Shown: piece after piece, positions 1 to 64,000 of the stretch
How positions within the stretch are numbered: position 1 is the stretch's first letter
Layout: each line of letters starts with the position of its first letter
Origin: an uncultured Candidatus Saccharibacteria bacterium
Lineage (GTDB): Bacteria > Patescibacteriota > Minisyncoccia > Phycocordibacterales > UBA2100
Length of the DNA: 64,000 bases
Assembly: GCA_964623775.1 (NCBI GenBank)
Contig: CAZUVH010000002.1
Span: 110,454 to 174,453, forward strand
Direction of reading: 5' to 3'
Notes under the pieces: generated by a model
The model's input: the letters and a program-made list of their open reading frames with translations, nothing else
Databases searched by the model: none
What the model was told of the DNA's origin: nothing
Made by a program: the position numbers and the translations under genes

Positions 1-264
1 CAGAATCCGGATGCCATCAAGGTAGTGCAGCTCGAGGAGACTTTTGCATCAGAGACCGCGTGTCAGGCGGCCATGGAAGACACGATTAGAGCATTTGTAC
101 TCAAGCCTACGGGTAACACGATTGCAGGTGGCCGCATAAATTTTTTCAACATCGAGCAGTCGATCTGTCGTCCCGTTGGGTTTAAATAATCGCAGCGCCG
201 CATGTATGCGGCGCTTTCTCTTTGCCCAAAGCGCAGTCTGATGGTTTTGTGGTACATTTTATAT

Positions 265-717
265 ATGCTCATACAACAAATCCGCGAAGACATGAAGACC
301 GCAATGAAAGCAAAAGATCAGGTGCGACTCGATACTCTACGAGGCGCCATCACCGCTTTTACCAACGAGTTGGTCGCCAAGGGCAAGAAGCCGACTGACG
401 AGGTGGATGATGCGATGGCTATCACCGTACTCAAGCGCCTCGCCAAACAGCGCAAGGATTCTATCGAACAATTCACTTCAGGTGGCCGCGCAGAACTTGC
501 CGAGAAAGAATCGAGCGAGCTGAAGGTCATTGAAGCGTACCTCCCGGCAGGTGTCTCAAAGGAAGAGATCGAAAAAGTCGCGCGAGCCAAAAAAGAAGAA
601 ATGGGTATCAATGACGCAGCCGGTATCGGCAAGCTGATGGGTGCTGTGATCAAAGAATTCAAGGGCGCAGCTGATGGCGCAGATGTAAAGACAGTAGTCA
701 CAGCCCTCCTCTCTTAG
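265..717 (+). CDS. GatB/YqeY domain-containing protein
   Basis: ORF 202..717; internal Met at 265 gives N-terminus MLIQQIREDMKTAMKAKDQVRLDTLRG, typical of the YqeY family; C-terminal GatB_Yqey-like region. Confidence 0.7.
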   Translation: MLIQQIREDMKTAMKAKDQVRLDTLRGAITAFTNELVAKGKKPTDEVDDAMAITVLKRLAKQRKDSIEQFTSGGRAELAEKESSELKVIEAYLPAGVSKEEIEKVARAKKEEMGINDAAGIGKLMGAVIKEFKGAADGADVKTVVTALLS

Positions 718-791
718 ACTCTTCCACATCACTAGACAAACTTGCCACTTGGTGGTATAATTCCGCCCAGTTACCACTGGAGAATTTCACC

Positions 792-1061
792 GTGCCCGAA
801 CACAAAGAGCCTTTTGTGAATCGAAGTGATTCCGAACTCCTCGGCTCGGGAATGCATAAGCAAGCTTTGCATTCCCCTCGCCCTACGTCGTTCGTGAGCG
901 GTGCGTACGACCTGAAGGATGACGCCCAAAACCGTCCCCTTCCGTCGATCCGAAGTATTGTGAATGCGGCAATCAAGAAAAAGAAAGTCCGTCGGCACTA
1001 CAGTGCCGAAAGGACTCCTGAAGTTGTTGCTGCCGAAAAGCGGAGGTATCCGGATGACTGA
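792..1061 (+). CDS. hypothetical small basic protein (GTG start); overlaps the next gene by 8 nt
   Basis: ORF-track entry; GGAGAA upstream; stop overlaps ATG of the 1054 gene (ATGACTGA), suggesting translational coupling; no recognisable domain. Confidence 0.2.
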   Translation: MPEHKEPFVNRSDSELLGSGMHKQALHSPRPTSFVSGAYDLKDDAQNRPLPSIRSIVNAAIKKKKVRRHYSAERTPEVVAAEKRRYPDD

Positions 1062-1386
1062 TATCTTCGACGACCCATTTTTCATCGCGACGGTGAATGC
1101 CCAGACACGCGCGATGAACAAATTCGAGGTGGACTATGTACATCTCGAACGAGAGACGACGAAGAGACTCTACAATGACTTCATTGCGAATCTCACGCGC
1201 ATTGGAGACGTGGCGAAAACGCTCGAGTTCGTCCTCGACATGAACGAACCGTTTGTAAGTAATGCCGAGCGCGGAGGATACAAAATCGCGATCGGAATGG
1301 CCTGGCATGAAGTGCGACGTGCCAGAAAATTGCAGTTAGAGGAATTTGAGCGGGCGCACCCGCTTCACGGAGAGCAGGACACGTAA
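1054..1386 (+). CDS. hypothetical protein
   Basis: In-frame Met (MTDIFDDPFF...) inside ORF 964..1386 preceded by GGAGG 9 nt upstream; no recognisable domain. Confidence 0.45.
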   Translation: MTDIFDDPFFIATVNAQTRAMNKFEVDYVHLERETTKRLYNDFIANLTRIGDVAKTLEFVLDMNEPFVSNAERGGYKIAIGMAWHEVRRARKLQLEEFERAHPLHGEQDT

Positions 1387-1407
1387 TGCGTACCTGCTCT
1401 TTTTTAT

Positions 1408-2577
1408 TTATATATGGGCATGCTTCTGCCTTGAGAAAAAAACTGAGGTGCCGGACGCTACAGCGGCGATCAGAAATACGATGATGAGCGTGACCGGCAA
1501 CGACAGTACGGCCGCGCACAATATGCCGATGGCACAGATAGTGATTTTACCGAGGGCGAGTGCCATCTCTTTGAGTGTCGTGTATTCATCGATATACGAG
1601 CCGTGATCGGCCAATTGATCGAAGGTCAGCGTACTGATCCCTGTCCCACGCATCTGTGTCCCGGTATAGAAGTATGAATCTACAAGCACGACCCCAAGCG
1701 GCGTCGCAACCACAAGGCGCAGTATCCACCCTGACATTGTGAGAAAAGCATGCACAATAGCGGAGCTTTCGATACGTGCTTTTTTGAAAAAACCGTGCAC
1801 GTACGAGCGCATAAAAAAGACGAGTAGATACGTGACCGACATTACAAGGCCAAGCATCGCATACGACCAGCCGACAAGAAGAAATATCGCTATCGGCCAG
1901 AAAAGGAGGAGCGCCGCGCCCGATACCCCATCGAGGAATGCGGCGGTCACGAGTCTGTGGTGTTTCTTTGCGCGAAGCATACGGAAGCTTTCGGCATACC
2001 CCCATGAATACCCTTCGTGAACATCATTCACGTGTCTCAGTGGCACAATCGATATGAGTGCCAAAGTCGCTGCGCCTAGAAATAGGAGGTTGAGGCCGCC
2101 GAGTCCAAACGTGAGGATGAGGCCCGCGACCGCGGGGACGAGCGCAAGCATGCCCTCTTGCATGAATCGCGCAAGTGGATGTCTTTGGCCAGATCTCAGC
2201 GAATCAACGCTATAGGGCACCCAGTAAAGCGCATGGTAGAGACCCCGCAACAGAGCGAAAAGTATAATACCGGCCGTTACATTCGCGCCAAAAAATCCCG
2301 TAAAAGCGTACGCAAGCACCGCATAGGCAATCGCCGCAAGGGCAACGCCTTCGGTCATGGGGGCAACGATGCCATTGCGCAAGCGCCGCGCTGAAAGCGG
2401 CGTCACAAAAAGCACCACGAGATGCACGAGTACGTATACCGATACGCATGCAAGGAGCGCATGGGAAAGATCGCCCGTGCGTACGAAAAAATACTGAAAT
2501 ATGAAGATCCAGGCAAAAAGATTGACTGCGGCGAGCGCTACGCGCATCAGAAAACGATGCGTCTGGAGTGCGGACAT
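1408..2577 (-). CDS. multi-pass membrane transporter, MFS-like
   Basis: 389 aa with about 12 hydrophobic helices and internal two-fold organisation; resembles major facilitator superfamily permeases. Confidence 0.5.
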   Translation of the reverse strand: MSALQTHRFLMRVALAAVNLFAWIFIFQYFFVRTGDLSHALLACVSVYVLVHLVVLFVTPLSARRLRNGIVAPMTEGVALAAIAYAVLAYAFTGFFGANVTAGIILFALLRGLYHALYWVPYSVDSLRSGQRHPLARFMQEGMLALVPAVAGLILTFGLGGLNLLFLGAATLALISIVPLRHVNDVHEGYSWGYAESFRMLRAKKHHRLVTAAFLDGVSGAALLLFWPIAIFLLVGWSYAMLGLVMSVTYLLVFFMRSYVHGFFKKARIESSAIVHAFLTMSGWILRLVVATPLGVVLVDSYFYTGTQMRGTGISTLTFDQLADHGSYIDEYTTLKEMALALGKITICAIGILCAAVLSLPVTLIIVFLIAAVASGTSVFFSRQKHAHI

Positions 2578-2690
2578 CGCTTAATTATGCGCGATTACTT
2601 CAATTCCGCAGACGAACGTGTGTGGATAGTTACGCCACTCATACGTGCCTGCCCCGTAGCCAGCGCGGAGCGCTGTGGTACCGGGGTGGA

Positions 2691-3884
2691 TTAGTCGCCG
2701 ACGTTGATCCGAATCACGTTTTCAATCGTACGCTCTCCTTTTTGTGTCTCTTCTCCCTCAGATTTCTCGTCGCTTTCGTGTGTGTCAGAGTTGCCAGCTG
2801 AGGTGTCAGATGTGAAATCGATATTTGCGGCGCGAGCGTTATCGTGCAGATTTATCTGCACCTTCAGACCAACTCTCGTCTCCTCGGTCGTACGGATCGC
2901 CTTTTCCAAATCCTGCAACACCCTCGATTGATCGCTCTCAGTCATACCTTTTGTTTCGATAGTGATTGTCGCTTCTGTCGTACTCGCCCTCTGTTGAAAG
3001 CGAGCATAAGTGGAGGTGCCAAGCTTGTTTTTTTCTTTCGTAGCGAGCGTGCGCACCCCCTTCAGTCTCTCCGAGAGTTTCTTCTTCTTTTCGGTCACTT
3101 TCTTTTCGAATGCATTGGTATCGCTCATCACTTTCGCTGCAGTGCTACTGGCAGCCGCTACCGTCGCCTTTTCTACATCACCTCCCTTACTACCTGCTCG
3201 CGAGGCGCGCGCGCTTTCAGCCTTTTTTTGCACGTTGGACAAAATGGGCTTGATCGCCTTGGAGACATCAGGTAACTCGGTACTCAAGGTGGTGAGTACA
3301 TTCGCGTGTGCGACAAGGGATGCCTCGAGGGTGGATTGGGCATCTGCAATAATCTCAGTGTTGTCAGGCGCACCAGAGAGCACCGCAACGCGCTTCTCGA
3401 AGTCATTGGCCGACGCATCGATGAGCGATGCGATTTTGTCGCTCGCATACGGTGTCAGCTCTCCGCGTGCCGCGAGGATCTCGGCCTCTTCGAGACGGCG
3501 CTCGGTCAATTCCCTACTGAATTCTACTTTTTCAACATCGGAGAGCGCCAGCGCTCCTTCGAATTTTTCATTGATACTGATTTTTACGGGATAGAGTACA
3601 TCGCCCGGCAAGGCTCCTCCAGCGGCGTACGCGGTACCGACGCCAAATACAAGCACAAGCGCGAGCGTCGCTGTCGCAAAACCATGGGAACCGACATAGC
3701 CAAAAGCCGCCGTATCGATCGCGTGCATGTACTCTGCCGCCCGTATATGGAACGGCACCTTGAGTGGATGCTCCTTCATGAGGAGCTCAAGCTCCTTACG
3801 CATGACAAAACGCTCTCTCTCCGAGAGTCGCTCATTTTGCAAAGCATCAAATATTTCCTTGATTTTTTTCTCCTCCATACGCAC
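2691..3884 (-). CDS. membrane-anchored DUF5667-like protein (anti-sigma-factor-like architecture)
   Basis: Charged cytoplasmic N-terminus, single TM (LALVLVFGVGTAYAAGG), then LPGDVLYPVKISINEKFE motif typical of DUF5667 and a long low-complexity Lys/Glu/Ser-rich tail. Confidence 0.5.
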   Translation of the reverse strand: MRMEEKKIKEIFDALQNERLSERERFVMRKELELLMKEHPLKVPFHIRAAEYMHAIDTAAFGYVGSHGFATATLALVLVFGVGTAYAAGGALPGDVLYPVKISINEKFEGALALSDVEKVEFSRELTERRLEEAEILAARGELTPYASDKIASLIDASANDFEKRVAVLSGAPDNTEIIADAQSTLEASLVAHANVLTTLSTELPDVSKAIKPILSNVQKKAESARASRAGSKGGDVEKATVAAASSTAAKVMSDTNAFEKKVTEKKKKLSERLKGVRTLATKEKNKLGTSTYARFQQRASTTEATITIETKGMTESDQSRVLQDLEKAIRTTEETRVGLKVQINLHDNARAANIDFTSDTSAGNSDTHESDEKSEGEETQKGERTIENVIRINVGD

Positions 3885-3989
3885 GCGATTAGGGGTATCA
3901 TACCTCCTCTTCTCGCATAGATACAGACGTTTTAGGGTGTCACCTATTACAAAAGATGAAGCCCCACCGTGTTGCGGCGGGGCTGCACA

Positions 3990-4277
3990 TTACCTCCAAG
4001 CAAGAACCTTCCAGCCGTCGGATTCGTAAAGGCCGATCCCATCCGGGCCCTCGCACACTTCGACCCAGGTGTTTTCACTGTGCGACCATACGAAGTCGCC
4101 GTACGCGACGTTGCCACGGGAATCTTGATACTTGAGTCGGACTGGCCGCTGCGTCCTTTTGGGAGGCGACGAGGTTTTGAAGCGAGCCCGCTTTTTTGTG
4201 CTCGATTTTTTTGACTTCTTTTTCTTTCGTCCCAGCAATCCAAACGCACCGGAGCCGCCTTGAAATAAGTGGTCCAT
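3990..4277 (-). CDS. hypothetical protein with Lys/Arg-rich N-terminal region
   Basis: ORF with strong SD (GAAGGAGACAGG ATG on minus strand); no known domain. Confidence 0.45.
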   Translation of the reverse strand: MDHLFQGGSGAFGLLGRKKKKSKKSSTKKRARFKTSSPPKRTQRPVRLKYQDSRGNVAYGDFVWSHSENTWVEVCEGPDGIGLYESDGWKVLAWR

Positions 4278-4334
4278 TTCCTGTCTCCTTCAGTTGGCTG
4301 CCGACACCATACTTCAGTTAAATAAAAAAGAAAA

Positions 4335-4361
4335 GACCCACTTTCGCGGGTCTTTTCTTTT
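4335..4361. terminator. intrinsic terminator, bidirectional hairpin (gacccactttcgcgggtc) flanked by A-run and T-run
   Basis: Perfect stem-loop followed by ttttctttt on + and preceded by aaaaagaaaa; sits 15 nt downstream of the RRM gene stop (minus strand). Confidence 0.55.
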
Positions 4362-4379
4362 GGAGTTCCAAAAATGGAA

Positions 4380-4730
4380 TTACCAGCTGCGTCCGCCGCC
4401 GCCATTGCCGCCGCGTCCACCGCCGTAACCGCCATTTCCTCCGCCGAAACCGCCGCCGCGAGAGTCGCGTCGTGGGCGTTCCTCCATCGGACGAGCCTCA
4501 TTTACCGTGAGGGTACGACCGCCGAAGTCCTTGCCATTCCACTGCTCGATTGCCGCCTGAGCTTCCGCATCGGAAGCCATCTCGACGAAACCGAAACCCT
4601 TGGAGCGGCCGCTCATCTTATCCATGATGATTACAGCAGACTCAACAGACCCGCTCTGCGCAAACGCATCGCGGAGTTCTGTATCGGTAGTTGCGTAAGG
4701 CAAACCACCGACGTAAAGCTTCTTAGCCAT
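4380..4730 (-). CDS. RNA-binding protein with RRM domain and Gly-rich C-terminal tail
   Basis: RNP1/RNP2-like motifs (KLYVGGL, KGFGFVEM) and a GGGFGGGNGGYGGGRGG tail; classic bacterial Rbp-type protein. Confidence 0.85.
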   Translation of the reverse strand: MAKKLYVGGLPYATTDTELRDAFAQSGSVESAVIIMDKMSGRSKGFGFVEMASDAEAQAAIEQWNGKDFGGRTLTVNEARPMEERPRRDSRGGGFGGGNGGYGGGRGGNGGGGRSW

Positions 4731-4861
4731 GATTCTGAGAATTGTTTTCCTTTAATTATGTAAACCGACCTTCTCCTCTGCCTCCAGGTCGATTCGACCC
4801 CCCAGCGTTGGAAAACGTATTACATGAGTAGCGTACGCTATCCCATAATTCTGTCAAGCAA

Positions 4862-4890
4862 ATAAAAACCCCGAGATTTCTCCCGGGGCG
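4862..4890 (-). terminator. intrinsic terminator-like hairpin (ccccgaga..tctcgggg + U-run on minus strand) inside the leader upstream of the RRM gene
   Basis: On minus strand: ccccgggagaaatctcgggg followed by tttttattt; lies about 130 nt upstream of the RRM start codon. Confidence 0.45.
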
Positions 4891-5110
4891 GGCCTTTTAC
4901 AAATGACCCTTCGCTCCTTTATGCAAGTCGGTTTATCCATTGGTTTTGCAGCCTTTGACCTGGACCCTACGCGTCACATGAGGTCAATCCAGGGCAATTC
5001 AGCCGCAATTAATCCGCAGGCCGACAGGTGGGGATGTAGAGCGCGTCCGCATGGAACATCCACCGTTCCCATATAAGACCATAGCATATTACAGAGCCAT
5101 GTCAAGGCGG

Positions 5111-5139
5111 GAAAAAAGCCCCGGTCATCGACCGGGGCT
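5111..5139 (-). terminator. intrinsic terminator of gene 5148..5546
   Basis: gccccggtc-atcg-accggggc hairpin followed on minus strand by tttttt. Confidence 0.6.
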
Positions 5140-5147
5140 GCGTGGTC

Positions 5148-5546
5148 TTATTTCACGATATCGCCATACTTTCTGTCGAAATGAAGGTAGGGCTCCATGC
5201 TATAGCTCCCTGTCCAGCCCCAAGTGCACCATTCACCATCTGCAATGCCGACTGCAACAAAGCCCGGTTGTCCGCGACGCTCTGGTGTAGACTCGGGTCC
5301 ATAGGTGTAGAGTGCACCGATAACTTTATCGCCGAAATGCTCCCGAAGGAGCGGCAGTACCCGTGAGAGATCCTCGCCTTCGAGCTTAATTACTCTCGTG
5401 CGCAAAACCTTATCTACTTCCTTGCGGTAAGCTGGATCACAGTAATGGAGTCCGGTCGTTTCAAAAAGCCTGGCGGGATCTCCTGTTTGCGCTGACGCTG
5501 GCAGTGCCGCCATCAACAGAAACAAAATCACTAAGAGTGCGCGCAT
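5148..5546 (-). CDS. secreted hypothetical protein (signal peptide)
   Basis: N-terminal MRALLVILFLLMAALPASA signal sequence; no recognisable domain; immediately downstream of ECF sigma gene. Confidence 0.5.
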   Translation of the reverse strand: MRALLVILFLLMAALPASAQTGDPARLFETTGLHYCDPAYRKEVDKVLRTRVIKLEGEDLSRVLPLLREHFGDKVIGALYTYGPESTPERRGQPGFVAVGIADGEWCTWGWTGSYSMEPYLHFDRKYGDIVK

Positions 5547-5578
5547 GCTCTATCTCCTTTTGTGCTCCGCCGATAGTA

Positions 5579-6181
5579 TCACTTCAGCATACCCGAGTCA
5601 CTTGATGGCGGATCTTTGCGCATTTTACCCTTCAATCGTTCAATGCCGCGGTGGATACGGACGGAAACGACATTTTCGGTAACGCCGAGTGCTCTTGCTA
5701 TTTCTTTGGGAGAGAGTTCGTCCATATATCGCATGGTGATGACGACTCTGTAACTCTCGTCCAGTTCATCTAGAAGCTTGAGTGCTTCTTTGAGTGCGGG
5801 TGTATCGAGCGGTGCTCGTATTGATTCATCGCGCACCTCAAATCCATCGTCCTCCATCATCGCGTCGAGTGATGAGGATTTCTTGCGGCGCGAGCCGTCC
5901 ACGATTAAATTGTTGGCGACACGGTAAAGAAAGGCGCGGATGTAATCGATTTCTTTGCCTTCCGACATATAGAGCCATGTGCGACTAAATGTCTCTTGCG
6001 CAATATCTTTTGCTATTTCTCGATCACGCACTCGCAGGAGGCAGTGACGAAAGAGTGCGTCCGCGTGCTCGTCATGAGCCGCGAGGAATTCCGCCTCACG
6101 TTTTTTGATCCATCGCTCTTTTGGAGATGGTTTATGGATACCCATATACGTACAAACACGCTTACGCGCGCTTAGAGACAA
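5579..6181 (-). CDS. RNA polymerase sigma-70 family, ECF-type sigma factor
   Basis: Region-2 motifs (FRHCLLRVRDREIAKDIAQETF) and region-4 HTH (SPKEIARALGVTENVVSVRIHRGIERLK); true start may be the internal ATG at 6145. Confidence 0.8.
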   Translation of the reverse strand: MSLSARKRVCTYMGIHKPSPKERWIKKREAEFLAAHDEHADALFRHCLLRVRDREIAKDIAQETFSRTWLYMSEGKEIDYIRAFLYRVANNLIVDGSRRKKSSSLDAMMEDDGFEVRDESIRAPLDTPALKEALKLLDELDESYRVVITMRYMDELSPKEIARALGVTENVVSVRIHRGIERLKGKMRKDPPSSDSGMLK

Positions 6182-6196
6182 CTATACATTATCGGC

Positions 6197-7219
6197 CTAT
6201 GCTGTCTCCATTTCCCTGCCGTAGAGACCTTGCGATGCAAGGGAGTTCATCTGCATGCGGAAAAGAAAGGTCATCTGTGCATCGAGTACATTTTCCGGTT
6301 TGCCCGCCCACTTTTCGAGTGCGGCGTTTTGCAGCGCTCTGCTGTAAGAGAACGTGATGGGCCACGGATGCGGCCCGCGCTCAACTACAGCACTGAGATT
6401 GTCCGTCGCACTGATGTCATCCTGCCCCCCCGAGAGAAAAACGATGCCTGGAAGCGTGGGGGGGACTACTTTTTTGAAATGCGCAATCGTCGCTTCTGCG
6501 ATTTCTGCAGCCGTCTTTTTCTCTGTACTCTGTGCGCCTGGAATCACCATGTTGGATTTGAGGATCACCGCCTCGATCACAACTCCGGCCGACTTCAGCT
6601 CCTCAAAAAGCGCCGTCTGCATCCGCTCGGTAGCCTGCCTGCACTGATCCATTGTATGCGCACCGTCCATAAGTACTTCCGGCTCTACCATTGGCACGAT
6701 TCCGGCCTCCTGACAGGCCTTTGCGTACGCAGCGAGGTCCTTCGCGTTCTGACGCATATTGGCGTCGGTCGGCGTGCCGCTCGGGCTAATCGTGATGACT
6801 GCGCGCCATTTTGCAAAGACAGCTCCCATCTGCGCATATTCTTTCAATCTCAGAGCGAGACCCTCGCGACCCTTGGTAAGCTTCTCAATCAATGAGCCTG
6901 GCATGTCGATGGTGCCCTGATCTACTTTGATTCCCGGCATGATACCCACGTCTTTGAGAACCTTGAGAAATGGGGTACCGTCCTGTGCATTTTGTCGGAA
7001 TGTCTCATCGAAAAGAATGACGCCCGTGATGTAATCGCCGATGCCCGGCGTACGGAAAAACATCTCCCGGTACGCGCGACGATTATCCTCGGTGTTGGCT
7101 ATGTTGAATTTTGCGAATCGTTTTTCTATCGTATTGGCGCTTTCATCTGCTGCGAGAATACCTTTGCCGGGCGCAACGAGCGCGCGAGCAGTACTCTTCA
7201 GTTTTTCGACATCTGGCAT
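6197..7219 (-). CDS. fba: fructose-bisphosphate aldolase, class I (eukaryotic-type)
   Basis: GILAADES..., IPGIKVDQG, LSGGQ motifs; near full-length alignment by eye to class I aldolase. Confidence 0.9.
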   Translation of the reverse strand: MPDVEKLKSTARALVAPGKGILAADESANTIEKRFAKFNIANTEDNRRAYREMFFRTPGIGDYITGVILFDETFRQNAQDGTPFLKVLKDVGIMPGIKVDQGTIDMPGSLIEKLTKGREGLALRLKEYAQMGAVFAKWRAVITISPSGTPTDANMRQNAKDLAAYAKACQEAGIVPMVEPEVLMDGAHTMDQCRQATERMQTALFEELKSAGVVIEAVILKSNMVIPGAQSTEKKTAAEIAEATIAHFKKVVPPTLPGIVFLSGGQDDISATDNLSAVVERGPHPWPITFSYSRALQNAALEKWAGKPENVLDAQMTFLFRMQMNSLASQGLYGREMETA

Positions 7220-7251
7220 ATGGTCAATTATATACCCTGCACACTACCCAC

Positions 7252-7824
7252 TCACTGATCCTCTGTGATTTGCGTATCCAAAAAACCGAGTGTGCTTTGC
7301 TGGTAGAGTGGCAGGGTAGCGATGATCCGGTGCGTAATTCCGAATTCCTTTGACTCATCGACGCTCATGATCTTGCCGCGCCGGAGCATTTGCGCCACTA
7401 CCTCAGTGTCATTGCCCGTCTCTCTGGCGATAACAAAAATGAGCTCCTGCAGCTCACGTTTGAATATCGCGATCGCCTCTTCGTGCGCATGCACAGGCGC
7501 GGTCGGGTCGAGAATTGTGTATTTGCCTTCGCGGAAAATAAATTGGCAGTTTTCGAGCGCCGTGCGCGTCTTTCCTGCGAGAAAGGTGGTCGCAGCTGCA
7601 GTATCCAATTCGCCAAAAGCGATCGTCTCCACCTCGATCGGGAGTGCCTTCAGGTATGTGTACATGTTGATGCCGGCGTCGATTTCGCCACTCATTCCAC
7701 CTGAGGCGATTAAAAAGCGAAGACTTTTTACAGGCTTGGAATACAAGTCCTCATTGATCGTGCGAATCGATTCTTGTACCACTTTACGCTCCAGTAGTCC
7801 GGTGAGTGCGTGCCAAATTTCCAT
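7252..7824 (-). CDS. ClpP-family (peptidase S14) homologue with apparently substituted catalytic Ser/His (ClpR-like)
   Basis: Collinear with ClpP over about 180 aa (e.g. ARETGNDTEVVAQMLRRGKIMSVDESKEFGITHRII vs ClpP C-terminus) but GxAASMG -> GELDTAA and MIHQP -> FIFREG. Confidence 0.55.
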   Translation of the reverse strand: MEIWHALTGLLERKVVQESIRTINEDLYSKPVKSLRFLIASGGMSGEIDAGINMYTYLKALPIEVETIAFGELDTAAATTFLAGKTRTALENCQFIFREGKYTILDPTAPVHAHEEAIAIFKRELQELIFVIARETGNDTEVVAQMLRRGKIMSVDESKEFGITHRIIATLPLYQQSTLGFLDTQITEDQ

Positions 7825-7911
7825 CCCACAACTATGGCTGCACCTCTGTAAAAAACAAATGAACTTTCGCCGTCCTAGGAAGGCCGGCCCCCGCCGACCT
7901 TCCCACCATCT

Positions 7912-8118
7912 CTATTCGTCTTCCAATTCCGAACGATTGCTCTGTCCACCTTTGCGTCCCGCCTCAGATGCGCGTTCAGGGTCATTTGCGAAGTTGCCGG
8001 GATTATTTTCCTTTCCCTGACTTTGTCCGCCCTTGCGGGCAATCTCGCGCTGCTGTTCCTCGTCCATCGCGGCGAATCCGCGGTTGCTGCTGCTCCGGTC
8101 TTTGTCTTTGTTTGCCAT
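7912..8118 (-). CDS. KGG-repeat general stress protein
   Basis: 68 aa with two RKGGQS / KGGQ repeats, highly charged; typical stress-induced KGG domain protein. Confidence 0.7.
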   Translation of the reverse strand: MANKDKDRSSSNRGFAAMDEEQQREIARKGGQSQGKENNPGNFANDPERASEAGRKGGQSNRSELEDE

Positions 8119-8535
8119 ACGAGTTTTGTGTTACGAGCCACTAAAATAGGCCTGCCTGCGTGCATCGCACAGGCAGACAACGCGTTCGACCAGAATGATT
8201 TGTAACAAACTCCGGTGAACGAATTGTTAAGCGGCACCGCTGAAGATACGGGCATCTTTGCACCGCTTGCCCCACAAACCTGTTTTTTTCGTCACGAGCG
8301 ATTTGTGCTTCGTCGACCGCCACCATGACTTGCTTTGCCGCCCATTGATGCGATCTTTCGTTGTGTCTCCTTATCCATTGCAGCAAAACCTCGCTTACTC
8401 GTGCCTTTTGTACGTGCCATAGATTTGATTGGTTACACCCCTCTTGTAAACCGACCTGGCATCATTCTCCAACAATGGCATGAACCCATTGTTAAGCGTG
8501 GCAGGGATACCTGCGCGACGTTCTCGTTATTTTTG

Positions 8536-8607
8536 TGGACCGGCGGGGGATCGAACCCCGGACCTCCTCATTGCAAATGAGGCATTCTACCACTGAACTA
8601 CCGGCCC
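8536..8607 (-). tRNA. tRNA-Ala (anticodon TGC), CCA not encoded
   Basis: Minus-strand cloverleaf GGGCCGG-TA-GTTCAGTGGTAGAAT-G-CCTCA-TTTGCAA-TGAGG-AGGTC-CGGGGTTCGATCCCCG-CCGGTCC-A; G3:U70 alanine identity pair; 3' end followed by CAA. Confidence 0.85.
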
Positions 8608-8731
8608 AAATGAGGGATAAAGAGGATGCTAGCATACTCTTTTCCCGAGTGCAGGGCCGGAATGAGGAACGATTACCGGCCCTTTCGCAAACAGAAAGAG
8701 AATAGCATCTATTCTTGTTTTAATCGAGTGG

Positions 8732-9700
8732 TTACGCGCGCGCCAGCTTGATCGAATGCTCCAGAAACTCCCGCACATTCGAGCCGACAGATTCGAGCAT
8801 TTGCGGAAATGCGGCACCTGGATAGAGGCCGGGAATTGCGTTGACTTCAAGGAGGTAAGCGGCACGCGGGGTCACAATGAAATCCGCTCGGGAGAAATGC
8901 GACATATCGAGTGCGCGGTGCGCAGTGCGCGCCGCGTCCATAAGGAGCTTCTTTTGGCCCATGCTGAAATTACTCGGGACACTGTGATGCGCGAGTGCTT
9001 GATGATGGTAATGCGGCTCAAAAATACGCGAGCCTTGGGGCAATTTCACGTGCACGGGCGGCAGCACGTACAGATCTTCGTTGCGGAAATTTTCAATCAC
9101 ACCCACCGTCGCTTCTTCGCCGATGACATATTCCTCAACAAGCGCTGATCCGTATGCATCCAGCACGTCGCCAATTGCATCAGGCAGATCGGTGAGCGCA
9201 CGCGCAATGCGGATGCCGAGTGAAGCGCCGTCATTGGGTGGCTTCACGATGTACGGCGGGCCGATAACCACGAATACATGCTTCGCCATCTCGCCCGTCG
9301 TCATATCATCTTCGAGCGAGAACCACATACCCCGCGGGATGCGCACACCAGCTTTGTCCAATATCTCGCGGGCCCGAATCTTGTTGAGAGAAAATGCGGC
9401 AGCAAGCGGCCGTGCACCCGTGTACGGCACACCCGCCCGCTCAAGTATTCTTTGTACCGAACCATCCTCCCCTACGCCGCCGTGTAAGCCATTCAAGACG
9501 ACATCGATCTGCGAGAGTGCTCGTGCTGGATCAACCGGCATACCACGCATATGCCAGTACCCGCGCTTGTCGATAAAAATATCTCGTGCATCATACCGGT
9601 CTTCCGGCAGACTTGAGAGCATCGTGGCTCCCGTCTTGAGCGAGAGATCGTATTCGCCGGATGTGCCTCCGCGCAAAACACCCACAGTCGTGCGTGACAT
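8732..9700 (-). CDS. ddl: D-alanine--D-alanine ligase
   Basis: ATP-grasp ligase; N-terminus MSRTTVGVLRGGTSGE (internal Met of ORF 8732..9745), C-terminal EVNAIPGL motif typical of Ddl. Confidence 0.85.
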   Translation of the reverse strand: MSRTTVGVLRGGTSGEYDLSLKTGATMLSSLPEDRYDARDIFIDKRGYWHMRGMPVDPARALSQIDVVLNGLHGGVGEDGSVQRILERAGVPYTGARPLAAAFSLNKIRAREILDKAGVRIPRGMWFSLEDDMTTGEMAKHVFVVIGPPYIVKPPNDGASLGIRIARALTDLPDAIGDVLDAYGSALVEEYVIGEEATVGVIENFRNEDLYVLPPVHVKLPQGSRIFEPHYHHQALAHHSVPSNFSMGQKKLLMDAARTAHRALDMSHFSRADFIVTPRAAYLLEVNAIPGLYPGAAFPQMLESVGSNVREFLEHSIKLARA

Positions 9701-9784
9701 ATACAAGAAATTGTAACACCCCTCAAGAGCGGTGCTGGAGCACAATCTTGAAAACGCGACGCCATGCCAACCGAAATGAGTGTT

Positions 9785-11026
9785 CTAGTCCCCCAATCCC
9801 ATAGCATCCCTCCTTCGTCGACGATGCCATGTGATACCAAATCGGTGCGCCTCGGCGTTGGCGAGGAGGATATCCTTTTCGTACGCTTCAATGGATCTTT
9901 TGTCACCGATGAGACGTTCAGGCTTATGGAATTCATTCTTCACAACACCAACGATCGGGATCATGAGTCCTGCTTCTTTCAGAATGCGCTCTGCCGCTCG
10001 CATTTGCCCCTTGCCGCCGTCGACGACGAACACTCGTGGTAGAGGCCATTCAGTATGATTGAGCCGACGATTCAATACCTCCTTCAGTGAAGCGACATCG
10101 TCGTTGGTCGCGCTTTGGATTTTGAATTTCCGGTACGCTGCCTTAAAAGCTTCGCCGCCGTGCACAACGGTCATTACGCCGACAGTCTCAACCCCCGACG
10201 TATGAGCAATATCGTACGCTTCGATGCGCACACCTCCCCCCGCTGATACATGACTCTCGTTTTTTATGAGAGACACATCTTTGATATGCGTAAGTGCGTC
10301 AATTTGTCGGCGCACGCGCGACGCATCCTCGAAGCGTTCCGCCTCGGCAAATTCTCGCATCTCATTTGTAAGTTGGCGCTTTAGTCCCTTGAAATTGCCC
10401 GAGAAAAGCTCCTTGATGTGAGCGACCACGCCCGCATATTCCCCCTTCGATATCTCTCCAGTGCATGTGCCCGGACAAAGCCCAATCTGCCGATTGAAAC
10501 ACGGCTTGCAGGTCTTATTTTTTCCCGTGCCACACGGTATGCACTTGGAATCACGGAACGGGAATATTTTTCGAACGATCTTGCACGCCTCTTGGAGGGC
10601 CATGCCGCCCGGAAATGGTCCGAACAGATATTTAATGTCTTTATCATTCCACTTCAAGAAAAGTTCGCGTCCACGCACGACGATCACACGCGGAAATTCT
10701 TCCCTGGTGATAACGAGATAATTGAAGCTTTTGTTGTCCTTTTCGTCGACATTGGCAGGCGGCTGATACTGCTTGATCAGATTGGCCTCGAGGATAAGCG
10801 CTTCAAGCACCGAATCAGTTTTCTCATAAGAAATAGTGTCGGCCTCCTCTACCATTTTCACAATCGCAGGCGAACGACCCTCCGCAAGATCATGAGAAAA
10901 ATAGCTGCGGACCCGATCGCGCAGACTCGCCGCCTTGCCGATGTAGAGGATCTTCTTCCCCTTCTTGAAGAAATAGACACCCGGCTCATCGGGAAGATTG
11001 TATTTTTTAATGTCTTCGCGTTGCAT
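9785..11026 (-). CDS. uvrC: excinuclease ABC subunit C, lacking the C-terminal (HhH)2 domain
   Basis: N-terminal GIY-YIG (GVYFF...ILYIGKA), UVR motif region, RNase H-like endonuclease domain ending AEAHRFGITWHRRRRR; ORF stops about 10 aa later, no HhH2. Confidence 0.85.
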   Translation of the reverse strand: MQREDIKKYNLPDEPGVYFFKKGKKILYIGKAASLRDRVRSYFSHDLAEGRSPAIVKMVEEADTISYEKTDSVLEALILEANLIKQYQPPANVDEKDNKSFNYLVITREEFPRVIVVRGRELFLKWNDKDIKYLFGPFPGGMALQEACKIVRKIFPFRDSKCIPCGTGKNKTCKPCFNRQIGLCPGTCTGEISKGEYAGVVAHIKELFSGNFKGLKRQLTNEMREFAEAERFEDASRVRRQIDALTHIKDVSLIKNESHVSAGGGVRIEAYDIAHTSGVETVGVMTVVHGGEAFKAAYRKFKIQSATNDDVASLKEVLNRRLNHTEWPLPRVFVVDGGKGQMRAAERILKEAGLMIPIVGVVKNEFHKPERLIGDKRSIEAYEKDILLANAEAHRFGITWHRRRRRDAMGLGD

Positions 11027-11096
11027 AGAGGTACTATACCTGCCTGAGACAAGCAGGCAAAAAAGAGAGCCGCGGCCAATATAGGCCGCGGCGACA

Positions 11097-11519
11097 TTAT
11101 TTCAGATACGACGTTACGCGTCTCGCAATGATTCCCTGTGAGCGCAGTGCGCGCATCTCTTCGGCCCGAATTAATTCGGCGCCTCGCTCAAGCGCAATCA
11201 AGGGAAGCCTCCCGCAGAGCGTATACTCAAGTACGTCCCGCTTGATTGAGATACACCCCTCTTCAGTCCAGCATGGTATCCCATTTTTTACGTATCTGCG
11301 TCGACCTTTCCAGTCTGCTCCGTAAGCATGGCGAAGCGCACCCTTCATGCCCTGTGCGCGATGCACCGCAATAAGAGTACGGTACTGCCACGATCGCGAG
11401 TAGACAGGATTCCTCATCCCGTAATAGACGGAGAGGACATCCATCATTTCACTCGTCTCAAAAAATCTACCCGCGGTGCGTTGTTTTTCTCGTAACGGAG
11501 GCGAAGGCGGAAAGCGCAT
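11097..11519 (-). CDS. hypothetical protein; weak resemblance to L,D-transpeptidase (YkuD) catalytic motif
   Basis: His ... EGCISIKRDV arrangement loosely resembles HG...SHGCIR; no signal peptide, so assignment is weak. Confidence 0.3.
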   Translation of the reverse strand: MRFPPSPPLREKQRTAGRFFETSEMMDVLSVYYGMRNPVYSRSWQYRTLIAVHRAQGMKGALRHAYGADWKGRRRYVKNGIPCWTEEGCISIKRDVLEYTLCGRLPLIALERGAELIRAEEMRALRSQGIIARRVTSYLK

Positions 11520-11605
11520 GTGCCCGTATCCTTTTCGAGGAGAACTCTAAAAACCTAGAGTATCACAAAAAGAAAACCGCAGCCAGGTGAGGCCGCGGTT
11601 CGATA

Positions 11606-12526
11606 TTATGTGACGTCTTGGAAATACTGTTTGAAGGGCTCAACCATCTCGAGCAGATCCTTGCCTGTGTACAACTTCTTCACGAGCGGCTGCCAAGGGA
11701 TATTCCACTTCGGATCATCCGGATGGGCAGGATTCACAAGTCTGAAGCGACACAGGGTGGGAGACCAGGAGCCATCTTCACGTTCGCAGGTGTATTGGAC
11801 AATGCGAGTATTGATCATCTGATTCTGCGTATCATGCGCAACGCCGTGTTTCTTTGCATACTCTTTTTCGGTGTTGAGAATCATCTGCGCGAGCTGACGC
11901 GGATGCCAACCCTCGATCATAAAGCGCTTGACCCACATCACTTCACCGTGATCAATCTCGAGCACGTCGCAACCGCGGTGCCTTTCCCAGATGTCGCGAA
12001 AATGTGCACTCAGACGGCCACCGGCCATATCCTGGAAGGTCTCGCCATTGCCCGCACGGAAAAAATACGACTGCTTGGCACGAAGCTCACGCTCTTCTTC
12101 GGTAAAAAGATGCAGACGTTCTTCGTACGAAAGTCTGTCGAGATCACCGTAATTTCGCTCGACGAGCCGCGGGTCAAGTTCCCAAAAAATGGGAAGTTTC
12201 GCATGCTCCGTCGCATGACCCGCCGTTTCGACTGCTCGCGCATATGTCGATACGATCGCGCGCACATTTTCAAACGGCTTCTCAAGACGCCGCTGCGCCA
12301 ACTCTCGGAAATCCTGGTCAATCCAGCTCCCCAACCGTCTTCCCTGCGTGACACCTTTCGGAGTGAGCCGTGCTTCCGATGTATGCGTATTGAGAATATC
12401 CCGCATAAATACAGGGTAGTTGTTGTTCTTGAGCTCGATACGCAGATTATTGCGATCGCTGTTGCCGTGCCTCGCGAAGGTAAGGGTGCGCGGCCCCTCA
12501 AAATAATCTCTACCTTTTTTTGACAT
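11606..12526 (-). CDS. histidine phosphatase superfamily protein (phosphoglycerate mutase-like)
   Basis: N-terminal LTFARHGNSDRN (RHG catalytic motif). Confidence 0.65.
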   Translation of the reverse strand: MSKKGRDYFEGPRTLTFARHGNSDRNNLRIELKNNNYPVFMRDILNTHTSEARLTPKGVTQGRRLGSWIDQDFRELAQRRLEKPFENVRAIVSTYARAVETAGHATEHAKLPIFWELDPRLVERNYGDLDRLSYEERLHLFTEEERELRAKQSYFFRAGNGETFQDMAGGRLSAHFRDIWERHRGCDVLEIDHGEVMWVKRFMIEGWHPRQLAQMILNTEKEYAKKHGVAHDTQNQMINTRIVQYTCEREDGSWSPTLCRFRLVNPAHPDDPKWNIPWQPLVKKLYTGKDLLEMVEPFKQYFQDVT

Positions 12527-12590
12527 CTCTACCTCTCTCTATCTTTTTCCACTCTATTCATAGACACCTCCGTGTCAACCTCGTGCACTC

Positions 12591-13025
12591 ATGTCGCTGG
12601 ACGAAAAGGGCGCGTGCCGTACAGTTAATACAGAAGAAAGGATACTCCCAATGCCTACGCTACGAGACGAAATTCTCGTAGTGTCACGCTACGAGAAAAG
12701 TGCACGATCCGGTTTTGATCTCTTGAGAAAGGTTCGGAAATTTCGAGCAAGATGCGGCGATAGACGTCCCGTGCTCGAAACCGAATTCGCAGGAACAATC
12801 TTGAGCATGACTGAGGAGGGCGTTTTTAACCCGTGGGTCAAGTTGCGCGCACCCAAGGGACTGGAGCAAGTGGAGGATATCGATGAATACGACCCTCTCT
12901 ACACGATATTTTTTCAGCTCACCTATCGAGGTCACCTCGAACATTTCGAAGCGGTTGATCGCATCGCCGAGGAACGAGGAGACTTTCGCAAGCTTTTAAG
13001 TAAGAAACCAGGCCAATCGAAATGA
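12591..13025 (+). CDS. hypothetical protein
   Basis: ORF-track entry; stop codon embedded in a strong intrinsic terminator; no recognisable domain. Confidence 0.4.
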   Translation: MSLDEKGACRTVNTEERILPMPTLRDEILVVSRYEKSARSGFDLLRKVRKFRARCGDRRPVLETEFAGTILSMTEEGVFNPWVKLRAPKGLEQVEDIDEYDPLYTIFFQLTYRGHLEHFEAVDRIAEERGDFRKLLSKKPGQSK

Positions 13026-13041
13026 TTGGCCTAATTTTTTT
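13011..13041 (+). terminator. intrinsic terminator (ggccaatc-gaaat-gattggcc + T9)
   Basis: Perfect 8-bp stem, 5-nt loop, followed by taattttttt. Confidence 0.65.
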
Positions 13042-13276
13042 AGCAAAATAAAAAAGCCCTCGTCCCTTTTAGGCTTCCGTAGGTCGACAACATCGTGGCG
13101 ACCATCCGGGAATCCGTATTAGGAGTCATCGGGCTGCATAATGATCAGACTTCGTGGGGGAATCGGAGGCCAACCCCCTGTTCCTCGGCTCGATCGCATC
13201 TCCTCCGAACAGCGCGACCTTGGAACACTGGAATTATATATTCCTTATAGGAACTTGTCAAGTGCCTTAAAACGCC

Positions 13277-15916
13277 TTATTTTTTGGCCTTTTTAAGGAC
13301 ACGCTTAAGGTAATATCCCGTATGTGAGCCGTCCGTCTTCGACACCTCTTCCGGCGTGCCTTTTGCGACGACCTTGCCGCCACCGACACCGCCCTCGGGA
13401 CCCATGTCGACAATGTAGTCCGCGCACTTGAGTACATCGAGATTGTGCTCGATCACGACGACCGTGTTTCCACGATCAACCAATTTCTGGAGAATATCGA
13501 TCAATTTCTGGACGTCATCGTAATGCAAACCGACAGTCGGCTCGTCGAGGAGATAGATTGTCTTGGTCATGAGCGGTCGATAGAGCTCCGACGCAATCTT
13601 TACACGCTGCGCCTCTCCACCCGAAAGCGTCGTCGCGCTCTGGCCGAGCTCCAAGTATGAGAGGCCCACGTCTACGAGCGTCTGCAAACGGTCGGAAATC
13701 GCGGGGATGTCCTCAAAGAATTTAAGCGCTTCCTCGACCGTCATTGTGAGTACGTCGTGAATGCTTTTTTTCTTATACTTCACTTCAAGTGTCTCTTTCA
13801 TAAATCGCTTACCGTTGCACACGTCACATGTCACGTAGACGGTCGGGAGAAAGTGCATTTCCACAGCGACAAGGCCATTGCCCTGACACGCCTCGCAGCG
13901 TCCGCCTTTTACATTGAACGAAAATCTGCCTGGGCCCCACCCACGCGCCTTGGATTCCTCGCTCATCGCGAAGAGATCGCGGATATGCGTCCACGCGCCG
14001 GTATACGTAGCTGGATTCGAGCGTGGAGTACGGCCGATCGGAGACTGATCGATGAGAATGGAGCGGCCGAGATATTCTGTACCGCTAAATTCTTTAACAT
14101 TGTAGATCTTGGCGGTACGGAAACGCTTATCGAATCGCGCGAGCAAATTGCGGTGAAGCATCTCATAAAGGAATGTTGATTTGCCCGATCCCGATACACC
14201 TGTGATCGCCACGAGCTTGGCGAGAGGGATGTCGATATTGATATTCTGTAGATTGAATTTGTTGCCACCGCGAATTCTGATCTTGCCGCGCTCTGCGGTG
14301 CGTCGCTTCTCCGGGACGGCAATGGCCGATTCTTCGCGCAAATACGAAAGCGTGCGCGAACCTGATTTATTGGTCTTTGCGGTGAGCAAATCTTCGAGCC
14401 ATCCTGAAGCGACGATGGTGCCACCATGTGTCCCGGCACCAGGTCCGATATCGACAATGTAATCGGATGCGTAGATCGTGTCTTCGTCATGTTCAACGAC
14501 GAGCACGGTATTCCCGAGGTCACGAAGGTGCTTCAGTGTCTCGATGAGTTTGTCGTTGTCACGTTGGTGAAGGCCGATCGTCGGCTCATCGAGCACGTAG
14601 AGCGCGCCGACGAGTCCGCTGCCAAGCTGCGATGCGAGACGGATACGCTGCGCCTCTCCCCCAGAGAGTGTATTCGCCTTACGATCGAGCGTGAGGTATT
14701 CGATACCGACGTTGAGCATGAATTGAAGGCGGCTCGTGATCTCCTTGACCACAACCTTCGAGATTTCCTTCTCCTTTTCGGTCAATTTGAGCTTGTTGAA
14801 GAAATCCATCGCGTCCTGGATGGAGAACGACGCGAGCTGCACGATGTTGGTGCCTACTGCAGGACCTTCATGACTTTCCGGCTGCTTTACAGAGCCGAGA
14901 AAAACATTGAGCGATTCGGGGCGAAGACGCGCACCATTACATACGGTGCACGGGTCATCACTGAAGAGGAAGAGGGTGCCGAGACCTTTGCATTCCGGAC
15001 ATGCACCATATGGAGAATTGAAAGAAAAGAGTCGCGGCTCGATCTCTGGGAATGAGAAGCCGTCGTATGCGCACATAAATTTTGCCGAGACGATATGTGA
15101 CTCTCCACTTGCATCGGTGATGCGCACGAGGCCCTCCGATTCATTGAGTGCCCGCTCTATCGCCTCGCTTGCGCGCTCGCGTGCGCCTTTTGGATCATCC
15201 TTGAATTCAGAGACAAAGATCTCGTCCACCACGACATCGATCGTGTGTTTAAAATTCTTTTGAAGCTCGATACGCGACCGCAATGATTTCTCCTCACCAT
15301 CGATGACAACTTTTTCAAAGCCCTTCGCGAGGAGGTCGTAGAGGAGCTGGTAGTATTCGCCCTTGCGTCCGACGACCACAGGCGATGAGATCCGGACCTT
15401 CGCGTCTGATACGCCTTTTGTGAGTTTTCCCGTTTCTCCCTTTTGTTGCTTGCCCGCCTTATCGACAATACGAAGAACGGACTCTAGAATTTCTTCATTT
15501 GAGAGTTTGCGTACTTCCCTACCGCAAATTGGGCAGTGTGCGTGGCCGATGCGCGCATAGAGCACTCGGAGATAGTCGTAAATTTCAGTGATTGTCGCCA
15601 CTGTCGAGCGAGGATTGTTGGAGCGACTCTTCTGATCGATTGAAATTGCAGGTGAAAGGCCAGTGATCTCGTCGACATCGGGCTTCTGCATTTGTCGCAA
15701 GAATTGACGGGCATATGCCGAGAGCGACTCGACGTACTTACGCTGTCCCTCCGCGAAAATGGTATCAAATGCCAAAGACGACTTCCCTGATCCGGAAAGC
15801 CCCGTAAAAACGACCATCTTATTACGCGGGATCTCAACACTCACGTCCTTCAAATTGTGCGTGCGAGCGCCTTTGACGATGATTTTATCCGTGTTGTTGT
15901 TTTTTTGTGGTGACAT
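13277..15916 (-). CDS. uvrA: excinuclease ABC subunit A
   Basis: 879 aa, two ABC ATPase modules ([18 protein letters not shown]), zinc-finger Cys clusters. Confidence 0.95.
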
Positions 15917-15984
15917 ACAAACAGATCCGACCCCCGCTTTGCGCTAGGGGTTGGGTAGGAGGACTATATCATGAGGATTCGATT

Positions 15985-16905
15985 TTATAGAATCGCCGCC
16001 TCTTCCTGGAGAGTGATGTTGAACATCTCTCTTACCGCGACTTTTATCCTTTCCGCAAGTTCTCGCACGTCCGTTGCCTTCGCGGAGCCCATATTCACAA
16101 TGTAATTCGGGTGTTGGAGGCTCGCGATCGCGCCACCCACCGTCGCACCCTTCATGCCCGCCTTTTCGATCAGCCATCCAGCTGGCACCCGACCTTCGCG
16201 TGACTTCACACCTTTTTCCTTTTCAAACATTTCTACGATTTCTGATGGCGCGACAGGGTTCATAAAAAAACTACCGGCCGCTTTCACATTTTGCAGGTGT
16301 CTTTTTTCTCGTTCAGCGATCGTCTCTTCAATTGACTTCGTTATTATCGCAGGTTCTAGTTGTGCAAGCTTAGCTTGCACAACAGTGATTATCCACTCAG
16401 AGTGATCTTTGAAAAAACTGTGGCGATAAGAAAAGTCACATGCGTCGTTCGTAAAATCCTGACTCTCCCCTGTTTCTGAATGTAACGCGCGAACTTTTGT
16501 TACAAAATCCTTGATCTCCGGTCCAAATGCTCCCGCGTTGCCACGCACTGCGCCGCCGATCGTACCGGGAATGCCGCTTAGCTTTTCCCACCCTCCGAGA
16601 CCATTTGTCGCCGCTGCGCGGATAAGTGCGAGAAGATTGCAACCCGCATCAGCGGAAAGCTCTGACCCCGCGAATGAAAAATCCTTGGAGACGAAATGGA
16701 TCACGAGACCCTTTATTCCCTCATCTGGAACAAGTGCGTTACTCCCCCCCGCAAGTACGACGTACGAAATCTGCTTCTCGCGCGCATAGCGAATGGCCTC
16801 GCGCAGCTCGTCCTCCGTCTTCACATCGACAAAATACTCGGCTTCGCCGCCGATCTGAAAGGTGGTCAACGGCGCAAGCGGTACAAATTGCTGAACCTCA
16901 ATCAT
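15985..16905 (-). CDS. murB: UDP-N-acetylenolpyruvoylglucosamine reductase
   Basis: FAD-binding domain and conserved MurB C-terminal region (GGAIASLQHPNYIVN). Confidence 0.9.
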   Translation of the reverse strand: MIEVQQFVPLAPLTTFQIGGEAEYFVDVKTEDELREAIRYAREKQISYVVLAGGSNALVPDEGIKGLVIHFVSKDFSFAGSELSADAGCNLLALIRAAATNGLGGWEKLSGIPGTIGGAVRGNAGAFGPEIKDFVTKVRALHSETGESQDFTNDACDFSYRHSFFKDHSEWIITVVQAKLAQLEPAIITKSIEETIAEREKRHLQNVKAAGSFFMNPVAPSEIVEMFEKEKGVKSREGRVPAGWLIEKAGMKGATVGGAIASLQHPNYIVNMGSAKATDVRELAERIKVAVREMFNITLQEEAAIL

Positions 16906-16921
16906 GTATGTATTTTACCTT

Positions 16922-18916
16922 TTATTTTGCCTTTTCTTCGAGTATGCGTATCTCGTCGCGCAAGATGGCTGCAGTTTCGAAATCGAGATCGTCGGCCGCC
17001 TGATGCATTTGGCGACGCTTTTCCTTGATCACCTTTTTCATATCTCCGCCGAACGCATTAGCATCGAATTCTGCGAGTTCCTTCACGACGCGCTTGCGCG
17101 ACTTTTCGATCTCGCCGGTAATGTCTTTGATGCGCTTGATGATCGTCTGCGGTGTAATTCCGTGCTTCTTGTTGTATGCGATCTGCACATCCCTGCGACG
17201 ATTTGTCTCGCCTATCGCCCGCTCCATTGAGCCCGTCATATTGTCGGCATAGAGAATGACACGACCGTTCACATTGCGTGCGGCACGGCCGATCGTCTGG
17301 ATGAGCGATGTTGTCGAGCGCAAGAATCCTTCTTTATCAGCATCGAGTATACCGATGAGTTCCACCTCTGGGAGATCAAGTCCTTCGCGAAGGAGGTTGA
17401 CCCCTACGAGCACGTCGAAGACTCCTTTGCGAAAATCGGTAAGTATCTCAATACGCTCGATCGTCGTAATGTCGCTGTGGATATAGCGCGACTTGATGTC
17501 TTTCTCCTTGAGAAAAGCACTGAGATCTTCTGCCATTTTCTTCGTAAGCACGGTGACCATCGTGCGCGCGCCTTTTTTGGTCGTGGCTTCCGCCTCGACG
17601 ATAAAATCCTTTACTTGTCCTCCATAATTGTCACCACTAATGATCGGTCGTACCTCAAGCTGCGGATCAACAAGCCCGGTCGGACGCACGACCATCTCTA
17701 TGGGCGGGCCACTGCGTTCAAGCTCATACTGCGATGGCGTAGCTGTCGTATAAATAGTTTGGCCGATCCGAGCTTGGAACTCCTCAAATTTGAGTGGGCG
17801 ATTGTCGAGAGCGCTCGGCAAGCGGAATCCGTGCTCGATAAGCGTCAGTTTGCGTGCGCGATCGCCCGCATACATTGCTCCAATCTGCGGTACCGTTACG
17901 TGCGACTCGTCGATCACTGTAAGAAAATCCTTGGGGAAATATGAGAGCAATGTATAGGGCGGTTCGCCGGCAGAGCGCCTATCGAAATGCCTCGAATAAT
18001 TCTCGATGCCGTTGCAGTAACCGAATTCTTTTATCATTGCTATGTCTTGCCTTGCACGACGCTTCAGGCGCTCGTGTTCAAGTATCTTCCCTTCGTCATT
18101 GAGTTTCTTGAGCTGAGCCTTCAGCTCCGCTTCAATGTCCGCCACAGCCGCGTCCTGCACATCCTTTGGGGTTACGTACTGCCTTGCGGGAAAGATAAAT
18201 ATCGAATCGTGCTTGTTCACAATCTCGCGCGTGATGGGATCGAGCTCCTCGATCTTCGCAATCTTGCCGCCCGTAAGATCGACACGATACAGTATGCGCT
18301 CGTTGGCCGGCATGATCTCGACTTTAGCGCCGAGTGCACGAAAAGTGCCCGGCGAAAGGTCACCTGCGACACGTTCAAAATAAATCCCGACGAGCTTTCG
18401 AGTAAGGTCGGCACGGGTCATAGGCGAACCTTTTACAAGCTTCAGGTTCACCTTTTCATATTCGATCGGACTTCCCAATCCATAAATGCATGAAACCGAT
18501 GCGACCACGATCACGTCCTTACGCGTGAGGAGCGATTGTGTGGTGGCATGACGCAGGCGCTCGATGTCTTCGTTGACCATCGCCTCCTTCTCGATATAAG
18601 TATCGGATACCGGTACGTATGCCTCCGGCTGGTAGTAGTCGTAGTACGAGACGAAATAATGCACCGCAGCATCGGGGAAAAATTCTCGGTACTCCGACGC
18701 AAGCTGTGCAGCAAGAGTTTTGTTGTGGGCGATGACGAGGGTCGGACGCTGCACCTTTTCGATAATATTGGCAATGGTAAAGGTCTTGCCCGAACCGGTA
18801 ACGCCGAGCAGCGTCTGATCACACTTACCCTCCTTAAGCCCTTTTACGAGTGCATCAATAGCCCTGGGCTGGTCACCCTCCGGCTTGTATTCTGACTTGA
18901 GTTTGAATAAGGCCAT
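16922..18916 (-). CDS. uvrB: excinuclease ABC subunit B
   Basis: 664 aa; helicase motifs (GVTGSGKTF), C-terminal UVR domain (AADDLDFETAAILRDEIRILE). Confidence 0.95.
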   Translation of the reverse strand: MALFKLKSEYKPEGDQPRAIDALVKGLKEGKCDQTLLGVTGSGKTFTIANIIEKVQRPTLVIAHNKTLAAQLASEYREFFPDAAVHYFVSYYDYYQPEAYVPVSDTYIEKEAMVNEDIERLRHATTQSLLTRKDVIVVASVSCIYGLGSPIEYEKVNLKLVKGSPMTRADLTRKLVGIYFERVAGDLSPGTFRALGAKVEIMPANERILYRVDLTGGKIAKIEELDPITREIVNKHDSIFIFPARQYVTPKDVQDAAVADIEAELKAQLKKLNDEGKILEHERLKRRARQDIAMIKEFGYCNGIENYSRHFDRRSAGEPPYTLLSYFPKDFLTVIDESHVTVPQIGAMYAGDRARKLTLIEHGFRLPSALDNRPLKFEEFQARIGQTIYTTATPSQYELERSGPPIEMVVRPTGLVDPQLEVRPIISGDNYGGQVKDFIVEAEATTKKGARTMVTVLTKKMAEDLSAFLKEKDIKSRYIHSDITTIERIEILTDFRKGVFDVLVGVNLLREGLDLPEVELIGILDADKEGFLRSTTSLIQTIGRAARNVNGRVILYADNMTGSMERAIGETNRRRDVQIAYNKKHGITPQTIIKRIKDITGEIEKSRKRVVKELAEFDANAFGGDMKKVIKEKRRQMHQAADDLDFETAAILRDEIRILEEKAK

Positions 18917-18951
18917 CCGGCCATCCTATCAGAAACATCTGTCCAATTGAA

Positions 18952-18984
18952 TAAAAGGAGCCGGCATCGCGATTGATGCCGGCT
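18952..18984 (-). terminator. terminator-like hairpin (agccggcatc-gcgatt-gatgccggct) downstream of the YHS-like gene
   Basis: 9-10 bp perfect stem; on minus strand followed by cctttta ttc. Confidence 0.4.
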
Positions 18985-18994
18985 TTAAAAGAAC

Positions 18995-19180
18995 TCAGGC
19001 CTTCAGGATCGAGTGTCCGAAGGTTTCCTTGCACCCATCAGTGCAGAACAGGAAACCATTCCAGCCGACCTTCGCGGATTCGCGGTCGACATTGTCGTTG
19101 CAGTTACGGCACTTGACCACCGAGGAGTCTTTGTCCACTGGGGCCGTAGCTGGCGTCTCTTTTGCTGCGAGTACGATCAT
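18995..19180 (-). CDS. small YHS/TRASH-like Cys-rich metal-binding protein
   Basis: KCRNCNDNV...NGFLFCTDGCKETF resembles YHS domain (DPVCGM...YYFCSEECKEKF); AAGGAAG SD upstream of internal Met. Confidence 0.5.
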   Translation of the reverse strand: MIVLAAKETPATAPVDKDSSVVKCRNCNDNVDRESAKVGWNGFLFCTDGCKETFGHSILKA

Positions 19181-19247
19181 GTATCTTCCTTCAATGTGGT
19201 CAAAACGACCAAGTTGCGCAGGCAGCACTATGCCTCAAGGCAACATT

Positions 19248-20501
19248 CTACGCAAGTATCAATACAAAGACTTTCCTTCCGCCTCGGCGGAGGATAGCAA
19301 TACCATTTTGAAAATCGCCCAATGCCAACGTGCGCTCCGGTTCTTGCACAGTCTCGCTTCGGAGGCTAATGCCTTTATCTGAAAGAAGCTGACGCGCTTC
19401 ACGCTTCGAGCTTGCAAGACTGGAGCGCACGAGCACGTCTATGATACTCTCACCCTCGTGGACCACGCATGAAGGAGCCTCTTTTTTCAACATCTCAAGC
19501 TTTTCGTCATCAAGTTCACCCACATCCTTACCGCCAAAAAGCACTTCCGACACCACCTTTGCGGTCTCCGCGACCTGTGCCCCATGCACCATCGTTGTTA
19601 TCTCGCGTGCGAGGAATTGCTGCGCGTATCGCTCTCCTTTATTTCTACGGTGCATTTCGAGCACCGCATCGATCTCCAATCTCGTAAGCATCGTCATCTT
19701 GAGAAGATACTCTTCTGCTGCTTCATCATCTGTATTTATCCAAAATTGGTAGAAGGCGTACGGTGACGTCTTCGCCGCATCAAGCCACACAGTCCCCGCT
19801 TCGCTCTTACCAAATTTCTTGCCCGTCGCTTTATTGATGAGGAGTGGCCAGGTGATCGCATATACAGTGTCACCCGTCTTGCGGCGTATGAAATCCACAC
19901 CTGAAACGATGTTGCCCCACTGATCTGAACCGCCCACTTGCAGGTCGCAGCCAAATTCCTGATGGAGATGGAGAAAGTCGTATGATTGCAAAAGTGCATA
20001 CGAAAATTCTGTGTAGGAGATACCTTCCTCTTCATTTTTTATACGATCTTTTACAAAATCCTTACTGAGCATTGAGTTGACCGTGAAGTGTTTGCCGACG
20101 TCTCGGAGGAATTCGATCATCTTCAGATCTGTAAGCCAGTCGGCGTTGTTTACCAGCGTGAAATCTGCGGAACCAAAAAGACGTTTCGCCTGTTCCGCAA
20201 TTTTCTCGGCATTCGAAGTGACTGTCTCGGCATTCAGAAGAGGACGCTCCACGCTCTTGCCGCCCGGATCACCGATCATGCCTGTGCCGCCACCGATGAC
20301 AAGAATCATTTTGTGACCATCCTCGAGAAACCTGCGAAGGAAAAGAAAACTCATGAGTTGTCCTACCTGCAGTGAATCAGCTGAAGGGTCGATGCCGAGA
20401 TAGAGCGTGCGCTTTTCACCGTCGGTAATCTCTTCGACAGTTTTCGACGAGTGCTGATTTATATACCCGCGCTCTTTGAGGATTTCAGATAAATTTGCCA
20501 T
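19248..20501 (-). CDS. tyrS: tyrosine--tRNA ligase
   Basis: Class I aaRS; KFGKS (KMSKS) motif, C-terminal S4-like domain. Confidence 0.95.
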   Translation of the reverse strand: MANLSEILKERGYINQHSSKTVEEITDGEKRTLYLGIDPSADSLQVGQLMSFLFLRRFLEDGHKMILVIGGGTGMIGDPGGKSVERPLLNAETVTSNAEKIAEQAKRLFGSADFTLVNNADWLTDLKMIEFLRDVGKHFTVNSMLSKDFVKDRIKNEEEGISYTEFSYALLQSYDFLHLHQEFGCDLQVGGSDQWGNIVSGVDFIRRKTGDTVYAITWPLLINKATGKKFGKSEAGTVWLDAAKTSPYAFYQFWINTDDEAAEEYLLKMTMLTRLEIDAVLEMHRRNKGERYAQQFLAREITTMVHGAQVAETAKVVSEVLFGGKDVGELDDEKLEMLKKEAPSCVVHEGESIIDVLVRSSLASSKREARQLLSDKGISLRSETVQEPERTLALGDFQNGIAILRRGGRKVFVLILA

Positions 20502-20513
20502 GGCGTCAGAATA

Positions 20514-20554
20514 TCATAAAAAATGAAGTGCCGGACTTCTAGAGAAGCCCGGCA
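20514..20554 (-). terminator. intrinsic terminator (gtgccgg...ccggcac) of gene 20561..21451
   Basis: 7-bp stem with 14-nt loop, followed on minus strand by cattttttat. Confidence 0.5.
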
Positions 20555-20560
20555 CGAAAA

Positions 20561-21451
20561 TCAGACGAGAGAGACTTTCTTGTCTGCCTTAAAGATCTTT
20601 TTTTGTTCACGAGGCTCTTTCGGCCACTGTTGGATCACGTCCTCGATCATATCGAGCGATGTGCGGAAATCGCACGCGACCGACTGAATGCCAGCCGAGA
20701 GACAAAGCGGATCACCGTCCTCGCCCACAAAGGATACACTCCACTCGTTGACGATCAGGTCTTTACCCTCTTTGTAGTGGCTCGGCTTCGACGTATCGAT
20801 TCGTTTGGCAAAGGTGAACATAATACGACCAGCCACGATGCATGTGCGAAGCACGGTCTCGCCGAATTTTCCGCTCATTCCTTTCAGGTCACATTTGTCA
20901 GCCATCTCTCCAAGTCCGCGGCGATACACAAGACGCAAGAACTTGTCGAATGTCTGCTGGAGAACAATTTGCTGCGCATTGCAATATGAATGGATTTGAT
21001 TCGCGATCCAATCATTATCGAGCACGTCCTTCAGTGTAAATCCGAGCGCGGTCTGAACTGCTGACGTCTGGTCGAGAAGATTGCTTGCACCGAGGTCAGT
21101 GATATTGGGCACCTTGTGGCCCGTGCTCGCTTCGTACATCTTTCGATATTCAACCGCGTTGACATCGGTCCCTGTACGCAGATGTTCAAAGGCCTCAACC
21201 GCAAGCTGCGGAAGATGCGGCTCAATTCGCCAAAAGTCGTATTCCTCGTCCGCAGGTATTTTCACGGTCTTTAGATATTCCGCAAAAAATTCTGCAAAAG
21301 TCCGTTGACCCTTCCAGCGTGGAGTTTTACCGCCCGGCTTTCCACGGTTTAGGAGTTCGTAGTTCTCCTCATCGGGACTGTGCGAATTGGCGTACAGCTG
21401 CAATTTGTTGATCAACTCCTGCTTATGCATCGAATCCTCCTTTAAGGACAC
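20561..21451 (-). CDS. hypothetical protein
   Basis: 296 aa, no recognisable motif. Confidence 0.45.
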   Translation of the reverse strand: MSLKEDSMHKQELINKLQLYANSHSPDEENYELLNRGKPGGKTPRWKGQRTFAEFFAEYLKTVKIPADEEYDFWRIEPHLPQLAVEAFEHLRTGTDVNAVEYRKMYEASTGHKVPNITDLGASNLLDQTSAVQTALGFTLKDVLDNDWIANQIHSYCNAQQIVLQQTFDKFLRLVYRRGLGEMADKCDLKGMSGKFGETVLRTCIVAGRIMFTFAKRIDTSKPSHYKEGKDLIVNEWSVSFVGEDGDPLCLSAGIQSVACDFRTSLDMIEDVIQQWPKEPREQKKIFKADKKVSLV

Positions 21452-21491
21452 TGTGGGCTGACAAACTTATATTACAGAAGCTGAAACGAGT

Positions 21492-21878
21492 CTAGCTGTC
21501 GCGTTGTTGTTCACGCTCACGAACCTCGTGCTCATCCATACCAAAATGGTGGGCAAATTCGTGCCAGATGGTCTCGGCGACGACATCCTGCACGTCCTTC
21601 GCGTCTTCAATCGCAGCTTCCTGGATCGGCAGTTTGTAGAGTGTAATCGTATCCGGCAGCGTCGCGCCCACCCCATACATATCGCCCCGGGCAGTGAGCG
21701 GAATGCCGCGATAGAGCCCGAGCAGAGTCTCGTCGTCTTCGAGTCCCTCTTCGCGGCGCACCTCTTCCGACGGAAGGTCTTCGATCAAAATCGCGACATT
21801 CGAGATTTTCTTGCGTACCCACTCGGGAAGGCGTGCGTACCCTTCGGCTACCATTTTTTCAAACTCCTCGTGCCTCAT
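21492..21878 (-). CDS. minimal zinc metallopeptidase-like protein (HExxH; DUF1025/zincin-like)
   Basis: TIWHEFAHHFG motif near C-terminus; about 129 aa from internal Met MRHEEFEKM. Confidence 0.55.
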   Translation of the reverse strand: MRHEEFEKMVAEGYARLPEWVRKKISNVAILIEDLPSEEVRREEGLEDDETLLGLYRGIPLTARGDMYGVGATLPDTITLYKLPIQEAAIEDAKDVQDVVAETIWHEFAHHFGMDEHEVREREQQRDS

Positions 21879-21934
21879 AGCACGACTATAGCAAAACTTT
21901 GTTATAGTTCTCTCCAGGCAAACGGAGGTTACAA

Positions 21935-22423
21935 ATGAGAAATCTTTTGCATTCTTTGCGAACTGCAGCACTTTCTGGTGCCGTGATCCTTTCCACACTC
22001 TCGATTGCACATGCTTCCGGACCTTTCGACGCTCTCACGGGGCGATGGAGTGGGTCGGGCAGAATCAACTTCGATGACGGTAGTGGTGAGAGACTACGCT
22101 GTAATGCCAACTACAGCGTCAGTGGCGACCAGCTTCGGCTGGACCTGACCTGTGCGAGCGACAGCTACAAGATCGAGGCCCACTCAAATGTTCGCTACAA
22201 CAGCGGGTTCATCAGCGGCAATTGGAACGAATCGACGCGAAATCTCGGCGGTGAAGTCTCAGGTTCTGCAGGTGGAAATACAATCAGGGCAAATCTCGAA
22301 AGCGGTGGAAGTACGCTCCTGAGTATGACAGTGGTCACCAACGGCGCCGCGCAGTCGATACGGATTGCACCACAGCAAGGCACGGGTATCAAAAGCGTGC
22401 AGATCAATATGACGCGCAAATAA
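21935..22423 (+). CDS. secreted hypothetical protein (signal peptide)
   Basis: N-terminal signal peptide LSGAVILSTLSIAHA; Gly/Ser/Asn-rich beta-like sequence. Confidence 0.5.
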   Translation: MRNLLHSLRTAALSGAVILSTLSIAHASGPFDALTGRWSGSGRINFDDGSGERLRCNANYSVSGDQLRLDLTCASDSYKIEAHSNVRYNSGFISGNWNESTRNLGGEVSGSAGGNTIRANLESGGSTLLSMTVVTNGAAQSIRIAPQQGTGIKSVQINMTRK

Positions 22424-22430
22424 CATCAAA

Positions 22431-22457
22431 GCCCGACAGATGTCGGGCTTTTTCTTT
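22431..22457 (+). terminator. intrinsic terminator (gcccgaca-ga-tgtcgggc + T-run)
   Basis: Perfect hairpin followed by tttttctttt. Confidence 0.65.
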
Positions 22458-22809
22458 TCCTACAAAGATAAACCCCCACATTCGCTAGGTTCGCGAATGC
22501 GGGGGTAGGTTCTTTACCGGGGCCAAACCCTAATGCGAGCAAATCGGCCTCGACGGCATCGGCCTACATAGGCCGCGCCTCTGCCGAATCTGCCCTGCCT
22601 GGCCGACGATCAGGAGATCGCGGCGCCGGCGCCGATGACGGTGCTGGTGCGGTTATCCAAAAACAATCTCTGATTCTTCACGCCTGGACACCTCCGTGTG
22701 GGGCAGCCTTGCCCGTTTGGATAAGGAACATATCGGCAGATTATCGGCCGACGTCGAGCAATATAAACTATAGTGAAATACTTGTCAATACCCCCAAAAA
22801 TGGCCTGAT

Positions 22810-23343
22810 TTAGGCCTGCTGCACGAGCTCGTAAAAGCGCTTTTTTACCTTTTCGATCTTGGGCTCGATGATGATCTGGCAATACGGGGCGCTCTTGTTC
22901 TCATTGTAGTAATTGGCGTGGTACGACTCGGCAGGAAAGAATTGCCCGAGTGGTACCACTTGCGTGACGACGCGCGTGCCGTCTTTGAGTGATTCGTCAA
23001 CATCCTTGATGATCTTCTCCGCAACCGCCTTCTCTTCAGTAGTCTCATAGAGAATCACGGATCGGTACTGCTCGCCCACGTCGTTCCCCTGCCGGTTGGG
23101 TGTCGTCGGATCGTGAGAGCCGAAAAATACAGTGAGCAAATCTTCATATGAAATAATCGCAGGATTGTATGTGACGCGGATCACTTCTGCGTGGCCCGTG
23201 CTGCCACTACTGACTTGCTCGTATGATGGGTTCTCAACCTTCCCGCCCGCGTATCCTGATTCTACTTTTGAGACGCCTTTCAACATCTGAAACACCGCCT
23301 CGGTGCACCAAAAGCATCCACCACCAAAGACAGCCGTTTTCAT
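22810..23343 (-). CDS. msrA: peptide-methionine (S)-S-oxide reductase
   Basis: GGGCFWC active-site motif at N-terminus. Confidence 0.9.
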   Translation of the reverse strand: MKTAVFGGGCFWCTEAVFQMLKGVSKVESGYAGGKVENPSYEQVSSGSTGHAEVIRVTYNPAIISYEDLLTVFFGSHDPTTPNRQGNDVGEQYRSVILYETTEEKAVAEKIIKDVDESLKDGTRVVTQVVPLGQFFPAESYHANYYNENKSAPYCQIIIEPKIEKVKKRFYELVQQA

Positions 23344-23384
23344 GCGTGCATTGTATCAAAAAACCGCAGCATGAGACTGCGGTC

Positions 23385-23765
23385 TTATTGTGTCATTCCC
23401 CTAAAGATGAGGAGGGTGATGTATATCCACGCAAGTGAATGCCCCGCGAAGACGAAAAGGTCCCCAACACTCACGAGCCACCACTTTTTTCCTATAGAAA
23501 TGAGGTGGCGATCAGCGAGCCAAGAACTGCGCACTTTTTCATCGATCGATATGTAGTCACGCCTTTTCTCTACGAATGAAGCGTTCTGCTCGATTATTTT
23601 CGCGGGCATCCGGGCTTGCTGATCGAGCATATTCGCATTCATGACGTACCTATTCATGAATACGCCGATGACAACTATCGGAAACATGAGCATGAAGACG
23701 TAATCACCGTTACTCATCGCCACTATAGGCATGATGAGTATCACCATGAAGTGAATTGGGAACAC
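23385..23765 (-). CDS. hypothetical membrane protein
   Basis: 126 aa with 3-4 hydrophobic helices. Confidence 0.4.
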   Translation of the reverse strand: MFPIHFMVILIMPIVAMSNGDYVFMLMFPIVVIGVFMNRYVMNANMLDQQARMPAKIIEQNASFVEKRRDYISIDEKVRSSWLADRHLISIGKKWWLVSVGDLFVFAGHSLAWIYITLLIFRGMTQ

Positions 23766-23800
23766 TGGGAGATCCTCCTTCTACCTCAGAAAAGAATACA

Positions 23801-25240
23801 CTATATTTTCGGGCGCAAAAGTGGGAAGAGCTGCGTTTCGTGCGCTGGCTTGTTCTCAAGAAAAGCGAAGAGGCGTTCGGAGACGCCAAAGCCAAATGCG
23901 GGCGGCATGCCGTATTCCATCGCACGGACGAAACCCTCATCGAGGCGCTGGGCTTCGTCGTCTCCGGCGTCGCGCATTTTCTGCTGCTCCTCAAATCGTG
24001 CACGCTGGTCAAGTGGGTCGTTGAGTTCACTATAGCCTTTGCCTACTTCACTTCCGGCGATAAGCACCTGCAGTCGCTCAACTGTCTCTGGGTTGCTGCC
24101 ATTGCGCTTCGCAAGCGGCTCAAGAAAGACCGGAACGCCTACGAGAAATGCGGGACCAGAGATCGTCTTGCGGATCGATTTCCAGAGGTGGTCGATCGCG
24201 CGAGCCTTATTGAGCTTTTCACCTACCTCGATCTTGGCATCACGCACTGCCTGTATTGCCTCGTCTTCACTGCACGACTGTGGATCGATGCCGAATTTAT
24301 CCCTGATAGTGTCGCAAAAGCTGATCACCTTCCACTCGTCGGCAAAATCCACCGTATGACCATTGATCTCAAACGTGTATTTTCCGTACACCTCTTTTGC
24401 GACATGGCGATAGAGTTCTTGCACAAAGTCTCTGCCCTTTTTGAGCGAACTGTATGCCTCATAACTCTCAAGCTGCGTGTAGTCCTGCAGGTGCTCACGC
24501 GACTGGCCTTCATTGCGGAAGATGCGGCCGATCTCAAAGACTTTCGGGAATCCGGCGACGAGCAGCTCCTTTTGCCACAACTCGCCTGCTGAAATACGGA
24601 GGTAGACGTCGATATCGAGTGCATTGTGATGTGTGACAAATGGCCTAGCATCCGCGCCACCCGGAGAATTCTCCAAGATAGGAGTCTCGACTTCCATGAA
24701 GCCGCGTGCGAGATAGAAATCACGGATCGCCTTCCAGAATTTCGCCCGACGATCAAAAATCGCGCGTGTCTCGGGACTGAGGAGGATGTCGAGATAGCGC
24801 TCGCGAAGTCGAAGCTCCTCATCCTTGATACCGAAGTGTTCGGTCGGCATCGGTGCAATGGATTTTGCGAGCATTTTCCATTTCGTGACCTTGAGTGATT
24901 CTTTGCCACGCTGCGTCTTGAATCCTGTGCCTGAAAATTCTACAAAATCCCCCGCGTCGGCAGTCTTTTCGAAAAGTTCGATTTTATCGGTCGTGTCTGC
25001 CTGGAGTACCGCCTGGCCGCGACCCGTGCCGTCGAAAATATCGGCAAACATAATGCCACCCTGGCCGCGGAGTGACATGATGCGACCAGCAAGAATCGCA
25101 TTTTTTCCCTCCTCAAAATTATTGAAAAAATCGCCCACGGATGTATCGCGCTCGGTCTCAGCCGGATACGCCTCCATCCCCGCCTCCTTTAAAAGTTCTA
25201 ATTTTTTGAGCCTCTCAGCCCTGATATCAGCTTCACTCAT
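23801..25240 (-). CDS. lysS: lysine--tRNA ligase (class II)
   Basis: Anticodon-binding OB fold then class II motifs (FRNEG, GGADARPF, GIGIDRL-like); start taken at MSEADIRAERL. Confidence 0.9.
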   Translation of the reverse strand: MSEADIRAERLKKLELLKEAGMEAYPAETERDTSVGDFFNNFEEGKNAILAGRIMSLRGQGGIMFADIFDGTGRGQAVLQADTTDKIELFEKTADAGDFVEFSGTGFKTQRGKESLKVTKWKMLAKSIAPMPTEHFGIKDEELRLRERYLDILLSPETRAIFDRRAKFWKAIRDFYLARGFMEVETPILENSPGGADARPFVTHHNALDIDVYLRISAGELWQKELLVAGFPKVFEIGRIFRNEGQSREHLQDYTQLESYEAYSSLKKGRDFVQELYRHVAKEVYGKYTFEINGHTVDFADEWKVISFCDTIRDKFGIDPQSCSEDEAIQAVRDAKIEVGEKLNKARAIDHLWKSIRKTISGPAFLVGVPVFLEPLAKRNGSNPETVERLQVLIAGSEVGKGYSELNDPLDQRARFEEQQKMRDAGDDEAQRLDEGFVRAMEYGMPPAFGFGVSERLFAFLENKPAHETQLFPLLRPKI

Positions 25241-25346
25241 GCGAGCAATAATACCATTCAATCTGTGAGTATTCGCAAGTTTTTCAGAAATTTGACACAA
25301 TACATTCTCCGTTTTAATCTGCGTTCGGAAACAGAAAGGACTTCAC

Positions 25347-25928
25347 ATGTCAAAAGGCGTGACTATGTTTCTTATTCTCCTTGCACTGATTTTTGGCGGA
25401 ATCGCCGGAGTGCTCGGTGGTCAGGTCTATTACGACTCGAAGAGGGTACAGACACCACAAACCGAAGAACGACAATCCTGGGAACTTCGACTCGAGCAGC
25501 AAAGAAAAGTTGCGCGAGTTAAACATGCGAGTGAACTCGGATTGCCGGCTGACGCTACTGACGAGGCTATCGAGGCGGCCGAAGCAAAAGCTGCCGAACG
25601 GATACGCATAGCAGATGCCGAGAGGCTGGGCCTTCCCCAAACAGCGACAGCCGAAGAAATCCGTGAGGAAGACGAACGCCAAGAGGATATGAAAAGTCGT
25701 GGCTTGCCCGCTGCAACGAAGGCGGAAGAGGCCTACCTCGCCGATGAACTCCTCAAGCGTGCAGAGGTCGCAGAAAGTCTGGGTCTTCCGGCTCATTCTT
25801 CATGGGAGAAGATCGAGGCAAAGAAAAATTTTGGGCTTCGAAATCTGGCCGGGCGTCTTGGCCTCTCACCGGAAGCTTCACTGGATGCAATCGAGATTGA
25901 GCTCGTTCGTCGCCAATCCAAGAATTGA
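25347..25928 (+). CDS. membrane-anchored protein with tandem LGLP-containing repeats
   Basis: N-terminal TM (MFLILLALIFGGIAGVLGG) followed by 4-5 degenerate about 27-aa repeats (..LGLPxxATxEEI..). Confidence 0.5.
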   Translation: MSKGVTMFLILLALIFGGIAGVLGGQVYYDSKRVQTPQTEERQSWELRLEQQRKVARVKHASELGLPADATDEAIEAAEAKAAERIRIADAERLGLPQTATAEEIREEDERQEDMKSRGLPAATKAEEAYLADELLKRAEVAESLGLPAHSSWEKIEAKKNFGLRNLAGRLGLSPEASLDAIEIELVRRQSKN

Positions 25929-25972
25929 ATTTCAACGCACAAATCCCGTCACCGACAAACGTGGCGGGATTT

Positions 25973-27076
25973 TTATATATTTTCCCGTACTAATATCCGA
26001 GTCGCTATCGCCGTCGTGATTGGTACCGCAAGTACAAGGCCGATAGAGCCGATGACCGCGCGCACGATCTCGGTCGCAAAGAGTTCACGATTGAGCGCCA
26101 TCGCTATACCACCCTCGCCAAATCCGTAGAAAAGGAGGAGGAGCGGAAGGGATGCGCCCACGTACGCAATCGCGAGAGTGTTTACGAGCGCACCGATGTG
26201 CTCGCGTCCGATACGCACGGCCCGGCGATACACTTCCCTGCGAGAAAGATGCTGTCCCGCAGACTCAAGCTCTTCTACCGACACCGCTTGTCCGATCGCC
26301 GCGTCGTAGAGCACGCCGAGCGTACCGATGAGAATACCGCCGATCAAAAGCCCGGCGAGATCGAGCGCGCCACGCGTATTGAGATTGAGATACGTCGTCT
26401 CTTCGGCGGTAAATCCGCTCAGATATGTAAACGGTATAGCCCAGTACGCGAGCGCTCCCGTGAAGATGACGGTCGTCACCATGCCGAGTACGGCGGTCGA
26501 CGTGGTCTTATTGAATCCATGTGTCACATACGAACCAAGTACAACAATGATCGAGGACACGCACACGGAGACGAGTATGGGTGAGTACCCCTGAAGCACG
26601 CCAGGCAGCAACATGAAGACAATAAAGAAGAGACTCCCAATCAACGCGATGAGACCGCGAGCACCCTGCCAGCCACCGAAGATAAGGACAACGGCGACGA
26701 ACATCGCAACGAGGAACGCGAGTTGCGGGAGACGGTACGGCTCCGACACCGTGTAAAAATCAGTGCCATCGAGATCACTCTTGGTGTGGGTGAGGTAAAA
26801 AATCTGTCCCGCTTTCATGTTGAGAAAGTCGTTTTCAATATCTATGACCTTCCCTTTCTCGGGACCGTCAATTATTTCTACCTTGATTGTTTGATAGGAG
26901 GTCTCTACATCTGTGCCGGGAATTTGGCGCCTTTCTTCGGAAATCACCTCAAGAACCTTGCCTTTCATCGTTACAACCGAATCTTGTGCTAGCTCCTGGG
27001 CTCCCGCCATATGCGGCGAGAGAGCTGAGAGCAGAATGCAGAACCCGATGAGGAATCGTTCGAAAGTCACGCTCAC
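25973..27076 (-). CDS. YibE/F family membrane protein
   Basis: Signal/anchor, soluble N-domain, then multi-TM region typical of YibE/F. Confidence 0.65.
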   Translation of the reverse strand: MSVTFERFLIGFCILLSALSPHMAGAQELAQDSVVTMKGKVLEVISEERRQIPGTDVETSYQTIKVEIIDGPEKGKVIDIENDFLNMKAGQIFYLTHTKSDLDGTDFYTVSEPYRLPQLAFLVAMFVAVVLIFGGWQGARGLIALIGSLFFIVFMLLPGVLQGYSPILVSVCVSSIIVVLGSYVTHGFNKTTSTAVLGMVTTVIFTGALAYWAIPFTYLSGFTAEETTYLNLNTRGALDLAGLLIGGILIGTLGVLYDAAIGQAVSVEELESAGQHLSRREVYRRAVRIGREHIGALVNTLAIAYVGASLPLLLLFYGFGEGGIAMALNRELFATEIVRAVIGSIGLVLAVPITTAIATRILVRENI

Positions 27077-27888
27077 ACTATATCTCGGACAACCCGATCT
27101 TGAAATACGATTTCTTCATGAGGCGGTTCCTCGTGAGGCAGATACGTAACGAGTAGAAACATGAGCACAATACCGATGATGAAGTAGAAAAAGTGTCTTA
27201 AATAGTGCGCTGACGTATGTGCAGAATTGAGCGAGTGCGGGATGAGATCGTGAAAAACTATAATCAGGTACCCGCCGACCGAGAGGCCGAGGAGCGGTAC
27301 TTCCAAGTATTCAAATTGATCGAGTAGAAAATACGCGCCGATCGTACCTATGAGTATCGTTGATGAGGAGAGGAAATTGTATACAAGCGCTCGCGTCACA
27401 GAGAGTCCCGACTGACGCAACACGAAGAACTCTGAAATTTCCTGCAAGCTCTCATGCAGGAGAATACTGAAGGTCGTCGCCATACCGACAATGGGCGAAG
27501 CCACAAATGAAGCAACGATAACAACACCGTCGCCGATATTGTGAATACCATCACTCACGAGTACTCGATTCGCATCGAGGCGCATATGCTGGTGATCAAG
27601 CGCGCCAGCGTCGTGGTGGTGGTGAAATTGTGGGATATAGCGAAATCCGATAAGCACAACCACCGCACCTATCGCTATCCATGGAAGGCCCGCGGCAAAT
27701 GAGCCCGCGTGCTCGATGATTTCCCGCGAGAGATTGAACGCAATAACAAGAAGGACGCCTGCGGCAAAGCTGACAAAGAAGTGAAGATTGCGGTCTATAA
27801 AAGGGCCGGCGATTCTCCACGTGACGAGCTTGCCCGAGAGTGATACGAGCATGACGAGAAGCGATGCGAGAAGTACGGTGACGAGCAT
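27073..27888 (-). CDS. ZIP family metal (zinc) transporter
   Basis: HNIGDG and HESLQE / HDLIPH motifs, His-rich loop (QFHHHHD); overlaps neighbours by 4 nt at both ends (operon). Confidence 0.75.
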   Translation of the reverse strand: MLVTVLLASLLVMLVSLSGKLVTWRIAGPFIDRNLHFFVSFAAGVLLVIAFNLSREIIEHAGSFAAGLPWIAIGAVVVLIGFRYIPQFHHHHDAGALDHQHMRLDANRVLVSDGIHNIGDGVVIVASFVASPIVGMATTFSILLHESLQEISEFFVLRQSGLSVTRALVYNFLSSSTILIGTIGAYFLLDQFEYLEVPLLGLSVGGYLIIVFHDLIPHSLNSAHTSAHYLRHFFYFIIGIVLMFLLVTYLPHEEPPHEEIVFQDRVVRDIV

Positions 27889-27890
27889 AC

Positions 27891-28403
27891 CTATTTAGTG
27901 GCGCACGAATTGCATGTGCCAAAAAATTCAAGCGCATGCGTATTGATCGCGGCAAATTTCTTTGCACTTTTCAGTACCTTGGATTCGACACGTTCGCCGA
28001 TGCATTCCTCCACATCTTCCATGATCCCGCAGTTGTTGCAGACAACGTGATGATGATGGTGCCCATGCAGCATTTCATAGTGCGCTCCACCTTGGCGGAG
28101 ATCACTACGAGAAAGAATCCCGGCTCTCGTGAGGGCCTCCAAAGAACGATATACGTTGGTCTCATCGAGGTTGCCTGTAATTCTTGCGGTGATCTGTGGC
28201 ACCGACAATGGGTGTCTCGCGCCTTTTAATATCGACAAGAGTTCCAGACGCCCCTCAGTTGAATTGAACCCATGATCACGAAGTGCGGATTGAAGGCTTT
28301 CCCGATCCGCTCCCTTGTAGAATTTTGACCGTTCCTTACGAAAAAATTCCCTTGTTGTCTTGAGATTTCTTTCAAAGGCTTTAATTGTCCGTTGCGCTCT
28401 CAT
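27891..28403 (-). CDS. Fur family transcriptional regulator, Zur-like by context
   Basis: Winged-helix N-domain, HGHHHHHVVCNNCG...C..C metal sites; first gene of operon with ZIP transporter. Confidence 0.8.
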   Translation of the reverse strand: MRAQRTIKAFERNLKTTREFFRKERSKFYKGADRESLQSALRDHGFNSTEGRLELLSILKGARHPLSVPQITARITGNLDETNVYRSLEALTRAGILSRSDLRQGGAHYEMLHGHHHHHVVCNNCGIMEDVEECIGERVESKVLKSAKKFAAINTHALEFFGTCNSCATK

Positions 28404-28428
28404 GAAAGCAGTGTAGCGTACGCAAGCC

Positions 28429-28497
28429 AAAAATGCAAGTTTCTTGCATTTTTGAAACCCTGGGGTAGTATGCCGCAATTGCAAGAAACTTGCATTT
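28429..28497. promoter_or_regulatory. two palindromic operator-like sites (AAAATGCAAG-TTT-CTTGCATTTT and TTGCAAG-AAA-CTTGCA) in the divergent promoter region
   Basis: Perfect 10-3-10 and 6-3-6 inverted repeats sharing the TGCAAG/CTTGCA core, about 46 bp apart, flanking a TAGTAT -10-like element. Confidence 0.55.
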
Positions 28498-28525
28498 ATT
28501 ATCAAGATACCTCGTAGTACTTCAT

Positions 28526-29011
28526 ATGCGTACATCCTTACTGTATTCGTTCATTATCATTGGTACGTTTCTCCTCGGCATAACGCCGGCCGTGTACGGA
28601 CAGTCCAATATCCTGTCTCCTCGCCTTGTGGTGAGTAAACCAACACAACCCTCTGAAAGCCTCGCGCTACCAGGTGCACTGCATGTCCCCTTCACGACAG
28701 TGGACCTGACTGCTCGTAATACAGACATCACAGTGCACAGTATTACAGTGATGCGTACAGGCCCTGCTGTCGATGCTATATTCGATGAAATTCTACTTAT
28801 TGATGATTCAGGGGAAGAGCTTGGTGGCGGCTCACTCGACGCCGATCACCTTGTTCGATTTACCGAGCCAATTTTCATTCCGGTCAATACAACACTCCGT
28901 ATAATCGTGGCCGCAAACATTGCGGATGAGCTCGCCGAGTTTGATGGCCAAAAACCGTCGCTCACAATCACCGAGATCAGCGCCACTGGCTACACCGAGG
29001 TAAGTCTCTGA
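28526..29011 (+). CDS. secreted hypothetical protein, divergent from the Zur-like operon
   Basis: Signal peptide (LLYSFIIIGTFLLGITPAVYG); start overlaps second operator copy; no known domain. Confidence 0.5.
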   Translation: MRTSLLYSFIIIGTFLLGITPAVYGQSNILSPRLVVSKPTQPSESLALPGALHVPFTTVDLTARNTDITVHSITVMRTGPAVDAIFDEILLIDDSGEELGGGSLDADHLVRFTEPIFIPVNTTLRIIVAANIADELAEFDGQKPSLTITEISATGYTEVSL

Positions 29012-29065
29012 TCGCTTGGCTGATCGGTTAATGTCTTATATTTTCCGTTGTACAATAGGGCCACT

Positions 29066-29425
29066 ATGGGACACAAGAGAATCCTTTCGTTCGGGCATGC
29101 GCTCAGTGGTATACGAATTGCCTGGCGCGAAGAGGTACACTTCAAATTTCACGTCGCGACCGGTCTTATCGCAATTATGGCGTCGTGGGCATTTCGTATC
29201 ACCACGACCGAATTCCTTATTGTACTTACGATGATCGGCATGGTCATGACTGCGGAAATATTTAATACGGCACTCGAGGAACTCTGCGACAAGTTCTCCC
29301 CCACCCATGACCCGCATATTGGAAAAATTAAGGATCTCGCAGCGGCCGCAGTACTCGCCTCATCTGTCACCGCATTTACGGTCGGGCTGATCATTTTCTA
29401 CCCGTATATACTCACAATCGCATGA
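29066..29425 (+). CDS. dgkA: diacylglycerol/undecaprenol kinase family protein
   Basis: Three-TM prokaryotic DAGK fold; conserved ...EIFNTALEELCD... motif. Confidence 0.75.
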   Translation: MGHKRILSFGHALSGIRIAWREEVHFKFHVATGLIAIMASWAFRITTTEFLIVLTMIGMVMTAEIFNTALEELCDKFSPTHDPHIGKIKDLAAAAVLASSVTAFTVGLIIFYPYILTIA

Positions 29426-29958
29426 CGGGATGGGATGAGAGTATATTGTTTGCGCTCTATTCTATTCGCACGCCAGGCGGGGTTGATTTTTTTTCGACAC
29501 TGTCCCATCTCGGCGGTACCGTGATGGTGATCGCTGTGTGCATTTCCGCCGCGATCATTCTTTCTCGCGGTCGTGTATGGGCGCATGCACTCGGCATGAT
29601 CCTCGCACTCGCCGGAAGTGTCGGGACTGCGCATTTTCTCAAACTCCTACTGCAATACTCAAGACCGGACGATTTTCTGCACGCGATACCGGCAATCGGC
29701 TACGGCTTCCCAAGCGCACATGCAGCGGCTGCAATGGCTCTCTATGGCTTTCTTGCCTGGTACGTAGGGGAAAAGTCCTTGCGCTTTCGCATTCTGGCGA
29801 CGGCCCTTGCCGGACTTATCATCATTCTCGTCGGATTGAGCCGGATGTATCTCGGTGTACATTTTGTTACAGACGTCGTTGGTGGATACTTGATCGGAAT
29901 AATTTTTGTGTGGATCGGCGTGCGTGTCACGCGCACACTGGAGCGTTTTGAGGAATAA
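29422..29958 (+). CDS. PAP2 family lipid phosphatase
   Basis: KLLLQYSRPDD, FPSAHA, SRMYLGVHFVTD: the three PAP2 signature motifs. Confidence 0.8.
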   Translation: MTGWDESILFALYSIRTPGGVDFFSTLSHLGGTVMVIAVCISAAIILSRGRVWAHALGMILALAGSVGTAHFLKLLLQYSRPDDFLHAIPAIGYGFPSAHAAAAMALYGFLAWYVGEKSLRFRILATALAGLIIILVGLSRMYLGVHFVTDVVGGYLIGIIFVWIGVRVTRTLERFEE

Positions 29959-29964
29959 AATAAT

Positions 29965-30735
29965 ATGACAATTCTCGACAGCGTAACACTCGGCATCATA
30001 GAAGGAATCACTGAATTTCTTCCGATCTCATCGACCGGCCACCTCATCCTCGCCAATGAAATTCTCGGTATACAAAGTACGGAATTCGTAAAATCGTTTA
30101 ATATTGCAATCCAGTTCGGCGCGATTCTCTCCGTCGTCGTTCTCTACTTCAAGTCATTTCTCAACGTCGAAATACTTAAGCGACTTGTTATCGGATTTAT
30201 TCCGACGGGAATTATCGGTCTTGCGCTCTACCAGGTAGTTAAAACGCACCTACTCGGTAGTCACACTGTCGTACTGTGGGCACTTCTTCTTGGTGGTATC
30301 GCACTAATCCTATTTGAATACCTGCACCGTGAGCCGGAAGATGCTGCGGATTCCATCGAAGCGATATCATACAAACAAGCGGCGCTTGTCGGATTATTTC
30401 AAAGTATTTCCATCATTCCTGGCGTATCACGCTCGGCGGCCACCATCATTGGCGGTCTTCTCCTCGGGATAAAACGCACGACGATCGTGGAATTTTCCTT
30501 TCTGCTCGCCGTACCGACAATGCTCGCTGCGACGAGCCTCGATATCCTCAAAACGTCGGCGTCCTTCACTGGTAGCGAGATTCTCTCTCTATGTGTGGGA
30601 TTCATCACGGCATTCTTCGTCGCGATGCTTTCGATACGATTCCTGCTCTCATACGTGCGCAAACACTCCTTCGTACCATTTGGTATTTACCGCATTGTGA
30701 TAGCGATCGTATTTTTCCTCTTTATCATCTATTGA
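29965..30735 (+). CDS. uppP: undecaprenyl-diphosphate phosphatase
   Basis: BacA/UppP signature (EGITEFLPISSTGHL, PGVSRSAATIIGG). Confidence 0.9.
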   Translation: MTILDSVTLGIIEGITEFLPISSTGHLILANEILGIQSTEFVKSFNIAIQFGAILSVVVLYFKSFLNVEILKRLVIGFIPTGIIGLALYQVVKTHLLGSHTVVLWALLLGGIALILFEYLHREPEDAADSIEAISYKQAALVGLFQSISIIPGVSRSAATIIGGLLLGIKRTTIVEFSFLLAVPTMLAATSLDILKTSASFTGSEILSLCVGFITAFFVAMLSIRFLLSYVRKHSFVPFGIYRIVIAIVFFLFIIY

Positions 30736-31641
30736 TCAGTCTTTACCTAAAATCGTCTTGAGAAGCGCCATGCGCACCAAGACGCCGTAGCGCGCCTGCT
30801 TGAAATAGACCGCGTGCGGTGAATCATCGACTGCCGGCTCGATCTCCCCAGCTCTTGGGAGCGGATGGATGAGAATTGCGCCTTTTTTCATAGCATCGGT
30901 CATTGGCCTCGTGATTATGAACTGATCCTTGAGCCTCTTGAATTCGCTCTTGCTCATCCACTCTTTCTGCATGCGTGTCTGGTATACGACCTCCGCCTTT
31001 TTCATGGCGTAAGAGAGATCGTCAGTCTCCTCGAACGAAATTTTATGCTCCTTGAGATGGTCTTTTATGTCGTCTTTCATGCGGAGCTCCCTGGCAGATA
31101 CAAAAATTATCCGTATATCGTCAAATTTGCTCAAAAGATACGCGAGCGAACGTGCCGCGCGATAGTATTTGAGATTGCCGACAATGGCGACAGTAAGATC
31201 GTCGACGCGGCCAATCTCGCGGCGGATCGTATAGAGATCCAAGAAGGCCTGGGTGGGATGCTGGCCAGTGCCATCGCCCGCATTAATGATCGGCACACTC
31301 GATACTGATGCGGCGCGCTCGGCAGCACCTGCCTCCGGATGACGCAAGACTATCGCATCGGCATAGCCGCCGACGATGCGCACCGTGTCTTCGATGGTCT
31401 CCCCTTTTGTAGCTGAAGACGACTCGCTCGCATTTTCCATGGATAGCACATTGCCACCGAGGCGCATCATTGCTGACTCAAATGAGAGGCGCGTACGCGT
31501 CGATGATTCATAAAAAAGGGCGGCGAGGATTTTACCCTTGAGAGAATCGTCGCGCTTTTTCTCGAGCTTGTCGGCAAGCCTGAAAAGACGATTGAGGGCT
31601 TCTCGATCGAACTGCTGGGTCCCGATGAGATGCTGCATCAA
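30736..31641 (-). CDS. pyrB: aspartate carbamoyltransferase catalytic subunit
   Basis: STRTR, HPTQ, HPLP motifs. Confidence 0.9.
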   Translation of the reverse strand: MMQHLIGTQQFDREALNRLFRLADKLEKKRDDSLKGKILAALFYESSTRTRLSFESAMMRLGGNVLSMENASESSSATKGETIEDTVRIVGGYADAIVLRHPEAGAAERAASVSSVPIINAGDGTGQHPTQAFLDLYTIRREIGRVDDLTVAIVGNLKYYRAARSLAYLLSKFDDIRIIFVSARELRMKDDIKDHLKEHKISFEETDDLSYAMKKAEVVYQTRMQKEWMSKSEFKRLKDQFIITRPMTDAMKKGAILIHPLPRAGEIEPAVDDSPHAVYFKQARYGVLVRMALLKTILGKD

Positions 31642-31658
31642 AAGTTAAGTATACCCTA

Positions 31659-32282
31659 TTATCCCAAATGGGCGTGATCGTTCCATACCCACAACTTCCA
31701 GGGATTTTCACGACCGTCTTCATAGTATCGAAAAACGGAAATATGGGATTTTTCGGTGTTGGGAATCGCTCTAACAATACGGCCGAGTTCGTGAGCATTA
31801 AATGACGGGCCAAAGATAACGTGAGCAAGAATTGTGCGCATAAAATATCCGTGCGTCACGACAAGCACGTGATCCTCAGGACGACTCTCAAGACATGCGA
31901 GCGCGCGTGCGGCACGCTCTTTGACGCCGGAAAATTCCTCTGTATCCATGAGGATTCCCTCCTCCCACTCCTTTAAGATACGGCTGGCTTCCTCGTCCTT
32001 ACGAAGGCGTCCGTGGAGCACGGAAGGAACCGGTCGTTCGACAAAATCTCGAGAATACTCGACTGGTATATTGATGCTCCTGGAGATCGTTTCGGCTGTT
32101 TCTTTTGTGCGTAATAATGGGCTCGCAAGAATCGCATCGATCCGCAGCCGCTGACATCGGCGGGCGAGCGCATCGGCTTGCCCCCGACCCTTCTCGGTCA
32201 GCTCTGCCATTTCATCATCAACAAATTTCTCCCCCACATTGGACTCACTCTCTCCGTGACGCACGAAATAAAACGTCTTCAT
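31659..32282 (-). CDS. histidine phosphatase family protein
   Basis: FYFVRHGESESN (RHG motif). Confidence 0.7.
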   Translation of the reverse strand: MKTFYFVRHGESESNVGEKFVDDEMAELTEKGRGQADALARRCQRLRIDAILASPLLRTKETAETISRSINIPVEYSRDFVERPVPSVLHGRLRKDEEASRILKEWEEGILMDTEEFSGVKERAARALACLESRPEDHVLVVTHGYFMRTILAHVIFGPSFNAHELGRIVRAIPNTEKSHISVFRYYEDGRENPWKLWVWNDHAHLG

Positions 32283-32289
32283 TTCTCAA

Positions 32290-33528
32290 TTAGAGCACAA
32301 AATTACCATCCTTGTAGATTATCTTCTTGGAGCCGTTTTTGAGATGCGCGGTCACGGTACGGCGCGTGGTAGAGATAATATCGGTGTGTACCGATGAATC
32401 ATTGAATCCAAGACGTTCTGCCTCTTTTTTTGAGAGCTTCGCGACATTGCCGCTGTACGTATCTTTGTACGACATGCCGAGCGCCATGTGTGTGTTGCCA
32501 TACTTTCCACCCATGTTTTCGTCGAAAAGCGTCTCTGCCATGAATTTGGTGATGCGCGAATGCCGACTGTCGGTAAGAGAGTACTCACCAAGCATGTCGG
32601 CGCCCGGTGTCGCGATCATTTCCTTGAGAACCTTTTCATTTTTCGTCGCACTGCTTTTTACCACCTTGCCATCCTTGAACCATAGCTGGATGCCTTCGAT
32701 TTTGTTGCCGTAGCGATAGAGTGGCTGGTTGAAACGCACCCATCCTTCCGTGCCACGTTTATCCGGCGAGGTGAAGATCTCAAAGCTCGGCACATTGTAT
32801 CCGCGGCCAGAAAGCCACTTTCTTTTCTCGCCAATATTGATCCAGAGATCAGCGTCGGGACCTTCGAGATGCAGTCGGTGAATCTGCGGCGTGAGTTTGT
32901 TGAGTTTCGTGCGGTAGCTCTCCATTTGTTTGTACACCTCGCGCCACTTTTTTATCGGATCAGGGAGATCGAGGAAGCATGCCTTGATGATTTGGTCCCA
33001 GTACGCTTTTTCCGAGAGTCCGGCCTCCTTGGCCATAGCTGGCGTGCCGTACATGCAGATCGTCCAGCCGAATTTACCCGCATGCTGCTTTTCGTTGCGC
33101 CAGTCCATGAAAGGCTTCATTGCCTGTCCGCGCATCATGATCTTTTTTGGATCAATGCCGTCCATGAGGTGCATGTCCTTATCTGCAAGGATATAGATGG
33201 AGTGATCCATTTGATCGATCACGCCGCGCAAATATTTTGCTGGGAAGAATTTGATCTGATCATCCGAGGCGTGTTGATAGAAATAGCGACTCGTCGAGGC
33301 ATTGCGTCGCATATCGCCCGCCTCTTCGTCGGGTGCGTAGTGCGAGAGGACGTGCCCACCGGCATCTATGATCGCGTTGTGGATCGCGAAGAAAAGTGGT
33401 TTGCAAGACTCATTGCCGGAGAGCCTCACGACTTCGCCCTTCTTGATCCCTTTGCCCATATTGAGGGCGAAGTTGACCATGACGTCCGCGTATTTTTCTA
33501 AAATTTTCTGAGATGGTGTATATGACAT
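32290..33528 (-). CDS. aminopeptidase, M29 (AmpS/PepS) family
   Basis: Length and conserved blocks match the thermophilic-metalloprotease M29 family. Confidence 0.75.
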   Translation of the reverse strand: MSYTPSQKILEKYADVMVNFALNMGKGIKKGEVVRLSGNESCKPLFFAIHNAIIDAGGHVLSHYAPDEEAGDMRRNASTSRYFYQHASDDQIKFFPAKYLRGVIDQMDHSIYILADKDMHLMDGIDPKKIMMRGQAMKPFMDWRNEKQHAGKFGWTICMYGTPAMAKEAGLSEKAYWDQIIKACFLDLPDPIKKWREVYKQMESYRTKLNKLTPQIHRLHLEGPDADLWINIGEKRKWLSGRGYNVPSFEIFTSPDKRGTEGWVRFNQPLYRYGNKIEGIQLWFKDGKVVKSSATKNEKVLKEMIATPGADMLGEYSLTDSRHSRITKFMAETLFDENMGGKYGNTHMALGMSYKDTYSGNVAKLSKKEAERLGFNDSSVHTDIISTTRRTVTAHLKNGSKKIIYKDGNFVL

Positions 33529-33577
33529 GGAAATAGACTACAGGCGCAATGCTGATTTGTCCATGAAAACCAGCACT

Positions 33578-34183
33578 TTATTTGGTAAATGTAAATGTCT
33601 CGGCAATCGCTTCGAGCATCGAGGAGAACTTCGCCTTATCAAATTCTACGACCACGCCTTCGGGGTAATTGCCGATATTGCCCGAATGTAGGAGCTCAAC
33701 GATCTCAAAACACACTTCTCCATGGACGGTGCGATATGACTTCGTCTCGTAGAGATTGCCAGCGGCGGCACCGGTCGAGGAAAACACATTCCATGATACG
33801 CCATTGATGGTCGTCGTCCCCAGAGAAGTCTCTGACGTGTCTTTGGACGGTTTCGCGCAAGCTATTTTTGCATTCGGGGAGGATGAGGCTCCGATAAATA
33901 CGCCGGCTTCAAGCAAATTCGTTTTGTCGAAAAGTTGTTTGGGAAGTTCGAATGCGACGATTGGGGTAAGGGTGGTGGGCAAGAAGCCTTCAAAGCCATC
34001 GGGCTTCATTTCGTCTTTTTGCTGGTACGTGATTTTGAAGCCGAATATATCATCTTGATAGAGCACGGGTGTCTCAGGTGAGGTGGTGACCGGCAGATCG
34101 CGTATTGCAGGACGTTCCTGATTTTTATACACGGCAAAGGCACTGATTCCAAGTGCTATGAGTAAAATAATGACCCATCGCAT
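33578..34183 (-). CDS. hypothetical membrane-anchored/secreted protein
   Basis: Start at MRWVIILLIALGISAFAVY (internal Met of ORF 33578..34315), TM anchor then soluble domain. Confidence 0.45.
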   Translation of the reverse strand: MRWVIILLIALGISAFAVYKNQERPAIRDLPVTTSPETPVLYQDDIFGFKITYQQKDEMKPDGFEGFLPTTLTPIVAFELPKQLFDKTNLLEAGVFIGASSSPNAKIACAKPSKDTSETSLGTTTINGVSWNVFSSTGAAAGNLYETKSYRTVHGEVCFEIVELLHSGNIGNYPEGVVVEFDKAKFSSMLEAIAETFTFTK

Positions 34184-34313
34184 AGTGCCTAGTGTACCAC
34201 TACACCAATAACTGTGATTGTTCGTAATGGAATCAAATACGTACTCATATTGAAATTTGAGATCGTGACATGATCGGCAACTATTGGTGTAGTGGTGTAT
34301 CATTCTGACGTGC

Positions 34314-34350
34314 AAAAACGACCCGCCTTACGAGAAGGCGGGTCGTTTTG
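34314..34350 (-). terminator. intrinsic terminator (acgacccgcctt-acgag-aaggcgggtcgt)
   Basis: 12-bp perfect stem; flanked by A5 upstream and TTTT downstream, effectively bidirectional. Confidence 0.65.
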
Positions 34351-34366
34351 TCCAAAAATTAGATTG

Positions 34367-35197
34367 CTACTGCGTACCCCCTGCCGTATTTACTTCGGAA
34401 TTCATCCCGGCATTCGCCTCCAGACCGAGCGACTTTAAAGCCTTGATGATTGATCTCGCGTCAGCGCGAGCGTCGTCTATAGCTTTCAGGCCGGCCTTTA
34501 TTTTTGCCTTAGCATCCTTGAGCGCCTGATTATTTGCGTCCATTGTTGTCTTGTCGCCGTTATCGGGTTTGAGATTTGCAACGAGGGATACAGCAGCGTC
34601 AGCCTGCACTTTGGCATCAGCTATCGACGCATTCATTTCGTTGTAGCTCGCTGTCATCGCGCTCACATCCTTGCCTGCCGATGCTGCTGCATCGATCCTG
34701 GCCTTGAGCTTGCTCGCGAAGGTCGTGAGAGAGCCCGTCACCGTTATGATCTTATCGGCAGCGACCTCAATGCGGCCCTGCGGAATAACGAGCATGAAGA
34801 TACGGTAGCTCTTGGTAATCGACTGGATGTCGGTTTTTAGGGTCTGCAGATCGGTGTCGGCCTGGATTTTCGCCTTGAGCGCCGTGAGATTTGCAACCTC
34901 CGTCGTAACAGTAGCGGCCACGGTCGCTTTTTGTGTAGCTGAGACGCGCGTCATCGCCTGCACTTTTGTATTGAGCTCATTGAGCTTTACGACGCGGCGA
35001 TCAATCTCCTGGCTCGCGCGCTCCTTTGCTTTTGTGATGCGCAGCTCGATCTTCGCATCCGCATTTGCAGCAACTCCCACACCTCCGGCTGCCGCACCGG
35101 CACCCGTGCTTACGCCCGCCTCAAGTGCGAGTACTGGCGTCGCTGCAAGAAGAATGAATGCCATGAATCCCGCAGCTGTTTTTTGAATTGAAATCAT
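34367..35197 (-). CDS. secreted alpha-helical/coiled-coil hypothetical protein
   Basis: Signal peptide then Ala/Lys/Thr-rich heptad-like sequence. Confidence 0.5.
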   Translation of the reverse strand: MISIQKTAAGFMAFILLAATPVLALEAGVSTGAGAAAGGVGVAANADAKIELRITKAKERASQEIDRRVVKLNELNTKVQAMTRVSATQKATVAATVTTEVANLTALKAKIQADTDLQTLKTDIQSITKSYRIFMLVIPQGRIEVAADKIITVTGSLTTFASKLKARIDAAASAGKDVSAMTASYNEMNASIADAKVQADAAVSLVANLKPDNGDKTTMDANNQALKDAKAKIKAGLKAIDDARADARSIIKALKSLGLEANAGMNSEVNTAGGTQ

Positions 35198-35245
35198 AAT
35201 GAAATAGTTATTGGATAATTACTTCTTATATAGTCTGTTCTCGAA

Positions 35246-35527
35246 CTACTCTGTCTGCTCCACGGGAGTGTCAGAGGAGTTGGCCGAAGCTGATGCATCG
35301 GATGCGGCAGCTGCCTGTGAATCAATGGCCGAGAGATCAGCGTCAAGCGATGAGTCTGCCTGAATTTGCGTACCATTTGAACCGTTGTCTGCTGGCGGCA
35401 CTACCTGCTGATTCTGATCCTGTACAACCATCTCTTGCGAAGGTGCGGATGAGCGGGCGAAGTAATACCATGCGCCGCCGACGACCACGACAACTGCGAG
35501 AAGAGACAATATTGTTTTTATAGACAT
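35246..35527 (-). CDS. small membrane-anchored hypothetical protein
   Basis: N-terminal TM (ILSLLAVVVVVGGAWYYF) and acidic low-complexity tail. Confidence 0.4.
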   Translation of the reverse strand: MSIKTILSLLAVVVVVGGAWYYFARSSAPSQEMVVQDQNQQVVPPADNGSNGTQIQADSSLDADLSAIDSQAAAASDASASANSSDTPVEQTE

Positions 35528-35775
35528 AATGAACCAAATATTTCTGAATTAATAACGTATAAAGTACTTGCAATCCTAGCCTTGCCACGGGCTTTTGCCA
35601 ACAGAGCTTCGTGGGGACAGCTCTTCATGAATAGACGCTGAAACAGAGATTCTCTTACGGGCGACGTAGAACATGAGAAATTCAAAAGCTCGCTTTTGAA
35701 TTTCCGAGTCGAGGAGCCCGAAACCAATTTATTGGTTTACAGATGAAGTACGGCGGCGAAATCTGGCGATCTACG

Positions 35776-36168
35776 TCAGAATAACGTAGATTTCACCGCA
35801 TTTTTCTGCTGCATACGGGTGAGCGCGAGGTAGAGCGCCGCCGCAGCTATCGAGAGATCGCGAAAAACCACCTGCATCTGCGAGAAATCGAAAAAGACAA
35901 TCGCAAGAAGGAGGCCAGCCGCTGCAAGGGACGGCAGAACAATTTTCCAACCCGACAGAATCCAGAGAGCGATCAACACCTCAATGATGCCAAATACGTG
36001 CAAGAGGACTAAGTCGTCTACATATCCGCGGGTGAAAGCCGGAAAATATCCAATCCATGAGTATGGATCGGAAAGCGCATTGATCGGTGGATACAAGAAG
36101 GCGAAGGCGACCCCACCGCGCAATATCCAGTCCGCGATTCTATGCAAATCCATACTATTATTTTCCAT
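35776..36168 (-). CDS. DoxX-like membrane protein
   Basis: About 130 aa, 3-4 TM helices; start tentatively at MENNSMDL overlapping upstream gene stop by 11 nt. Confidence 0.35.
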   Translation of the reverse strand: MENNSMDLHRIADWILRGGVAFAFLYPPINALSDPYSWIGYFPAFTRGYVDDLVLLHVFGIIEVLIALWILSGWKIVLPSLAAAGLLLAIVFFDFSQMQVVFRDLSIAAAALYLALTRMQQKNAVKSTLF

Positions 36169-36667
36169 TATCCCGTTCGACCTCGTGGAGAATTTGTTTG
36201 ATATCGGTCTCACTCTCCATATCATCCAATTCGGCATCGTGGACTATGGGCACATTGAGATGGCGCGCGATTTTCTCTTGAAATACAAGGACTTTTGAAA
36301 TCTCTTCCTCTGCACGCACATTCACTTCGAAATCGATCTGCTCGCGGATATCGGCGTTGCGAATCTGACGACTCTGGCTGATAAGAACGATTATCGCAAG
36401 GAGAATTGCCTCCAAAGACACAACCATCGTCAATAAAATAAACGGATATGGATCAAAGACCGGCACGAGCGGCAAAGTGGCTGTGTTGATGAGAAGCCAC
36501 ATGAGGAAAAAAGCAACGTTGATTCCGAAGAAGGTAAGCGAGCCGAATTTTGACGTAAGGAAATCGGCTGTATTATCCTGCCAACTACTCTTGAACTTCA
36601 GATCCGCGCGGAGCTTCTCGTGTCGTGCGCGACTTCTACTTTTCGACGTGCTCCTTGTGTGATTCAT
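36158..36667 (-). CDS. DUF1003 family membrane protein
   Basis: SKFGSLTFFGINVAFFLMWLLIN ... FDPYPFILLTMVVSLEAI ... QSRQ motifs characteristic of DUF1003. Confidence 0.6.
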   Translation of the reverse strand: MNHTRSTSKSRSRARHEKLRADLKFKSSWQDNTADFLTSKFGSLTFFGINVAFFLMWLLINTATLPLVPVFDPYPFILLTMVVSLEAILLAIIVLISQSRQIRNADIREQIDFEVNVRAEEEISKVLVFQEKIARHLNVPIVHDAELDDMESETDIKQILHEVERDNGK

Positions 36668-36743
36668 ACAATGCTCCCCATTGTACTACGATTTTTTCGA
36701 CGGTTTGCCGAGCGTGATTTGACAAGCATTAATTTATGATGTA

Positions 36744-37292
36744 TTGATATTCCAGGTTAGAACGCCCACAGCAAAGGATCCGGATATGCTGACTCTCGCA
36801 TTCATCGTGTACATCATCACGGCAGTGCCATGCTTCGTGTACATCTACACACTCGGTCTCGAGAAAAAGCGCTGGCGGCTCTCGATTCAATTCGACCAGA
36901 AAAAGAGCGGCTGGCAGAATTTCCGAGCGCAATTACATGAGGCGCCCGGTCATATGATGGACGAATTCCTCAAGATCCACTGCCCGTGGAGCAAGGAGCT
37001 AAGCATCCATCACCGGGTAAAGGACGTGAAGTGGATGCTCGAGCGCGCCCCAGGCACAACGAGAAAGTGGTCAAAGGACTGGACACTTATGGATTGCAAA
37101 TCGCCGACATACCATCCGCAAATTGCGAACGACTGCTTTGAGCGACGTTCAAAGTTCTGGCTCAGGAACATCGGCGCCTTCCTGATAGCTCCTATCTGGG
37201 TACTGACAATCGCTGCATTATGTGTCGCTTCGTTATCGATAACCCGGGGCTATAAGTTCTTTACGGGAAAGCCTATCCACCCGCAGCTGTGA
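36744..37292 (+). CDS. hypothetical membrane protein
   Basis: Hydrophobic helices at both ends; TTGACA-type promoter upstream; no known domain. Confidence 0.4.
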   Translation: MIFQVRTPTAKDPDMLTLAFIVYIITAVPCFVYIYTLGLEKKRWRLSIQFDQKKSGWQNFRAQLHEAPGHMMDEFLKIHCPWSKELSIHHRVKDVKWMLERAPGTTRKWSKDWTLMDCKSPTYHPQIANDCFERRSKFWLRNIGAFLIAPIWVLTIAALCVASLSITRGYKFFTGKPIHPQL

Positions 37293-37297
37293 CATTC

Positions 37298-37329
37298 GAC
37301 CCCGTGCTCTGCGCGGGGTCTTTCTTTTG
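37298..37329 (+). terminator. intrinsic terminator (gaccccgtgctctgcgcggggtc + T-run)
   Basis: Hairpin followed by tttcttttgg. Confidence 0.55.
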
Positions 37330-37330
37330 G

Positions 37331-38590
37331 TTAGTTTAGTCGCTTGAGTGCCACGATGTACGCAGCATCTCGCAGCGAGACCTTGTGAAGCAGGGATTGA
37401 GCGTAGACTTCTGTGGTCGCCGATCGCATTTTTGTACGGAGCTTTTTGAACACCTCTTCTTTTTTCCATTTCTTCTTATTCATATTTTGGAACCATTCAA
37501 AATAGCTGACGATCACTCCCCCGGAATTTGCGAGCACATCGGGAATCACGGTGACGCCGTGCTTACGCAGAATCTCATCGGCTTCGCGTGTTGTCGGACC
37601 ATTGGCGAGCTCAAGTACGAATTTTGCTTTGATCTTGCCCGCGTTTACGTCGGTAATCGCATTCTCGAGTGCGGCAGGCACGACGATGTCGACCGCGAGC
37701 GTGAGGGCTTCGTCGGGAGAGATGTCTTGCCCGCCGAGCTTTTCCATATTGTTGAGATCACACACCGATCCGATGCAGTAGCATCCGGCGAGCTTGCCGC
37801 TTTTTTCTTTGCATTGCGCGACCGCTTCTAAATTCTCGATCCCATTGGGAATATAAATGCCGCCTTTTGAATCCGAGAGGGCGACGATCTTCATGCCGGC
37901 TTCTTGTGCGAATTTTGCGAAATAACTTCCTACATTTCCAAAACCCTGGATTGCGACGGTCATGCCCTTTGGCGACTTTCCCATTTTTTCAAGCAGTGCG
38001 AGCAGCGCGTAGAGACCACCGAGACCCGTCGCTTCCGGACGACCCAGGCTTCCGCCATCTTCGACGGATTTACCGGTGATGACAGCGGGGGCTTTTTTGC
38101 CGATCGCTTTTTCGTATTCGCTTTTGATCCAATGCATGATCTTGGCATTGGTGTTTACATCAGGCGCAGGCACGTCGAGTGTGGGGCCGATTACGGGCAC
38201 GAGTTTCCTCGCAAATTCGCGGGTGAGACGTTCGAGCTCCTTTTCGGAAAGTTCTTTCGGATTCACCGCGACACCGCCCTTACCGCCGCCAAATGGCACA
38301 TTGGCGATTGCATTTTTGATCGTCATCCAGAAAGCAAGTGCTTTCACTTCGTCCATGTCCACTTTCGGATGGTAGCGGAGGCCGCCTTTGTACGGACCAT
38401 TTGTATTATCGTGCTGCACGCGAAAACCACTGAAAACACGTACTGTGCCGTCGTCCATTTTGACGGGTACCGACACCTCTATCACCCGATCTGGATGCTC
38501 GAGCTTGGCGACAAGGAGAGGATCAAGATCGATCTCCTCTGCGGCAATCCGGAGCTGCTCCTTCGCCCGCTCCCAGGGGTTGTTGTTCAT
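37331..38590 (-). CDS. gdhA: NAD(P)-dependent glutamate dehydrogenase
   Basis: GGGKGG nucleotide/substrate motifs, full-length Glu/Leu/Phe/Val dehydrogenase family. Confidence 0.95.
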   Translation of the reverse strand: MNNNPWERAKEQLRIAAEEIDLDPLLVAKLEHPDRVIEVSVPVKMDDGTVRVFSGFRVQHDNTNGPYKGGLRYHPKVDMDEVKALAFWMTIKNAIANVPFGGGKGGVAVNPKELSEKELERLTREFARKLVPVIGPTLDVPAPDVNTNAKIMHWIKSEYEKAIGKKAPAVITGKSVEDGGSLGRPEATGLGGLYALLALLEKMGKSPKGMTVAIQGFGNVGSYFAKFAQEAGMKIVALSDSKGGIYIPNGIENLEAVAQCKEKSGKLAGCYCIGSVCDLNNMEKLGGQDISPDEALTLAVDIVVPAALENAITDVNAGKIKAKFVLELANGPTTREADEILRKHGVTVIPDVLANSGGVIVSYFEWFQNMNKKKWKKEEVFKKLRTKMRSATTEVYAQSLLHKVSLRDAAYIVALKRLN

Positions 38591-38681
38591 GGCGCCATAT
38601 TATCACCAAAAAGACTAGTTTACATATAGCGGACACAGGACATACTGCTTTCAGGGAATCAACCCTGTAGAGGAGAGTTCG

Positions 38682-39440
38682 ATGTCGAACACGACACTGC
38701 AACCGCCGCTCAAGTGGGACGCCCCCCTTGAAGCACACTCGCTTTGGTACAAGTACAAGACGGCCGTCTGGGGTCGCGAGACCCCGACTTCAGCGACCAT
38801 TCATAACACCATGCGGGTACTGAGAAGTATCCGTAATACTGGCCCGCTCGCGTACATCAGCGTTCCAATCACATCGGGCCAAAAATACTACGAACTGAAG
38901 CAGGTGGATCCCAACATGGATCCGAAGGAATTCATGACCGCCGTTATGCGCGCCAATTATCATATTGGCTGGGAACAGGTCGAAAAGGTGCAGGAGCGAA
39001 GGAAATGTAGCGTGCTCTACCCCGCCGATCTCATCCCCGCTCGTCAGAAATGGCAGCAGGAGGAATTCCAAGCGCTCTGGCTCAACATAATCGCGGAGAT
39101 GTGCACTGAAGTACACATGTGCCGCGGATGGAATCTGAGCAACGGTGGCATCGAAGAGCTTATTCACTCATTCCAACTTCAACTCGGTGTCCCCAAGACA
39201 ACGGCGAACTGTATTTTCTTCAATACAAAAGGTAACGAGTCGCAGGAGCGTGATCGAATGCGACGTATTGCAATCTTCGATCATGAAGGTCGGCCCGTCA
39301 CCATGGATAATGCGGCGCGAGAGATCGAAAAAGCCATCAACTGGCTTCGTAACAATCACTTTCCGACCGAACATCATACCAATTGTCTTGCGATCCTTTT
39401 GTGGACGCAGGATATGGTCAAAAAAGGATTCTATCAGTAA
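38682..39440 (+). CDS. hypothetical protein
   Basis: 252 aa; no secure family match (a YISVPITSG motif is loosely reminiscent of nucleoside 2-deoxyribosyltransferase-like folds). Confidence 0.45.
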   Translation: MSNTTLQPPLKWDAPLEAHSLWYKYKTAVWGRETPTSATIHNTMRVLRSIRNTGPLAYISVPITSGQKYYELKQVDPNMDPKEFMTAVMRANYHIGWEQVEKVQERRKCSVLYPADLIPARQKWQQEEFQALWLNIIAEMCTEVHMCRGWNLSNGGIEELIHSFQLQLGVPKTTANCIFFNTKGNESQERDRMRRIAIFDHEGRPVTMDNAAREIEKAINWLRNNHFPTEHHTNCLAILLWTQDMVKKGFYQ

Positions 39441-39450
39441 GCATCACAAA

Positions 39451-39480
39451 GCCCCGGACAAAAGTCCGGGGATTTTTTTA
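39451..39480 (+). terminator. intrinsic terminator (ccccggac-aaaa-gtccgggg + T7)
   Basis: Perfect 8-bp stem followed by gattttttt. Confidence 0.65.
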
Positions 39481-39672
39481 TACGGTGCCGCCTTCATCAT
39501 GCAACAGCAATGGGATGTCACAGGATCAGTGTGTTTTTGAGCATCATGATTTTTTAATGATTCAGCTCCACTTCACCGCCGTTTGTATATTGTCCCGCTC
39601 AATAGGTCGATAACAAATGATTATCAATCCCTCTTTATAAGCATATATAAAGCGTAATTCTTAAATAAATCC

Positions 39673-40743
39673 ATGAACACACTTAGAAAACTTGCATCGC
39701 TCTCTACTATCGGGGGCATGCTCTTGATCGGATCTCCGGCACTCGCGGATTCGACATACACGGTTACAAATGCAAATTCTGCCACTGTAACGAATTCGAT
39801 TTCTCTCTCAGCCAACACGGGCGGTAATTCTTCGATCGGCGGCGACGCCGGATACGGAGGCGGGGGCGGCTCTGTCACGACGTCTACTACTGACGACGAC
39901 ATGGCTGCTGCGGGCGGAAACGGGGGCAATGGAGGCAATGGAGGCGACGGCGGCTCTATCGAGACCGGCAGCGCCAACATCGAACTCGCATTGGTCAACG
40001 ACGTCAACAGCACTGAAACAACCATTGAAGACAACAGTGCAGAAGATCAGTACGACGTAACGCTCGACTACACACGCGAGACCGGCTCGTCTTCAAGCGA
40101 AGAGGGCGTCTCGATGACTCACGACGATGAGCAGAGCAGCTCATCCAACTCGGAAGAGCAGCAAAGCTCGTCATCTGATTCGGAATCGAGCTCGTTCAAC
40201 CAGCAATCAGCAAGCTTCGGCGAAGCATCTGCCGAGGATGGCGATTCGGGCGACAGCTCATGGAGCCAGTCGGTCGAAGACTTCGAAGAGACTTCTGCAA
40301 GCAACGAGAACCACGAGCAGCAGCAAAGCTCGAGCGCGAGCAACGATCAGCAAAGCTCGGAAGAGCATTCGTCTCTCGATGCGTGGGACAACGATGAGGA
40401 GGAGCATGACAACGTCAGTCTCCACTACACGAGGACCTACGCTGGCGGCAACACGACCGTAGCGGTGGTCAACGCAAGCTCGAACGCAGTCGTCAACGCA
40501 GCATCGATCGAGGCAGAGACGGGCAGCAACCACTCCGGCGGCGGAGCGGGCAATAACGGCGGCGAAGGCGGCGACGTCACCATGGCGATCTCCGGCTACA
40601 GCAACAACTCCGGCACCGGAGGCAATGGAGGCGACGGTGGCGAAGGTGGTATGGGCGGCGACGTCATGACGGGTTCTTCGAACCTCTCTGGCGGCATCGT
40701 CAATGTTGTCGGACGCGTGATTACACGCATCATCCGCAACTAG
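39673..40743 (+). CDS. secreted acidic low-complexity protein (Ser/Asp/Glu/Gln-rich core between Gly-Asn-rich repeat ends)
   Basis: Signal peptide (LLIGSPALA); N- and C-terminal segments are repeats of each other and of the N-terminal region of the next gene; central SSSSEE/QQSSS acidic stretch. Confidence 0.6.
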   Translation: MNTLRKLASLSTIGGMLLIGSPALADSTYTVTNANSATVTNSISLSANTGGNSSIGGDAGYGGGGGSVTTSTTDDDMAAAGGNGGNGGNGGDGGSIETGSANIELALVNDVNSTETTIEDNSAEDQYDVTLDYTRETGSSSSEEGVSMTHDDEQSSSSNSEEQQSSSSDSESSSFNQQSASFGEASAEDGDSGDSSWSQSVEDFEETSASNENHEQQQSSSASNDQQSSEEHSSLDAWDNDEEEHDNVSLHYTRTYAGGNTTVAVVNASSNAVVNAASIEAETGSNHSGGGAGNNGGEGGDVTMAISGYSNNSGTGGNGGDGGEGGMGGDVMTGSSNLSGGIVNVVGRVITRIIRN

Positions 40744-40878
40744 TTTTGTTCTTTGCTCGCGGCGTTCCTACAAACGCACGGGCTTCGAAAACAGGGATCC
40801 ATCCTGTTTTCGAACGAGCCCTCCCAAGCTGAGGTTTCGTCCGAAAACGGGATTGCTTAGAAGCTAATAAAGAAACGT

Positions 40879-43563
40879 ATGTCATCACAAACGTACAAAG
40901 CAGTGACTTCCTTAATCCTCCTCGCGAGCCTCTGGTCGCAGCTCGTTGTATTCCCTTTCGTGTATGCCGACGAAGTGCCTGTCGATACTCCCCAATCGAC
41001 AACTGCCCCTGAGGAGCCCGCATCTCCCTCCGTCACCTCAGAAAGCGGGGGTGAATCGTCGGAGAGTGCGACAAATACGCAAACGCATGAAGAGCAATCA
41101 TCCTCGAGCTCAGAGGCCAGCGAGTCCAACACTTCATCGTCACACTCCGTAGAAGCAACCATTTCGGAAAGTGAGGAGCACGACAACACAGATGTCCACG
41201 CGACCATTACTGGTGCGCTCGACATGGGAGAAACGGGATCTTCCACCGGGACTTTGGTAGACGACTTCCTTTCGGATATTCCTCTGTCGTCATCGACCGT
41301 TATGGAATCAATTTCGGACATCGCGAGCACGACTGTAAACGGTTTTCTCGGACTTGATTTTGTTTCCGGCTCGAGCTCGGCGACGACCTCGGGAGAGACC
41401 GAAAACGCATCTTCGACCTCGGGGACAGGTTCTGGATCTGGTAATCCTCCGGCGAGCTGCCCGGCATCGAGTGGCCCCTCCACGTCGACGAGCACGACTC
41501 CACAGATCTCAAATCCGACCATCCGCTCAGGTTCTGCGACCGTCCTCGCCAACGTCCTCAACCTCCTCAACACGACCTTTATCAATTCACCTGGCGGCAT
41601 TCTCTTTTCCAACTTTACCGACACCGCACCGACCATCGATTTGCGCGACGCATCGCTCCTCACCAGCTGCGATGAATCTATCTGCAACGGACAAGAGGGA
41701 TTGGAGGTCAATATCGTGGGAGACGCAACGATCGACAATGATCTCATACTCGACGCATCGAGCGGTCGCAATCTTGTCTCGGAGGGAGGCGCGGCGACGA
41801 GCAGCATCGAGACGGGCGACGCGATCGCGGGCTTGAATCTCGTCAACATAGCCAATACGACCTTCATTAATTCGCAGTACCTGATCGTCACACTGAACGC
41901 ATTCAGCGGGGTAAATGGCGACATCGTGTTTCCGAGTCTTCTCAATTTCTTTGCCTCAGGCGGCGACTCGTCACTCGCGAGCGGGTCAACGATCTCGAAT
42001 GCCGCGACGGTCCACAATGACGTCGCCGCTGCAGCCGACTCCGGGAGCAACACGACAGACGGCAGTGATATGTCGGTCATCTCGACCGGCACAGCCGATG
42101 CGCACACCAACGTCTTCAACCAAATCAATTCCATCCTGCCCGATAGTCAGATCTCAATCCTTTTCAGAATTTCAGGCACATGGAATGGCCAGATATTCGG
42201 CATGCCTTCCAACGTCTCCCAAGTACGCGGACCAGATGGGAGCGTCTATATCTTCGGCAATCCTGAAGAACAGGGGCACATCGACACACCCACTCCCCTT
42301 TTGAACAGCACGACGACAGCAGAGATCAACAACAACGTACTTCTTGACGCGCTCTCCGGCCAAAACGCGATCGAGAACGCCTCAACATCAGTGATTTCCA
42401 CAGGCAACGCAATCGCTTCGGCAAATATCGTCAACATCGCGAATCAAAACGTAATCGGTCGCAATTGGATTCTCGCCATCATCGACATTTTTGGCGATTT
42501 CACCGGCAATATCGCATTCGGCCGCCCTGATCTATGGGTCGGCGATCAAGTGGAGGCACCCGGTTTCGTACAAAACGGCAGCACGCTTACCTACAAAATC
42601 ACCGTCATCAACAACGGCGACTCTCCTGCAAACAACGTCATCGTGAGAGAATCCCCCGCACTTTCTCATCTCGATATTCTCGGCATGTCTCTCCCACAAG
42701 ATCCCTGTGTCACCGACGGAATCGCCTGGAATCTCGGGACACTGCTACCAGGAAATGCGGTCGAAATTACCTATACGGCAAAGGTAAAAAATACATCTCC
42801 AGGCGACCGTATCACCAACTCAACGACGGCGGCAGCGACGGAAACTGACAATAATACGGAAGACAATACCGATGGGACGACTGTGACCGCCACGGTGGTC
42901 GTGAGCGGTGGAGGTGGTGGCGGAGGTTCATGCTGCACCAACGCAGGCTCCGCATCATCAGGAGGCGGTATAATCTCGACCTCGACGCTCATGGTGGAGC
43001 GCCTTACAGCCAACATGACGCTTGAGGGGACGACGACAGCCTCGCAGCGCATTGTCGTCAAAAACACATCAAACTCCCCGATCAACAATGTTGTTTTCCA
43101 CGATTACCTACGTGATCCAACCACTCATCTCGTCCACGAGGAGCGATGGAATCTCGACACAATCGCGGCACACGAGGAAGTTACGATCCAGTATTCAATC
43201 GTGTTTGAGCCGGGGGCGATGAGCGGCACATATCGATTGAGTACGGTACTTGAAGGCAAAAATTACCCGACGACAATAGCGGGTAACGGAACCATAGTAC
43301 TCAAGGCGACACCGCAATTGCTCGCCGTCAGCGCAACGGAGATCCCGAGCGTGCGCGTCATTAATAGAGGCGCCGTACAAGACGGACCTATCCTCGTGAA
43401 AGCCACGAGCACGCTCCCGAAAATACCTCAGACTGCCGCCGTCGCCGCAGCGGATTCAGGAATAAGTATGAAATTCGTATATCTCATACTCTTCCTCCTG
43501 CTCTTTGCGGCAAGTTATGGAGCGTTGCGCGTACTCAATCCGGAGAAGGAGTCGGGCCGATAA
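40879..43563 (+). CDS. large secreted surface protein with DUF11 repeats and a C-terminal membrane anchor
   Basis: Signal peptide, acidic Ser-rich region, three copies of sTGnAiA.aNivNiaNt.fI motif, two DUF11-like repeats (LTYKITVINNGDSPANNVIV...), C-terminal IPQTA + hydrophobic helix + charged tail. Confidence 0.7.
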   Translation: MSSQTYKAVTSLILLASLWSQLVVFPFVYADEVPVDTPQSTTAPEEPASPSVTSESGGESSESATNTQTHEEQSSSSSEASESNTSSSHSVEATISESEEHDNTDVHATITGALDMGETGSSTGTLVDDFLSDIPLSSSTVMESISDIASTTVNGFLGLDFVSGSSSATTSGETENASSTSGTGSGSGNPPASCPASSGPSTSTSTTPQISNPTIRSGSATVLANVLNLLNTTFINSPGGILFSNFTDTAPTIDLRDASLLTSCDESICNGQEGLEVNIVGDATIDNDLILDASSGRNLVSEGGAATSSIETGDAIAGLNLVNIANTTFINSQYLIVTLNAFSGVNGDIVFPSLLNFFASGGDSSLASGSTISNAATVHNDVAAAADSGSNTTDGSDMSVISTGTADAHTNVFNQINSILPDSQISILFRISGTWNGQIFGMPSNVSQVRGPDGSVYIFGNPEEQGHIDTPTPLLNSTTTAEINNNVLLDALSGQNAIENASTSVISTGNAIASANIVNIANQNVIGRNWILAIIDIFGDFTGNIAFGRPDLWVGDQVEAPGFVQNGSTLTYKITVINNGDSPANNVIVRESPALSHLDILGMSLPQDPCVTDGIAWNLGTLLPGNAVEITYTAKVKNTSPGDRITNSTTAAATETDNNTEDNTDGTTVTATVVVSGGGGGGGSCCTNAGSASSGGGIISTSTLMVERLTANMTLEGTTTASQRIVVKNTSNSPINNVVFHDYLRDPTTHLVHEERWNLDTIAAHEEVTIQYSIVFEPGAMSGTYRLSTVLEGKNYPTTIAGNGTIVLKATPQLLAVSATEIPSVRVINRGAVQDGPILVKATSTLPKIPQTAAVAAADSGISMKFVYLILFLLLFAASYGALRVLNPEKESGR

Positions 43564-43573
43564 TCATCGGAGT

Positions 43574-44212
43574 CTATCGCGTCTTAAGGACGCCTGAGAC
43601 GACTTGAAATGATTTTTGTCGCTGCACCGTCGGCTTGGCACTCGTCGGCTCACCGGGATTGCGATCAAGATATACCATGGAAATATCGCCTGTGCCGATT
43701 CCGACATTGATCGGTTCGATGTTCTCGCCGATCAAGATAGCATTGGTGATGCGATATCCGTTGTTGTTCTTGATTGCAGCGACGAGATAAAAGAATGGGC
43801 TACTTTCGGGAGTCTGTTTGATGACGAGCGCAACGTCGTAAATCTTATCGTTATTTAGATCTCCGGTAGCCTCAAATGCAGGCAATATCTCGGTCTTGCC
43901 GCTTGCAGACTTACCCGTAGTGAGTGAGACCGAATTTCCTCCGAGTACGTATGTCGCATTCCTGTAATCCTTGAAGGTCGTCCCCGTGGCAGGCTTGGGG
44001 GCGGGTGGAGGCGGAGGAGTCGTCTTTTGTACCGTCGGCTGCGCCTTTGGCGTGGCGCTGTTGAGGTCATTCAATATCACCTGAGGATCTGTGTCACTAC
44101 TTTGCTGCGCATTCTCAGGCGCTTTTGTGCTACCGACCCACATAATGCCCAATACAACGACGACTGCGGCGATACCGATCTCAATTGTCCTGCGATTAAT
44201 GGTGATTTGCAT
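43574..44212 (-). CDS. membrane-anchored hypothetical protein with Pro-rich linker
   Basis: N-terminal TM, TTPPPPPAPKPATG linker, then soluble domain. Confidence 0.45.
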   Translation of the reverse strand: MQITINRRTIEIGIAAVVVVLGIMWVGSTKAPENAQQSSDTDPQVILNDLNSATPKAQPTVQKTTPPPPPAPKPATGTTFKDYRNATYVLGGNSVSLTTGKSASGKTEILPAFEATGDLNNDKIYDVALVIKQTPESSPFFYLVAAIKNNNGYRITNAILIGENIEPINVGIGTGDISMVYLDRNPGEPTSAKPTVQRQKSFQVVSGVLKTR

Positions 44213-44412
44213 ATACTTTCATAGTACCTAAGTTCATGAAGTTGACTATACACCTCGGTGGAAAATGAAGATGTGTATAGACAGACTCGCGAATGTAAAT
44301 ACGATGAAAGAGCATGTGGAAGTTTGTGTGCGTTGTGCTCGCCCCGTCAGTAGAAAATAGCATTGCGAAGCGAGTCGTTGCAGGTGGGTCCGACATCTAC
44401 ATCAAGTAGCAA

Positions 44413-45150
44413 ATGTTTGATTCATCTTCAAAATCTAAAGGCTTCGCAAAAGCAACGATGCTATTTTTCACTGTGGGGCTCGTCGGGATCTCGCTTGCAA
44501 TCGTGATCCCAGGAGTTATCGGGGGCGAAACTCTTCGCAGTAGTGCGGAGGCGTCCTCCCCCGTCCCCCGGTCGGTTTTTGCCGACAACTATATCTCGGT
44601 CTCGTCACCCGACGAACCCTTGCCGCCGAATACGGCGAACGACACAAATCCTGAAAGTGAGGTGGCGTCAGTACCCCTGGACCTCACCCTCGCCAAAATG
44701 CCTGTACGCGAGGACTCATATCCGATGCGCGTCATTATTCCTTCAATTAATCTCAACGACCCGATCGAGCCGATGGGTTTAAACAACCTAGGCGAGCTCG
44801 ATGTACCGGATGGCAAGACAAGTAACATCGGCTGGTGGAAAGATGGCCCCGTCCCTGGAGAAATCGGTAGTGCCGTTTTCGACGCGCACGTCTATGCCGC
44901 TTTTAAAAATCTAAAATACGTAAAGGTGGGCGACGATATACACGTACAGACTGCGGATGGAAGAACATTGCAATTTGTCGTGACAGATACCCGCGTATTC
45001 TCACTTGCCGAGATCACAAGTGAAATCCTCTTTGGCGATCACGGGGAAAGACGACTCAACCTCGTCACGTGCGCGGGCACATTCATGCGCGATCGCGGCA
45101 CGTACGATCACCGTCTCGTGGTCTTTGCAAAGCTCGTCAGTGACGAGTAG
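44413..45150 (+). CDS. sortase family transpeptidase
   Basis: N-terminal TM anchor, catalytic TLxTC signature (RLNLVTCAG) and conserved His (DAHVY). Confidence 0.8.
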   Translation: MFDSSSKSKGFAKATMLFFTVGLVGISLAIVIPGVIGGETLRSSAEASSPVPRSVFADNYISVSSPDEPLPPNTANDTNPESEVASVPLDLTLAKMPVREDSYPMRVIIPSINLNDPIEPMGLNNLGELDVPDGKTSNIGWWKDGPVPGEIGSAVFDAHVYAAFKNLKYVKVGDDIHVQTADGRTLQFVVTDTRVFSLAEITSEILFGDHGERRLNLVTCAGTFMRDRGTYDHRLVVFAKLVSDE

Positions 45151-45543
45151 TTATTTTGCCGGCTCCTCAAACTGCGCGCTGATTTTCTTAAGGACGTTTT
45201 CCATCGTGGTGTCACCTTTAACGATATAGTGGAACGTATTTTGGCGCATGGCTTCGTCGATACTCTCGACATCAGAGACATTCGTCAGGATCATCACCTT
45301 CACATTGGCGCCCCAGGAGTCTTTGCGCAGTTCAGCGATCATATCGAGACCGGACATCTCGGGCATGCGCAAATCGGCGAGGATGAGATCAGGGTGTTCG
45401 GCAAGCGCCATGCGCAAACCGTCTTTGCCATTGGTGGCTTTTGAGATGATATATCCTTCGTGTGCAAGCTTGTCGCCAAGTGCGAGCGCGGTCGGTAACT
45501 CGTCTTCAACGATAAGTATTTTTTTCTTTGAATTGGTATCCAT
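45151..45543 (-). CDS. response regulator, stand-alone receiver domain
   Basis: CheY-like fold: KKILIVEDE, DLILADLRMP, K in MILT..K region. Confidence 0.85.
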   Translation of the reverse strand: MDTNSKKKILIVEDELPTALALGDKLAHEGYIISKATNGKDGLRMALAEHPDLILADLRMPEMSGLDMIAELRKDSWGANVKVMILTNVSDVESIDEAMRQNTFHYIVKGDTTMENVLKKISAQFEEPAK

Positions 45544-45592
45544 GTACGCGAAAAGTAATAAATTATTAAAAATCGTCTATCAACTATACCAC

Positions 45593-46909
45593 CTAGCCCG
45601 ACTTCGCCCACGCATTGGGGAGCGTCACGTAGAAGGTCGTCCCCTTACCCTCCGTCGATTCGAAACTAATGCCTCCGTGCACTTTCTCGATGATCGTCTT
45701 GATGACATAGAGCCCGAGGCCCGTGCCATCGACGACTGTCTTTTGTGCGTTGTCTGCGCGATAGAGCTTCTCGAAAATATGCTCACGTGCCGCTTTTGGA
45801 ATACCGATACCGGAGTCGGCGACGCGGATGAAGGTCTTGCCGTCGTCGCGGCCGTGGGATATCTCGAGCTCGACCGCACCGCCAGGAAGCGTGTATTTGA
45901 TCGCGTTGGTGAGGAGATTTTGGAAAATCATGCGCAGCAGATTTTTGTCGACCCTGACGCGCGGCAATCCGGCTTCGTACGTCTCTTTGATGGTGATGTT
46001 GCGTTCACGCGCAGAGTGACGCAGGCCGTCCACCATGCCTTTCCCGAATTCGATAATATCGAGATCCTCTGGCCGTACATCGAGCACATTGAGTTCGATG
46101 CGGGAAACGTTCAAAAGATCGTTTACGATCGCGATCATTTGCCTATTAGTCTCGTGGATACTGTTGACGTAGGTCTGTTGCTCTGGAGTAAGTGTGCCCT
46201 TGTCTCCCGAGAGTAGACCCTCGGCAAGCCACCCCACCGCAGTGAGCGGCGTCTTCAATTGGTGCGATGCGAGCGAGACGAATTCGGTCTTCGCACGATC
46301 GACTTCCATCTCCTTGGTGACGTCGTGCGCGATGCCTTGGATTTTTTGGGGCTTCTTGTCCGGCCCGAGTACCGTCGCGCCCTGGATGCGCAGATAACGT
46401 ACCTGACCAGAAGGAAGAGTCACGCGAAACGCGGGTATAGAGAAATCACCCGGCTGCGTCTGTGCCTTCTGCCAAAATTCGGTCACCATCGACCGGTCCT
46501 TTTCGTGCGTCATCGCGATAACCCTTTCGATCGTTGGTGCGTTTTGTTTGGGCACCAATCCGAAAAGGATGAACATCTCTTCAGACCAAAAGGAAAATCC
46601 GTTTTGAAAATCCCAGGTGAAGCTCCCGAATTGGCCGAATTTTTCGGCCTCGTTCAGCTTTGCAGTCACGGTATTGAAGCCTGTCATCAAACGATCGAAG
46701 CGACGTGTGGCACGCCAGCTTCCTGTCAGAAAGAATAGAAATGCAACAATCGCCAGAAGTCCACTAACGAGGAGTATGAAGTGTGGATCTACTTTCAATG
46801 CGTATACGATGTTTTGCACGAGCGTGCCGATATTCATGTACATATATTGTAACAGGGGCAAGCCGCATGAAAAGAAAACCCCGACAATAGTCGGGGTTTG
46901 ATACTTCAA
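45593..46909 (-). CDS. sensor histidine kinase with PAS domain
   Basis: N-terminal TM, PAS-like region, H-box (SHQLKTPLTAV), N-box (NLLTNAIKYT), G1 (DSGIGIP), G2 (GTGLGL). Confidence 0.85.
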   Translation of the reverse strand: MKYQTPTIVGVFFSCGLPLLQYMYMNIGTLVQNIVYALKVDPHFILLVSGLLAIVAFLFFLTGSWRATRRFDRLMTGFNTVTAKLNEAEKFGQFGSFTWDFQNGFSFWSEEMFILFGLVPKQNAPTIERVIAMTHEKDRSMVTEFWQKAQTQPGDFSIPAFRVTLPSGQVRYLRIQGATVLGPDKKPQKIQGIAHDVTKEMEVDRAKTEFVSLASHQLKTPLTAVGWLAEGLLSGDKGTLTPEQQTYVNSIHETNRQMIAIVNDLLNVSRIELNVLDVRPEDLDIIEFGKGMVDGLRHSARERNITIKETYEAGLPRVRVDKNLLRMIFQNLLTNAIKYTLPGGAVELEISHGRDDGKTFIRVADSGIGIPKAAREHIFEKLYRADNAQKTVVDGTGLGLYVIKTIIEKVHGGISFESTEGKGTTFYVTLPNAWAKSG

Positions 46910-47985
46910 AGAAACTTTTCTGGTTCTACGTAGGGCAAACCGAATGCATCGGCTACTCCACGATGGGTCACGTGTCCGTCGCAGATATTGAGACCTTTTC
47001 TCAGTGCCTCATCATCGATAAGAGCCCAATCACACCCCTTGTCCGCGATCGCGGTGATGTACGGAAGCGTCGCGTTCGTGAGCGCGCGCGTCGATGTACG
47101 CGGCACAGCGCCGGGCATATTTGTCACGCCATAGTGAATGATGCCATCCACCTCGTATACGGGATTTTCATGCGTCGTCGGACGAATGGTCTCGACGCAC
47201 CCGCCCTGATCGATCGCGATATCGACGATCACCGAACCTTTGCGCATGAGACCGAGGTCTCGTTTGCGAATGATTTTTGGCGCTTTCGCGCCCGGGACGA
47301 GCACGGCACCGATCAAGAGATCGGCATGAGCGATGTGTTCGAGAATCGTCTCACGAGTCGAGGGAACTGCGTTGAACCCCATATTCTTGATGTAACCAAG
47401 ACGAGAGGGCGATGTATCGAGGACGGTCACGTTGGCTCCGAGCTGCGCAGCAGCAGTCGCGGCACTTATGCCTGCAGTACCACCGCCAATAATGACGACT
47501 GATGCCTGCGGAACGTCCAGCATCCTGTTCAAAAGCAGATCGAGGTAATGAGCACCCTCGCGGATGGCAACATAACCCGCAACTTGCGACATCGGTGTGA
47601 GGAGCGGCAGCTCACCGCTTGCGAGCTGAACTGTTTCGTACGCAATGCATGTGGCGTCAGATTTGAGCATTGCTTCGGTCAGGGCGTAATCGGCTGCAAG
47701 ATGGAAATAGGTGAAGATCACCTGACGCTTTTGTATCCGACGCCACTCTTCATGGAGAGGTTCTTTAACCTTCACAATGAGTTCTGATTCCGCCCATACG
47801 TGCTGCGATGCACATGCATGAGCACCGGCATGGTCGTAGTCGGTATTTGAAAAGCCGCTTCCTTCTCCCGCTTCATACGCCACGAACACCTCGTGTCCTC
47901 TCGATACAAGTGCCGATGCGCCCGCAGGAGTAAGGGCGACGCGACGTTCGGAATTCTTGATTTCCTTGGGTACGCCTATGCGCAT
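46906..47985 (-). CDS. ald: alanine dehydrogenase
   Basis: MRIGVPKEIKNSERRVALTP N-terminus and GGGTAG Rossmann motif. Confidence 0.9.
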   Translation of the reverse strand: MRIGVPKEIKNSERRVALTPAGASALVSRGHEVFVAYEAGEGSGFSNTDYDHAGAHACASQHVWAESELIVKVKEPLHEEWRRIQKRQVIFTYFHLAADYALTEAMLKSDATCIAYETVQLASGELPLLTPMSQVAGYVAIREGAHYLDLLLNRMLDVPQASVVIIGGGTAGISAATAAAQLGANVTVLDTSPSRLGYIKNMGFNAVPSTRETILEHIAHADLLIGAVLVPGAKAPKIIRKRDLGLMRKGSVIVDIAIDQGGCVETIRPTTHENPVYEVDGIIHYGVTNMPGAVPRTSTRALTNATLPYITAIADKGCDWALIDDEALRKGLNICDGHVTHRGVADAFGLPYVEPEKFL

Positions 47986-48054
47986 TTTTCTATCCCTTCG
48001 TATTTCGATGAACTTTCTGTCGACACAATGTGTCTAACGGGACACTAAGTCAAG

Positions 48055-48090
48055 ACATAAAAAAACAGCGCGGCCTTCGGCCGCGCTGTG
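48055..48090 (-). terminator. intrinsic terminator (cagcgcggcc-ttcg-ggccgcgctg) of gene 48101..48499
   Basis: 10-bp GC-rich stem followed on minus strand by T7. Confidence 0.6.
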
Positions 48091-48100
48091 TATTGATACA

Positions 48101-48499
48101 TTATGCAGCGTTCGCCGCATTCAGGTATGGTGCGAGCTGAGAGGAATTAATGACTTTCCTGCCAAGGAGCCCGCTCACGAGGCTGTGCAGCTCCGCATGC
48201 ACGCGTGCCACATCCTCCAAGCCAAGCCCGCCTGTATTTGAGTACAAGAGTGTCCCCCCAGTTCTCTCAAAATATTCGAGCCGATATCTTCCGTTAAGCG
48301 AAGACAGTATCCAATCACCCCTTTGACCGGGAATCATGTGTGAATGATAGTCCGTATCCTTGAAGATTCTCCGCTTGATCGCGAGACCGAGCACGATATC
48401 GGCGATCACTTTTATTTCTCGCTTCTTCCGATTGAACTCTTCGGATCCACGGATGAGCGTGGTGACGATGTCGGCGTTGCAACTTAGTTCCATTCCCAT
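48101..48499 (-). CDS. hypothetical protein
   Basis: 132 aa, no recognisable domain. Confidence 0.4.
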   Translation of the reverse strand: MGMELSCNADIVTTLIRGSEEFNRKKREIKVIADIVLGLAIKRRIFKDTDYHSHMIPGQRGDWILSSLNGRYRLEYFERTGGTLLYSNTGGLGLEDVARVHAELHSLVSGLLGRKVINSSQLAPYLNAANAA

Positions 48500-48594
48500 T
48501 CTCCTCTATCGAGGGCACGTGCATGCACGTGCGTTGATGGACATATCTGTCCAGGGTTCTTCCCAGAGAGATTCTACACAAATTTTCGCAAATT

Positions 48595-48627
48595 AAAAAC
48601 GGCGGTCCTTTTCGGACCGCCGTTTTC
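48595..48627. terminator. bidirectional intrinsic terminator (cggcggtcc-ttttc-ggaccgccg flanked by A5 and T4)
   Basis: Perfect 9-bp stem; serves small ORF 48638..48781 (minus) and possibly gene 48101..48499 antisense read-through. Confidence 0.55.
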
Positions 48628-48637
48628 GAATTTGAAA

Positions 48638-48781
48638 TTATTTAACGAGGGACAGGCAGCGAAGGCAGGCACTCTGGCGCGCGCGAGTCTTGATGTATTT
48701 GTTGCCGCACTCGCAAATGACAACCTTGGGGGCGTTGGGATTATCGATCCACTTACCGTCTTTCATAAAGTTTTTGACCAT
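48638..48781 (-). CDS. small (47 aa) zinc-ribbon-like protein, not in ORF track
   Basis: Minus-strand ORF MVKNFMKDGKWIDNPNAPKVVICECGNKYIKTRARQSACLRCLSLVK with CxC...CxxC; upstream TTGACG-17-TAATCT sigma70-like promoter; followed by terminator. Confidence 0.35.
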   Translation of the reverse strand: MVKNFMKDGKWIDNPNAPKVVICECGNKYIKTRARQSACLRCLSLVK

Positions 48782-48873
48782 ACCTGTTTTTTTGGCTTTA
48801 CTTAGCTAGATTATCACACTTTTCGACTTTCGTCAATGGGGCAAAAAGGTCGCCAGCAGCGCTGTGATAGAAC

Positions 48874-48896
48874 AAAAAACCCGCCTTTTGGGCGGG
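48874..48896 (-). terminator. intrinsic terminator (cccgcc-tttt-gggcggg) of M50 protease gene
   Basis: Hairpin followed on minus strand by tttttgtt. Confidence 0.55.
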
Positions 48897-48905
48897 CTAA
48901 TCTCT

Positions 48906-49445
48906 TTAGAGAAGGGCATCAATTACGCGTGCCCCATCTGTTGAACTGCCATCGTGCATGCGAATCGGTACCAGATTGAACACGCCTAGCGCATTACGAT
49001 ATATGAAGCATACGAAGAACGCTGTTGGGAAGAATTCAGCCCAGCTGAACGTTGTTGGATTCGCGAGCATCTGGGCCGCCAAATGAAAATCCGACCATCC
49101 GCGAAATATATACACGAGCAGTACTGCTACAATGTTCGCGGCGACGCCCGCTAGCGCGATAGCAACCTCCCTCGTCACTGTCGTCTCTTCGCGGTACGCA
49201 TCCATCGCGCCACCACTAATGTTCGCTGAAATACACAGATATGATCTGTTTCCGTTCAACATGAATGGAATTTCGCAGTATCGCTTTGCGCCCGGCGATC
49301 CTATCCAAACCTGATGGAGTCTATAACCACAGAGGACAGCGACACTCGCATGTCCCAACTCATGAATAGCAGTGCCGAGCAAATAGACTGGCAGATACAC
49401 AACAAACGGCGATACCAGCAGGGCCAGGGTAATACTCTCCGACAT
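48906..49445 (-). CDS. M50 family (site-2 protease-like) zinc metalloprotease
   Basis: HELGH in first TM region and NLVPIRMHDG (LDG-like) motif. Confidence 0.65.
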   Translation of the reverse strand: MSESITLALLVSPFVVYLPVYLLGTAIHELGHASVAVLCGYRLHQVWIGSPGAKRYCEIPFMLNGNRSYLCISANISGGAMDAYREETTVTREVAIALAGVAANIVAVLLVYIFRGWSDFHLAAQMLANPTTFSWAEFFPTAFFVCFIYRNALGVFNLVPIRMHDGSSTDGARVIDALL

Positions 49446-49549
49446 GTCCTACTCCTTTCCGTTCGAATGTATACCACAATAATTGTAGATGTAAACGGAT
49501 ACCGAGCGACGATTTGCAATGCATACCGATGTGCTAGCATAAGTCTGTC

Positions 49550-50593
49550 ATGCGCATCGAAGAGGACGTAAAGTTGGATTACAAAGACGTACTTATTCGC
49601 CCCAAGCGCTCTACCCTATCCAGTCGAAGAGAAGTCGACATTACACGTGAGATTAAATTTAAGGCATCCGGCCAATCAGTGATTGGTGTACCTATCATTG
49701 CCGCCAACATGGACGGCGTCGGCACCTTCTCGATGGCACGCGTATTTCTCAAGCACAAAATGTTTGTTGCGTTGCACAAACACTACTCGGTGCCGGAATT
49801 GAAGAAATTTTTTGAGTCACTGAAGCGCACAGAAGCGCCGTACGTTTTCTATACGATGGGTATCAAGGATGAGGATGTGAAGAAACTCGATGCGCTTCTC
49901 AAGGTATGCGACGAAAAGTACATCCAGAGTATTTGCATCGATGTCGCCAATGGCTACACCGAGCGTTTTGTGGAATTTGCAAAAAAGCTCCGTAAACGCT
50001 TCCCCAAGAAAATCATCATGGCTGGCAATGTGGTGACGGGCGAGATCGTCGAAGAGCTTGCGCTCGCCGGAGTGGATATCATCAAGGTGGGGATCGGCCC
50101 CGGATCGGTGTGCACGACGCGCAAAATGACAGGCGTCGGCTACCCGCAGCTCTCGGCAGTGATCGAGTGTGCCGATGCGGCGCACGGAATCGGCGCGCAC
50201 ATCTGTGCCGACGGCGGCTGCCAAGCGCCGGGCGATGTGGCAAAAGCATTCGGCGGTGGCGGCGATTTTGTCATGATCGGCAGCATGCTTTCCGCCCACA
50301 AAGAATCGGAGCAGTCGATCGTGGAGCGAGGCGGCACTCAATATATAGAATATTACGGTTCGTCCTCACGGGAGGCCATGATGAAACACCACGGCGGCAT
50401 CGCCGAATATCGGGCAAGCGAAGGAAAGTCTGTCGCTGTCCCCTACAAAGGCCACGTCGAGAATACCTTGCAAGATATCCTCGGCGGATTGCGCTCTGCG
50501 TGCACCTATGTGGGCGCAAAGAAGCTCAAGGAACTCCCCAAACGCACCACCTTCATCCGTGTCACCCAGCAACTGAATCCGCAATACGACTAG
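49550..50593 (+). CDS. guaC: GMP reductase
   Basis: Near-identity to GuaC over full length ([23 protein letters not shown]..., [28 protein letters not shown]). Confidence 0.9.
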
Positions 50594-51684
50594 TCAAAGC
50601 CTTCCAATTTTTGAGGAGGTTCCGTCGCGACATCGAGCGCGCCCTTGGTGTACGTATCGAGGTTTGGTACAAGATAGTGATCCGCTAGTCTCCGATGAAT
50701 CTGATAGACAGCAGCGACTACGCTTTCCGACTTTCCCGTCTCTGTCTGCACGCGTGCATCACGCGCCGGACATCCGAGACGCTTTTCTTCCGAAACTACA
50801 TAATGACGTCCTTCTATATACCGTTCGTATTGTTCTATCGCGGATTGGTCGAAGGCGAACTGGTACCTTTCGTCTGTCTGGTCAATGGAGAATAATTCGA
50901 GCGGAAACTCCAGGTGGAGCGACCTGCCGACCCCGGAACCGGCTTTTGCAAATTCCGAAAGACGAGCGAAGCTTGAAATGTGCATCGATGACAGTTCAAT
51001 AGCGAGCGGTTCCGCTGCAGCCGCAAAACCGGAAAATGCTTCTGGTGTTATAACGCGTCCATACTTTTGGTAAAAAGCTACCGGTATAGCGCGCATAATA
51101 TTCCAACTTACAATGGCGGAAGTATTTGCGCCGCGCAGCACAAAATTCCGAGTAAAATTTTCCTCTTCACTTGTCGACTTTACACGCCCGCGATATATAG
51201 TGTCCGTTAGCAACATCTGCATGCGTTTTTCTACCTTCGCATCGTAGCTGTCCGGATTCTCCTGTGTGCTTTTCCACCACATATCGAGAGCATCCGCAAA
51301 GGCGGATGGATACGCGGATTCAATTTCAATGACATCGTGAAAGAAACCTCCCGCATTTGCCGTGTCGAACTGCGGCGGAATACATTTGAATATCGTTTTG
51401 TTCAACGGCATCATTGCCCAGTTTGGATACATTTTTAGCCCGTCTCTTTGGTCGCCCAGTATTTTTGTAACCTCAGGATGCAATCGTTCGGTCACGTACG
51501 CCGTGAGCGCGTACAATTCTTTTTTTACCTCACCCGAGATATCAAGGGGATCAAGATTTTCTCGCGTGGTCGATATTTCCTGGTGCTCGCGAAGCGCCTT
51601 CAGTGAGCGCGCTATCGCATTCCCTCGCTCCTCCGGCATGAGTACGCGTGACATTCGTTCCTCCATGAAAGAAGTGTATATCAA
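50590..51684 (-). CDS. hypothetical protein
   Basis: 364 aa; no recognisable domain; 4-nt overlap with guaC stop on opposite strand. Confidence 0.45.
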
Positions 51685-51735
51685 CGATAAAAAAAGAGGA
51701 GGGCTAGATTGCTCTCCTCTGAAATATAGTTCGGC

Positions 51736-52077
51736 TCACGCGGCTTTCGGCGGCTGATTGTTCCTCTCAGCCAAAAGTTCGAGTTCGCGTTTTTCAAAAG
51801 CGGCGCACTGCATGTACTCGATCGAAGGCTCGTACTTCCCGTACCGCGCGATTTCAGAATCGGTGTCAAAATCGACAGATTTCCAGAACTTCTCAGGCGG
51901 CGGCGGGTTGTTGACGGGATCGATGGGATTCCGTGGATCGACCAACGGGTCGAACTCGTAACCAAGTGCCTTGGGCTTCATGACGCCCTCCTCGCGTGTC
52001 ACTGACCTTTTTATACTCCTCTTATCCGATCTGTAAAGAGTACATAAAGCACAGAGTACGGCATACCATGACACCAA
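51736..52077 (-). CDS. hypothetical protein
   Basis: ORF-track entry; likely start at MKPKALGYEF; Pro-rich; no domain. Confidence 0.3.
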   Translation of the reverse strand: MVSWYAVLCALCTLYRSDKRSIKRSVTREEGVMKPKALGYEFDPLVDPRNPIDPVNNPPPPEKFWKSVDFDTDSEIARYGKYEPSIEYMQCAAFEKRELELLAERNNQPPKAA

Positions 52078-52209
52078 TAGCGAACTATTAGCTCGATCGC
52101 CTAATCTATTTCAGACAGATGAATATTGTTCCAGAGCTGCAAATATACAACTATTGGTGTGATGGTATACTCTCGTCAGAGAATTTCACAAAAAAATGAG
52201 GAGTATCGG

Positions 52210-52824
52210 ATGACGATACTAATAGCGGCGCAGGCGACATTTGTTGTGGGTCTGATGTGTTTCTCAATAGGAGAATGGTCGATTCACAAATACATAATGC
52301 ATCAGGCGTTCTGGTTCATTACATTTCCCGCCTACGCACACGGCAAGGTTCATCATGGTGTCTTCGGGTACGATGAGACATATCACCTCGGGAACAGGTC
52401 GGCCGAAGATGTCGCGTACGCGAGGTCGAAGATTGCTGCTGCAAATTGGACTTTCGCTGTCGTTATTCCGCTCGGCACGATACCGTTCCTTATCGCGGCA
52501 GCGCCATTTTGGTATTTTGGTCTCACTGATATCGCTCTCACGATTGTGATTGTCGGCTCGCTCACCGCGACGATGTACTACATCACCTACGAGACGATCC
52601 ACTGGTGGATGCATCTGCCCAAGAAGCGACGTGCCGAGAGATCGAGATTGTTCATCTGGCTCAACGGCCATCACATCTTGCATCATCGCTACCACCACAA
52701 GAATCTCAATGTCGTGCTACCATTTGCCGACATTATTTTCGGTACAAAACTTTGGCGATCGCCCGTGCGCTTCGCGCAGGTGCGCGGAGATATGGTACCT
52801 GATCTGCAGCCACGCGGATCCTGA
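52210..52824 (+). CDS. fatty acid hydroxylase / sterol desaturase superfamily membrane protein
   Basis: His boxes HKYIMH, HWWMH, HHILHHRYHH on a 4-TM scaffold. Confidence 0.6.
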   Translation: MTILIAAQATFVVGLMCFSIGEWSIHKYIMHQAFWFITFPAYAHGKVHHGVFGYDETYHLGNRSAEDVAYARSKIAAANWTFAVVIPLGTIPFLIAAAPFWYFGLTDIALTIVIVGSLTATMYYITYETIHWWMHLPKKRRAERSRLFIWLNGHHILHHRYHHKNLNVVLPFADIIFGTKLWRSPVRFAQVRGDMVPDLQPRGS

Positions 52825-52830
52825 TCTCAA

Positions 52831-52864
52831 GCCGCCTTTCAGTAGTGAAGGGCGGTTTTATCTT
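52831..52864 (+). terminator. intrinsic terminator (ccgccttt...aagggcgg + ttttatctt)
   Basis: Hairpin immediately after stop of hydroxylase gene followed by T-run. Confidence 0.5.
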
Positions 52865-52937
52865 GCGAGGATAGCGAGGAGCATGCGAACATTTACGTTC
52901 GCATGCTCGAGCGACACAGCAAGCAAAGATGAAATCT

Positions 52938-53900
52938 TTATTTTTCTTTCTTGATGCTGTTTAAAATCTTCTGCACCTCTTTCATGCTTTTGTCGTCAAG
53001 GATCGAGATCGGTAATGCGGTCACCTTGGCCTTTTTGAGCGCTGCGACTTTTTTCTTGATTTCACCGGCATCCACCATGTCCGACTTCGTCAATAATACG
53101 TACTCCTTCTTTTCTTTGAGAGCGGGATTGTACGCGTGGAGCTCTTTGCGGATAATTTTGTAATCACGCACCGGATCATCGGATTCAGCGGAGATGAGAT
53201 GCAAGAGTGTCTTCGTGCGCTCCACGTGTTTGAGGAATTTGTCACCAAGTCCTTTTCCTTCTGAGGCGCCCTCAATGAGTCCCGGGATGTCAGCGATGAT
53301 TGTGCCGTAATAATCACCGAGGTGCGGCTCGAGTGTCGTAAAGGCGTAATTGGCGACTCTGCTTTTTGCAGCGGTAAGTTCATTGAGCAAGCTCGATTTG
53401 CCCGCATTCGGCAGGCCCACGAGTCCCACATCGGCAATGAGCCTGAGCTCTAGTATGTAGTCGGCAACATCTCCCGGCGTGCCCTCTTCATGCTCCATCG
53501 GTGTTGTATTCGTGGATGAGCGGAATTTAAAATTGCCTCGGCCGCCCTTGCCTCCGCCCGCCGCGAGGACACGCTCGCCCACCGCATTGATCTCCTTCGT
53601 AAATCCCGTCTCTTTATTGATGATGAGTGTCCCCGCAGGCACTTTGATGATTTTGTCTTCCCCACGCGTACCGTCGATGAATTGCCCACGACCATCTCCA
53701 CCTTTCTCTGCGCGGACCACCTTGTTGGCACTCATGCTCGCGAGCGCATTGATATCGGATACGCCCTCAAAATAGATATTGCCGCCATTACCACCATCAC
53801 CGCCCGTCGGGCCGCGATTGAGACGTACCTTTTGAAACGCCACGGCGCCGCGACCCCCCGGTCCGGCTTCGAGACGCATTTCTATGTGATCAACGAGCAT
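52938..53900 (-). CDS. obg: GTPase Obg
   Basis: Obg fold N-domain (Gly-rich GGDGGNGGN), G-domain motifs GLPNAGKSS, DIPG, TKSD. Confidence 0.95.
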   Translation of the reverse strand: MLVDHIEMRLEAGPGGRGAVAFQKVRLNRGPTGGDGGNGGNIYFEGVSDINALASMSANKVVRAEKGGDGRGQFIDGTRGEDKIIKVPAGTLIINKETGFTKEINAVGERVLAAGGGKGGRGNFKFRSSTNTTPMEHEEGTPGDVADYILELRLIADVGLVGLPNAGKSSLLNELTAAKSRVANYAFTTLEPHLGDYYGTIIADIPGLIEGASEGKGLGDKFLKHVERTKTLLHLISAESDDPVRDYKIIRKELHAYNPALKEKKEYVLLTKSDMVDAGEIKKKVAALKKAKVTALPISILDDKSMKEVQKILNSIKKEK

Positions 53901-53967
53901 ATGAGTCGCATGCTATCACAAACTAAAAAAATGACCCCGAAATGGTCGGGGTCGAATTTGCGAAAGA

Positions 53968-54339
53968 TCATTCAAGCGCGTGGTGATACCAGTGGCCCTC
54001 CCAACCTTTCACTGCCTCCTTCAGGAGTGGCGGGTTCGAATTGAGGGAAAGCTTGTACGTGTCGTCTCCACTCTTAAACGTAATTTCACTGTAACGCAAA
54101 TCGATATAGGTGACGTAGTCGAGTCCCAGATAGACTGCCCGATCCTTACCCACATCCTTGAAAGGGATGCTCAGACCGCGTGCGTTCGCATGAATATTGA
54201 GCTTGAGCTTGGCTGCAATATGGGTAAGAAGCGCAAAATCCAAACCATATTCATTCGGCTTTCGCAGACCATGAATCGTCATCTCTATATCAGCGATGAT
54301 GCGCGCTGGGTAATCGGGCAAGGGGCAGAAAGGTGCCAC
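53968..54339 (-). CDS. hypothetical protein
   Basis: 123 aa, no recognisable domain. Confidence 0.4.
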   Translation of the reverse strand: MAPFCPLPDYPARIIADIEMTIHGLRKPNEYGLDFALLTHIAAKLKLNIHANARGLSIPFKDVGKDRAVYLGLDYVTYIDLRYSEITFKSGDDTYKLSLNSNPPLLKEAVKGWEGHWYHHALE

Positions 54340-54565
54340 AACCGTCTCGTCGAGAACATTTTCATCAACAAGACGACAACGATGCGCGCCACCACTCTAA
54401 TACACATAGTTGGGGCACTCACCGCACGAGCTCACACAATCGACTATCTTCCGCATTTTCAAACTCCCTTTGAATCGCTGCGGAGAAGTTAATCGACCCC
54501 GACGATTGTGTCAAATAAAAAGGGCGAGTCGTGAGACTCGCCCTCGTGCTAAGTACTAAGCTAAC

Positions 54566-55690
54566 TCAGCGTGTGTAGTAATCCTTGAACGCTGCGACGG
54601 CATTCGTCGCGGCGGTGAGGAGATTGTCCCGCAAGCACAGCTCATCGCAGAGCATGAAATTGCGATAGCCGATCTCATACAGCCATGCAAGCTGCTCGAA
54701 GTCGGCGTCGGAAGGAACTTCATTGATCCCGATCGAATACTTGATCACGCCGTCGACGATCGAAGGAACCTTGTTGACCACCGAGAGCATCATGCGCGAT
54801 CCTGCGATCGCGTATGGATCTTTCTCGATGATCAATTTCTGTGCCTTGAGGATCTCGTGCGGCATATCGAGTTCGACATAGAGATCACCTTTTGCTGCAC
54901 AGAGCCGAAGATTGTCGCGTTTTTTGAATTCGCGCGCGACGTACTCCATACCCTGTTTACTCTCGATCTTGAGGACTACCTCTTCGTGCTTGCCGACGAG
55001 GTCCAGGAACTCATCGACGTCGCGCTGACTCTGCACATACGAGAGGAACCAGCGCACGATTCCGTGCTTTTTTACTTTCTGGATCTTCTCGAGCTCGAGA
55101 TCGGTAAATTGATTGCCGCCGACTCTGAGCGAGGCGTCGCGGATGTGCAACGATTCGCCCACACGCACGTCGTTGTACGGGCGGCAGTTGCCGGGAAACG
55201 CGAGCTGGTGGAACCAGCCGTCACCCGGTAGTGGCGCTTCAGGCGACCCATACCACTGCTTCCCGTCGCCGAGATTCGTCAGGAATCCACTGTCGGCACC
55301 AGCCTTAAAGAGGACGGGCGTCGGTACATTGACCCTGATCGGATGGTTGAGTTCGAATGCGAGCGCATTCGGATCATCGATGACCTTCGTGACGCGAAGT
55401 TGCCGACCCTTAATGTCGAAGTAGAGCGGCACTTTCACTCCCTGCGGAATGAGCGCGAGCTGTTTGTCAAGATCGAAGGTCGTAAGCATCGCACTGTTGA
55501 GACGGATGCCGGCAAGCCGCGTATCATTGATGAATTTCCCAAAGTGAGAAAAGCTCGGTAGAAGCGTGACCATGATCTCGAGTTCTTTCGGGATCAGCGG
55601 CGACTTCGGCTTGATGAGTGTAGTACTCTTCGTTCGCGGCTCTTGTCCAAAGATTCGGTCATACATTTTACTGCTGAATAAATCTTTCAT
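54566..55690 (-). CDS. divergent pyruvate-kinase-like TIM-barrel protein (no C-terminal PK domain)
   Basis: Collinear by eye with pyruvate kinase barrel: LYFDIKGRQLR ~ LLDTKGPEIR, VLKIESKQGMEYV ~ ISKIENQEGL, AAKGDLYVEL ~ VARGDLGVEI, AQKLIIEKD ~ AQKMMIEKC; AGGAGG SD before MKDLF start. Confidence 0.45.
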   Translation of the reverse strand: MKDLFSSKMYDRIFGQEPRTKSTTLIKPKSPLIPKELEIMVTLLPSFSHFGKFINDTRLAGIRLNSAMLTTFDLDKQLALIPQGVKVPLYFDIKGRQLRVTKVIDDPNALAFELNHPIRVNVPTPVLFKAGADSGFLTNLGDGKQWYGSPEAPLPGDGWFHQLAFPGNCRPYNDVRVGESLHIRDASLRVGGNQFTDLELEKIQKVKKHGIVRWFLSYVQSQRDVDEFLDLVGKHEEVVLKIESKQGMEYVAREFKKRDNLRLCAAKGDLYVELDMPHEILKAQKLIIEKDPYAIAGSRMMLSVVNKVPSIVDGVIKYSIGINEVPSDADFEQLAWLYEIGYRNFMLCDELCLRDNLLTAATNAVAAFKDYYTR

Positions 55691-55751
55691 GATGTCCTCC
55701 TGAATGAATTTGGGGAGGGCAACTTTGCCCTCCCCTTGTTGGTTTTCAATT

Positions 55752-56747
55752 TCACCATTCGTCGGTGGGCTTGCCGGCGCCAAGACCCTTGGTCGCCGAA
55801 TTTCCCGAACGCTTTTTGGTGCCCGATACTGTATCGGGCTTCGCAAGTGCATGAACTGTCTTCAAAGACCGATACACAGTGGCGACCTGTGTTGCATTCT
55901 GCCGCCCTTCGATCTCCTTGCGGAAATAGCCGACCTTGCCGACTTCCTGCGCGAGAAGTCCGAATATGACGTCGACAGCTCGATTTGCATCGGAGAGGAG
56001 TGCGATGCGTTCCGCGCCGACAAGAGTCTTCCAGCGGTCGTAGACTTGCTGCGTGACCGCCGGCAATGTATCGCCGGAGATCCGCTCGGAGCCATATGGC
56101 TTCAGAATAATGTATAGCGAATATTTCTCCATCGTCTGTTCGACGATCTCCTCGATCGTATGAGTCTTTTCGATGACGACCCTTGCATGCTTCTTTGCAT
56201 CCACTACCGTGATGCGTGCGCACGGCATTTCATCCGTGATGATGATGTACACCGGCTTGTTTTTCGCCTTTGGCATATGCGTATTGTGGATACGGTAGAG
56301 CATCGCGAGGCCATGAGCCTCGTGATACAGTGCCGACCCGCCTCCGCCGCCGACGTGCTGAATCTTGTCGAGTTCTTTCAGCATCTCCGGCCCATCCGCA
56401 AAGGGACGCATCTGAACAGGGTAGTCGTCCTCGAGATCGCAGAAGCCACCGAAACTGATCTTTGCGTCCTCGCCGAGATATTCTTTCTTCACCTCGTGCT
56501 CGAAGTACGGAGCCTTGACGAAGAACTGCTTGTCCCAGCCATCCATAGATCCGCTACCGTCCGAATCGATGCAGCACTGGCTGTCGCTGTCGGTCGAAAT
56601 GGAATCAGGTAGGAGCTTGGAAGCCGGTCCCGCTAATTGCGCTTTTGCGTAGCCTCGGCCGGCGTTTACGTCGTAATTTTGTCGTGCCTGATCGAAGTTG
56701 TGACCTTTCCAGTGCGTTGCCGGTGTGTAGTCGCCGTCTTCTGACAT
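55752..56747 (-). CDS. von Willebrand factor A (vWA) domain protein, TerY-like
   Basis: MIDAS-like IDSDGSGSM motif and Rossmann-like alternating pattern. Confidence 0.6.
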   Translation of the reverse strand: MSEDGDYTPATHWKGHNFDQARQNYDVNAGRGYAKAQLAGPASKLLPDSISTDSDSQCCIDSDGSGSMDGWDKQFFVKAPYFEHEVKKEYLGEDAKISFGGFCDLEDDYPVQMRPFADGPEMLKELDKIQHVGGGGGSALYHEAHGLAMLYRIHNTHMPKAKNKPVYIIITDEMPCARITVVDAKKHARVVIEKTHTIEEIVEQTMEKYSLYIILKPYGSERISGDTLPAVTQQVYDRWKTLVGAERIALLSDANRAVDVIFGLLAQEVGKVGYFRKEIEGRQNATQVATVYRSLKTVHALAKPDTVSGTKKRSGNSATKGLGAGKPTDEW

Positions 56748-56785
56748 GTCATTCTCCTTCTATTGTCAGATGTGGGTGGGTAGAC

Positions 56786-57814
56786 TCAGGATAACCAATC
56801 TTTCCAGTTCGAGCGCGCTCTGCCGAAACTTTTCTCGCGAACCTTGTCGAATTTGGCGGAAAGTTCCGCCGCATCCCTCGGCCGGTTGAGGACGTTGTAT
56901 ACGACGAGTGATTTGATGAATTCACACATCGCGTCCGGCACATTGCTCGGCACTTGCTTCAGCCGTACCGCATCAATCTTTCCCGTCAGCGCATAGATCA
57001 TACACATACCGAGACTGTAGAGATCGGATTCGGGTACGAGCGTCTTACCCTCGATCTGTTCCGGTGGCGAGAAGATCTCCGTATAACCCTTGCTGCCGGT
57101 ATCGGCCGTCGGCTTTACCGACGAGAGTCCGAAATCGACGAGTTGTGCAATATGTTTCTCCGGCTGGAGAATGATGTTTTGCGGCTTCAAGTCCCCGTGC
57201 AAGATACCGTGACGATGGAGCCAGCCGAGTGTGTTGAGAACTCGATCAGCTATGGATGCCACGATCTCGGGGTCCCGCTTACCGTGTTTTTCGACGGCCT
57301 GTTCGAGTGTTGGGCCTTCCACCCAACTCATCACGAGCGCGAGTGCGCCATTGTCGAGCTCAATCACATCTCTCATGATTGGCAGCCCGTAGTGGCTGAG
57401 ATTCCAGATGGATTTCGCCTCTTGCTTGAGGATCTCTTCCGCAACGGGAGAGATCTCAGAACAGATCTTGACGCATGAAAGCTCGTCCAGCAGCTGATGC
57501 TGGGCTTTGTACGTCACTCCGAATCCTCCTTGCGCCACTTTGGCGATCTTGCGATAGGGACCGATCATGCCGCTTGAGTTCGACTTCGTTTTCCGATATT
57601 CATCGTATTCGCGACGCGACTTTGGATTGGCGATGATCTCATACGCTTCTGCTATCCGCTTCACATTCGATTCGGTCGCACCCGCGATGCGTGGGGCGTG
57701 AATTTTCAGAAGCGCCTTGTGAGCCACCTCAATGATCTCAATCTGGGACCTTGGATGCACCTGGAGCACCTTATAGAGATCCATATCGTACGCTGACGGA
57801 AAGGCATGGGACAT
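56786..57814 (-). CDS. Hanks-type Ser/Thr protein kinase with N-terminal degenerate J-domain
   Basis: N-terminus DLYKVLQV...KIHAPRIAG...YEIIANPKSRREYDEY matches J-domain helices with HPD replaced by HAPR; kinase motifs GGFGVTYKA, VKI, HGDLKPQNIIL, DFGLS, SPPE. Confidence 0.85.
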   Translation of the reverse strand: MSHAFPSAYDMDLYKVLQVHPRSQIEIIEVAHKALLKIHAPRIAGATESNVKRIAEAYEIIANPKSRREYDEYRKTKSNSSGMIGPYRKIAKVAQGGFGVTYKAQHQLLDELSCVKICSEISPVAEEILKQEAKSIWNLSHYGLPIMRDVIELDNGALALVMSWVEGPTLEQAVEKHGKRDPEIVASIADRVLNTLGWLHRHGILHGDLKPQNIILQPEKHIAQLVDFGLSSVKPTADTGSKGYTEIFSPPEQIEGKTLVPESDLYSLGMCMIYALTGKIDAVRLKQVPSNVPDAMCEFIKSLVVYNVLNRPRDAAELSAKFDKVREKSFGRARSNWKDWLS

Positions 57815-57948
57815 GAGTATCTTTCCTTATGTAGGAATCAAAGTACCTGCGGCGATACTACATCAAGAAAATGGCTTTAGTCAACGGTATAATTTGACTT
57901 TTTGGACAGTTCGTGTTTGATGCGCGCAGATCAAAAAGGGAGACCGCC

Positions 57949-58764
57949 ATGCCTTTGCGAGGTATCGTGAAAAAGGCGCAGGATCAGGGGCCGCGCAGCT
58001 ATCAGGAGGATTTCATCGTTCACATTCCATTCGATCTCCCCCATGAACGGGGACACCTTATTGGCGTGTTCGATGGTCATGGCGGCGTAGATGCCGCCAA
58101 AGTGTGCGCAGCAGCGACGCCAAAATTCTTTTCTCCAAATGGCAATGACGACGCGGGAGAACTGCTGCGTCATCTTGTTGGTGAACTGAATGTGCTCACG
58201 TGCGAAATGCAATGCGGGACGACGGTGTCGCTCGCGTGCATCCTCGAAACGAGCCGTACGGTGGTAACTGCGACACTTGGCGACTCACCGATCGTCGTTC
58301 GTGATGTGAATGGATTGATCCGGACGAACAATCCGCACAATGTACGGTCGAATGAATCAGAGCGTCGAACGGCAATTTTGCGGGGTGGTTGGTACAACGA
58401 CGAGGATGGCTACCTCGTCGACGCCAATGACCGCGACGGTCCCGGTCTTCAAACGACGCGCGGTCTTGGGGACCGTTGGCTTGGTAAAGTACTCAGCCGT
58501 GAACCGGAGATCGAAACGTACGGCATTGGGGACACAAGCGCGATCATCGTCGGCTCGGATGGCTTAATGGAACCGGAACGTCTTAATCGCTACGTGCGAC
58601 GCAAAGGCACAACTGATGCGAAACTATTCCTTGAGATGACGAACGCTGCTACGCAGGTCTCGAGCGCACGCGGACTAATCGATTGGAGAAAATCTCAGGA
58701 TGAGCTTGACGACAACACCTCCGCGATCGTCTGGCGTCCACGCCGTTGGTGGGAATTGTTCTGA
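57949..58764 (+). CDS. PP2C family Ser/Thr protein phosphatase
   Basis: GVFDGHGG, LGDS, RGLGD, VGSDGL metal-binding motifs; GGGAG SD before MPLRGI. Confidence 0.85.
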   Translation: MPLRGIVKKAQDQGPRSYQEDFIVHIPFDLPHERGHLIGVFDGHGGVDAAKVCAAATPKFFSPNGNDDAGELLRHLVGELNVLTCEMQCGTTVSLACILETSRTVVTATLGDSPIVVRDVNGLIRTNNPHNVRSNESERRTAILRGGWYNDEDGYLVDANDRDGPGLQTTRGLGDRWLGKVLSREPEIETYGIGDTSAIIVGSDGLMEPERLNRYVRRKGTTDAKLFLEMTNAATQVSSARGLIDWRKSQDELDDNTSAIVWRPRRWWELF

Positions 58765-58777
58765 TAGAAAAATTTCG

Positions 58778-58814
58778 GCCCGCAGGATCTGATCCTGCGG
58801 GCTTTCTTTTTTTT
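58778..58814 (+). terminator. intrinsic terminator (ggcccgcaggatc-tgatcctgcgggc + T12)
   Basis: Perfect 12-bp stem followed by tttcttttttttt. Confidence 0.65.
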
Positions 58815-58815
58815 G

Positions 58816-58848
58816 AAAAAAAAGACCCCGATCAATTTGATCGGGGTC
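58816..58848 (-). terminator. intrinsic terminator (gaccccgatc-aattt-gatcggggtc) of kinase-like gene 58858..60594
   Basis: Perfect 10-bp stem followed on minus strand by T8. Confidence 0.65.
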
Positions 58849-58857
58849 AAAGAACAA

Positions 58858-60594
58858 TTACCTCATCCGCAAGCTCCACACGGCACCGTTGTGGATGTAC
58901 ATGACTTTGTCATCCCAATTGGCGAGTGCCATGTCGGTTGCAACCTGCTTATCCTTGATCTTGTTCACCGTACCGCTTCGCGGCACGAAGATCACAAGCT
59001 CGCCGTCTTCGACGATGGTAGCGCACACACCTTTTGGCAGTATCGCGATGTTCAGATCGGCATTGTCCGTGCCTCCCTGCCACAGCGTATAACTGCTGTA
59101 ATCAGCGCTGAAGCTGAGCTCGAATTTCCGGAATGCACCGGTTTTGTCGATTCCTGCGAGTGAGACGAAGCGGTTGCCCGCTTTGCCCGCAAGCAGCTTT
59201 ATGCCATCGAGCTCTCGCACACGCACCGAGATACAGGCACTTTCGCCAAATGGCAGCACGAGGAACTGTGCGCCGAGCGCATCCTGAACTCCGACGCCGT
59301 CGTACCATTTTGTGGACTGCGGCGAGAGAATCTGAGTGCGCCGTCCGATCGAAAGGAGCGGGCGACCCACCTGCAGAAGCTGCAACTCCATCAATTCGCT
59401 TTCGGCGACAAGGAACAGACGGTTTTCAAAACGCACCGTCTTGTAACCGTTTTGCGCGAGCGGAAGCGATTGCTGCACACGCGTGCGATCGTCGATGAAT
59501 GAGTATGCCGGTTTCCCGAGGACCCAGTCAGCGAGCAGCCATCCATTTTCGACTTTGACGACTTCGCCGTTGCCCGAGCTCATGCGTCCGATATCACGCT
59601 TGGTGGTGAGATCGACCACGATACCCGAGGCAAGAAGCACCGCACCGCACGGATAGATCCGTACGACAGCATCGCCTGCTTTTTCGAATATCTTTTCGAA
59701 CACGAGCGCTCCTGTAGCCGTCGTCGTGACCCTGAGAGTTCGGGCTGCCGCAGGAATTGCTGCGACGCCCTTATCGTAGGGTGATGGCGGCACTGTGCGC
59801 ACGCCTTTTTCAAATGTCGCTTCGTACCAACCGAGGAGGGCATTCGGAACGCATTTGAAATCGCGTACTGCCGCGTTGAGCCCTACACCATTGTGGAAGA
59901 CTGAGGCGTTCGCTTTCATTCGCGCTTCCATATCGCCCGGCTTAAATCCGCTGAGTGATCCCCGGTACGGATGGATGCCCGTGAATATCTGGAAGGTCAC
60001 GATTCCCCATGAGAACCAGTCAGAGAGTTTCGTGTATCCATTTGTATGCCAATCTTTGATGGACGGCATGATTGCTTTCGGACCAAATCGGCCGACAGCC
60101 CATGAATCCACATCAATGGCACGCGGCTCCGGGCCGTTTTTGCCTGCGAGGAACGCAATCCAGTTGAGCTCATTGGCATCGACCATGACCGCATTTCGAT
60201 CATGCGCGAAGACAGTCGTCTCGTGCATACGAGCGACAAGTGTATGTGCTTCACCATCACCAAACTTTTCGCGATTGCGAAACGCGTTGGTGAAGATGCG
60301 AGGCAGTGCCTCACCTTCCGCCCACGGCATGTAGATGCCGATCGGCTTACCCTTACCATCAGTCACGACGCCTTCCGGTGCCATGATGTACTGATGCTTG
60401 AGAGGCTTCAGCAGCTGGATCTTCTCCGCAATGCCGTCGCGTCGCATCTTGTCGGGATCAGTGTAGAGCTTAATGCTCGTACCCAAAGAGCGGTAGACCG
60501 ATGCTTCTCCGCCGCTCGCGACATAGTCGCTCGGGCGAAGTGTCAACGGTCCACGACCTTCGAGTTCTACTTTCAGGTTTCCACTTGGAGCCAT
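58858..60594 (-). CDS. atypical protein-kinase-like protein with about 330-aa C-terminal domain
   Basis: Gly loop ASGGEASVY, Lys in SIKLY, DANELN catalytic-loop-like, IDVDSW (DFG position), DWFSWGIVTFQIFTGIHPY (subdomain IX-like); C-terminal region of unknown fold. Confidence 0.55.
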   Translation of the reverse strand: MAPSGNLKVELEGRGPLTLRPSDYVASGGEASVYRSLGTSIKLYTDPDKMRRDGIAEKIQLLKPLKHQYIMAPEGVVTDGKGKPIGIYMPWAEGEALPRIFTNAFRNREKFGDGEAHTLVARMHETTVFAHDRNAVMVDANELNWIAFLAGKNGPEPRAIDVDSWAVGRFGPKAIMPSIKDWHTNGYTKLSDWFSWGIVTFQIFTGIHPYRGSLSGFKPGDMEARMKANASVFHNGVGLNAAVRDFKCVPNALLGWYEATFEKGVRTVPPSPYDKGVAAIPAAARTLRVTTTATGALVFEKIFEKAGDAVVRIYPCGAVLLASGIVVDLTTKRDIGRMSSGNGEVVKVENGWLLADWVLGKPAYSFIDDRTRVQQSLPLAQNGYKTVRFENRLFLVAESELMELQLLQVGRPLLSIGRRTQILSPQSTKWYDGVGVQDALGAQFLVLPFGESACISVRVRELDGIKLLAGKAGNRFVSLAGIDKTGAFRKFELSFSADYSSYTLWQGGTDNADLNIAILPKGVCATIVEDGELVIFVPRSGTVNKIKDKQVATDMALANWDDKVMYIHNGAVWSLRMR

Positions 60595-61442
60595 CAGACG
60601 TCTCCTTCTTGGTGTTCGACGCGCACCATCGCATAGGCGATGTCGTCGAGCGGCCCTTTGCCTACCTTGCGCGCGTCTTTAACAAACGCATTCAGGCGTC
60701 GTTTAACGAAGACGCCTTCGACACCTTTGAACGCGAGCAGTTGCAGCACTACGTCTTTCCAATCCACTCCCTCGACCTGCGTGACGCCGTCGCTGAATAC
60801 AGCGACAAATGAGACTTGTTCCGGTGACAGATTCAAGGTAACACCCTGAATTCCCGCCGCGACCGTCAATTCACTTGCGAATGACTCTCCGGTCGATTTA
60901 TTCCACGTTTCCCATCTGAGCGCCTGCTTATATGCACCACCGTGAGTCTTTATGAATGACTCGTATCCGTCGGTACTGTAGGCAGGATAGAGAGGAGTAT
61001 TGTTGGTCCAATCGAAACGATGGAGAAACATCTCCCCATTCCTAAAAATGACCGCAACGACACCGTCGCCGCGAACATTTACAACGCATGTCTCTTGTGA
61101 CATGGCCACATACGAACACGTGGCAAGCATGTCACTCGTCTCAAGCTGAAGCTTGTTTTTCACAGCGTTCATAGTGCTCTGCTGATGGTCATTGATGAAC
61201 CCTGCCGCATCAAGAGAGAGTAAAAACGATTGCCAATTCTTACGAATCGCCGTTGCCGTCGTATGGGTCACTATTCGCGCACCCACATCGGTGTGTCCAC
61301 CACTTGAGCACCCGTCGGAGACGATCGCGTATGCGACGCCATCGTGAATTCCTGAGAGCGAGTGATCCTGACATGGTTTGCCGGAGATCACGTGATGGTG
61401 ACCGATCAGGAAGTGATCATCCGTATGGAATTTCAACTTCAT
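60594..61442 (-). CDS. PP2C-like phosphatase
   Basis: CQD..., VSDGCSSGGHTD (DGxGG-like), VRGDGVV, VFSDGV motifs in PPM order. Confidence 0.55.
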   Translation of the reverse strand: MKLKFHTDDHFLIGHHHVISGKPCQDHSLSGIHDGVAYAIVSDGCSSGGHTDVGARIVTHTTATAIRKNWQSFLLSLDAAGFINDHQQSTMNAVKNKLQLETSDMLATCSYVAMSQETCVVNVRGDGVVAVIFRNGEMFLHRFDWTNNTPLYPAYSTDGYESFIKTHGGAYKQALRWETWNKSTGESFASELTVAAGIQGVTLNLSPEQVSFVAVFSDGVTQVEGVDWKDVVLQLLAFKGVEGVFVKRRLNAFVKDARKVGKGPLDDIAYAMVRVEHQEGDV

Positions 61443-61513
61443 TGCATTTCCCCTTCTTCAGAAAAGAATAAGGGAGGGAGCTGTGCCCCCTCCCCGTGGT
61501 TGCCGGCCATCGA

Positions 61514-62269
61514 TCAGATGGCGGCGGCGATAGCTTGACTTGGTCCGCCCGTGCCCTGCGCGAGCGCCTGGCTCGAGACAGACTGCGAGACGAACGCGGC
61601 GAGCTTCGCGAGATTGCGCTCGGTCGCGTCGCCGGCCTTCCGATAGTGCGTCATGCCGGTCTTCTGCTGGAACGCCTGCAACGTCGCATCGTACTGGTCG
61701 GTATTGATGCCGACGAGAATCGAGATCAGGGATTCGAGCTTCTCGCTCGTGACCGCCTGCTCGAGCGCCTTCTTCAGTGCCGCTTCCGTCATCGTGGAAT
61801 CGAGCTCTGCACCATCAGAGAAGGTGAAGAGGATTCCATTCGCTCCGTAGTCGTTCTTCGCAAGCTCCTCGGCGTAGGTCAGTGTCGCTCCGACGCCTGA
61901 ATAACAGCCGTCGATAAGCGGAGTGCCACCGCCGATCTTGATGGAATCGTAGACAGTTTCGTCGATGTCCGCGAGTGGCTTGAAGCCATGGATCTCGATG
62001 ACACCCTTGTCGGCTCGCGTGGTAAACACGATTGCACGCACCATGATGTTGTCGGACATCGGATTCTTGCGACAGGCACCGACGGCCATCTTGACCATCT
62101 TGATGATTTCACCCCGGTACGGGATGACCGAGCTGCTGCCGTCGATCGCGAAGGTGACGAGCGTGTAGGTGCTCGCGCCGAGCCTGTCGAAGCGAGCGCC
62201 GGTAAATGCGAATCCGCCTTTGCCCGCGATGTTGAATTCCTGCATATCGTCTTGGTCGAGACGAGGCAT
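61514..62269 (-). CDS. vWA domain protein, TerY-like
   Basis: Start at MPRLDQDD with AAGGAGAT SD; MIDAS VTFAIDGSSSV; vWA-like alternating pattern. Confidence 0.6.
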   Translation of the reverse strand: MPRLDQDDMQEFNIAGKGGFAFTGARFDRLGASTYTLVTFAIDGSSSVIPYRGEIIKMVKMAVGACRKNPMSDNIMVRAIVFTTRADKGVIEIHGFKPLADIDETVYDSIKIGGGTPLIDGCYSGVGATLTYAEELAKNDYGANGILFTFSDGAELDSTMTEAALKKALEQAVTSEKLESLISILVGINTDQYDATLQAFQQKTGMTHYRKAGDATERNLAKLAAFVSQSVSSQALAQGTGGPSQAIAAAI

Positions 62270-62352
62270 AGTGGTATCTCCTTGCTGTTGCTGGTAGGTA
62301 GTTCTGCTGCGGGCGGAATTGCCCGCAGCCGTTGTTGCGATTGTGATTCCGA

Positions 62353-63270
62353 TTACGCGAGGAAGTCGGTCGACTTCATCAGCGTCATGCCGCGCGCTTC
62401 CATGTCTTTCAGGAATTGCGCTGCGATGGCGGGGAAGTCGACGACATTCGGGATCGCCGGTACGGGCGACATACAGTCGGTGAGAAGAATCATCTTCTTC
62501 ACGTGCTCGTCGCCGATGTTGTCGGCGATCTGCTCGACGGTACGCTTCACACAATGACTCGATGCCCAGCCCGCGACGCCGATCATATCGGCCTTCTGGA
62601 GCGTAGTAACGAGTCCCCCGTTCAGCTGCGTCGAAGGATCGTCCGGATCGACGACTTCCGCCATGAGGCCGCCGAAGTGCTCGCGCCACACGTTGGAACC
62701 CTTGGTGACCTTATTGGCAACACCCATGTACTTGCGTTCCCAACGCGTAACGGCGGCTTCGACATCGGACTGGACTCCGTGGCCCCACGTGCCGATACGG
62801 CAGTGCGGCGGCCAGATCGTGTGCTTGAAGGGACTTGTTGCTTCGAGCGCGACAAGATATTCCTGCTGGCGTTTTTGGTAAGCCGGATTGCGAGCGCGCC
62901 ACATGCCGGCCTTCATGTTGTCGGCCGTGATCATGGTGAACGGCCCCGGCGGTCTGCCGTTGTCGTCGCGCCACATATCAGGATGTCCGATATGCATCAC
63001 ATGATGCGAGTCGAGCGTTTCGTGGATGTCGTTCAGTTTGTGACCGACGCGATCGATAAGCGCCGCGAGGCGCTTGGCATCGGAAACAGCGCCCTTGACG
63101 GGGAGTGCCGCGACGTTCAGGGTCGAAGGAAGATCCTTGACCTTCATGTCGGACGAACGGATGTCACCACTGAGAATCGTCTCGGTGAGCGGACTGCCGT
63201 CGTCGTTGCCCATGAAGTCGTTCTGCGGGTCGACGATGAAAAGGTCGACCTTGAGAGTGCCTCTCGACAT
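62353..63270 (-). CDS. isochorismatase-family cysteine hydrolase (nicotinamidase-like)
   Basis: DLFIVDPQNDFMG N-terminal motif and catalytic-Cys region GWASSHCVKRTV. Confidence 0.55.
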   Translation of the reverse strand: MSRGTLKVDLFIVDPQNDFMGNDDGSPLTETILSGDIRSSDMKVKDLPSTLNVAALPVKGAVSDAKRLAALIDRVGHKLNDIHETLDSHHVMHIGHPDMWRDDNGRPPGPFTMITADNMKAGMWRARNPAYQKRQQEYLVALEATSPFKHTIWPPHCRIGTWGHGVQSDVEAAVTRWERKYMGVANKVTKGSNVWREHFGGLMAEVVDPDDPSTQLNGGLVTTLQKADMIGVAGWASSHCVKRTVEQIADNIGDEHVKKMILLTDCMSPVPAIPNVVDFPAIAAQFLKDMEARGMTLMKSTDFLA

Positions 63271-63443
63271 AGTGCTTCTCCAAGCTTGCAAGACCCGTTC
63301 AACTTCGGTGGGTCTTATAACCGTTTGTATTTCAAAGAACCTTGGTCCATGCCATATGCACTGACCTAGTGTATAAAATACACTAAGTAAAATACATTGC
63401 AAGGAGCTGCAGAAATCTACAATATTCGTCTAAAATGTCAACC

Positions 63444-63482
63444 AAAAAGAGCGGCCGCCTTACGGAGAGTAAGGCGGCCGCG
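63444..63482 (-). terminator. intrinsic terminator (gcggccgcctta-cggagag-taaggcggccgc)
   Basis: 12-bp perfect stem followed on minus strand by tcttttt. Confidence 0.65.
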
Positions 63483-63491
63483 TATGTAAAG

Positions 63492-63989
63492 TTACGGGCG
63501 TTTTGCGACGAGACGTGCTGCTTCGGAGATGATCTGTGTTGTCGAGGTGTGCTCGACGACATCACGAATAATCTTGATCTTGCCGGCGTGTTCCCTCCCG
63601 ACGATTTCCGCTTCCCGACCGACAAAAGCATCGTTTTTGAAAATAAAGTCGGGCTTTATGATGCGCGAAATCGTCCCATGATCGGCAAGGGAATGCATGA
63701 TGAATGCGAAGGCGACAGGCTTCAGCGCGTCTACCATCTGGACACGACGGGAGTCGTAAATGATGGGACGCCCTTCACCTTTCCGCTCACGTACCAATTC
63801 ATCAGAATCGATCCCGACGAAAAGAATGTCGCAGTCGCGCCGGCACCGCGTGAAAAAAAGCACGTGGTGATAGTGCAGGAGATCGTACGAACCGGTCGCG
63901 AGGCCGACAGACTTGCCCGACATACGCGCCTGATTGAGATACGTCTCGATGACGCTGATAGCATCCGTGTCGTGAAGATCGAATTGCAT
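63492..63989 (-). CDS. cytidylyltransferase-like nucleotidyltransferase (HxGH family)
   Basis: GLATGSYDLLHYHHV (HxGH-type motif) in a 165-aa Rossmann-like protein. Confidence 0.6.
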   Translation of the reverse strand: MQFDLHDTDAISVIETYLNQARMSGKSVGLATGSYDLLHYHHVLFFTRCRRDCDILFVGIDSDELVRERKGEGRPIIYDSRRVQMVDALKPVAFAFIMHSLADHGTISRIIKPDFIFKNDAFVGREAEIVGREHAGKIKIIRDVVEHTSTTQIISEAARLVAKRP

Positions 63990-64000
63990 CTCTTTCTCCC

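Follow-up and report, generated by a model that had tools for sequence, protein, structure and literature searches.

A short ClpP-fold protein of CPR bacteria with substituted catalytic positions and a clade-specific C-terminal PhiGF tail

Results

The ClpP-fold gene and its genomic neighborhood

The window (that is, the whole 64-kb stretch of DNA that was analyzed) carries on its minus strand a gene for a ClpP-fold pseudo-protease of 190 residues (7252..7824, stop codon included), which was recognized through Pfam, AlphaFold2 and Foldseek. The ClpP-fold core comprises residues 1-170 (7315..7824, minus strand), as delimited by alignment and by the secondary structure of the AlphaFold2 model, and opens with the residues MEIW that are found throughout the clade described below. 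The upstream neighbor encodes a KGG-repeat stress-type protein of 68 residues (7912..8118, minus strand; Pfam PF10685, E=3e-19). Downstream, at a distance of 32 bp, lies a class I fructose-bisphosphate aldolase gene (6197..7219, minus strand), followed by a gene for an ECF-type sigma factor (5579-6181, minus strand); both were assigned by Pfam. No terminator-like site was found between the pseudo-protease and aldolase genes, and promoter, terminator and Rfam scans around the gene returned a tRNA-Ala alone. The identical protein is encoded on three independent contigs.

Gene order with the aldolase and the sigma factor is kept in orthologues that are 84-85% identical, but not in more distant clade members, and adjacency to the KGG gene is confined to the subclade of our protein plus one further locus (it was seen in L021, L028 and L015, the last being the additional case). 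Downstream of the pseudo-protease gene, 14 of 20 related loci have a convergent gene of Sua5/YrdC type, identified by reading of its sequence alone; other neighbors in the related loci are ABC transporter, TsaD-like, MraZ/RsmH-like and LexA-like genes. We rejected a conserved operon partner, since no neighbor in the 20 related loci was plausible as a functional partner. The KGG protein and the aldolase are taken as context only.

Searches with tblastn for ClpP and ClpX homologues found none in the window and the 20 related loci (401 kb in all), and Pfam found no Clp-type AAA+ unfoldase among 30 of the larger open reading frames of the window. These scans agree with the original prediction, made from this sequence, that no clpX or clpA gene is adjacent. 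The gene had also been called an orphan, which fits the finding that none of 21 loci has a Clp partner within 10 kb. A genome scan of 20 assemblies revealed no second locus.

The protein has the ClpP fold without the N-terminal axial loop

The gene product had been described as a ClpP homologue, and both sequence and structure comparisons bear this out. Pfam PF00574 (CLP_protease) matches residues 30-169 with E=9.4e-14 and 52.1 bits against a cut-off of 20.2, and the match begins at profile position 44 of 182. Eight NCBIfam ClpP-family models were touched at 15-50 bits, all far under their curated cut-offs of 228-361; the best scored 50.5 bits against a cut-off of 228, and TIGR00493 scored 33.4 against 308.6. 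A monomer AlphaFold2 model, built with an alignment of 83 relatives, had a pLDDT of 88.9, and used as a Foldseek query it matched about 50 ClpP chains at TM scores of 0.75-0.80. The fold of the protein is the ClpP fold.

The further claim that the protein aligns over the whole ClpP fold was not borne out, because the N-terminal end is missing. In a MAFFT alignment, Met1 corresponds to Phe31 of the E. coli precursor and eight further residues are deleted, and by this alignment the protein lacks the N-terminal axial loop (or beta-hairpin) of ClpP. In ClpP this element gates the pore and contacts the ATPase. The new N-terminus is itself conserved, and M1, E2 and W4 are invariant among 83 clade sequences.

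All three catalytic positions are substituted

The catalytic positions were located in three alignments: HMMER pairwise alignments to solved ClpPs, a MAFFT alignment with what we take to be the E. coli and B. subtilis ClpP sequences, and an hmmalign alignment. In all three, the catalytic Ser is matched by Thr75, the catalytic His by Arg98 and the catalytic Asp by Gly150, and the Ser-His-Asp triad of canonical ClpP is not found in the protein. Thr75 lies in the string G71-E-L-D-T75-A-A, which aligns with ClpP GxAASMG, where S is the catalytic residue (Asp74-Thr75, 7600..7605, minus strand). Arg98 lies in F95-I-F-R98-E-G, which aligns with ClpP MIHQP at its catalytic H, and begins the segment Arg98-Glu99-Gly100-Lys101-Tyr102 (7519..7533, minus strand). 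Read directly, the codons are agt at 7600-7602, the reverse complement of ACT (Thr), and gcg at 7531-7533, the reverse complement of CGC (Arg). The third position, Asp185 of E. coli ClpP in precursor numbering, aligns with Gly150 (codon 7375..7377, minus strand). Thus the substitutions of Ser by Thr and of His by Arg, read earlier from the same two strings, were confirmed by alignments and codons alike; multiple alignment against ClpP did not restore Ser, His or Asp, and the third triad residue proved to be replaced as well.

We then compared these columns in 85 close relatives (38-100% identity), all of which come from MAGs. The nucleophile column holds Ala in 38, Val in 33, Thr in 10, Ile in 3 and Ser in a single sequence, P0085, an outlier that is 38% identical and Ser-intact. 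At the His position, 43 sequences have His and 42 have Arg. At the Asp column we found Ser in 75 and Gly in 5, with two gaps that stem from truncated sequences, and the third triad position is never Asp across the short ClpP-like family.

A single Ser-less clade among catalytically intact short forms

The DNA of the window belongs to a CPR bacterium. Named close relatives are labeled Candidatus Paceibacterota, Kaiserbacteria or Parcubacteria, and several third-party assemblies are labeled "Saccharibacteria". When 1.84 billion representative proteins were searched with a profile, 5,983 relatives were recovered, of which 23 reached E<=1e-30. The nearest proteins outside the clade are about 180 residues long, with a MEIWYTLTG-type N-terminus and the motifs G-x-[VI]-D-S-A-A and F-x-x-H-E-G. 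Ninety such proteins were recovered when an intact relative served as the seed of a second search by word index. Those with names come from Doudnabacteria, Roizmanbacteria, Taylorbacteria and the "Patescibacteria group".

In a balanced sample, Ser and His were both present in 50 of 50 intact relatives, and Ser was present in none of 41 clade members. The split between the Ser-less clade and its Ser-intact relatives was recovered in 200 of 200 neighbor-joining bootstraps, and the Ser-less clade is a single well-supported group. When more distant short forms with Ser and His served as the root of the neighbor-joining tree, the clade was nested in the intact group on a long stem. Because the clade lies among Ser/His-intact forms with a single supported split, the catalytic Ser was lost once, in an ancestor of the clade, and as judged from these alignments the loss of catalytic residues is clade-wide.

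The intact CPR short forms are the nearest relatives of the protein at 36-50% identity (e.g. P0086, P0090 from Amesbacteria, P0267 from Doudnabacteria, P0308 from Roizmanbacteria and P0324 from Taylorbacteria). They share with it the MEIWYTLTG-type N-terminus, their length, the motifs G-x-[VI]-D-x-A-A and F-x-x-x-E-G, H114 and a fold that ends in LP. In contrast to our protein, they keep Ser75 and His98 (50/50), end a few residues past LP and carry no PhiGF tripeptide (0/97). Our protein has the hallmarks of the short family (190 residues, no axial loop, D74 before the nucleophile position and a residue other than Asp at position 150, where the family has Gly or Ser), with the exception of catalytic Ser and His (T75 and R98 instead). 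We propose that it descends from short (about 175-185 residues), N-terminally truncated Ser/His ClpP-like peptidases that are widespread in CPR/Patescibacteria. The Ser would have been lost on the stem of one Kaiserbacteria/Paceibacterota clade and replaced by Ala, Val, Thr or Ile, and the change of His to Arg would have followed in part of the clade, giving the Thr/Arg/Gly type seen here.

An origin from a phage or defense-system protease was rejected: PHROG gave marginal matches only (E>=3.9e-4), PADLOC gave no match, and no relative of the protein was found in the viral contigs of IMG/VR.

The clade is strongly constrained

With all three triad residues lost, the gene might be a decaying pseudogene or functionless relic. 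We give this reading practically no credence, because the open reading frame is intact in 83 lineages, and an alignment of the 83 sequences has 17 invariant and 52 nearly invariant columns. Between the gene and two orthologues, dN is 0.105-0.122 and synonymous sites are saturated (pS 0.74-0.80); the adjoining aldolase gene has a dN of 0.104, so that the pseudo-protease gene changes about as slowly as that of a neighboring glycolytic enzyme. A relic would also not be expected to gain a new invariant C-terminal motif, which is described below. The clade is under strong purifying selection.

Mean protein distance is 0.42 within the clade, 0.75 among the intact relatives and 1.15 between the two groups, a pattern suggestive of rapid change along the stem and of close constraint thereafter. 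In the balanced sample, 16 positions are fixed in the clade and different in the intact relatives: K30, P31, A40, G51, F97, R101, R123, E124, N138, D139, A144, M146, M153, Q175, G180 and F181.

Residues around the former active site

Two acidic residues, D74 and E99, flank the old Ser and His positions and are invariant in the clade (D74 in 83 of 83 members). Position 101 holds a basic residue that is specific to the clade: 79 of 83 members have Arg where intact relatives have Thr, and our protein has Lys101; Tyr102, directly after the former His region, is near-invariant (81/83). The old active site thus keeps conserved polar residues (D74, E99, R101 and Y102), and a different chemistry there is conceivable.

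The original prediction had raised a new nucleophile as an alternative to an inactive subunit, and this did not survive comparison with the relatives. Such a protein would be an active hydrolase with Thr75 as nucleophile and Arg98 or another residue as base. Thr can serve as the nucleophile in other hydrolase families, and the invariant D74 and E99 lie by the site. However, both acidic residues are inherited from Ser/His-intact ancestors, D74 as part of their D-S motif, and are not new in the clade. Thr is found in just 10 of 85 relatives, and equally constrained sister lineages have Val, Ala or Ile, which are incapable as nucleophiles; moreover, it is in the very sequences with Thr that the general-base His has given way to Arg. 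The proposal fails because the nucleophile position is not conserved and can be Ala, Val or Ile, and we consider it highly improbable.

The ClpP/crotonase fold supports diverse chemistry, and other members of the superfamily bind or convert non-peptide ligands. The cleft lined by D74, E99, R101 and Y102 could likewise have been neofunctionalized to bind or convert a non-peptide ligand, as the clade-fixed T101R change, the near-invariant Y102 and the invariant D74 and E99 might suggest. This seems quite unlikely to us, since the central positions 75 and 98 vary within the clade, no crotonase-type enzyme outranks ClpPs in the sequence or structure matches, and there is no metabolic gene context.

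A clade-specific PhiGF tail follows the fold

Directly after the core, residues L171-P-L-Y-Q-Q-S-T-L179-G180-F181 form a clade-specific tail motif (7282..7314, minus strand; the LGF tripeptide is at 7282-7290). A tail of the form LP[LF]xxQ-x(2-4)-[FLIMV]GF, with the consensus LPLxQQ-x(2-4)-[FLIMV]GF, is present in 82 of 82 full-length clade members. Its final tripeptide, hereafter PhiGF, is FGF in 52 members, LGF in 13 (our protein included), IGF in 12, VGF in 4 and MGF in 1, and residues beyond it vary in sequence and length. By contrast, a PhiGF tripeptide was absent from the post-fold tails, of median length 7 residues, of all 97 Ser-intact relatives; this count was restricted to the post-fold tail and excludes the fold-internal "FGLVHEI" helix. 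The tail has low pLDDT in the monomer model, as expected of a short linear motif.

The LGF tripeptide of our protein fits the (L/I/V)-G-(F/L) docking signature of Clp-ATPases, whose loops insert into hydrophobic pockets between ClpP subunits (PMC8745299). In ClpX, ClpA and ClpC the IGF/LGF/VGF loops are on the ATPase, whereas here the same tripeptide signature is on the ClpP-fold protein itself. FGF, the commonest form in the clade (52/82), is no classical variant of these loops, and docking is putative here. In ClpP the C-terminus sits atop the LGF pocket, as does the C-terminal extension of the human protein (PMC12852852); this extension, like the tail described here, leaves the fold at the C-terminus over that pocket. 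Since PhiGF lies 8-9 residues past the end of the fold and the ClpP C-terminus is over the pocket, a pocket of the protein's own ring or of a partner ring could be in reach. By analogy, the tail may dock into a ClpP-type hydrophobic pocket. The tail, which begins at the apical-face position of the ClpP C-terminus, would then be a functional gain and would probably dock either on its own ring, with a self-capping or stabilizing effect, or on a partner ClpP-type ring, with ClpR-like or cap-like regulation.

We also examined the positions in our protein that correspond to E. coli Y60 and F82 (mature numbering), which we take to be residues of the H-pocket. These are only partly hydrophobic: in the MAFFT alignment Y60 corresponds to Arg/Lys36 and F82 to Ala60. 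A PhiGF peptide may therefore not fit the pocket of the protein itself. The conserved PhiGF could also serve otherwise, as an inter-ring contact or in binding an unrelated partner.

Comparison with PpClpP1, canonical ClpP and ClpR

Of the solved structures, the one that our protein matches best in sequence is Pseudomonas plecoglossicida ClpP1 (PpClpP1; PDB 9UXT, E=1.1e-8), with about 24% identity by Foldseek. PpClpP1 is an N-terminally truncated protein of 183 residues with a Ser73-His96-Pro151 arrangement; it forms a homotetradecamer with a 42.7-Å pore, is about 13-fold less active than its canonical paralogue and does not bind ClpX, and it can form a stable heterotetradecamer with canonical ClpP2 (PMC12900304). 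It resembles our protein in being short and truncated at the N-terminus without axial loops, in lacking Asp at the third triad position (Gly150 corresponds to Pro151, or Pro150 counted along the 9uxt chain), in having an acidic residue just before the nucleophile position (E-S in PpClpP1, D-T here) and in being encoded at a locus apart from clpX. Unlike our protein, PpClpP1 keeps Ser73 and His96, is a weak but real peptidase and has no LPLxQQ..PhiGF tail.

Ser and His of PpClpP1 are "absolutely indispensable" (S73A and H96A are inactive) and its third residue is dispensable (PMC12900304). In the HMMER pairwise alignment T75 aligns with S73 and R98 with H96. Because these are the residues whose mutants lose activity, there is good evidence, from alignment, that our protein cannot act as a serine peptidase. 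The inactive or altered subunit envisaged at the outset is supported by the replacement of nucleophile, general base and third residue.

Canonical ClpP (MEROPS S14; TIGR00493) has the same fold as our protein (TM about 0.8) and belongs to the same Pfam family, and differs from it in having the Ser-His-Asp triad and the N-terminal axial loop, both of which our protein lacks, as it does an adjacent clpX.

The textbook case of a dead ClpP subunit is ClpR, found in cyanobacteria, plastids and apicoplasts, which shares with our protein a conserved ClpP fold and the loss of catalytic residues. ClpR has the N-terminal region, and is known to work only in complexes that also contain active ClpP and a Clp-ATPase. 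No such partners were seen near our gene in the 64-kb window or the 20 related loci. The solved ClpR 4GM2 (P. falciparum) is absent from the best 60 of 106 PDB sequence matches and ranks 47th by Foldseek, a more distant match than canonical ClpPs. We rejected orthology with ClpR, since the clade groups with short Ser/His-intact CPR proteins (200/200 bootstrap in a neighbor-joining tree built without ClpR sequences). The label "ClpR-type" given previously therefore holds as a functional analogy, for a dead protein with a conserved fold, but not as a statement of orthology: the two have independent origins, the present clade arising inside the CPR short-form family.

Discussion

We consider it probable that the gene encodes a non-catalytic ClpP-type ring protein, whose selected function is binding, scaffolding or regulation and whose PhiGF tail is a gained functional element. 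By analogy with PpClpP1, the protein would assemble into rings of seven subunits or a tetradecamer, with a wide pore that has no gate, and would not hydrolyze peptide bonds. A protein that does not hydrolyze, yet is selected, should function in binding or scaffolding. Several observations weigh against this account: the conserved polar residues at the old active site and the only partly hydrophobic pocket positions noted above, the other uses that a conserved PhiGF could have, and the finding that no partner gene is conserved next to the pseudo-protease gene.

A possible, though doubtful, alternative is that the protein is a ClpR-like regulatory subunit, which would form mixed rings, or stack ring on ring, with an active ClpP paralogue encoded elsewhere and so tune that protease, in the manner of ClpR in cyanobacteria and plastids or of PpClpP1 with PpClpP2. 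There is a precedent in the stable heterotetradecamer of PpClpP1 with canonical ClpP2 (PMC12900304), and a partner ring could be the docking site of the PhiGF tail. Among the Patescibacteria single-cell genomes of one data set, ClpP (K01358) was annotated at about 1.2 copies per genome (PMC12361377), a figure that would leave room for such a paralogue, but that may count the short form itself. Against a partner of this kind, neither a second ClpP-fold gene nor ClpX was found in the 401 kb of the window and 20 loci, the 20 assemblies scanned held no second locus, and the clade is not orthologous to ClpR.

Our preferred reading of a non-catalytic ring protein has a bolder form, which we regard as speculative and rather unlikely. 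Here the lineage's only ClpP-fold protein would have given up proteolysis, and its own PhiGF would plug the pockets of its own or a partner ring, making either an ATPase-independent, self-capped cage or a ClpP cap or inhibitor that mimics an unfoldase. If true, this would be a new use of the ClpP scaffold in minimal CPR cells. Interest in the clade would be greater if complete genomes hold no other ClpP or Clp-ATPase, in which case these would be minimal cells without Clp proteolysis that have kept the scaffold, or if the tail docks in the H-pocket.

ClpR and PpClpP1 are established examples of a dead ClpP paralogue and a short truncated ClpP, respectively. What appears new is a CPR clade in which truncation and an invariant PhiGF tail occur together with the loss of Ser and His; we found no description of this clade in the literature on ClpP in Parcubacteria/CPR and on ClpP pseudoproteases. 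Public records name the clade proteins "ATP-dependent Clp protease proteolytic subunit", which is almost certainly wrong for the clade and would distort inferences about proteostasis in Kaiserbacteria/Paceibacterota genomes. The clade also offers a clean natural case of the passage from protease to pseudo-enzyme, in which the nucleophile was lost once, constraint then became as strong as that on a glycolytic enzyme, and an invariant PhiGF tail like that of an unfoldase loop was gained over the same time. Its PhiGF tail is a concrete, testable motif for capping or regulating ClpP-type rings without an ATPase.

The genomic positions of active short forms bear on the ancestral role of the family. 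One lies between secY and adk/map at the end of a ribosomal protein operon (L023), and another directly follows grpE-dnaK, with dnaJ further downstream (L026). These housekeeping and proteostasis neighborhoods of intact forms suggest that, in CPR bacteria, the short form serves as a general part of the proteostasis machinery, and that it was recast in a non-catalytic role in the Kaiserbacteria-type clade. Other Ser/His-intact short forms sit among metabolic or peptidase genes.

Loop insertion and co-varying residues in the ClpP-like protein

Alignment of the clade of Ser-less Kaiserbacteria/Paceibacterota relatives showed that the ClpP-like protein (190 residues, encoded at 7252-7824 on the minus strand) and its nearest relatives carry two extra residues, Met44-Ser45, within the Gly-rich loop ASGG-xx-GE, the counterpart of the SPGG oxyanion-loop region in ClpP. 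The insertion region (residues 43-46) is encoded at 7687-7698 on the minus strand. The insertion is absent from approximately 90% of the clade (73-75 of the 83 aligned sequences). Across the clade, the residues at positions 75 and 98, the former catalytic Ser and His columns, co-vary: Val or Thr75 occurs with Arg98, and Ala or Ile75 with His98, with few exceptions. This pairing may reflect packing of the filled-in cleft.

Short ClpP-like genes that retain both Ser and His are found outside the clade in other CPR bacteria. One of these, in locus L023 (4541-7873), is flanked by secY and adk/map where the ribosomal protein operon ends, and another, in locus L026 (2876-6534) from a different CPR genome, is located directly 3' of grpE-dnaK. 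In these settings, the short form has the look of a housekeeping gene for proteostasis in CPR bacteria.

Genomic neighborhood of the ClpP-like gene

The ClpP-like gene is immediately preceded, in the same orientation, by a gene for a 68-residue stress-type protein with KGG repeats (PF10685; 7912-8118, minus). KGG-repeat genes also adjoin the ClpP-like gene in the related loci L021 (294-802), where the gene is present in two copies, L028 (401-604) and L015 (9744-9950). Because the adjacency recurs in L015, a clade member of only 59% identity, it hints that the ClpP-like gene is co-regulated with a stress response.

A 232-codon ORF (7322-8020, plus strand) runs opposite the ClpP-like gene, and comparable antisense ORFs, which form one cluster, occur in 15 related loci. 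Most probably, the ORF at 7322-8020 is not an independent gene but a shadow ORF preserved by conservation of the sense gene.

The window also contains a minus-strand uvr cluster (9785-18916) comprising uvrC (9785-11026), uvrA (13277-15916) and uvrB (16922-18916), with murB (15985-16905) between uvrA and uvrB. Other clade genomes carry, near the ClpP-like gene, what we take from sequence to be either a DNA glycosylase-like gene or a LexA-like/Y-family polymerase-like pair. This may be coincidental.

Additional observations

The record titles of many third-party (TPA) MAGs with a Kaiserbacteria/Paceibacterota-type ClpP-like gene read "uncultured Candidatus Saccharibacteria bacterium". For the records so titled (loci L002, L003, L006, L007, L009, L010, L013, L017 and L018), the name is probably a taxonomic mislabel.

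Elsewhere in the window, an unusual fusion protein of 342 residues (56786-57814, minus) joins an N-terminal DnaJ (J) domain to a Ser/Thr protein kinase domain. An 894-residue protein (40879-43563, plus) contains a DUF11 repeat domain and is probably a surface protein; its gene is overlapped by a 425-codon ORF on the opposite strand.

Follow-up and report, generated by a model that had tools for sequence, protein, structure and literature searches.

Several described Fur-family systems offer a comparison for the regulator locus reported here. The characterised boxes of Zur are AT-rich and have a 7-1-7 or 9-1-9 layout, as in TCGTAAT-N-ATTACGA of Bacillus, TGAAAAT-N-ATTTTCA of actinobacteria and GTTATA-N-TATAAC of proteobacteria, and the MRS box of Mur is of the TGCAAAT-N-ATTTGCA type, which would match TGCAA and TTGCA half-sites spaced by N5. 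To our knowledge, regulation in Patescibacteria is almost unexplored, and promoter rules have not been established for these bacteria. Zur operators overlap the core promoter (PMC8000910); the Nur box of Streptomyces coelicolor has the consensus tTGCaa-N5-ttGCAA (PMC3919588) and has been described as a 6-5-6 motif (PMC2691836), and Mur recognises a 19-bp palindrome unlike the classical Fur box (PMC1698941). Among the papers listed by our literature search, none pairs a zinc uptake regulator with Patescibacteria-type bacteria.

Here, we describe a locus within a window of 64,000 nucleotides (the whole stretch of DNA that was analysed), in which two palindromic sites separate a minus-strand operon, coding for a Fur-family regulator, a ZIP permease and a YibE/F protein, from a plus-strand gene whose product is a small secreted protein (Table 1). 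Comparison with orthologous loci suggests that the locus is probably an uptake module, autoregulated and responsive to zinc, from a Patescibacteria-type bacterium.

The operon, its divergent neighbour and the paired palindromes

The first gene of the operon encodes a protein whose match to PF01475 covers residues 45-160 and scores 64 bits (cut-off 23). An upstream ATG at 28535, which would give a 214-aa open reading frame, was rejected as its start because the homologues align only from MRAQRTIK onward and because the operators would otherwise fall inside coding sequence. The translation of the ZIP gene contains an FHHHHD loop and the motifs GIHNIGDG and LLHESLQE, and the permease has a weak NCBIfam match to ZupT; a ZIP gene adjoins the regulator gene in eight of the ten independent close loci. 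The match of the last gene product spans profile positions 2-240 of the 241 of PF07907, its AF2 model has a pLDDT of 81.6, and YibE/F genes recur in orthologous operons, in one of which (L170) a separate operator directly precedes the YibE/F gene. Overlaps of 4 nt along the operon had been proposed, and one of them stands, the GTGA at 27073-27076 where the GTG start of YibE/F, on which the overlap depends, meets the ZIP stop; between the regulator and ZIP genes, however, there is no overlap, since 2 nt separate the TAG stop (27893-27891) from the ATG at 27888. The operon is read from the minus strand, which corrects the preliminary description. Its 3' boundary is marked by a GC-rich hairpin that separates it from a convergent plus-strand gene (25347-25928), although termination of the minus-strand operon at this hairpin is uncertain, since the T-run follows on the plus strand only.

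Table 1. Coordinates of genes and proposed regulatory elements at the locus, in window numbering
Feature	Position	Strand	Details
GC-rich hairpin, then T-run	25941-25972	+	between the convergent gene and the end of YibE/F
YibE/F membrane protein, last operon gene	25973-27076	-	367 aa; PF07907, E=3e-65
ZIP-family divalent-metal permease	27073-27888	-	271 aa; PF02535, E=9.5e-17
Fur-family metalloregulator	27891-28403	-	170 aa; PF01475, E=1.4e-17
Proposed regulator-operon promoter	28410-28438	-	-35 TTGCAT (28438-28433), 17-nt spacer, -10 TACACT (28415-28410)
Operator A (regulator-proximal)	28428-28454	.	perfect 12-3-12 palindrome CAAAAATGCAAG-TTT-CTTGCATTTTTG
Proposed divergent-gene promoter	28444-28471	+	-35 TTGCAT (28444-28449), 16-nt spacer, -10 TAGTAT (28466-28471)
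Operator B (distal)	28476-28498	.	CAATTGCAAGAAACTTGCATTTA; core TGCAAGAAACTTGCA at 28480-28494
Divergent gene, secreted protein with signal peptide	28526-29011	+	161 aa; ORF

The divergent gene, whose start is backed by homologue alignment, is a candidate for co-regulation. Its product has four homologues in all among those found and gave no Pfam or NCBIfam match, and no link to metals was found for it; the AF2 model (pLDDT 73.5) is a predicted beta-sandwich with weak matches to CBM/jelly-roll folds.

The two palindromes with an identical core that were the starting point of this work are present as first described. Both are exact TGCAAG-N3-CTTGCA palindromes, and exact matches to TGCAAGNNNCTTGCA number two in the 64 kb, compared with 0.00 in 100 dinucleotide shuffles. 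Around its core TGCAAGTTTCTTGCA (28434-28448), operator A contains the perfect 10-3-10 palindrome AAAATGCAAG-TTT-CTTGCATTTT (28430-28452) noted earlier, and the symmetry even extends to 12-3-12. Operator B has the 6-3-6 palindrome ascribed to it, TGCAAG-AAA-CTTGCA, within imperfectly symmetric flanks, and the separation of about 46 bp proved to be a start-to-start spacing of exactly 46 bp. A position weight matrix trained on only 12 sites from other genomes, with both window sites left out, gave operator A 26.6 bits and operator B 27.6 bits; the next-best match in the window reached 15.6 bits, and the maxima in 30 shuffles had a mean of 11.1 and a highest value of 18.7 bits. The same scan of the window found no further regulon member. 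The loose-pattern matches with two mismatches, and a 15-bit match at 61428, where a PP2C phosphatase gene has its 5' end, do not exceed what shuffles give and were rejected as members.

Conservation of the probable operators and a proposed promoter layout

Across genomes the operator follows the 23-bp consensus wAAAYGCAA-N5-TTGCRTTTw. In all ten independent close orthologous loci, which were fetched individually and whose regulators share 37-67% identity, the motif is located 34-46 nt upstream of the start codon; one locus, L161, has a gap of 4 nt between half-sites instead of 5. More distant homologues came from Patescibacteria and Verrucomicrobia, and relatives in contig collections were found with HHHH..CxxC patterns and showed at most 52% identity among the matches listed. 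Matches of at least 17 bits numbered 32 within the 32 kb that precede the Fur homologue genes of the 160 distant loci, whereas the other 934 kb held 16. This is a 58-fold enrichment in density, and shuffles of these loci gave 0-2 matches in total. Several of the matches outside regulator-upstream regions precede znuA or ZIP genes, for example in L010 and L019, in operons that end with the regulator gene; in such regulator-last operons the motif shifts to the operon start. The layout of the sites was first said to resemble Fur-family boxes; the 6-5-6 arrangement YGCAA-N5-TTGCR is near the Nur box, but it is not the classical 7-1-7 or 9-1-9 box of Fur or Zur.

A common promoter layout may also be recognised. 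The calls were made with a custom regular expression anchored at start codons; a simple sigma-70 scan called no promoter in the intergenic region. In 10/10 independent loci (the window plus nine other orthologous loci), a -35 element TTGCNN lies inside the operator and is followed after 16-17 nt by a -10 element TAnnnT, which stands 6-9 nt before the ATG (6 nt from TACACT to the ATG at 28403 in the window). Because the -10 stands so close to the start codon, this layout implies a leaderless regulator mRNA, and the position of the -35 implies that the regulator operon would be autorepressed. The -35 hexamers proposed for the two divergent promoters both fall in operator A. The TAGTAT element had been placed correctly between the two sites, but it is best assigned, on the plus strand, to the divergent gene, whose -10 would lie 8 nt from operator B, and not to the regulator operon. 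All four loci with two sites (the window, L165, L167 and L175) have them 45-46 bp apart together with a closely spaced divergent gene, and in all four a divergent promoter can be drawn with its -35 in the regulator-proximal site and its -10 6-8 nt before the distal site. By analogy with these loci, the proposal that the operators are also placed to control the divergent gene gains support.

The regulator and the rival readings

The regulator combines the motif HHHHH-x2-CxxC with a C-terminal CxxC, and its N terminus carries a basic extension of about 33 aa, which is common to P0003 and L161 (the latter read from an upstream ATG). No variation was seen among 27 sequences at residues H116-H119, C122, C125, C164 and C167, and the four cysteines, predicted to form a structural Cys4 zinc site, align with C93/C96/C133/C136 of Nur. 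H116, H118 and H156 are likewise invariant and E140 is kept in at least 90% of the family; these four positions align with H80/H82/E101/H118 of M. tuberculosis Zur, which we take to be its ligands. The Asp/Cys regulatory pair of Zur, presumably D62/C76 in the M. tuberculosis protein and D65/C79 in that of S. coelicolor, is absent, the aligned positions being S98, which varies among homologues, and L112. E110 is located five residues ahead of the His run; alignment to Vibrio cholerae Fur identifies it as the Fur-type Glu, equivalent to Fur E80/E81, and H117/H119 and D130 are conserved. No NCBIfam Zur model matched the regulator at E<=0.01, and the best NCBIfam matches were Fur equivalogs, at 54-59 bits, far below their cut-offs of 146-220. 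Among its sequence neighbours in the PDB are Zur/FurB of M. tuberculosis (the best, at 3.5e-12), Fur, Nur (3eyy, E=1.7e-10) and PerR (2fe3). When recognition helices were compared between homologues with and without the motif, no clean specificity determinant emerged, the sole trend being Asp/Asn at position 80. The regulator appears Zur-like by genomic context.

Two readings would dissociate the palindromes or the regulator from metal uptake. Were the palindromes a target of another transcription factor, a repeat element, a terminator-like hairpin or a product of chance, they would have no bearing on the adjoining regulator, and a simple scan did flag operator B as terminator-like (a 6-bp stem and then a T-rich tail). 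The terminator reading was dismissed, since transcription of the two flanking genes runs away from the site, so that no upstream transcript would need a terminator, and the whole reading is very improbable, given that the motif goes with the Fur-family gene in different phyla regardless of gene neighbourhood, is found at the head of the operon when the regulator comes last, keeps a fixed position relative to the start codon and has no exact match in shuffles. Our data support the view that the palindromes behave as operators of the regulator itself. Of all the readings we give least credence to a peroxide sensor of the PerR type that has metal-transporter neighbours by happenstance; the NCBIfam PerR match that might suggest it is weak (E=9e-11; 42 bits, where the cut-off is 180), and PerR scores in the PDB comparison below the structures of Fur and Zur. 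Metal importers make up the conserved cargo, and catalase, peroxidase and Dps genes are absent from the regulon context.

Two further readings differ in the metal. Besides Zn, ZIP permeases can transport Fe, Mn or Co, so that the same architecture and autoregulation might serve a Mur- or Fur-type sensor of Mn or Fe, with ZIP and YibE/F importing Mn2+ or Fe2+. The residues E110, H117/H119 and D130, the missing Asp/Cys pair, the leading Fur equivalog models and the TGCAA-N5-TTGCA type of the alpha-proteobacterial Mur box would all suit such a sensor. The importers that accompany the regulators argue otherwise. Orthologous regulators head ZIP genes, in most loci, or ABC importers, and in one of the latter (L165) the binding protein is most similar to the zinc-binding YcdH (1.7e-68) and AdcA (9e-61), about 30 orders of magnitude better than to MntC or PsaA, and contains the His/Glu-rich loop HEHEHEHE. 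In 21 neighbouring binding proteins, His occupies the zinc-type ligand positions wherever these are readable, all three being His in 18, and the Mn-type Glu at ligand 3 occurs in none of the 21; in the motif-bearing loci, where such an importer stands beside ZIP or in its place, His-His-His is found in eight of nine and Glu in none, the ninth (L005) being truncated. MntH, Feo and siderophore genes were not seen in the loci examined, and we regard the Mn/Fe reading as unlikely. Nickel sensing by a Nur-like regulator can hardly be credited: the Nur box is very close to YGCAA-N5-TTGCR and Nur is among the structural neighbours, but at the nickel-site positions of H70 and H72 the regulator has R99 and D101 (R and D each in 19/20 family members), none of the related loci contains a gene for a nickel transporter or for superoxide dismutase, and the cargo is a ZIP permease or a zinc-type ABC importer. 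Because the cargo consists of ZIP permeases or of ABC importers with His-His-His binding proteins, zinc is likely to be both the signal of the regulator and the cargo of the operon. The reading of the locus as an autoregulated zinc-uptake operon, put forward in the preliminary description, is thus supported both by the motif before all close orthologues and by the ZIP or zinc-type ABC cargo.

A proposed circuit and its relatives

These observations suggest a model in which the first gene of the minus-strand operon encodes a dimeric, Zur-like Fur-family repressor and the following genes a ZIP permease and a YibE/F protein. When metal is sufficient, the metal-loaded repressor would bind both 23-bp operators; occupancy of operator A would cover the -35 hexamers, one on each strand, of two back-to-back promoters, of which one would drive the regulator operon as a leaderless transcript and the other the divergent secreted-protein gene, and operator B would in addition cover the start region just downstream of the divergent TAGTAT. 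When metal is scarce, the repressor would leave the DNA and both transcription units would be expressed. We infer from the sequences that the regulator binds these operators, that it represses rather than activates, that zinc is the effector and where transcription starts, the predicted positions being 28403 for the leaderless mRNA and near 28478 on the plus strand.

A Fur-family repressor that autoregulates a metal importer is a textbook circuit, and the advance is incremental rather than conceptual; the binding-site pattern of this regulator is nevertheless undescribed. We tentatively propose, with more doubt than confidence, that the locus represents an undescribed Zur lineage in Patescibacteria and Verrucomicrobia, which may sense zinc without an Asp/Cys site and use a Nur-like 6-5-6 operator (AAAYGCAA-N5-TTGCRTTT) and leaderless promoters, and whose regulon may reveal YibE/F (PF07907) as a membrane component of zinc acquisition. 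The YibE/F family is also needed for the fitness of Staphylococcus aureus in blood (PMC13227979), and a role in zinc acquisition is a hypothesis for this widespread, uncharacterised family. The locus also gives a phylogenetically footprinted operator/promoter model for Patescibacteria, in which the -35 falls within the operator, the -10 reads TAnnnT and the transcript would be leaderless, and the operator matrix can be used to define putative zinc regulons in thousands of uncultured genomes. The 6-5-6 TGCAA/TTGCA type of operator, moreover, would not be confined to the nickel regulator Nur.

Compared with described systems, the locus shares with classical Fur the Pfam family, the fold, the HHHxH-x2-CxxC motif, the Fur-type Glu and autoregulation; in contrast, its operator is unrelated to GATAATGATAATCATTATC and its regulon context holds no iron-acquisition genes. 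Mur of Rhizobiales and Rhodobacterales is also a Fur-family repressor of an ABC importer of the TroA/ZnuA superfamily, sometimes linked to its own gene, but it controls Mn-type SitABCD or MntH, and the binding proteins that neighbour the present regulators are of the zinc type. The operator is nearly the same as the Nur box in geometry and sequence, a resemblance of the operator only, and the recognition-helix residues Y56/R57 of Nur are kept as Y85/R86 along with both CxxC pairs; however, of H70/H72/H126 only H126 is kept (as H156), the genes controlled are ZIP or zinc ABC importers and not sodF or nikABCDE, and the phylum differs. From the Zur proteins of M. tuberculosis (FurB), S. coelicolor and Bacillus subtilis, the window regulator differs in lacking the Asp/Cys regulatory ligands and an NCBIfam Zur match, and its setting differs in the box, the leaderless promoter and the presence of YibE/F in the regulon. 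It nevertheless resembles them as a Fur-family regulator, presumed to be a dimeric repressor, that is encoded with zinc-import genes, that has the structural Cys4 and the second, His-rich site aligned to that of M. tuberculosis Zur, its best PDB sequence match, and whose operator here too overlaps the proposed core promoter.

Operator pair and operon layout

An intergenic stretch (28404-28525) divides a minus-strand operon of three genes, encoding a Fur-family regulator, a ZIP transporter and a YibE/F membrane protein, from a plus-strand ORF. It contains two exact copies of TGCAAG-N3-CTTGCA spaced 46 bp apart, as the preliminary description had reported, and zero matches to this motif were obtained in 100 dinucleotide shuffles of the window. 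The regulator-proximal copy (operator A) widens to a perfect 12-3-12 palindrome. Fourteen non-redundant sites gave the consensus wAAAYGCAA-N5-TTGCRTTTw, with an information content of 22.6 bits. Under a cross-validation matrix built with the window's own sites excluded, these two sites scored 26.6 and 27.6 bits, the next match in the window 15.6, and the shuffle maxima 11.1 on average and 18.7 at the top. The overlap previously described at both gene junctions is present between ZIP and YibE/F (GTGA, 27073-27076); the regulator stop codon is instead separated by 2 nt from the ZIP start codon. A convergent 193-aa ORF (25347-25928, plus strand), with repeated 'LGLP' segments and without a Pfam match, is closed by a strong hairpin-plus-T-run terminator (25941-25972) that abuts the YibE/F stop codon. 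At Rfam gathering thresholds, the 64-kb window held no riboswitch or other known RNA beyond one tRNA.

Coordinates and gene orders of features in the window and in related loci (L-numbers, contigs; P-numbers, proteins of regulator relatives)
Feature	Locus	Position	Strand	Details
Fur-family regulator	window	28403..27891	-	PF01475, E=1.4e-17
ZIP	window	27888..27073	-	PF02535, E=9.5e-17
YibE/F	window	27076..25973	-	PF07907, E=3e-65
Divergent ORF	window	28526..29011	+	161-aa protein with signal peptide
Operator A	window	28428-28454		exact motif 28434-28448
Operator B	window	28476-28498		exact motif 28480-28494
Predicted regulator-operon promoter	window	28438-28403	-	-35 TTGCAT 28438-28433; 17-nt spacer; -10 TACACT 28415-28410; 6 nt; ATG 28403
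tRNA	window	8536-8607	-	Rfam, gathering threshold
N-terminal extension	window	28300-28403	-
N-terminal extension	L161	3189-3260		also P0003, P0033
YibE/F recurrences	L165	5849-7327		also L162, L167, L172, L173
CbiA/MinD/ParA-like ATPase	L165	1972-2715	-
CbiA/MinD/ParA-like ATPase	L167	3180-3911	-
CbiA/MinD/ParA-like ATPase	L175	2972-3916	-
MliC-like gene	L168	5108-5557
MliC-like gene	L172	5547-6032
Regulator-ending operon	L010			motif, znuA, znuC, znuB, regulator
Regulator-ending operon	L019, L016, L028			motif, ZIP, regulator

Conservation of the operator and predicted promoter design

The regulator has about 30 recognizable relatives in a collection of 5.8 billion proteins, the nearest being 55-67% identical, and only 10 clusters at E<=1e-30 in a library clustered at 50% identity. 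The window and the contigs that carry nine of the homologues make up 10 independent close loci, with a conserved local order of OTCase, BacA, PAP2, DAGK, regulator, ZIP, YibE/F and LysRS; the source names of YibE/F homologues point to Kaiserbacteria, Paceibacterota and Parcubacteria. The same palindrome is present in all 10, 34-46 nt 5' of the regulator start codon. On one of these contigs, L161, the operator (AAAAACGCAAGTACTTGCGTTTTT, 3142-3165) is a perfect 24-bp palindrome whose GCAA/TTGC gap is 4 nt, not 5, placing its half-sites 1 bp nearer each other than those of all remaining sites. The window regulator and two relatives carry a basic N-terminal extension, some 33 aa long (MRAQRTIKAFERNLKTTREFFRKERSKF), ahead of the Fur domain, and the L161 regulator start had been annotated 24 codons late.

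Two large collection scans supplied loci L001-L160, among the matches listed all distant relatives (identity mostly 27-45%, maximum 52%). At 17 bits or more, 32 matches fell in their 200-nt upstream regions (32 kb) versus 16 in the other 934 kb, a 58-fold higher density upstream of the distant regulator genes, and shuffles of this sequence gave 0-2 matches in all. Several of the matches elsewhere lie at the starts of operons with the regulator as last gene. Together with the upstream enrichment, these indicate that the motif accompanies the Fur-family lineage described here and identifies the promoter from which the regulator's operon is transcribed. Taxon labels of motif-bearing loci include Saccharibacteria, Parcubacteria, Kaiserbacteria, Levyibacteriota, 'Patescibacteria group' and Verrucomicrobia, and one Methylomirabilales MAG. 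The regulon scan proposed earlier was run across genomes, where the motif recurs before regulator homologues; in the 64 kb of this genome that were scanned, the matrix found no further operator site. One match at 61428-61450 (15 bits, one good half-site), within the shuffle range and probably due to chance, reaches into the 5' end of a gene for a PP2C phosphatase (60594-61442, minus strand).

All 10 independent loci fit a start-codon-anchored pattern (TTG[CA]NN, 16-18 nt, TANNNT, 4-10 nt, ATG), and in each the -35 hexamer lies inside the operator, in the left half-site of six and the right half-site of four, including the window, which accounts for two classes of operator-ATG distance. Since only 6-9 nt separate the -10 from the ATG in close loci, transcripts of the regulator operons are predicted to be leaderless. 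Two sites, spaced by 45-46 bp, occur in the window, L165, L167 and L175; all four loci have a closely spaced divergent gene and a second, opposite-strand promoter, with a -35 (TTGCAA/TTGCAT) inside the regulator-proximal site, a 16-17-nt spacer, a -10 (TAGTAT/TACATT/TACTAT) and the distal site 6-8 nt beyond. This shared layout suggests that TAGTAT (28466-28471), previously noted as a -10-like element and indeed located between the sites, is the plus-strand -10 of the divergent gene; it also agrees with the earlier proposal that the operators are placed to control that gene, whose regulation by them is plausible. We infer both promoter assignments from conservation, and a generic sigma-70 scan of the window did not call these promoters. 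In the proposed mechanism, operator A would act on the -35 hexamers, blocking both promoters, and operator B would add a block where the divergent transcript starts.

A candidate regulon member and other neighbours

YibE/F follows ZIP or an ABC importer in seven of the 10 close loci and adjoins the regulator in several distant ones (L009, L025, L050, L081, L087, L096); L165 has two copies 3' of a zinc ABC importer. In L170 and L171, a gap parts YibE/F from ZIP, and a second full-strength operator (28.7 bits; 5357-5379 in L170) lies 4 nt before the probable YibE/F start codon (ATG in L170). We propose YibE/F as a candidate new regulon member. Its invariant residues H186, D258, E269, H293 and E336 are in predicted membrane helices. 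A search for a solved structural relative found none, and the literature searched held no description of YibE/F function; a 2026 screen for genes that contribute to the fitness of S. aureus in blood lists two YibE/F-like ones (PMC13227979).

The divergent gene of the window is an orphan with four homologues among 5.8 billion proteins, encoding a predicted secreted beta-sandwich with weak, CBM-like fold matches; syntenic relatives lack it at the equivalent spot, the regulator there adjoining DAGK, the gene for a CbiA-like ATPase or some other gene. In L165, L167 and L175, the divergent, operator-preceded neighbour is a CbiA/MinD/ParA-like P-loop ATPase, with 5-9 nt between distal operator and start codon, which may be an NTPase linked to metals but separate from the COG0523 family. 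Such an ATPase is listed for L002, L050 and L081 too. A MliC-like small protein (weak PF09864 match) follows ZIP or YibE/F in the operons of L168 and L172, the two proteins being 41% identical.

Effector metal and comparison with known regulators

Sequence models leave the metal unsettled. NCBIfam gave no Zur match for the regulator and only sub-threshold Fur, PerR and Irr matches, and its PDB neighbours are mixed (Mycobacterium tuberculosis Zur/FurB, 3.5e-12; V. cholerae Fur; H. pylori Fur; the Streptomyces coelicolor nickel regulator Nur, 1.7e-10). The metal-site residues are likewise split: the Cys4 site is kept throughout the family, and H80/H82/E101/H118 of M. tuberculosis Zur align to family-kept H116, H118, E140 and H156; the window regulator lacks the Asp and Cys ligands of Zur (S98 and L112 at the aligned positions), and a Fur-type Glu (E110) is invariant in the family. 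Sensing of manganese or iron is the main alternative to zinc; the genomic context is the clearer guide. Motif-bearing regulators have as neighbouring cargo either a ZIP permease or an importer of the ZnuABC type. The binding protein of L165 scores 1.7e-68 against YcdH and 9e-61 against AdcA, both zinc binders, versus 1e-32 or weaker for manganese binders; it has an HEHEHEHE-rich loop, and a His in place of the Glu ligand of manganese binders. Among binding proteins, a complete His-His-His set occurs in eight of the nine from motif-bearing loci and in 18 of all 21; the remaining three have alignment gaps, and none of the 21 has Glu at the third position. Because of this context, we favour zinc as the effector with fairly good confidence, given that the sites are operators.

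The preliminary observation is confirmed, with the overlap and TAGTAT corrected, and its reading as autoregulated zinc uptake is supported by the operator before all 10 orthologues and by ZIP or zinc-type importer cargo. The system is best described as a Fur-family, Zur-like autoregulated uptake module, with binding, direction of regulation and effector metal putative throughout.

The Nur box is tTGCaa-N5-ttGCAA (PMC3919588), described as a 6-5-6 motif (PMC2691836), and the family operator is almost identical to it. We aligned the Nur sequence, checked against 3eyy, to the regulator family: recognition-helix Y56 and R57 and both CxxC pairs are kept, whereas Ni-site H70 and H72 are replaced. 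The window regulator has R99 and D101 instead, and 19 of 20 family members have R and D at these positions. This replacement indicates that the family, which uses a Nur-like putative operator, is yet not Nur. The alpha-proteobacterial Mur box may likewise resemble the family operator. It is a 19-bp palindrome (PMC1698941). Circuits of this kind are already known, and what appears distinctive here is the operator class, the atypical composition of the sensing site, the conserved, predicted leaderless promoter design and the candidate YibE/F member.

Follow-up and report, generated by a model that had tools for sequence, protein, structure and literature searches.

The window, that is, the whole 64,000-nucleotide stretch of DNA analysed, carries on its forward strand a gene (40879..43563) for an 894-aa surface protein, described here from its open reading frame, Pfam, and AF2. 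The protein belongs to a Parcubacteria-wide family of 2,909 representatives at E<=1e-30, with homologues from Paceibacterota/Parcubacteria. In its N-terminal half, a signal peptide (aa 1-30, 40879..40968; ..FPFVYA↓DE, with an AF2 helix at aa 3-23), probably cut after VYA, is followed by a disordered S/T/E-rich region and a beta-rich repeat domain; the N-termini of the family, which end in A-x-A followed by D/E, match this predicted cut. The beta-rich domain (aa 212-550, 41512..42528; AF2 pLDDT mostly 70-95) contains four repeats of the motif ..SG.N....I.TG.A.A..N..N.AN.., with columns that are invariant across the family. The C-terminal half consists of a CLIPPER (DUF11) domain, a Gly/Cys linker, a second Ig-like domain, a disordered linker, and a terminal helix. 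The CnaA-like CLIPPER domain (aa 554-669, 42538..42885) scores 52.7 bits in Pfam, above the gathering threshold of 24.6 (PF01345, 6.6e-14; TIGR01451, 5.9e-10). CLIPPER is the new name given to the DUF11 family, in many domains of which the residues of the Lys-Asn isopeptide bond and the catalytic Asp are missing (PMC12617251). The second Ig-like domain is a predicted beta-sandwich (aa 704-808, 42988..43302; AF2 strands, pLDDT ~80-86). In a Foldseek comparison of the whole model with the PDB, the best matches, given without their aligned residues, were multi-domain beta-sandwich proteins, namely a transglutaminase, RbmA, and WxLIP, all with paired beta-sandwich domains. They probably stem from the C-terminal Ig-like domains, that is, from the domain at aa 704-808 together with the CLIPPER domain.

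The C-terminus reads ...STLPKIPQTAAVAAADSGISMK-FVYLILFLLLFAASYGAL-RVLNPEKESGR, and the tripartite layout of a sortase substrate that the first-pass annotation recognized in it is present in full. The candidate pentapeptide IPQTA (aa 849-853, 43423..43437, forward strand), in which P and T are present and Ala replaces Gly, lies in the linker that AF2 predicts to be disordered before the terminal helix, 12 residues from that helix. The hydrophobic helix, earlier put at about 21 aa, is there but is shorter, with 18 aa (aa 866-883, 43474..43527; hydropathy 2.4-2.7; AF2 helix 863-885). Its core, LFLLLFA.SY, is unchanged in orthologues of 61-75% identity, and the GALR that follows it is present in the proteins of the related contigs P0002 and P0003 and absent from that of locus L112. 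A charged cytoplasmic tail, RVLNPEKESGR (aa 884-894, 43528..43560; R884, K890, R894), completes the hydrophobic stretch with a positive extreme C-terminus, as in LPXTG-type signals.

The gene upstream (39673..40743, forward strand) encodes a 356-aa secreted partner with a signal peptide and no C-terminal anchor, for which neither Pfam nor NCBIfam gave a match. The partner and the 894-aa protein have the repeat N..V...A.SG.N....I.TG.A in common (BLASTP between them, E=1e-4). In all loci whose gene calls or ORFs were inspected, the family gene is directly preceded by a gene of 332-395 aa (in L029, 450 aa), and in L001, L029, and about twelve metagenome loci tblastn showed this gene to be homologous to the partner in the window. 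Downstream, a gap of 849 nt to the sortase gene holds one gene (43574..44212) for a 212-aa membrane protein that starts with a helix and continues through a Pro-rich linker into a conserved C-terminal domain (~130 aa), again with no family match in Pfam and NCBIfam. This small gene had rightly been named as the sole separator, but it lies on the minus strand, so that it converges with the surface-protein gene and diverges from the sortase gene; therefore the latter two are not co-transcribed. Homologues of it lie at the corresponding position in L001, the P0002 contig, and L112; those in L043, L049, L053, L071, and L073 are found at various distances. The order of partner, DUF11 protein, 212-aa gene, and sortase is repeated in four more contigs (P0002, L001, L112, and, to the contig's end, P0003). 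In L112 it reads GDH, partner, DUF11 protein, 223-aa gene, sortase, RR, HK, and AlaDH, which is the order of the window minus an extra 252-aa ORF.

The sortase gene (44413..45150, forward strand; 245 aa) scores 68.2 bits (7e-19) with Pfam Sortase PF04203, whose gathering threshold is 26.6; the only gene call on record (P0040; sources NCBI and Logan) is 230 aa long and starts at M16 (44458). An N-terminal membrane helix and a linker of ~60 aa precede the catalytic domain (aa 100-245). The annotated TLxTC-type motif some 850 bp downstream of the surface-protein gene was borne out: alignment places the intact triad at H159 (44887..44889), C220 (45070..45072; in LNLVTCAG), and R234 (45112..45114), with no variation across 28 homologues. 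The best NCBIfam model is class_F_sortase (NF033748), with 113.1 bits against a cutoff of 166; class F is likewise the top-scoring class for all 28 aligned relatives, none of which reaches the cutoff. A PDB search with the window sortase gave no close solved structure, the best being a class C sortase (E=2e-5). The Parcubacteria sortase clade is thus nearest to class F, and the window sortase is an ordinary member of it, not placed on a divergent branch of the tree.

Genes adjoining the sortases indicate that the signal of this clade is probably [AVIT]-P-N-T-G-x-G-G. Its carriers are proteins encoded beside sortases, mainly tiny and rich in Thr, with a few of larger size, and a helix ending in YLxR follows it after 8-9 residues. 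In 64 signals of this type, P, T, and G never vary. An ORF with a PNTG tail is found in 24 of 80 sortase loci (22 within 703 bp of the matched sortase and 21 within 340 bp), and this adjacency is spread over the whole sortase tree. A further 46 mini-proteins of 60-86 aa have P-x-T-G, which is PNTG in 40. Columns conserved in 21 PNTG-linked sortases are unaltered in the four DUF11-linked ones, bar one trivial C-terminal column, and this comparison gave no sign of a specificity change in window-type sortases.

Measured against this signal, the window tail stands at background. It scores 1.0 bit on a full-tail model built from 18 PNTG tails, on which true signals reach at least 59.6 bits, and -1.3 bits on a core-motif model, on which they reach at least 18.7. 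The last 64 aa matched none of the curated sorting-signal models (TIGR01167, PF00746, and other CTERM models) even at E<=10, whereas PNTG tails obtain 12.9-19.4 bits from such models, the 19.4 on Gram_pos_anchor. A scan of the window and of 1.28 Mb flanking related sortase and DUF11-family genes (4,590 ORFs of 80 aa or more) found the combination of P-x-T-[GA], C-terminal helix, and basic tail only in the sortase-adjacent PNTG proteins, the 894-aa protein, and two short ORFs. The latter (L016, SPVTA; L040, FPETA) were taken as spurious. No other reading frame in the window has a P-x-T-[GA] sorting signal of this kind. A PNTG protein of the window's own genome was sought in the searchable 64 kb, where there is none, and no match came from the 235,310-bp contig. 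The IPQTA-type peptide is TLPKIPQTAAVAAAD and its PNTG-type counterpart TTPGVPNTGAGGD.

Across the syntenic orthologues the pentapeptide reads IPQTA (P0002, P0003), LVMTA (L112), or LKLTA (P0004), so that only T-A-A is fixed, with Thr kept in all five. The L112 protein, 61% identical to that of the window, has ..ATSTPPALVMTAAAAV.. at the motif position with a sortase still adjacent, and P0004/L001 has LPNLKLTAAAAV with the sortase retained. Therefore the Pro of the pentapeptide is not constrained. Sister proteins carry near-canonical motifs (LPKIPNTAG, TPRIPNTGV, KVPNTGS, IPNAG, IPPTG); in L087, LPKIPNTAG is accompanied by a separate ALTAAVG, and in P0010, TPRIPNTGV by AIAQTAAAG. The L087 motif agrees with LPKIPQTAA of the window at 7 of 9 positions, the whole proteins being 38% identical.

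A sortase-system gene lies within 5 kb of the family gene in all eight loci of the sub-branch that includes the window protein (the window, the P0002 contig, L001, L029, L084, L085, L087, and L093), and in none of 11 other family loci flanked by 4 kb or more of sequence (Fisher's test, ~1e-5, or ~8e-5 counting only ~6 independent lineages). Among ~22 metagenomic family loci taken without bias, none has a sortase within 10 kb of the family gene, and a family member lies near the sortase in just one of the 80 sortase loci, L029. The proposal of a dedicated sortase-substrate pair is thus upheld by the layout, the recurrent gene order, and the linkage of the sub-branch, but not by the family at large, most members of which have no sortase nearby.

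It is possible, if rather doubtful, that the adjacent sortase truly acts on the 894-aa protein, cutting it at T852↓A853 and joining it to peptidoglycan or another protein through a relaxed xPxTA or Phi-x-x-T-A signal. The tripartite layout within a disordered linker, the conserved synteny, the linkage of the sub-branch, and the IPNTG, IPNTA, IPNAG, or IPPTG motifs of the sister proteins all agree with this, as do the fixed Thr-Ala pair of the clade and a spacing to the helix close to that of true signals. PGIPQTAA in P0002 and P0003 also resembles the cognate PG[VI]PNTGA, and these tails rank 22 and 36 of 4,629 on the core model. Moreover, class D sortases cut T-A bonds (LPNTA; PMC8225981). 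However, Pro has been lost in L112 and P0004 despite the adjacent sortase, P, T, and G are constant in the cognate signals, the window tail is at background, the sortase gives no sign of an altered specificity, and the two genes do not form one operon. The dedicated pair of unusual motif specificity read from the sequence at first is thus sustained only in part.

Comparison of the motifs suggests, instead, that IPQTA is a drifting remnant and not a new sorting code, and it is probably cleaved poorly or not at all. One scheme, to which we give about an even chance, holds that the protein is retained by its helix, that IPQTA descends in relaxed form from a signal of the PNTG type, and that the sortase has its PNTG substrates elsewhere in the genome. 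The locus itself consists of a two-gene surface module widespread in Parcubacteria (secreted partner and large CLIPPER protein), next to an opposite-strand small membrane protein and a sortase. IPQTA would be the spelling, in the window lineage, of a juxtamembrane element Phi-x-x-T-A-A-(A/V), which lines up with the [IV]PN[TA][GA] motif as well as with x[QL]TAAA in the sister proteins; in the window clade the PN[TA][GA]-type and TAAA-type elements look merged, which may have left Pro and Asn free to drift. The protein would be exported by Sec, lose its N-terminal signal peptide, and remain tethered by the C-terminal helix, while the sortase would mainly handle the PNTG-type proteins. The gene adjacency may be a remnant of a real, older link between the family sub-branch and the sortase system.

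The juxtamembrane element could also be the place where a signal-peptidase-type protease following the A-x-A rule sheds or processes the protein, with release of the ectodomain independently of sortase at A854-V855-A856↓A857 or A856-A857-A858↓D859, which appears distinctly unlikely. A pattern [FL][LTS]P[PQEN][IVT]-A-x-A-[AS][ED] is present in 44 of 112 terminal-helix representatives at a median of 17 residues before the helix, against ~1 of 112 shuffled sequences and 2 of 740 internal segments. The same model lands on the N-terminal signal-peptide cuts of these proteins (..AYA↓EE, ..AFA↓DE), and its best match in the window tail is exactly KIPQTAAVAAAD. That match, however, amounts to only -0.9 bits, and the chain would run with respect to the membrane in the direction opposite to that of a normal signal peptide. 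The element is not a modular signal, since it is absent from all unrelated proteins within 1.34 Mb. To our knowledge, such shedding has no experimental precedent.

In L085 and L093, a SpaA_2-like protein with a canonical IPNTG tail is encoded directly downstream of the family gene, and domains of the CLIPPER kind, CnaA-like and of isopeptide type, are characteristic of pilins and adhesins (PMC12617251). The CLIPPER protein might thus be a membrane-anchored base or acceptor, not a donor, for PNTG-tailed proteins joined by sortase into a pilus-like structure. This purely conjectural arrangement is highly improbable, since the window lacks a third gene of this kind and the mini PNTG proteins are almost devoid of a mature part; nor was any pilin-motif lysine identified.

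If the IPQTA, LVMTA, and LKLTA proteins are no longer sorted, this is an ordinary surface-gene cluster, and look-alikes of motif plus helix beside sortases can mislead. It is unlikely that the adjacent class-F-like sortase anchors the window clade (IPQTA, LVMTA, LKLTA) through a Phi-x-x-T↓A-A signal that does not depend on proline. Such a signal would amount to a new recognition mode, derived from Parcubacteria [IV]PNTG by fusion with the TAAA juxtamembrane element, and useful for protein ligation chemistry. We know of no reported test of CPR sortase substrates and their motifs. Sortases occur in over half of CPR bacteria (PMC6744442). A concrete, testable candidate for the cognate signal, PG[AVIT]PNTG-GG on mini-proteins, is now available for one large sortase clade of the Parcubacteria, and a large surface-protein family can be seen to gain, relax, and lose sorting motifs.

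Cutibacterium acnes SrtF, of class F, uses LPXTG. The window sortase shares with this class (NF033748) the His-Cys-Arg triad and the N-terminal membrane anchor, and NCBI labels some of its relatives 'class F sortase'. It differs in its score (113 bits against 166), in a best relative at only ~E=4e-41, in the confinement of its clade to Parcubacteria, and in the probable [AVIT]PNTG-GG signal of that clade. IPQTA resembles the class D signal LPNTA (Bacillus anthracis SrtC) in its Thr-Ala scissile pair and the SrtB signal NPQTN in its P-Q-T core, each being followed by a helix and basic tail. However, position 1 is Ile, Pro is not kept among the orthologues, and the window sortase obtains only 22 bits on the class D model. 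The 894-aa protein differs from CLIPPER/DUF11 fibrillar adhesins (PMC12617251) in having one CLIPPER domain instead of tandem repeats, an N-terminal repeat domain with no family assignment, and a secreted partner gene that is always present; most members of its family are also devoid of a sortase motif. Like these adhesins and Gram-positive pilus tip adhesins, it is large and secreted, with an adhesin-like domain at the N-terminus, a stalk of CnaA-like domains, and an anchor at the C-terminus, and sister loci of its family have a SpaA_2-like neighbour.

The 894-aa DUF11 surface protein is encoded at 40879..43563 (+), and its C-terminus (...STLPKIPQTAAVAAADSGISMK, FVYLILFLLLFAASYGAL, RVLNPEKESGR) bears out the tripartite layout proposed in the first-pass annotation: the pentapeptide IPQTA (aa 849-853, read from the ORF at 43423..43437 on the plus strand), a hydrophobic stretch (aa 866-883) and a charged tail are all present. 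No other tail of the IPQTA type occurs in the window, where P-x-T-[GA] with a helix and a basic tail is absent from every other reading frame. DUF11, since renamed CLIPPER (PMC12617251), is placed by Pfam at aa 554-669. In an AlphaFold2 model built with 19 homologues as input (mean pLDDT 65), a signal helix (aa 3-23) is followed by an S/T/E-rich stretch that is disordered (24-211), a beta-rich domain modelled with confidence (212-550) upstream of CLIPPER and, after CLIPPER, a Gly/Cys linker and a second Ig-like sandwich (704-808); IPQTA lies inside a disordered linker (813-865), and the terminal helix spans 863-885. The beta-rich domain (41512..42528) is made up of four ..SG.N....I.TG.A.A..N..N.AN.. 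repeats, in which numerous Asn and Gly residues are invariant, and matches no Pfam family. A fold search of the whole model against the PDB gave multi-domain beta-sandwich matches with TM-scores below 0.15 of the query and left the N-terminal domain without an assignment. The Gly-rich linker (aa 676-702, window ~42906..42990) carries paired Cys (GGGGGGGSCCTNAGS), and two Cys are also found in the linkers of the homologues P0002 (GSGCGSC) and P0003 (GGCFCA).

The protein belongs to a Parcubacteria-wide family with 2,909 representatives matching at E<=1e-30. A neighbour-joining tree built from 147 members of the family puts it in a sub-branch with P0002-4, P0010, L087, P0009, P0146, P0007, P0117 and P0134; P0135 and P0137 adjoin this sub-branch. 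A gene of the sortase system lies within 5 kb in 8/8 loci that belong to the sub-branch or bear a motif, and in 0/11 other family loci that have 4 kb or more of flanking sequence (Fisher's test ~1e-5, or ~8e-5 when only ~6 independent lineages are counted). Therefore, the sub-branch is really connected to the sortase system. Encoded nearby are a sortase in the window, the P0002 contig and the locus L001, two sortases and a mini-protein in L029, a mini-protein in L084, and a 373-aa protein with a PNTG tail in L087. In L085 (4986-6038, +) and L093 (11898-13058, +) there is a SpaA_2-like protein of pilin-type fold with a canonical IPNTG tail, encoded directly downstream of the family gene; its presence in two lineages hints that the module may have a third, sortase-dependent component. 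A first estimate that put the linkage at 6/8 family loci was biased to close relatives and was given up, since an unbiased metagenome sample confines the link to the one sub-branch.

The window's sortase (44413..45150, +; Pfam Sortase 7e-19) has His159, Cys220 (LNLVTC) and Arg234, which are invariant in 28 homologues. Its best match in the genome collection is 63%, no close solved structure was found for it, and homologues of both the sortase and the 894-aa protein come from Parcubacteria/Paceibacterota (Kaiserbacteria, Adlerbacteria, Taylorbacteria and relatives). The small membrane-protein gene reported between the pair is indeed there, with the correction that this 212-aa gene is on the minus strand (43574..44212); therefore, the sortase is a separate transcription unit. 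The 212-aa protein has no family match and two weak PHROGs matches (E ~1e-3). Its C-terminal domain of ~130 aa is conserved, and homologues occur in several Parcubacteria loci, some of them near sortases (L073, ~1.2 kb away; L001; L112).

The signal of this sortase clade was sought by a six-frame scan of 80 genomic loci fetched around sortase relatives. In 24 of the 80 there is an ORF whose end reads ..T-T-P-G-[AVIT]-P-N-T-G-A-G-G-D-x-x-x-N, followed by a helix and YLxR; its distance to the matched sortase is at most 703 bp in 22/24 and at most 340 bp in 21/24. The majority of the ORFs encode tiny Thr-rich proteins (for example L017 10519-10815(-), L030 9320-9769(-), L038 2637-3062(-) and L075 9497-9781(+)). 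With a profile of 18 PNTG tails, 46 further mini-proteins of 60-86 aa (P0232-P0277) were retrieved from public data; PNTG is present in 40 of them and PATG, PETG, PSTG, PDTG or PTTG in the others, and P, T and G are invariant across all 64 signals. No retrieved protein came from the window's own contig, a result that is uninformative. The tiny precursors flanking Parcubacteria sortases measure 60-160 aa. In each, a signal peptide leads into ~10-30 Thr-rich residues, which are followed by PG[AVIT]PNTGAGGD, a helix and YLxR; once such a precursor had been cut at both sites, nothing but a short Thr-rich peptide would be left as the mature product. They are named by no curated model. A larger carrier, a 420-aa ice-binding-like protein (PF11999, 1.4e-59) with an APNTGEGG signal, is encoded at L079 1847-3109 (+), 225 bp from a sortase.

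The sortases form two paralogue clades. Those of clade II, which share 33-40% identity with the window's enzyme, follow their substrate in an operon and have DNGLGL(A/D)GVFKHL inserted downstream of the catalytic His, while those of clade I, which includes the window's enzyme, are either divergent from a substrate-sortase operon or convergent with their own PNTG gene. A second sortase lies 0.5-3 kb from the first in L022, L029, L030, L031, L037 and L051. PNTG adjacency is scattered across the whole sortase tree, in which the window's enzyme is on no long branch.

By score, the window's tail does not fit the PNTG signal. True signals reach at least 59.6 bits on a whole-tail model and at least 18.7 bits on a 14-column core model, and the window's tail scores 1.0 and -1.3 bits, respectively; on the core model P0002 and P0003 (PGIPQTAA) score 5.4 and 3.2 bits, ranking 22nd and 36th of 4,629 tails. 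Members of the sub-branch do bear sortase-like motifs (TPRIPNTGV in P0010, LPKIPNTAG in L087, LPLIPNAGQ in P0007, QPRIPNAGG in P0146), and similar ones are seen in P0168 (TPKVPNTGS) and P0137 (IPPTG, with the helix 8 residues on). LPKIPNTAG of L087 and LPKIPQTAA of the window match at 7/9 positions, in proteins that are 38% identical overall. In most of the motif-bearing proteins an x[QL]TAAA element, distinct from the motif, lies closer to the helix. The window's motif is continuous with TAAVAAADSG, and from the sequences it looks as if the ~20-residue spacer between the two elements was lost there. One MAFFT alignment had suggested that RVINRG in the window is a decayed form of RIPNTG in P0010; this was dropped, since alignment A3 and the L087 motif put the homology at LPKIPQTA.

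The first-pass annotation had proposed a dedicated sortase-substrate pair of unusual motif specificity, which would entail true sortase cleavage between T852 and A853. Its strongest support is the tie of the sub-branch to the sortase system (8/8 vs 0/11), and the proposal is borne out in part. The motif itself drifts: the L112 orthologue, 61% identical to the 894-aa protein, has ATSTPPALVMTAAAAV at the motif position with a sortase adjacent, and P0004/L001 has LPNLKLTAAAAV with the sortase retained, so that in the sortase-adjacent clade T-A-A alone is fixed while the Pro and the polar residue vary. In addition, four DUF11-linked sortases show zero conserved-column differences from 21 PNTG-linked ones, bar one trivial C-terminal position. 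We judge true cleavage at this bond less likely than not. The unchanged recognition surface of the enzyme, together with loss of the invariant Pro and Gly of the cognate signal, argues for a relaxed motif over a co-evolved new specificity. We give about even odds to one combined reading, in which the protein is held by its C-terminal helix, IPQTA descends from a PNTG-type motif by relaxation and fusion, and the sortase serves mainly PNTG proteins encoded elsewhere.

A third reading, unlikely in our judgement, is that the tail holds a signal-peptidase-like shedding site. Among 112 representatives that have a C-terminal helix, 44 contain an element [FL][LTS]P[PQEN][IVT]-A-x-A-[AS][ED], and its median distance to the helix is 17 residues (tails of P0016, P0106, P0149, P0136, P0141, P0158, P0159, P0161, P0130, P0194, P0100 and others), against ~1/112 in shuffled sequences and 2/740 in internal segments. 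Its model also falls on the family proteins' own N-terminal signal-peptide cleavage sites, and in the window's tail its best match is exactly KIPQTAAVAAAD, at -0.9 bits. The element resembles a signal-peptidase-I site, and x-V-L-G-[AT]-S-T recurs further upstream of it in family tails. As a modular signal it was ruled out, since all unrelated ORFs across 1.34 Mb lack it. A fourth reading, an acceptor or scaffold role for the 894-aa protein, seems very improbable.

Directly upstream of the family gene, at every locus examined with gene calls or ORFs, is a gene for a 332-450-aa protein (e.g. L001 8881-9885, L029 6309-7661, L112 1436-2449), whose homology to the window's partner (39673..40743, +) was confirmed by tblastn in ~15 loci. 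The partner is secreted and has no family assignment; its C-terminus reads G-R-x-(I/V)-T-R-(I/V)-(I/V) in the three sequences read, two of which end in RN. It shares a repeat unit with the 894-aa protein (BLASTP 1e-4), and neither of the two matched PHROGs. Partner and CLIPPER protein look like a two-component surface structure. Synteny between window 37331..47985 and L112 1-9534 exceeds 9 kb, with the shared order glutamate dehydrogenase, partner, CLIPPER protein, small membrane protein, sortase, response regulator, histidine kinase and alanine dehydrogenase. The window has in addition a 252-aa ORF without a family (38682..39440), with a clean hairpin terminator (39452..39471) 3' of it; apart from this hairpin, promoter and terminator scans did not rise above shuffled expectation.

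The by-products of this analysis, namely the mini-protein PNTG signal and the family-wide A-x-A element, may outweigh the original finding. Over half of CPR genomes encode sortases (PMC6744442), and no study of CPR sortase specificity was found in the literature. Class F, the physiological roles of which are still unknown (PMC13251363), is the best curated class for the window's sortase at 113 bits vs the NCBI cutoff of 166, and it is likewise the best class, also below cutoff, for all 28 aligned relatives. Against the curated sorting-signal models the window's tail gave zero matches at E<=10; on these models the PNTG tails come close to the LPXTG thresholds.
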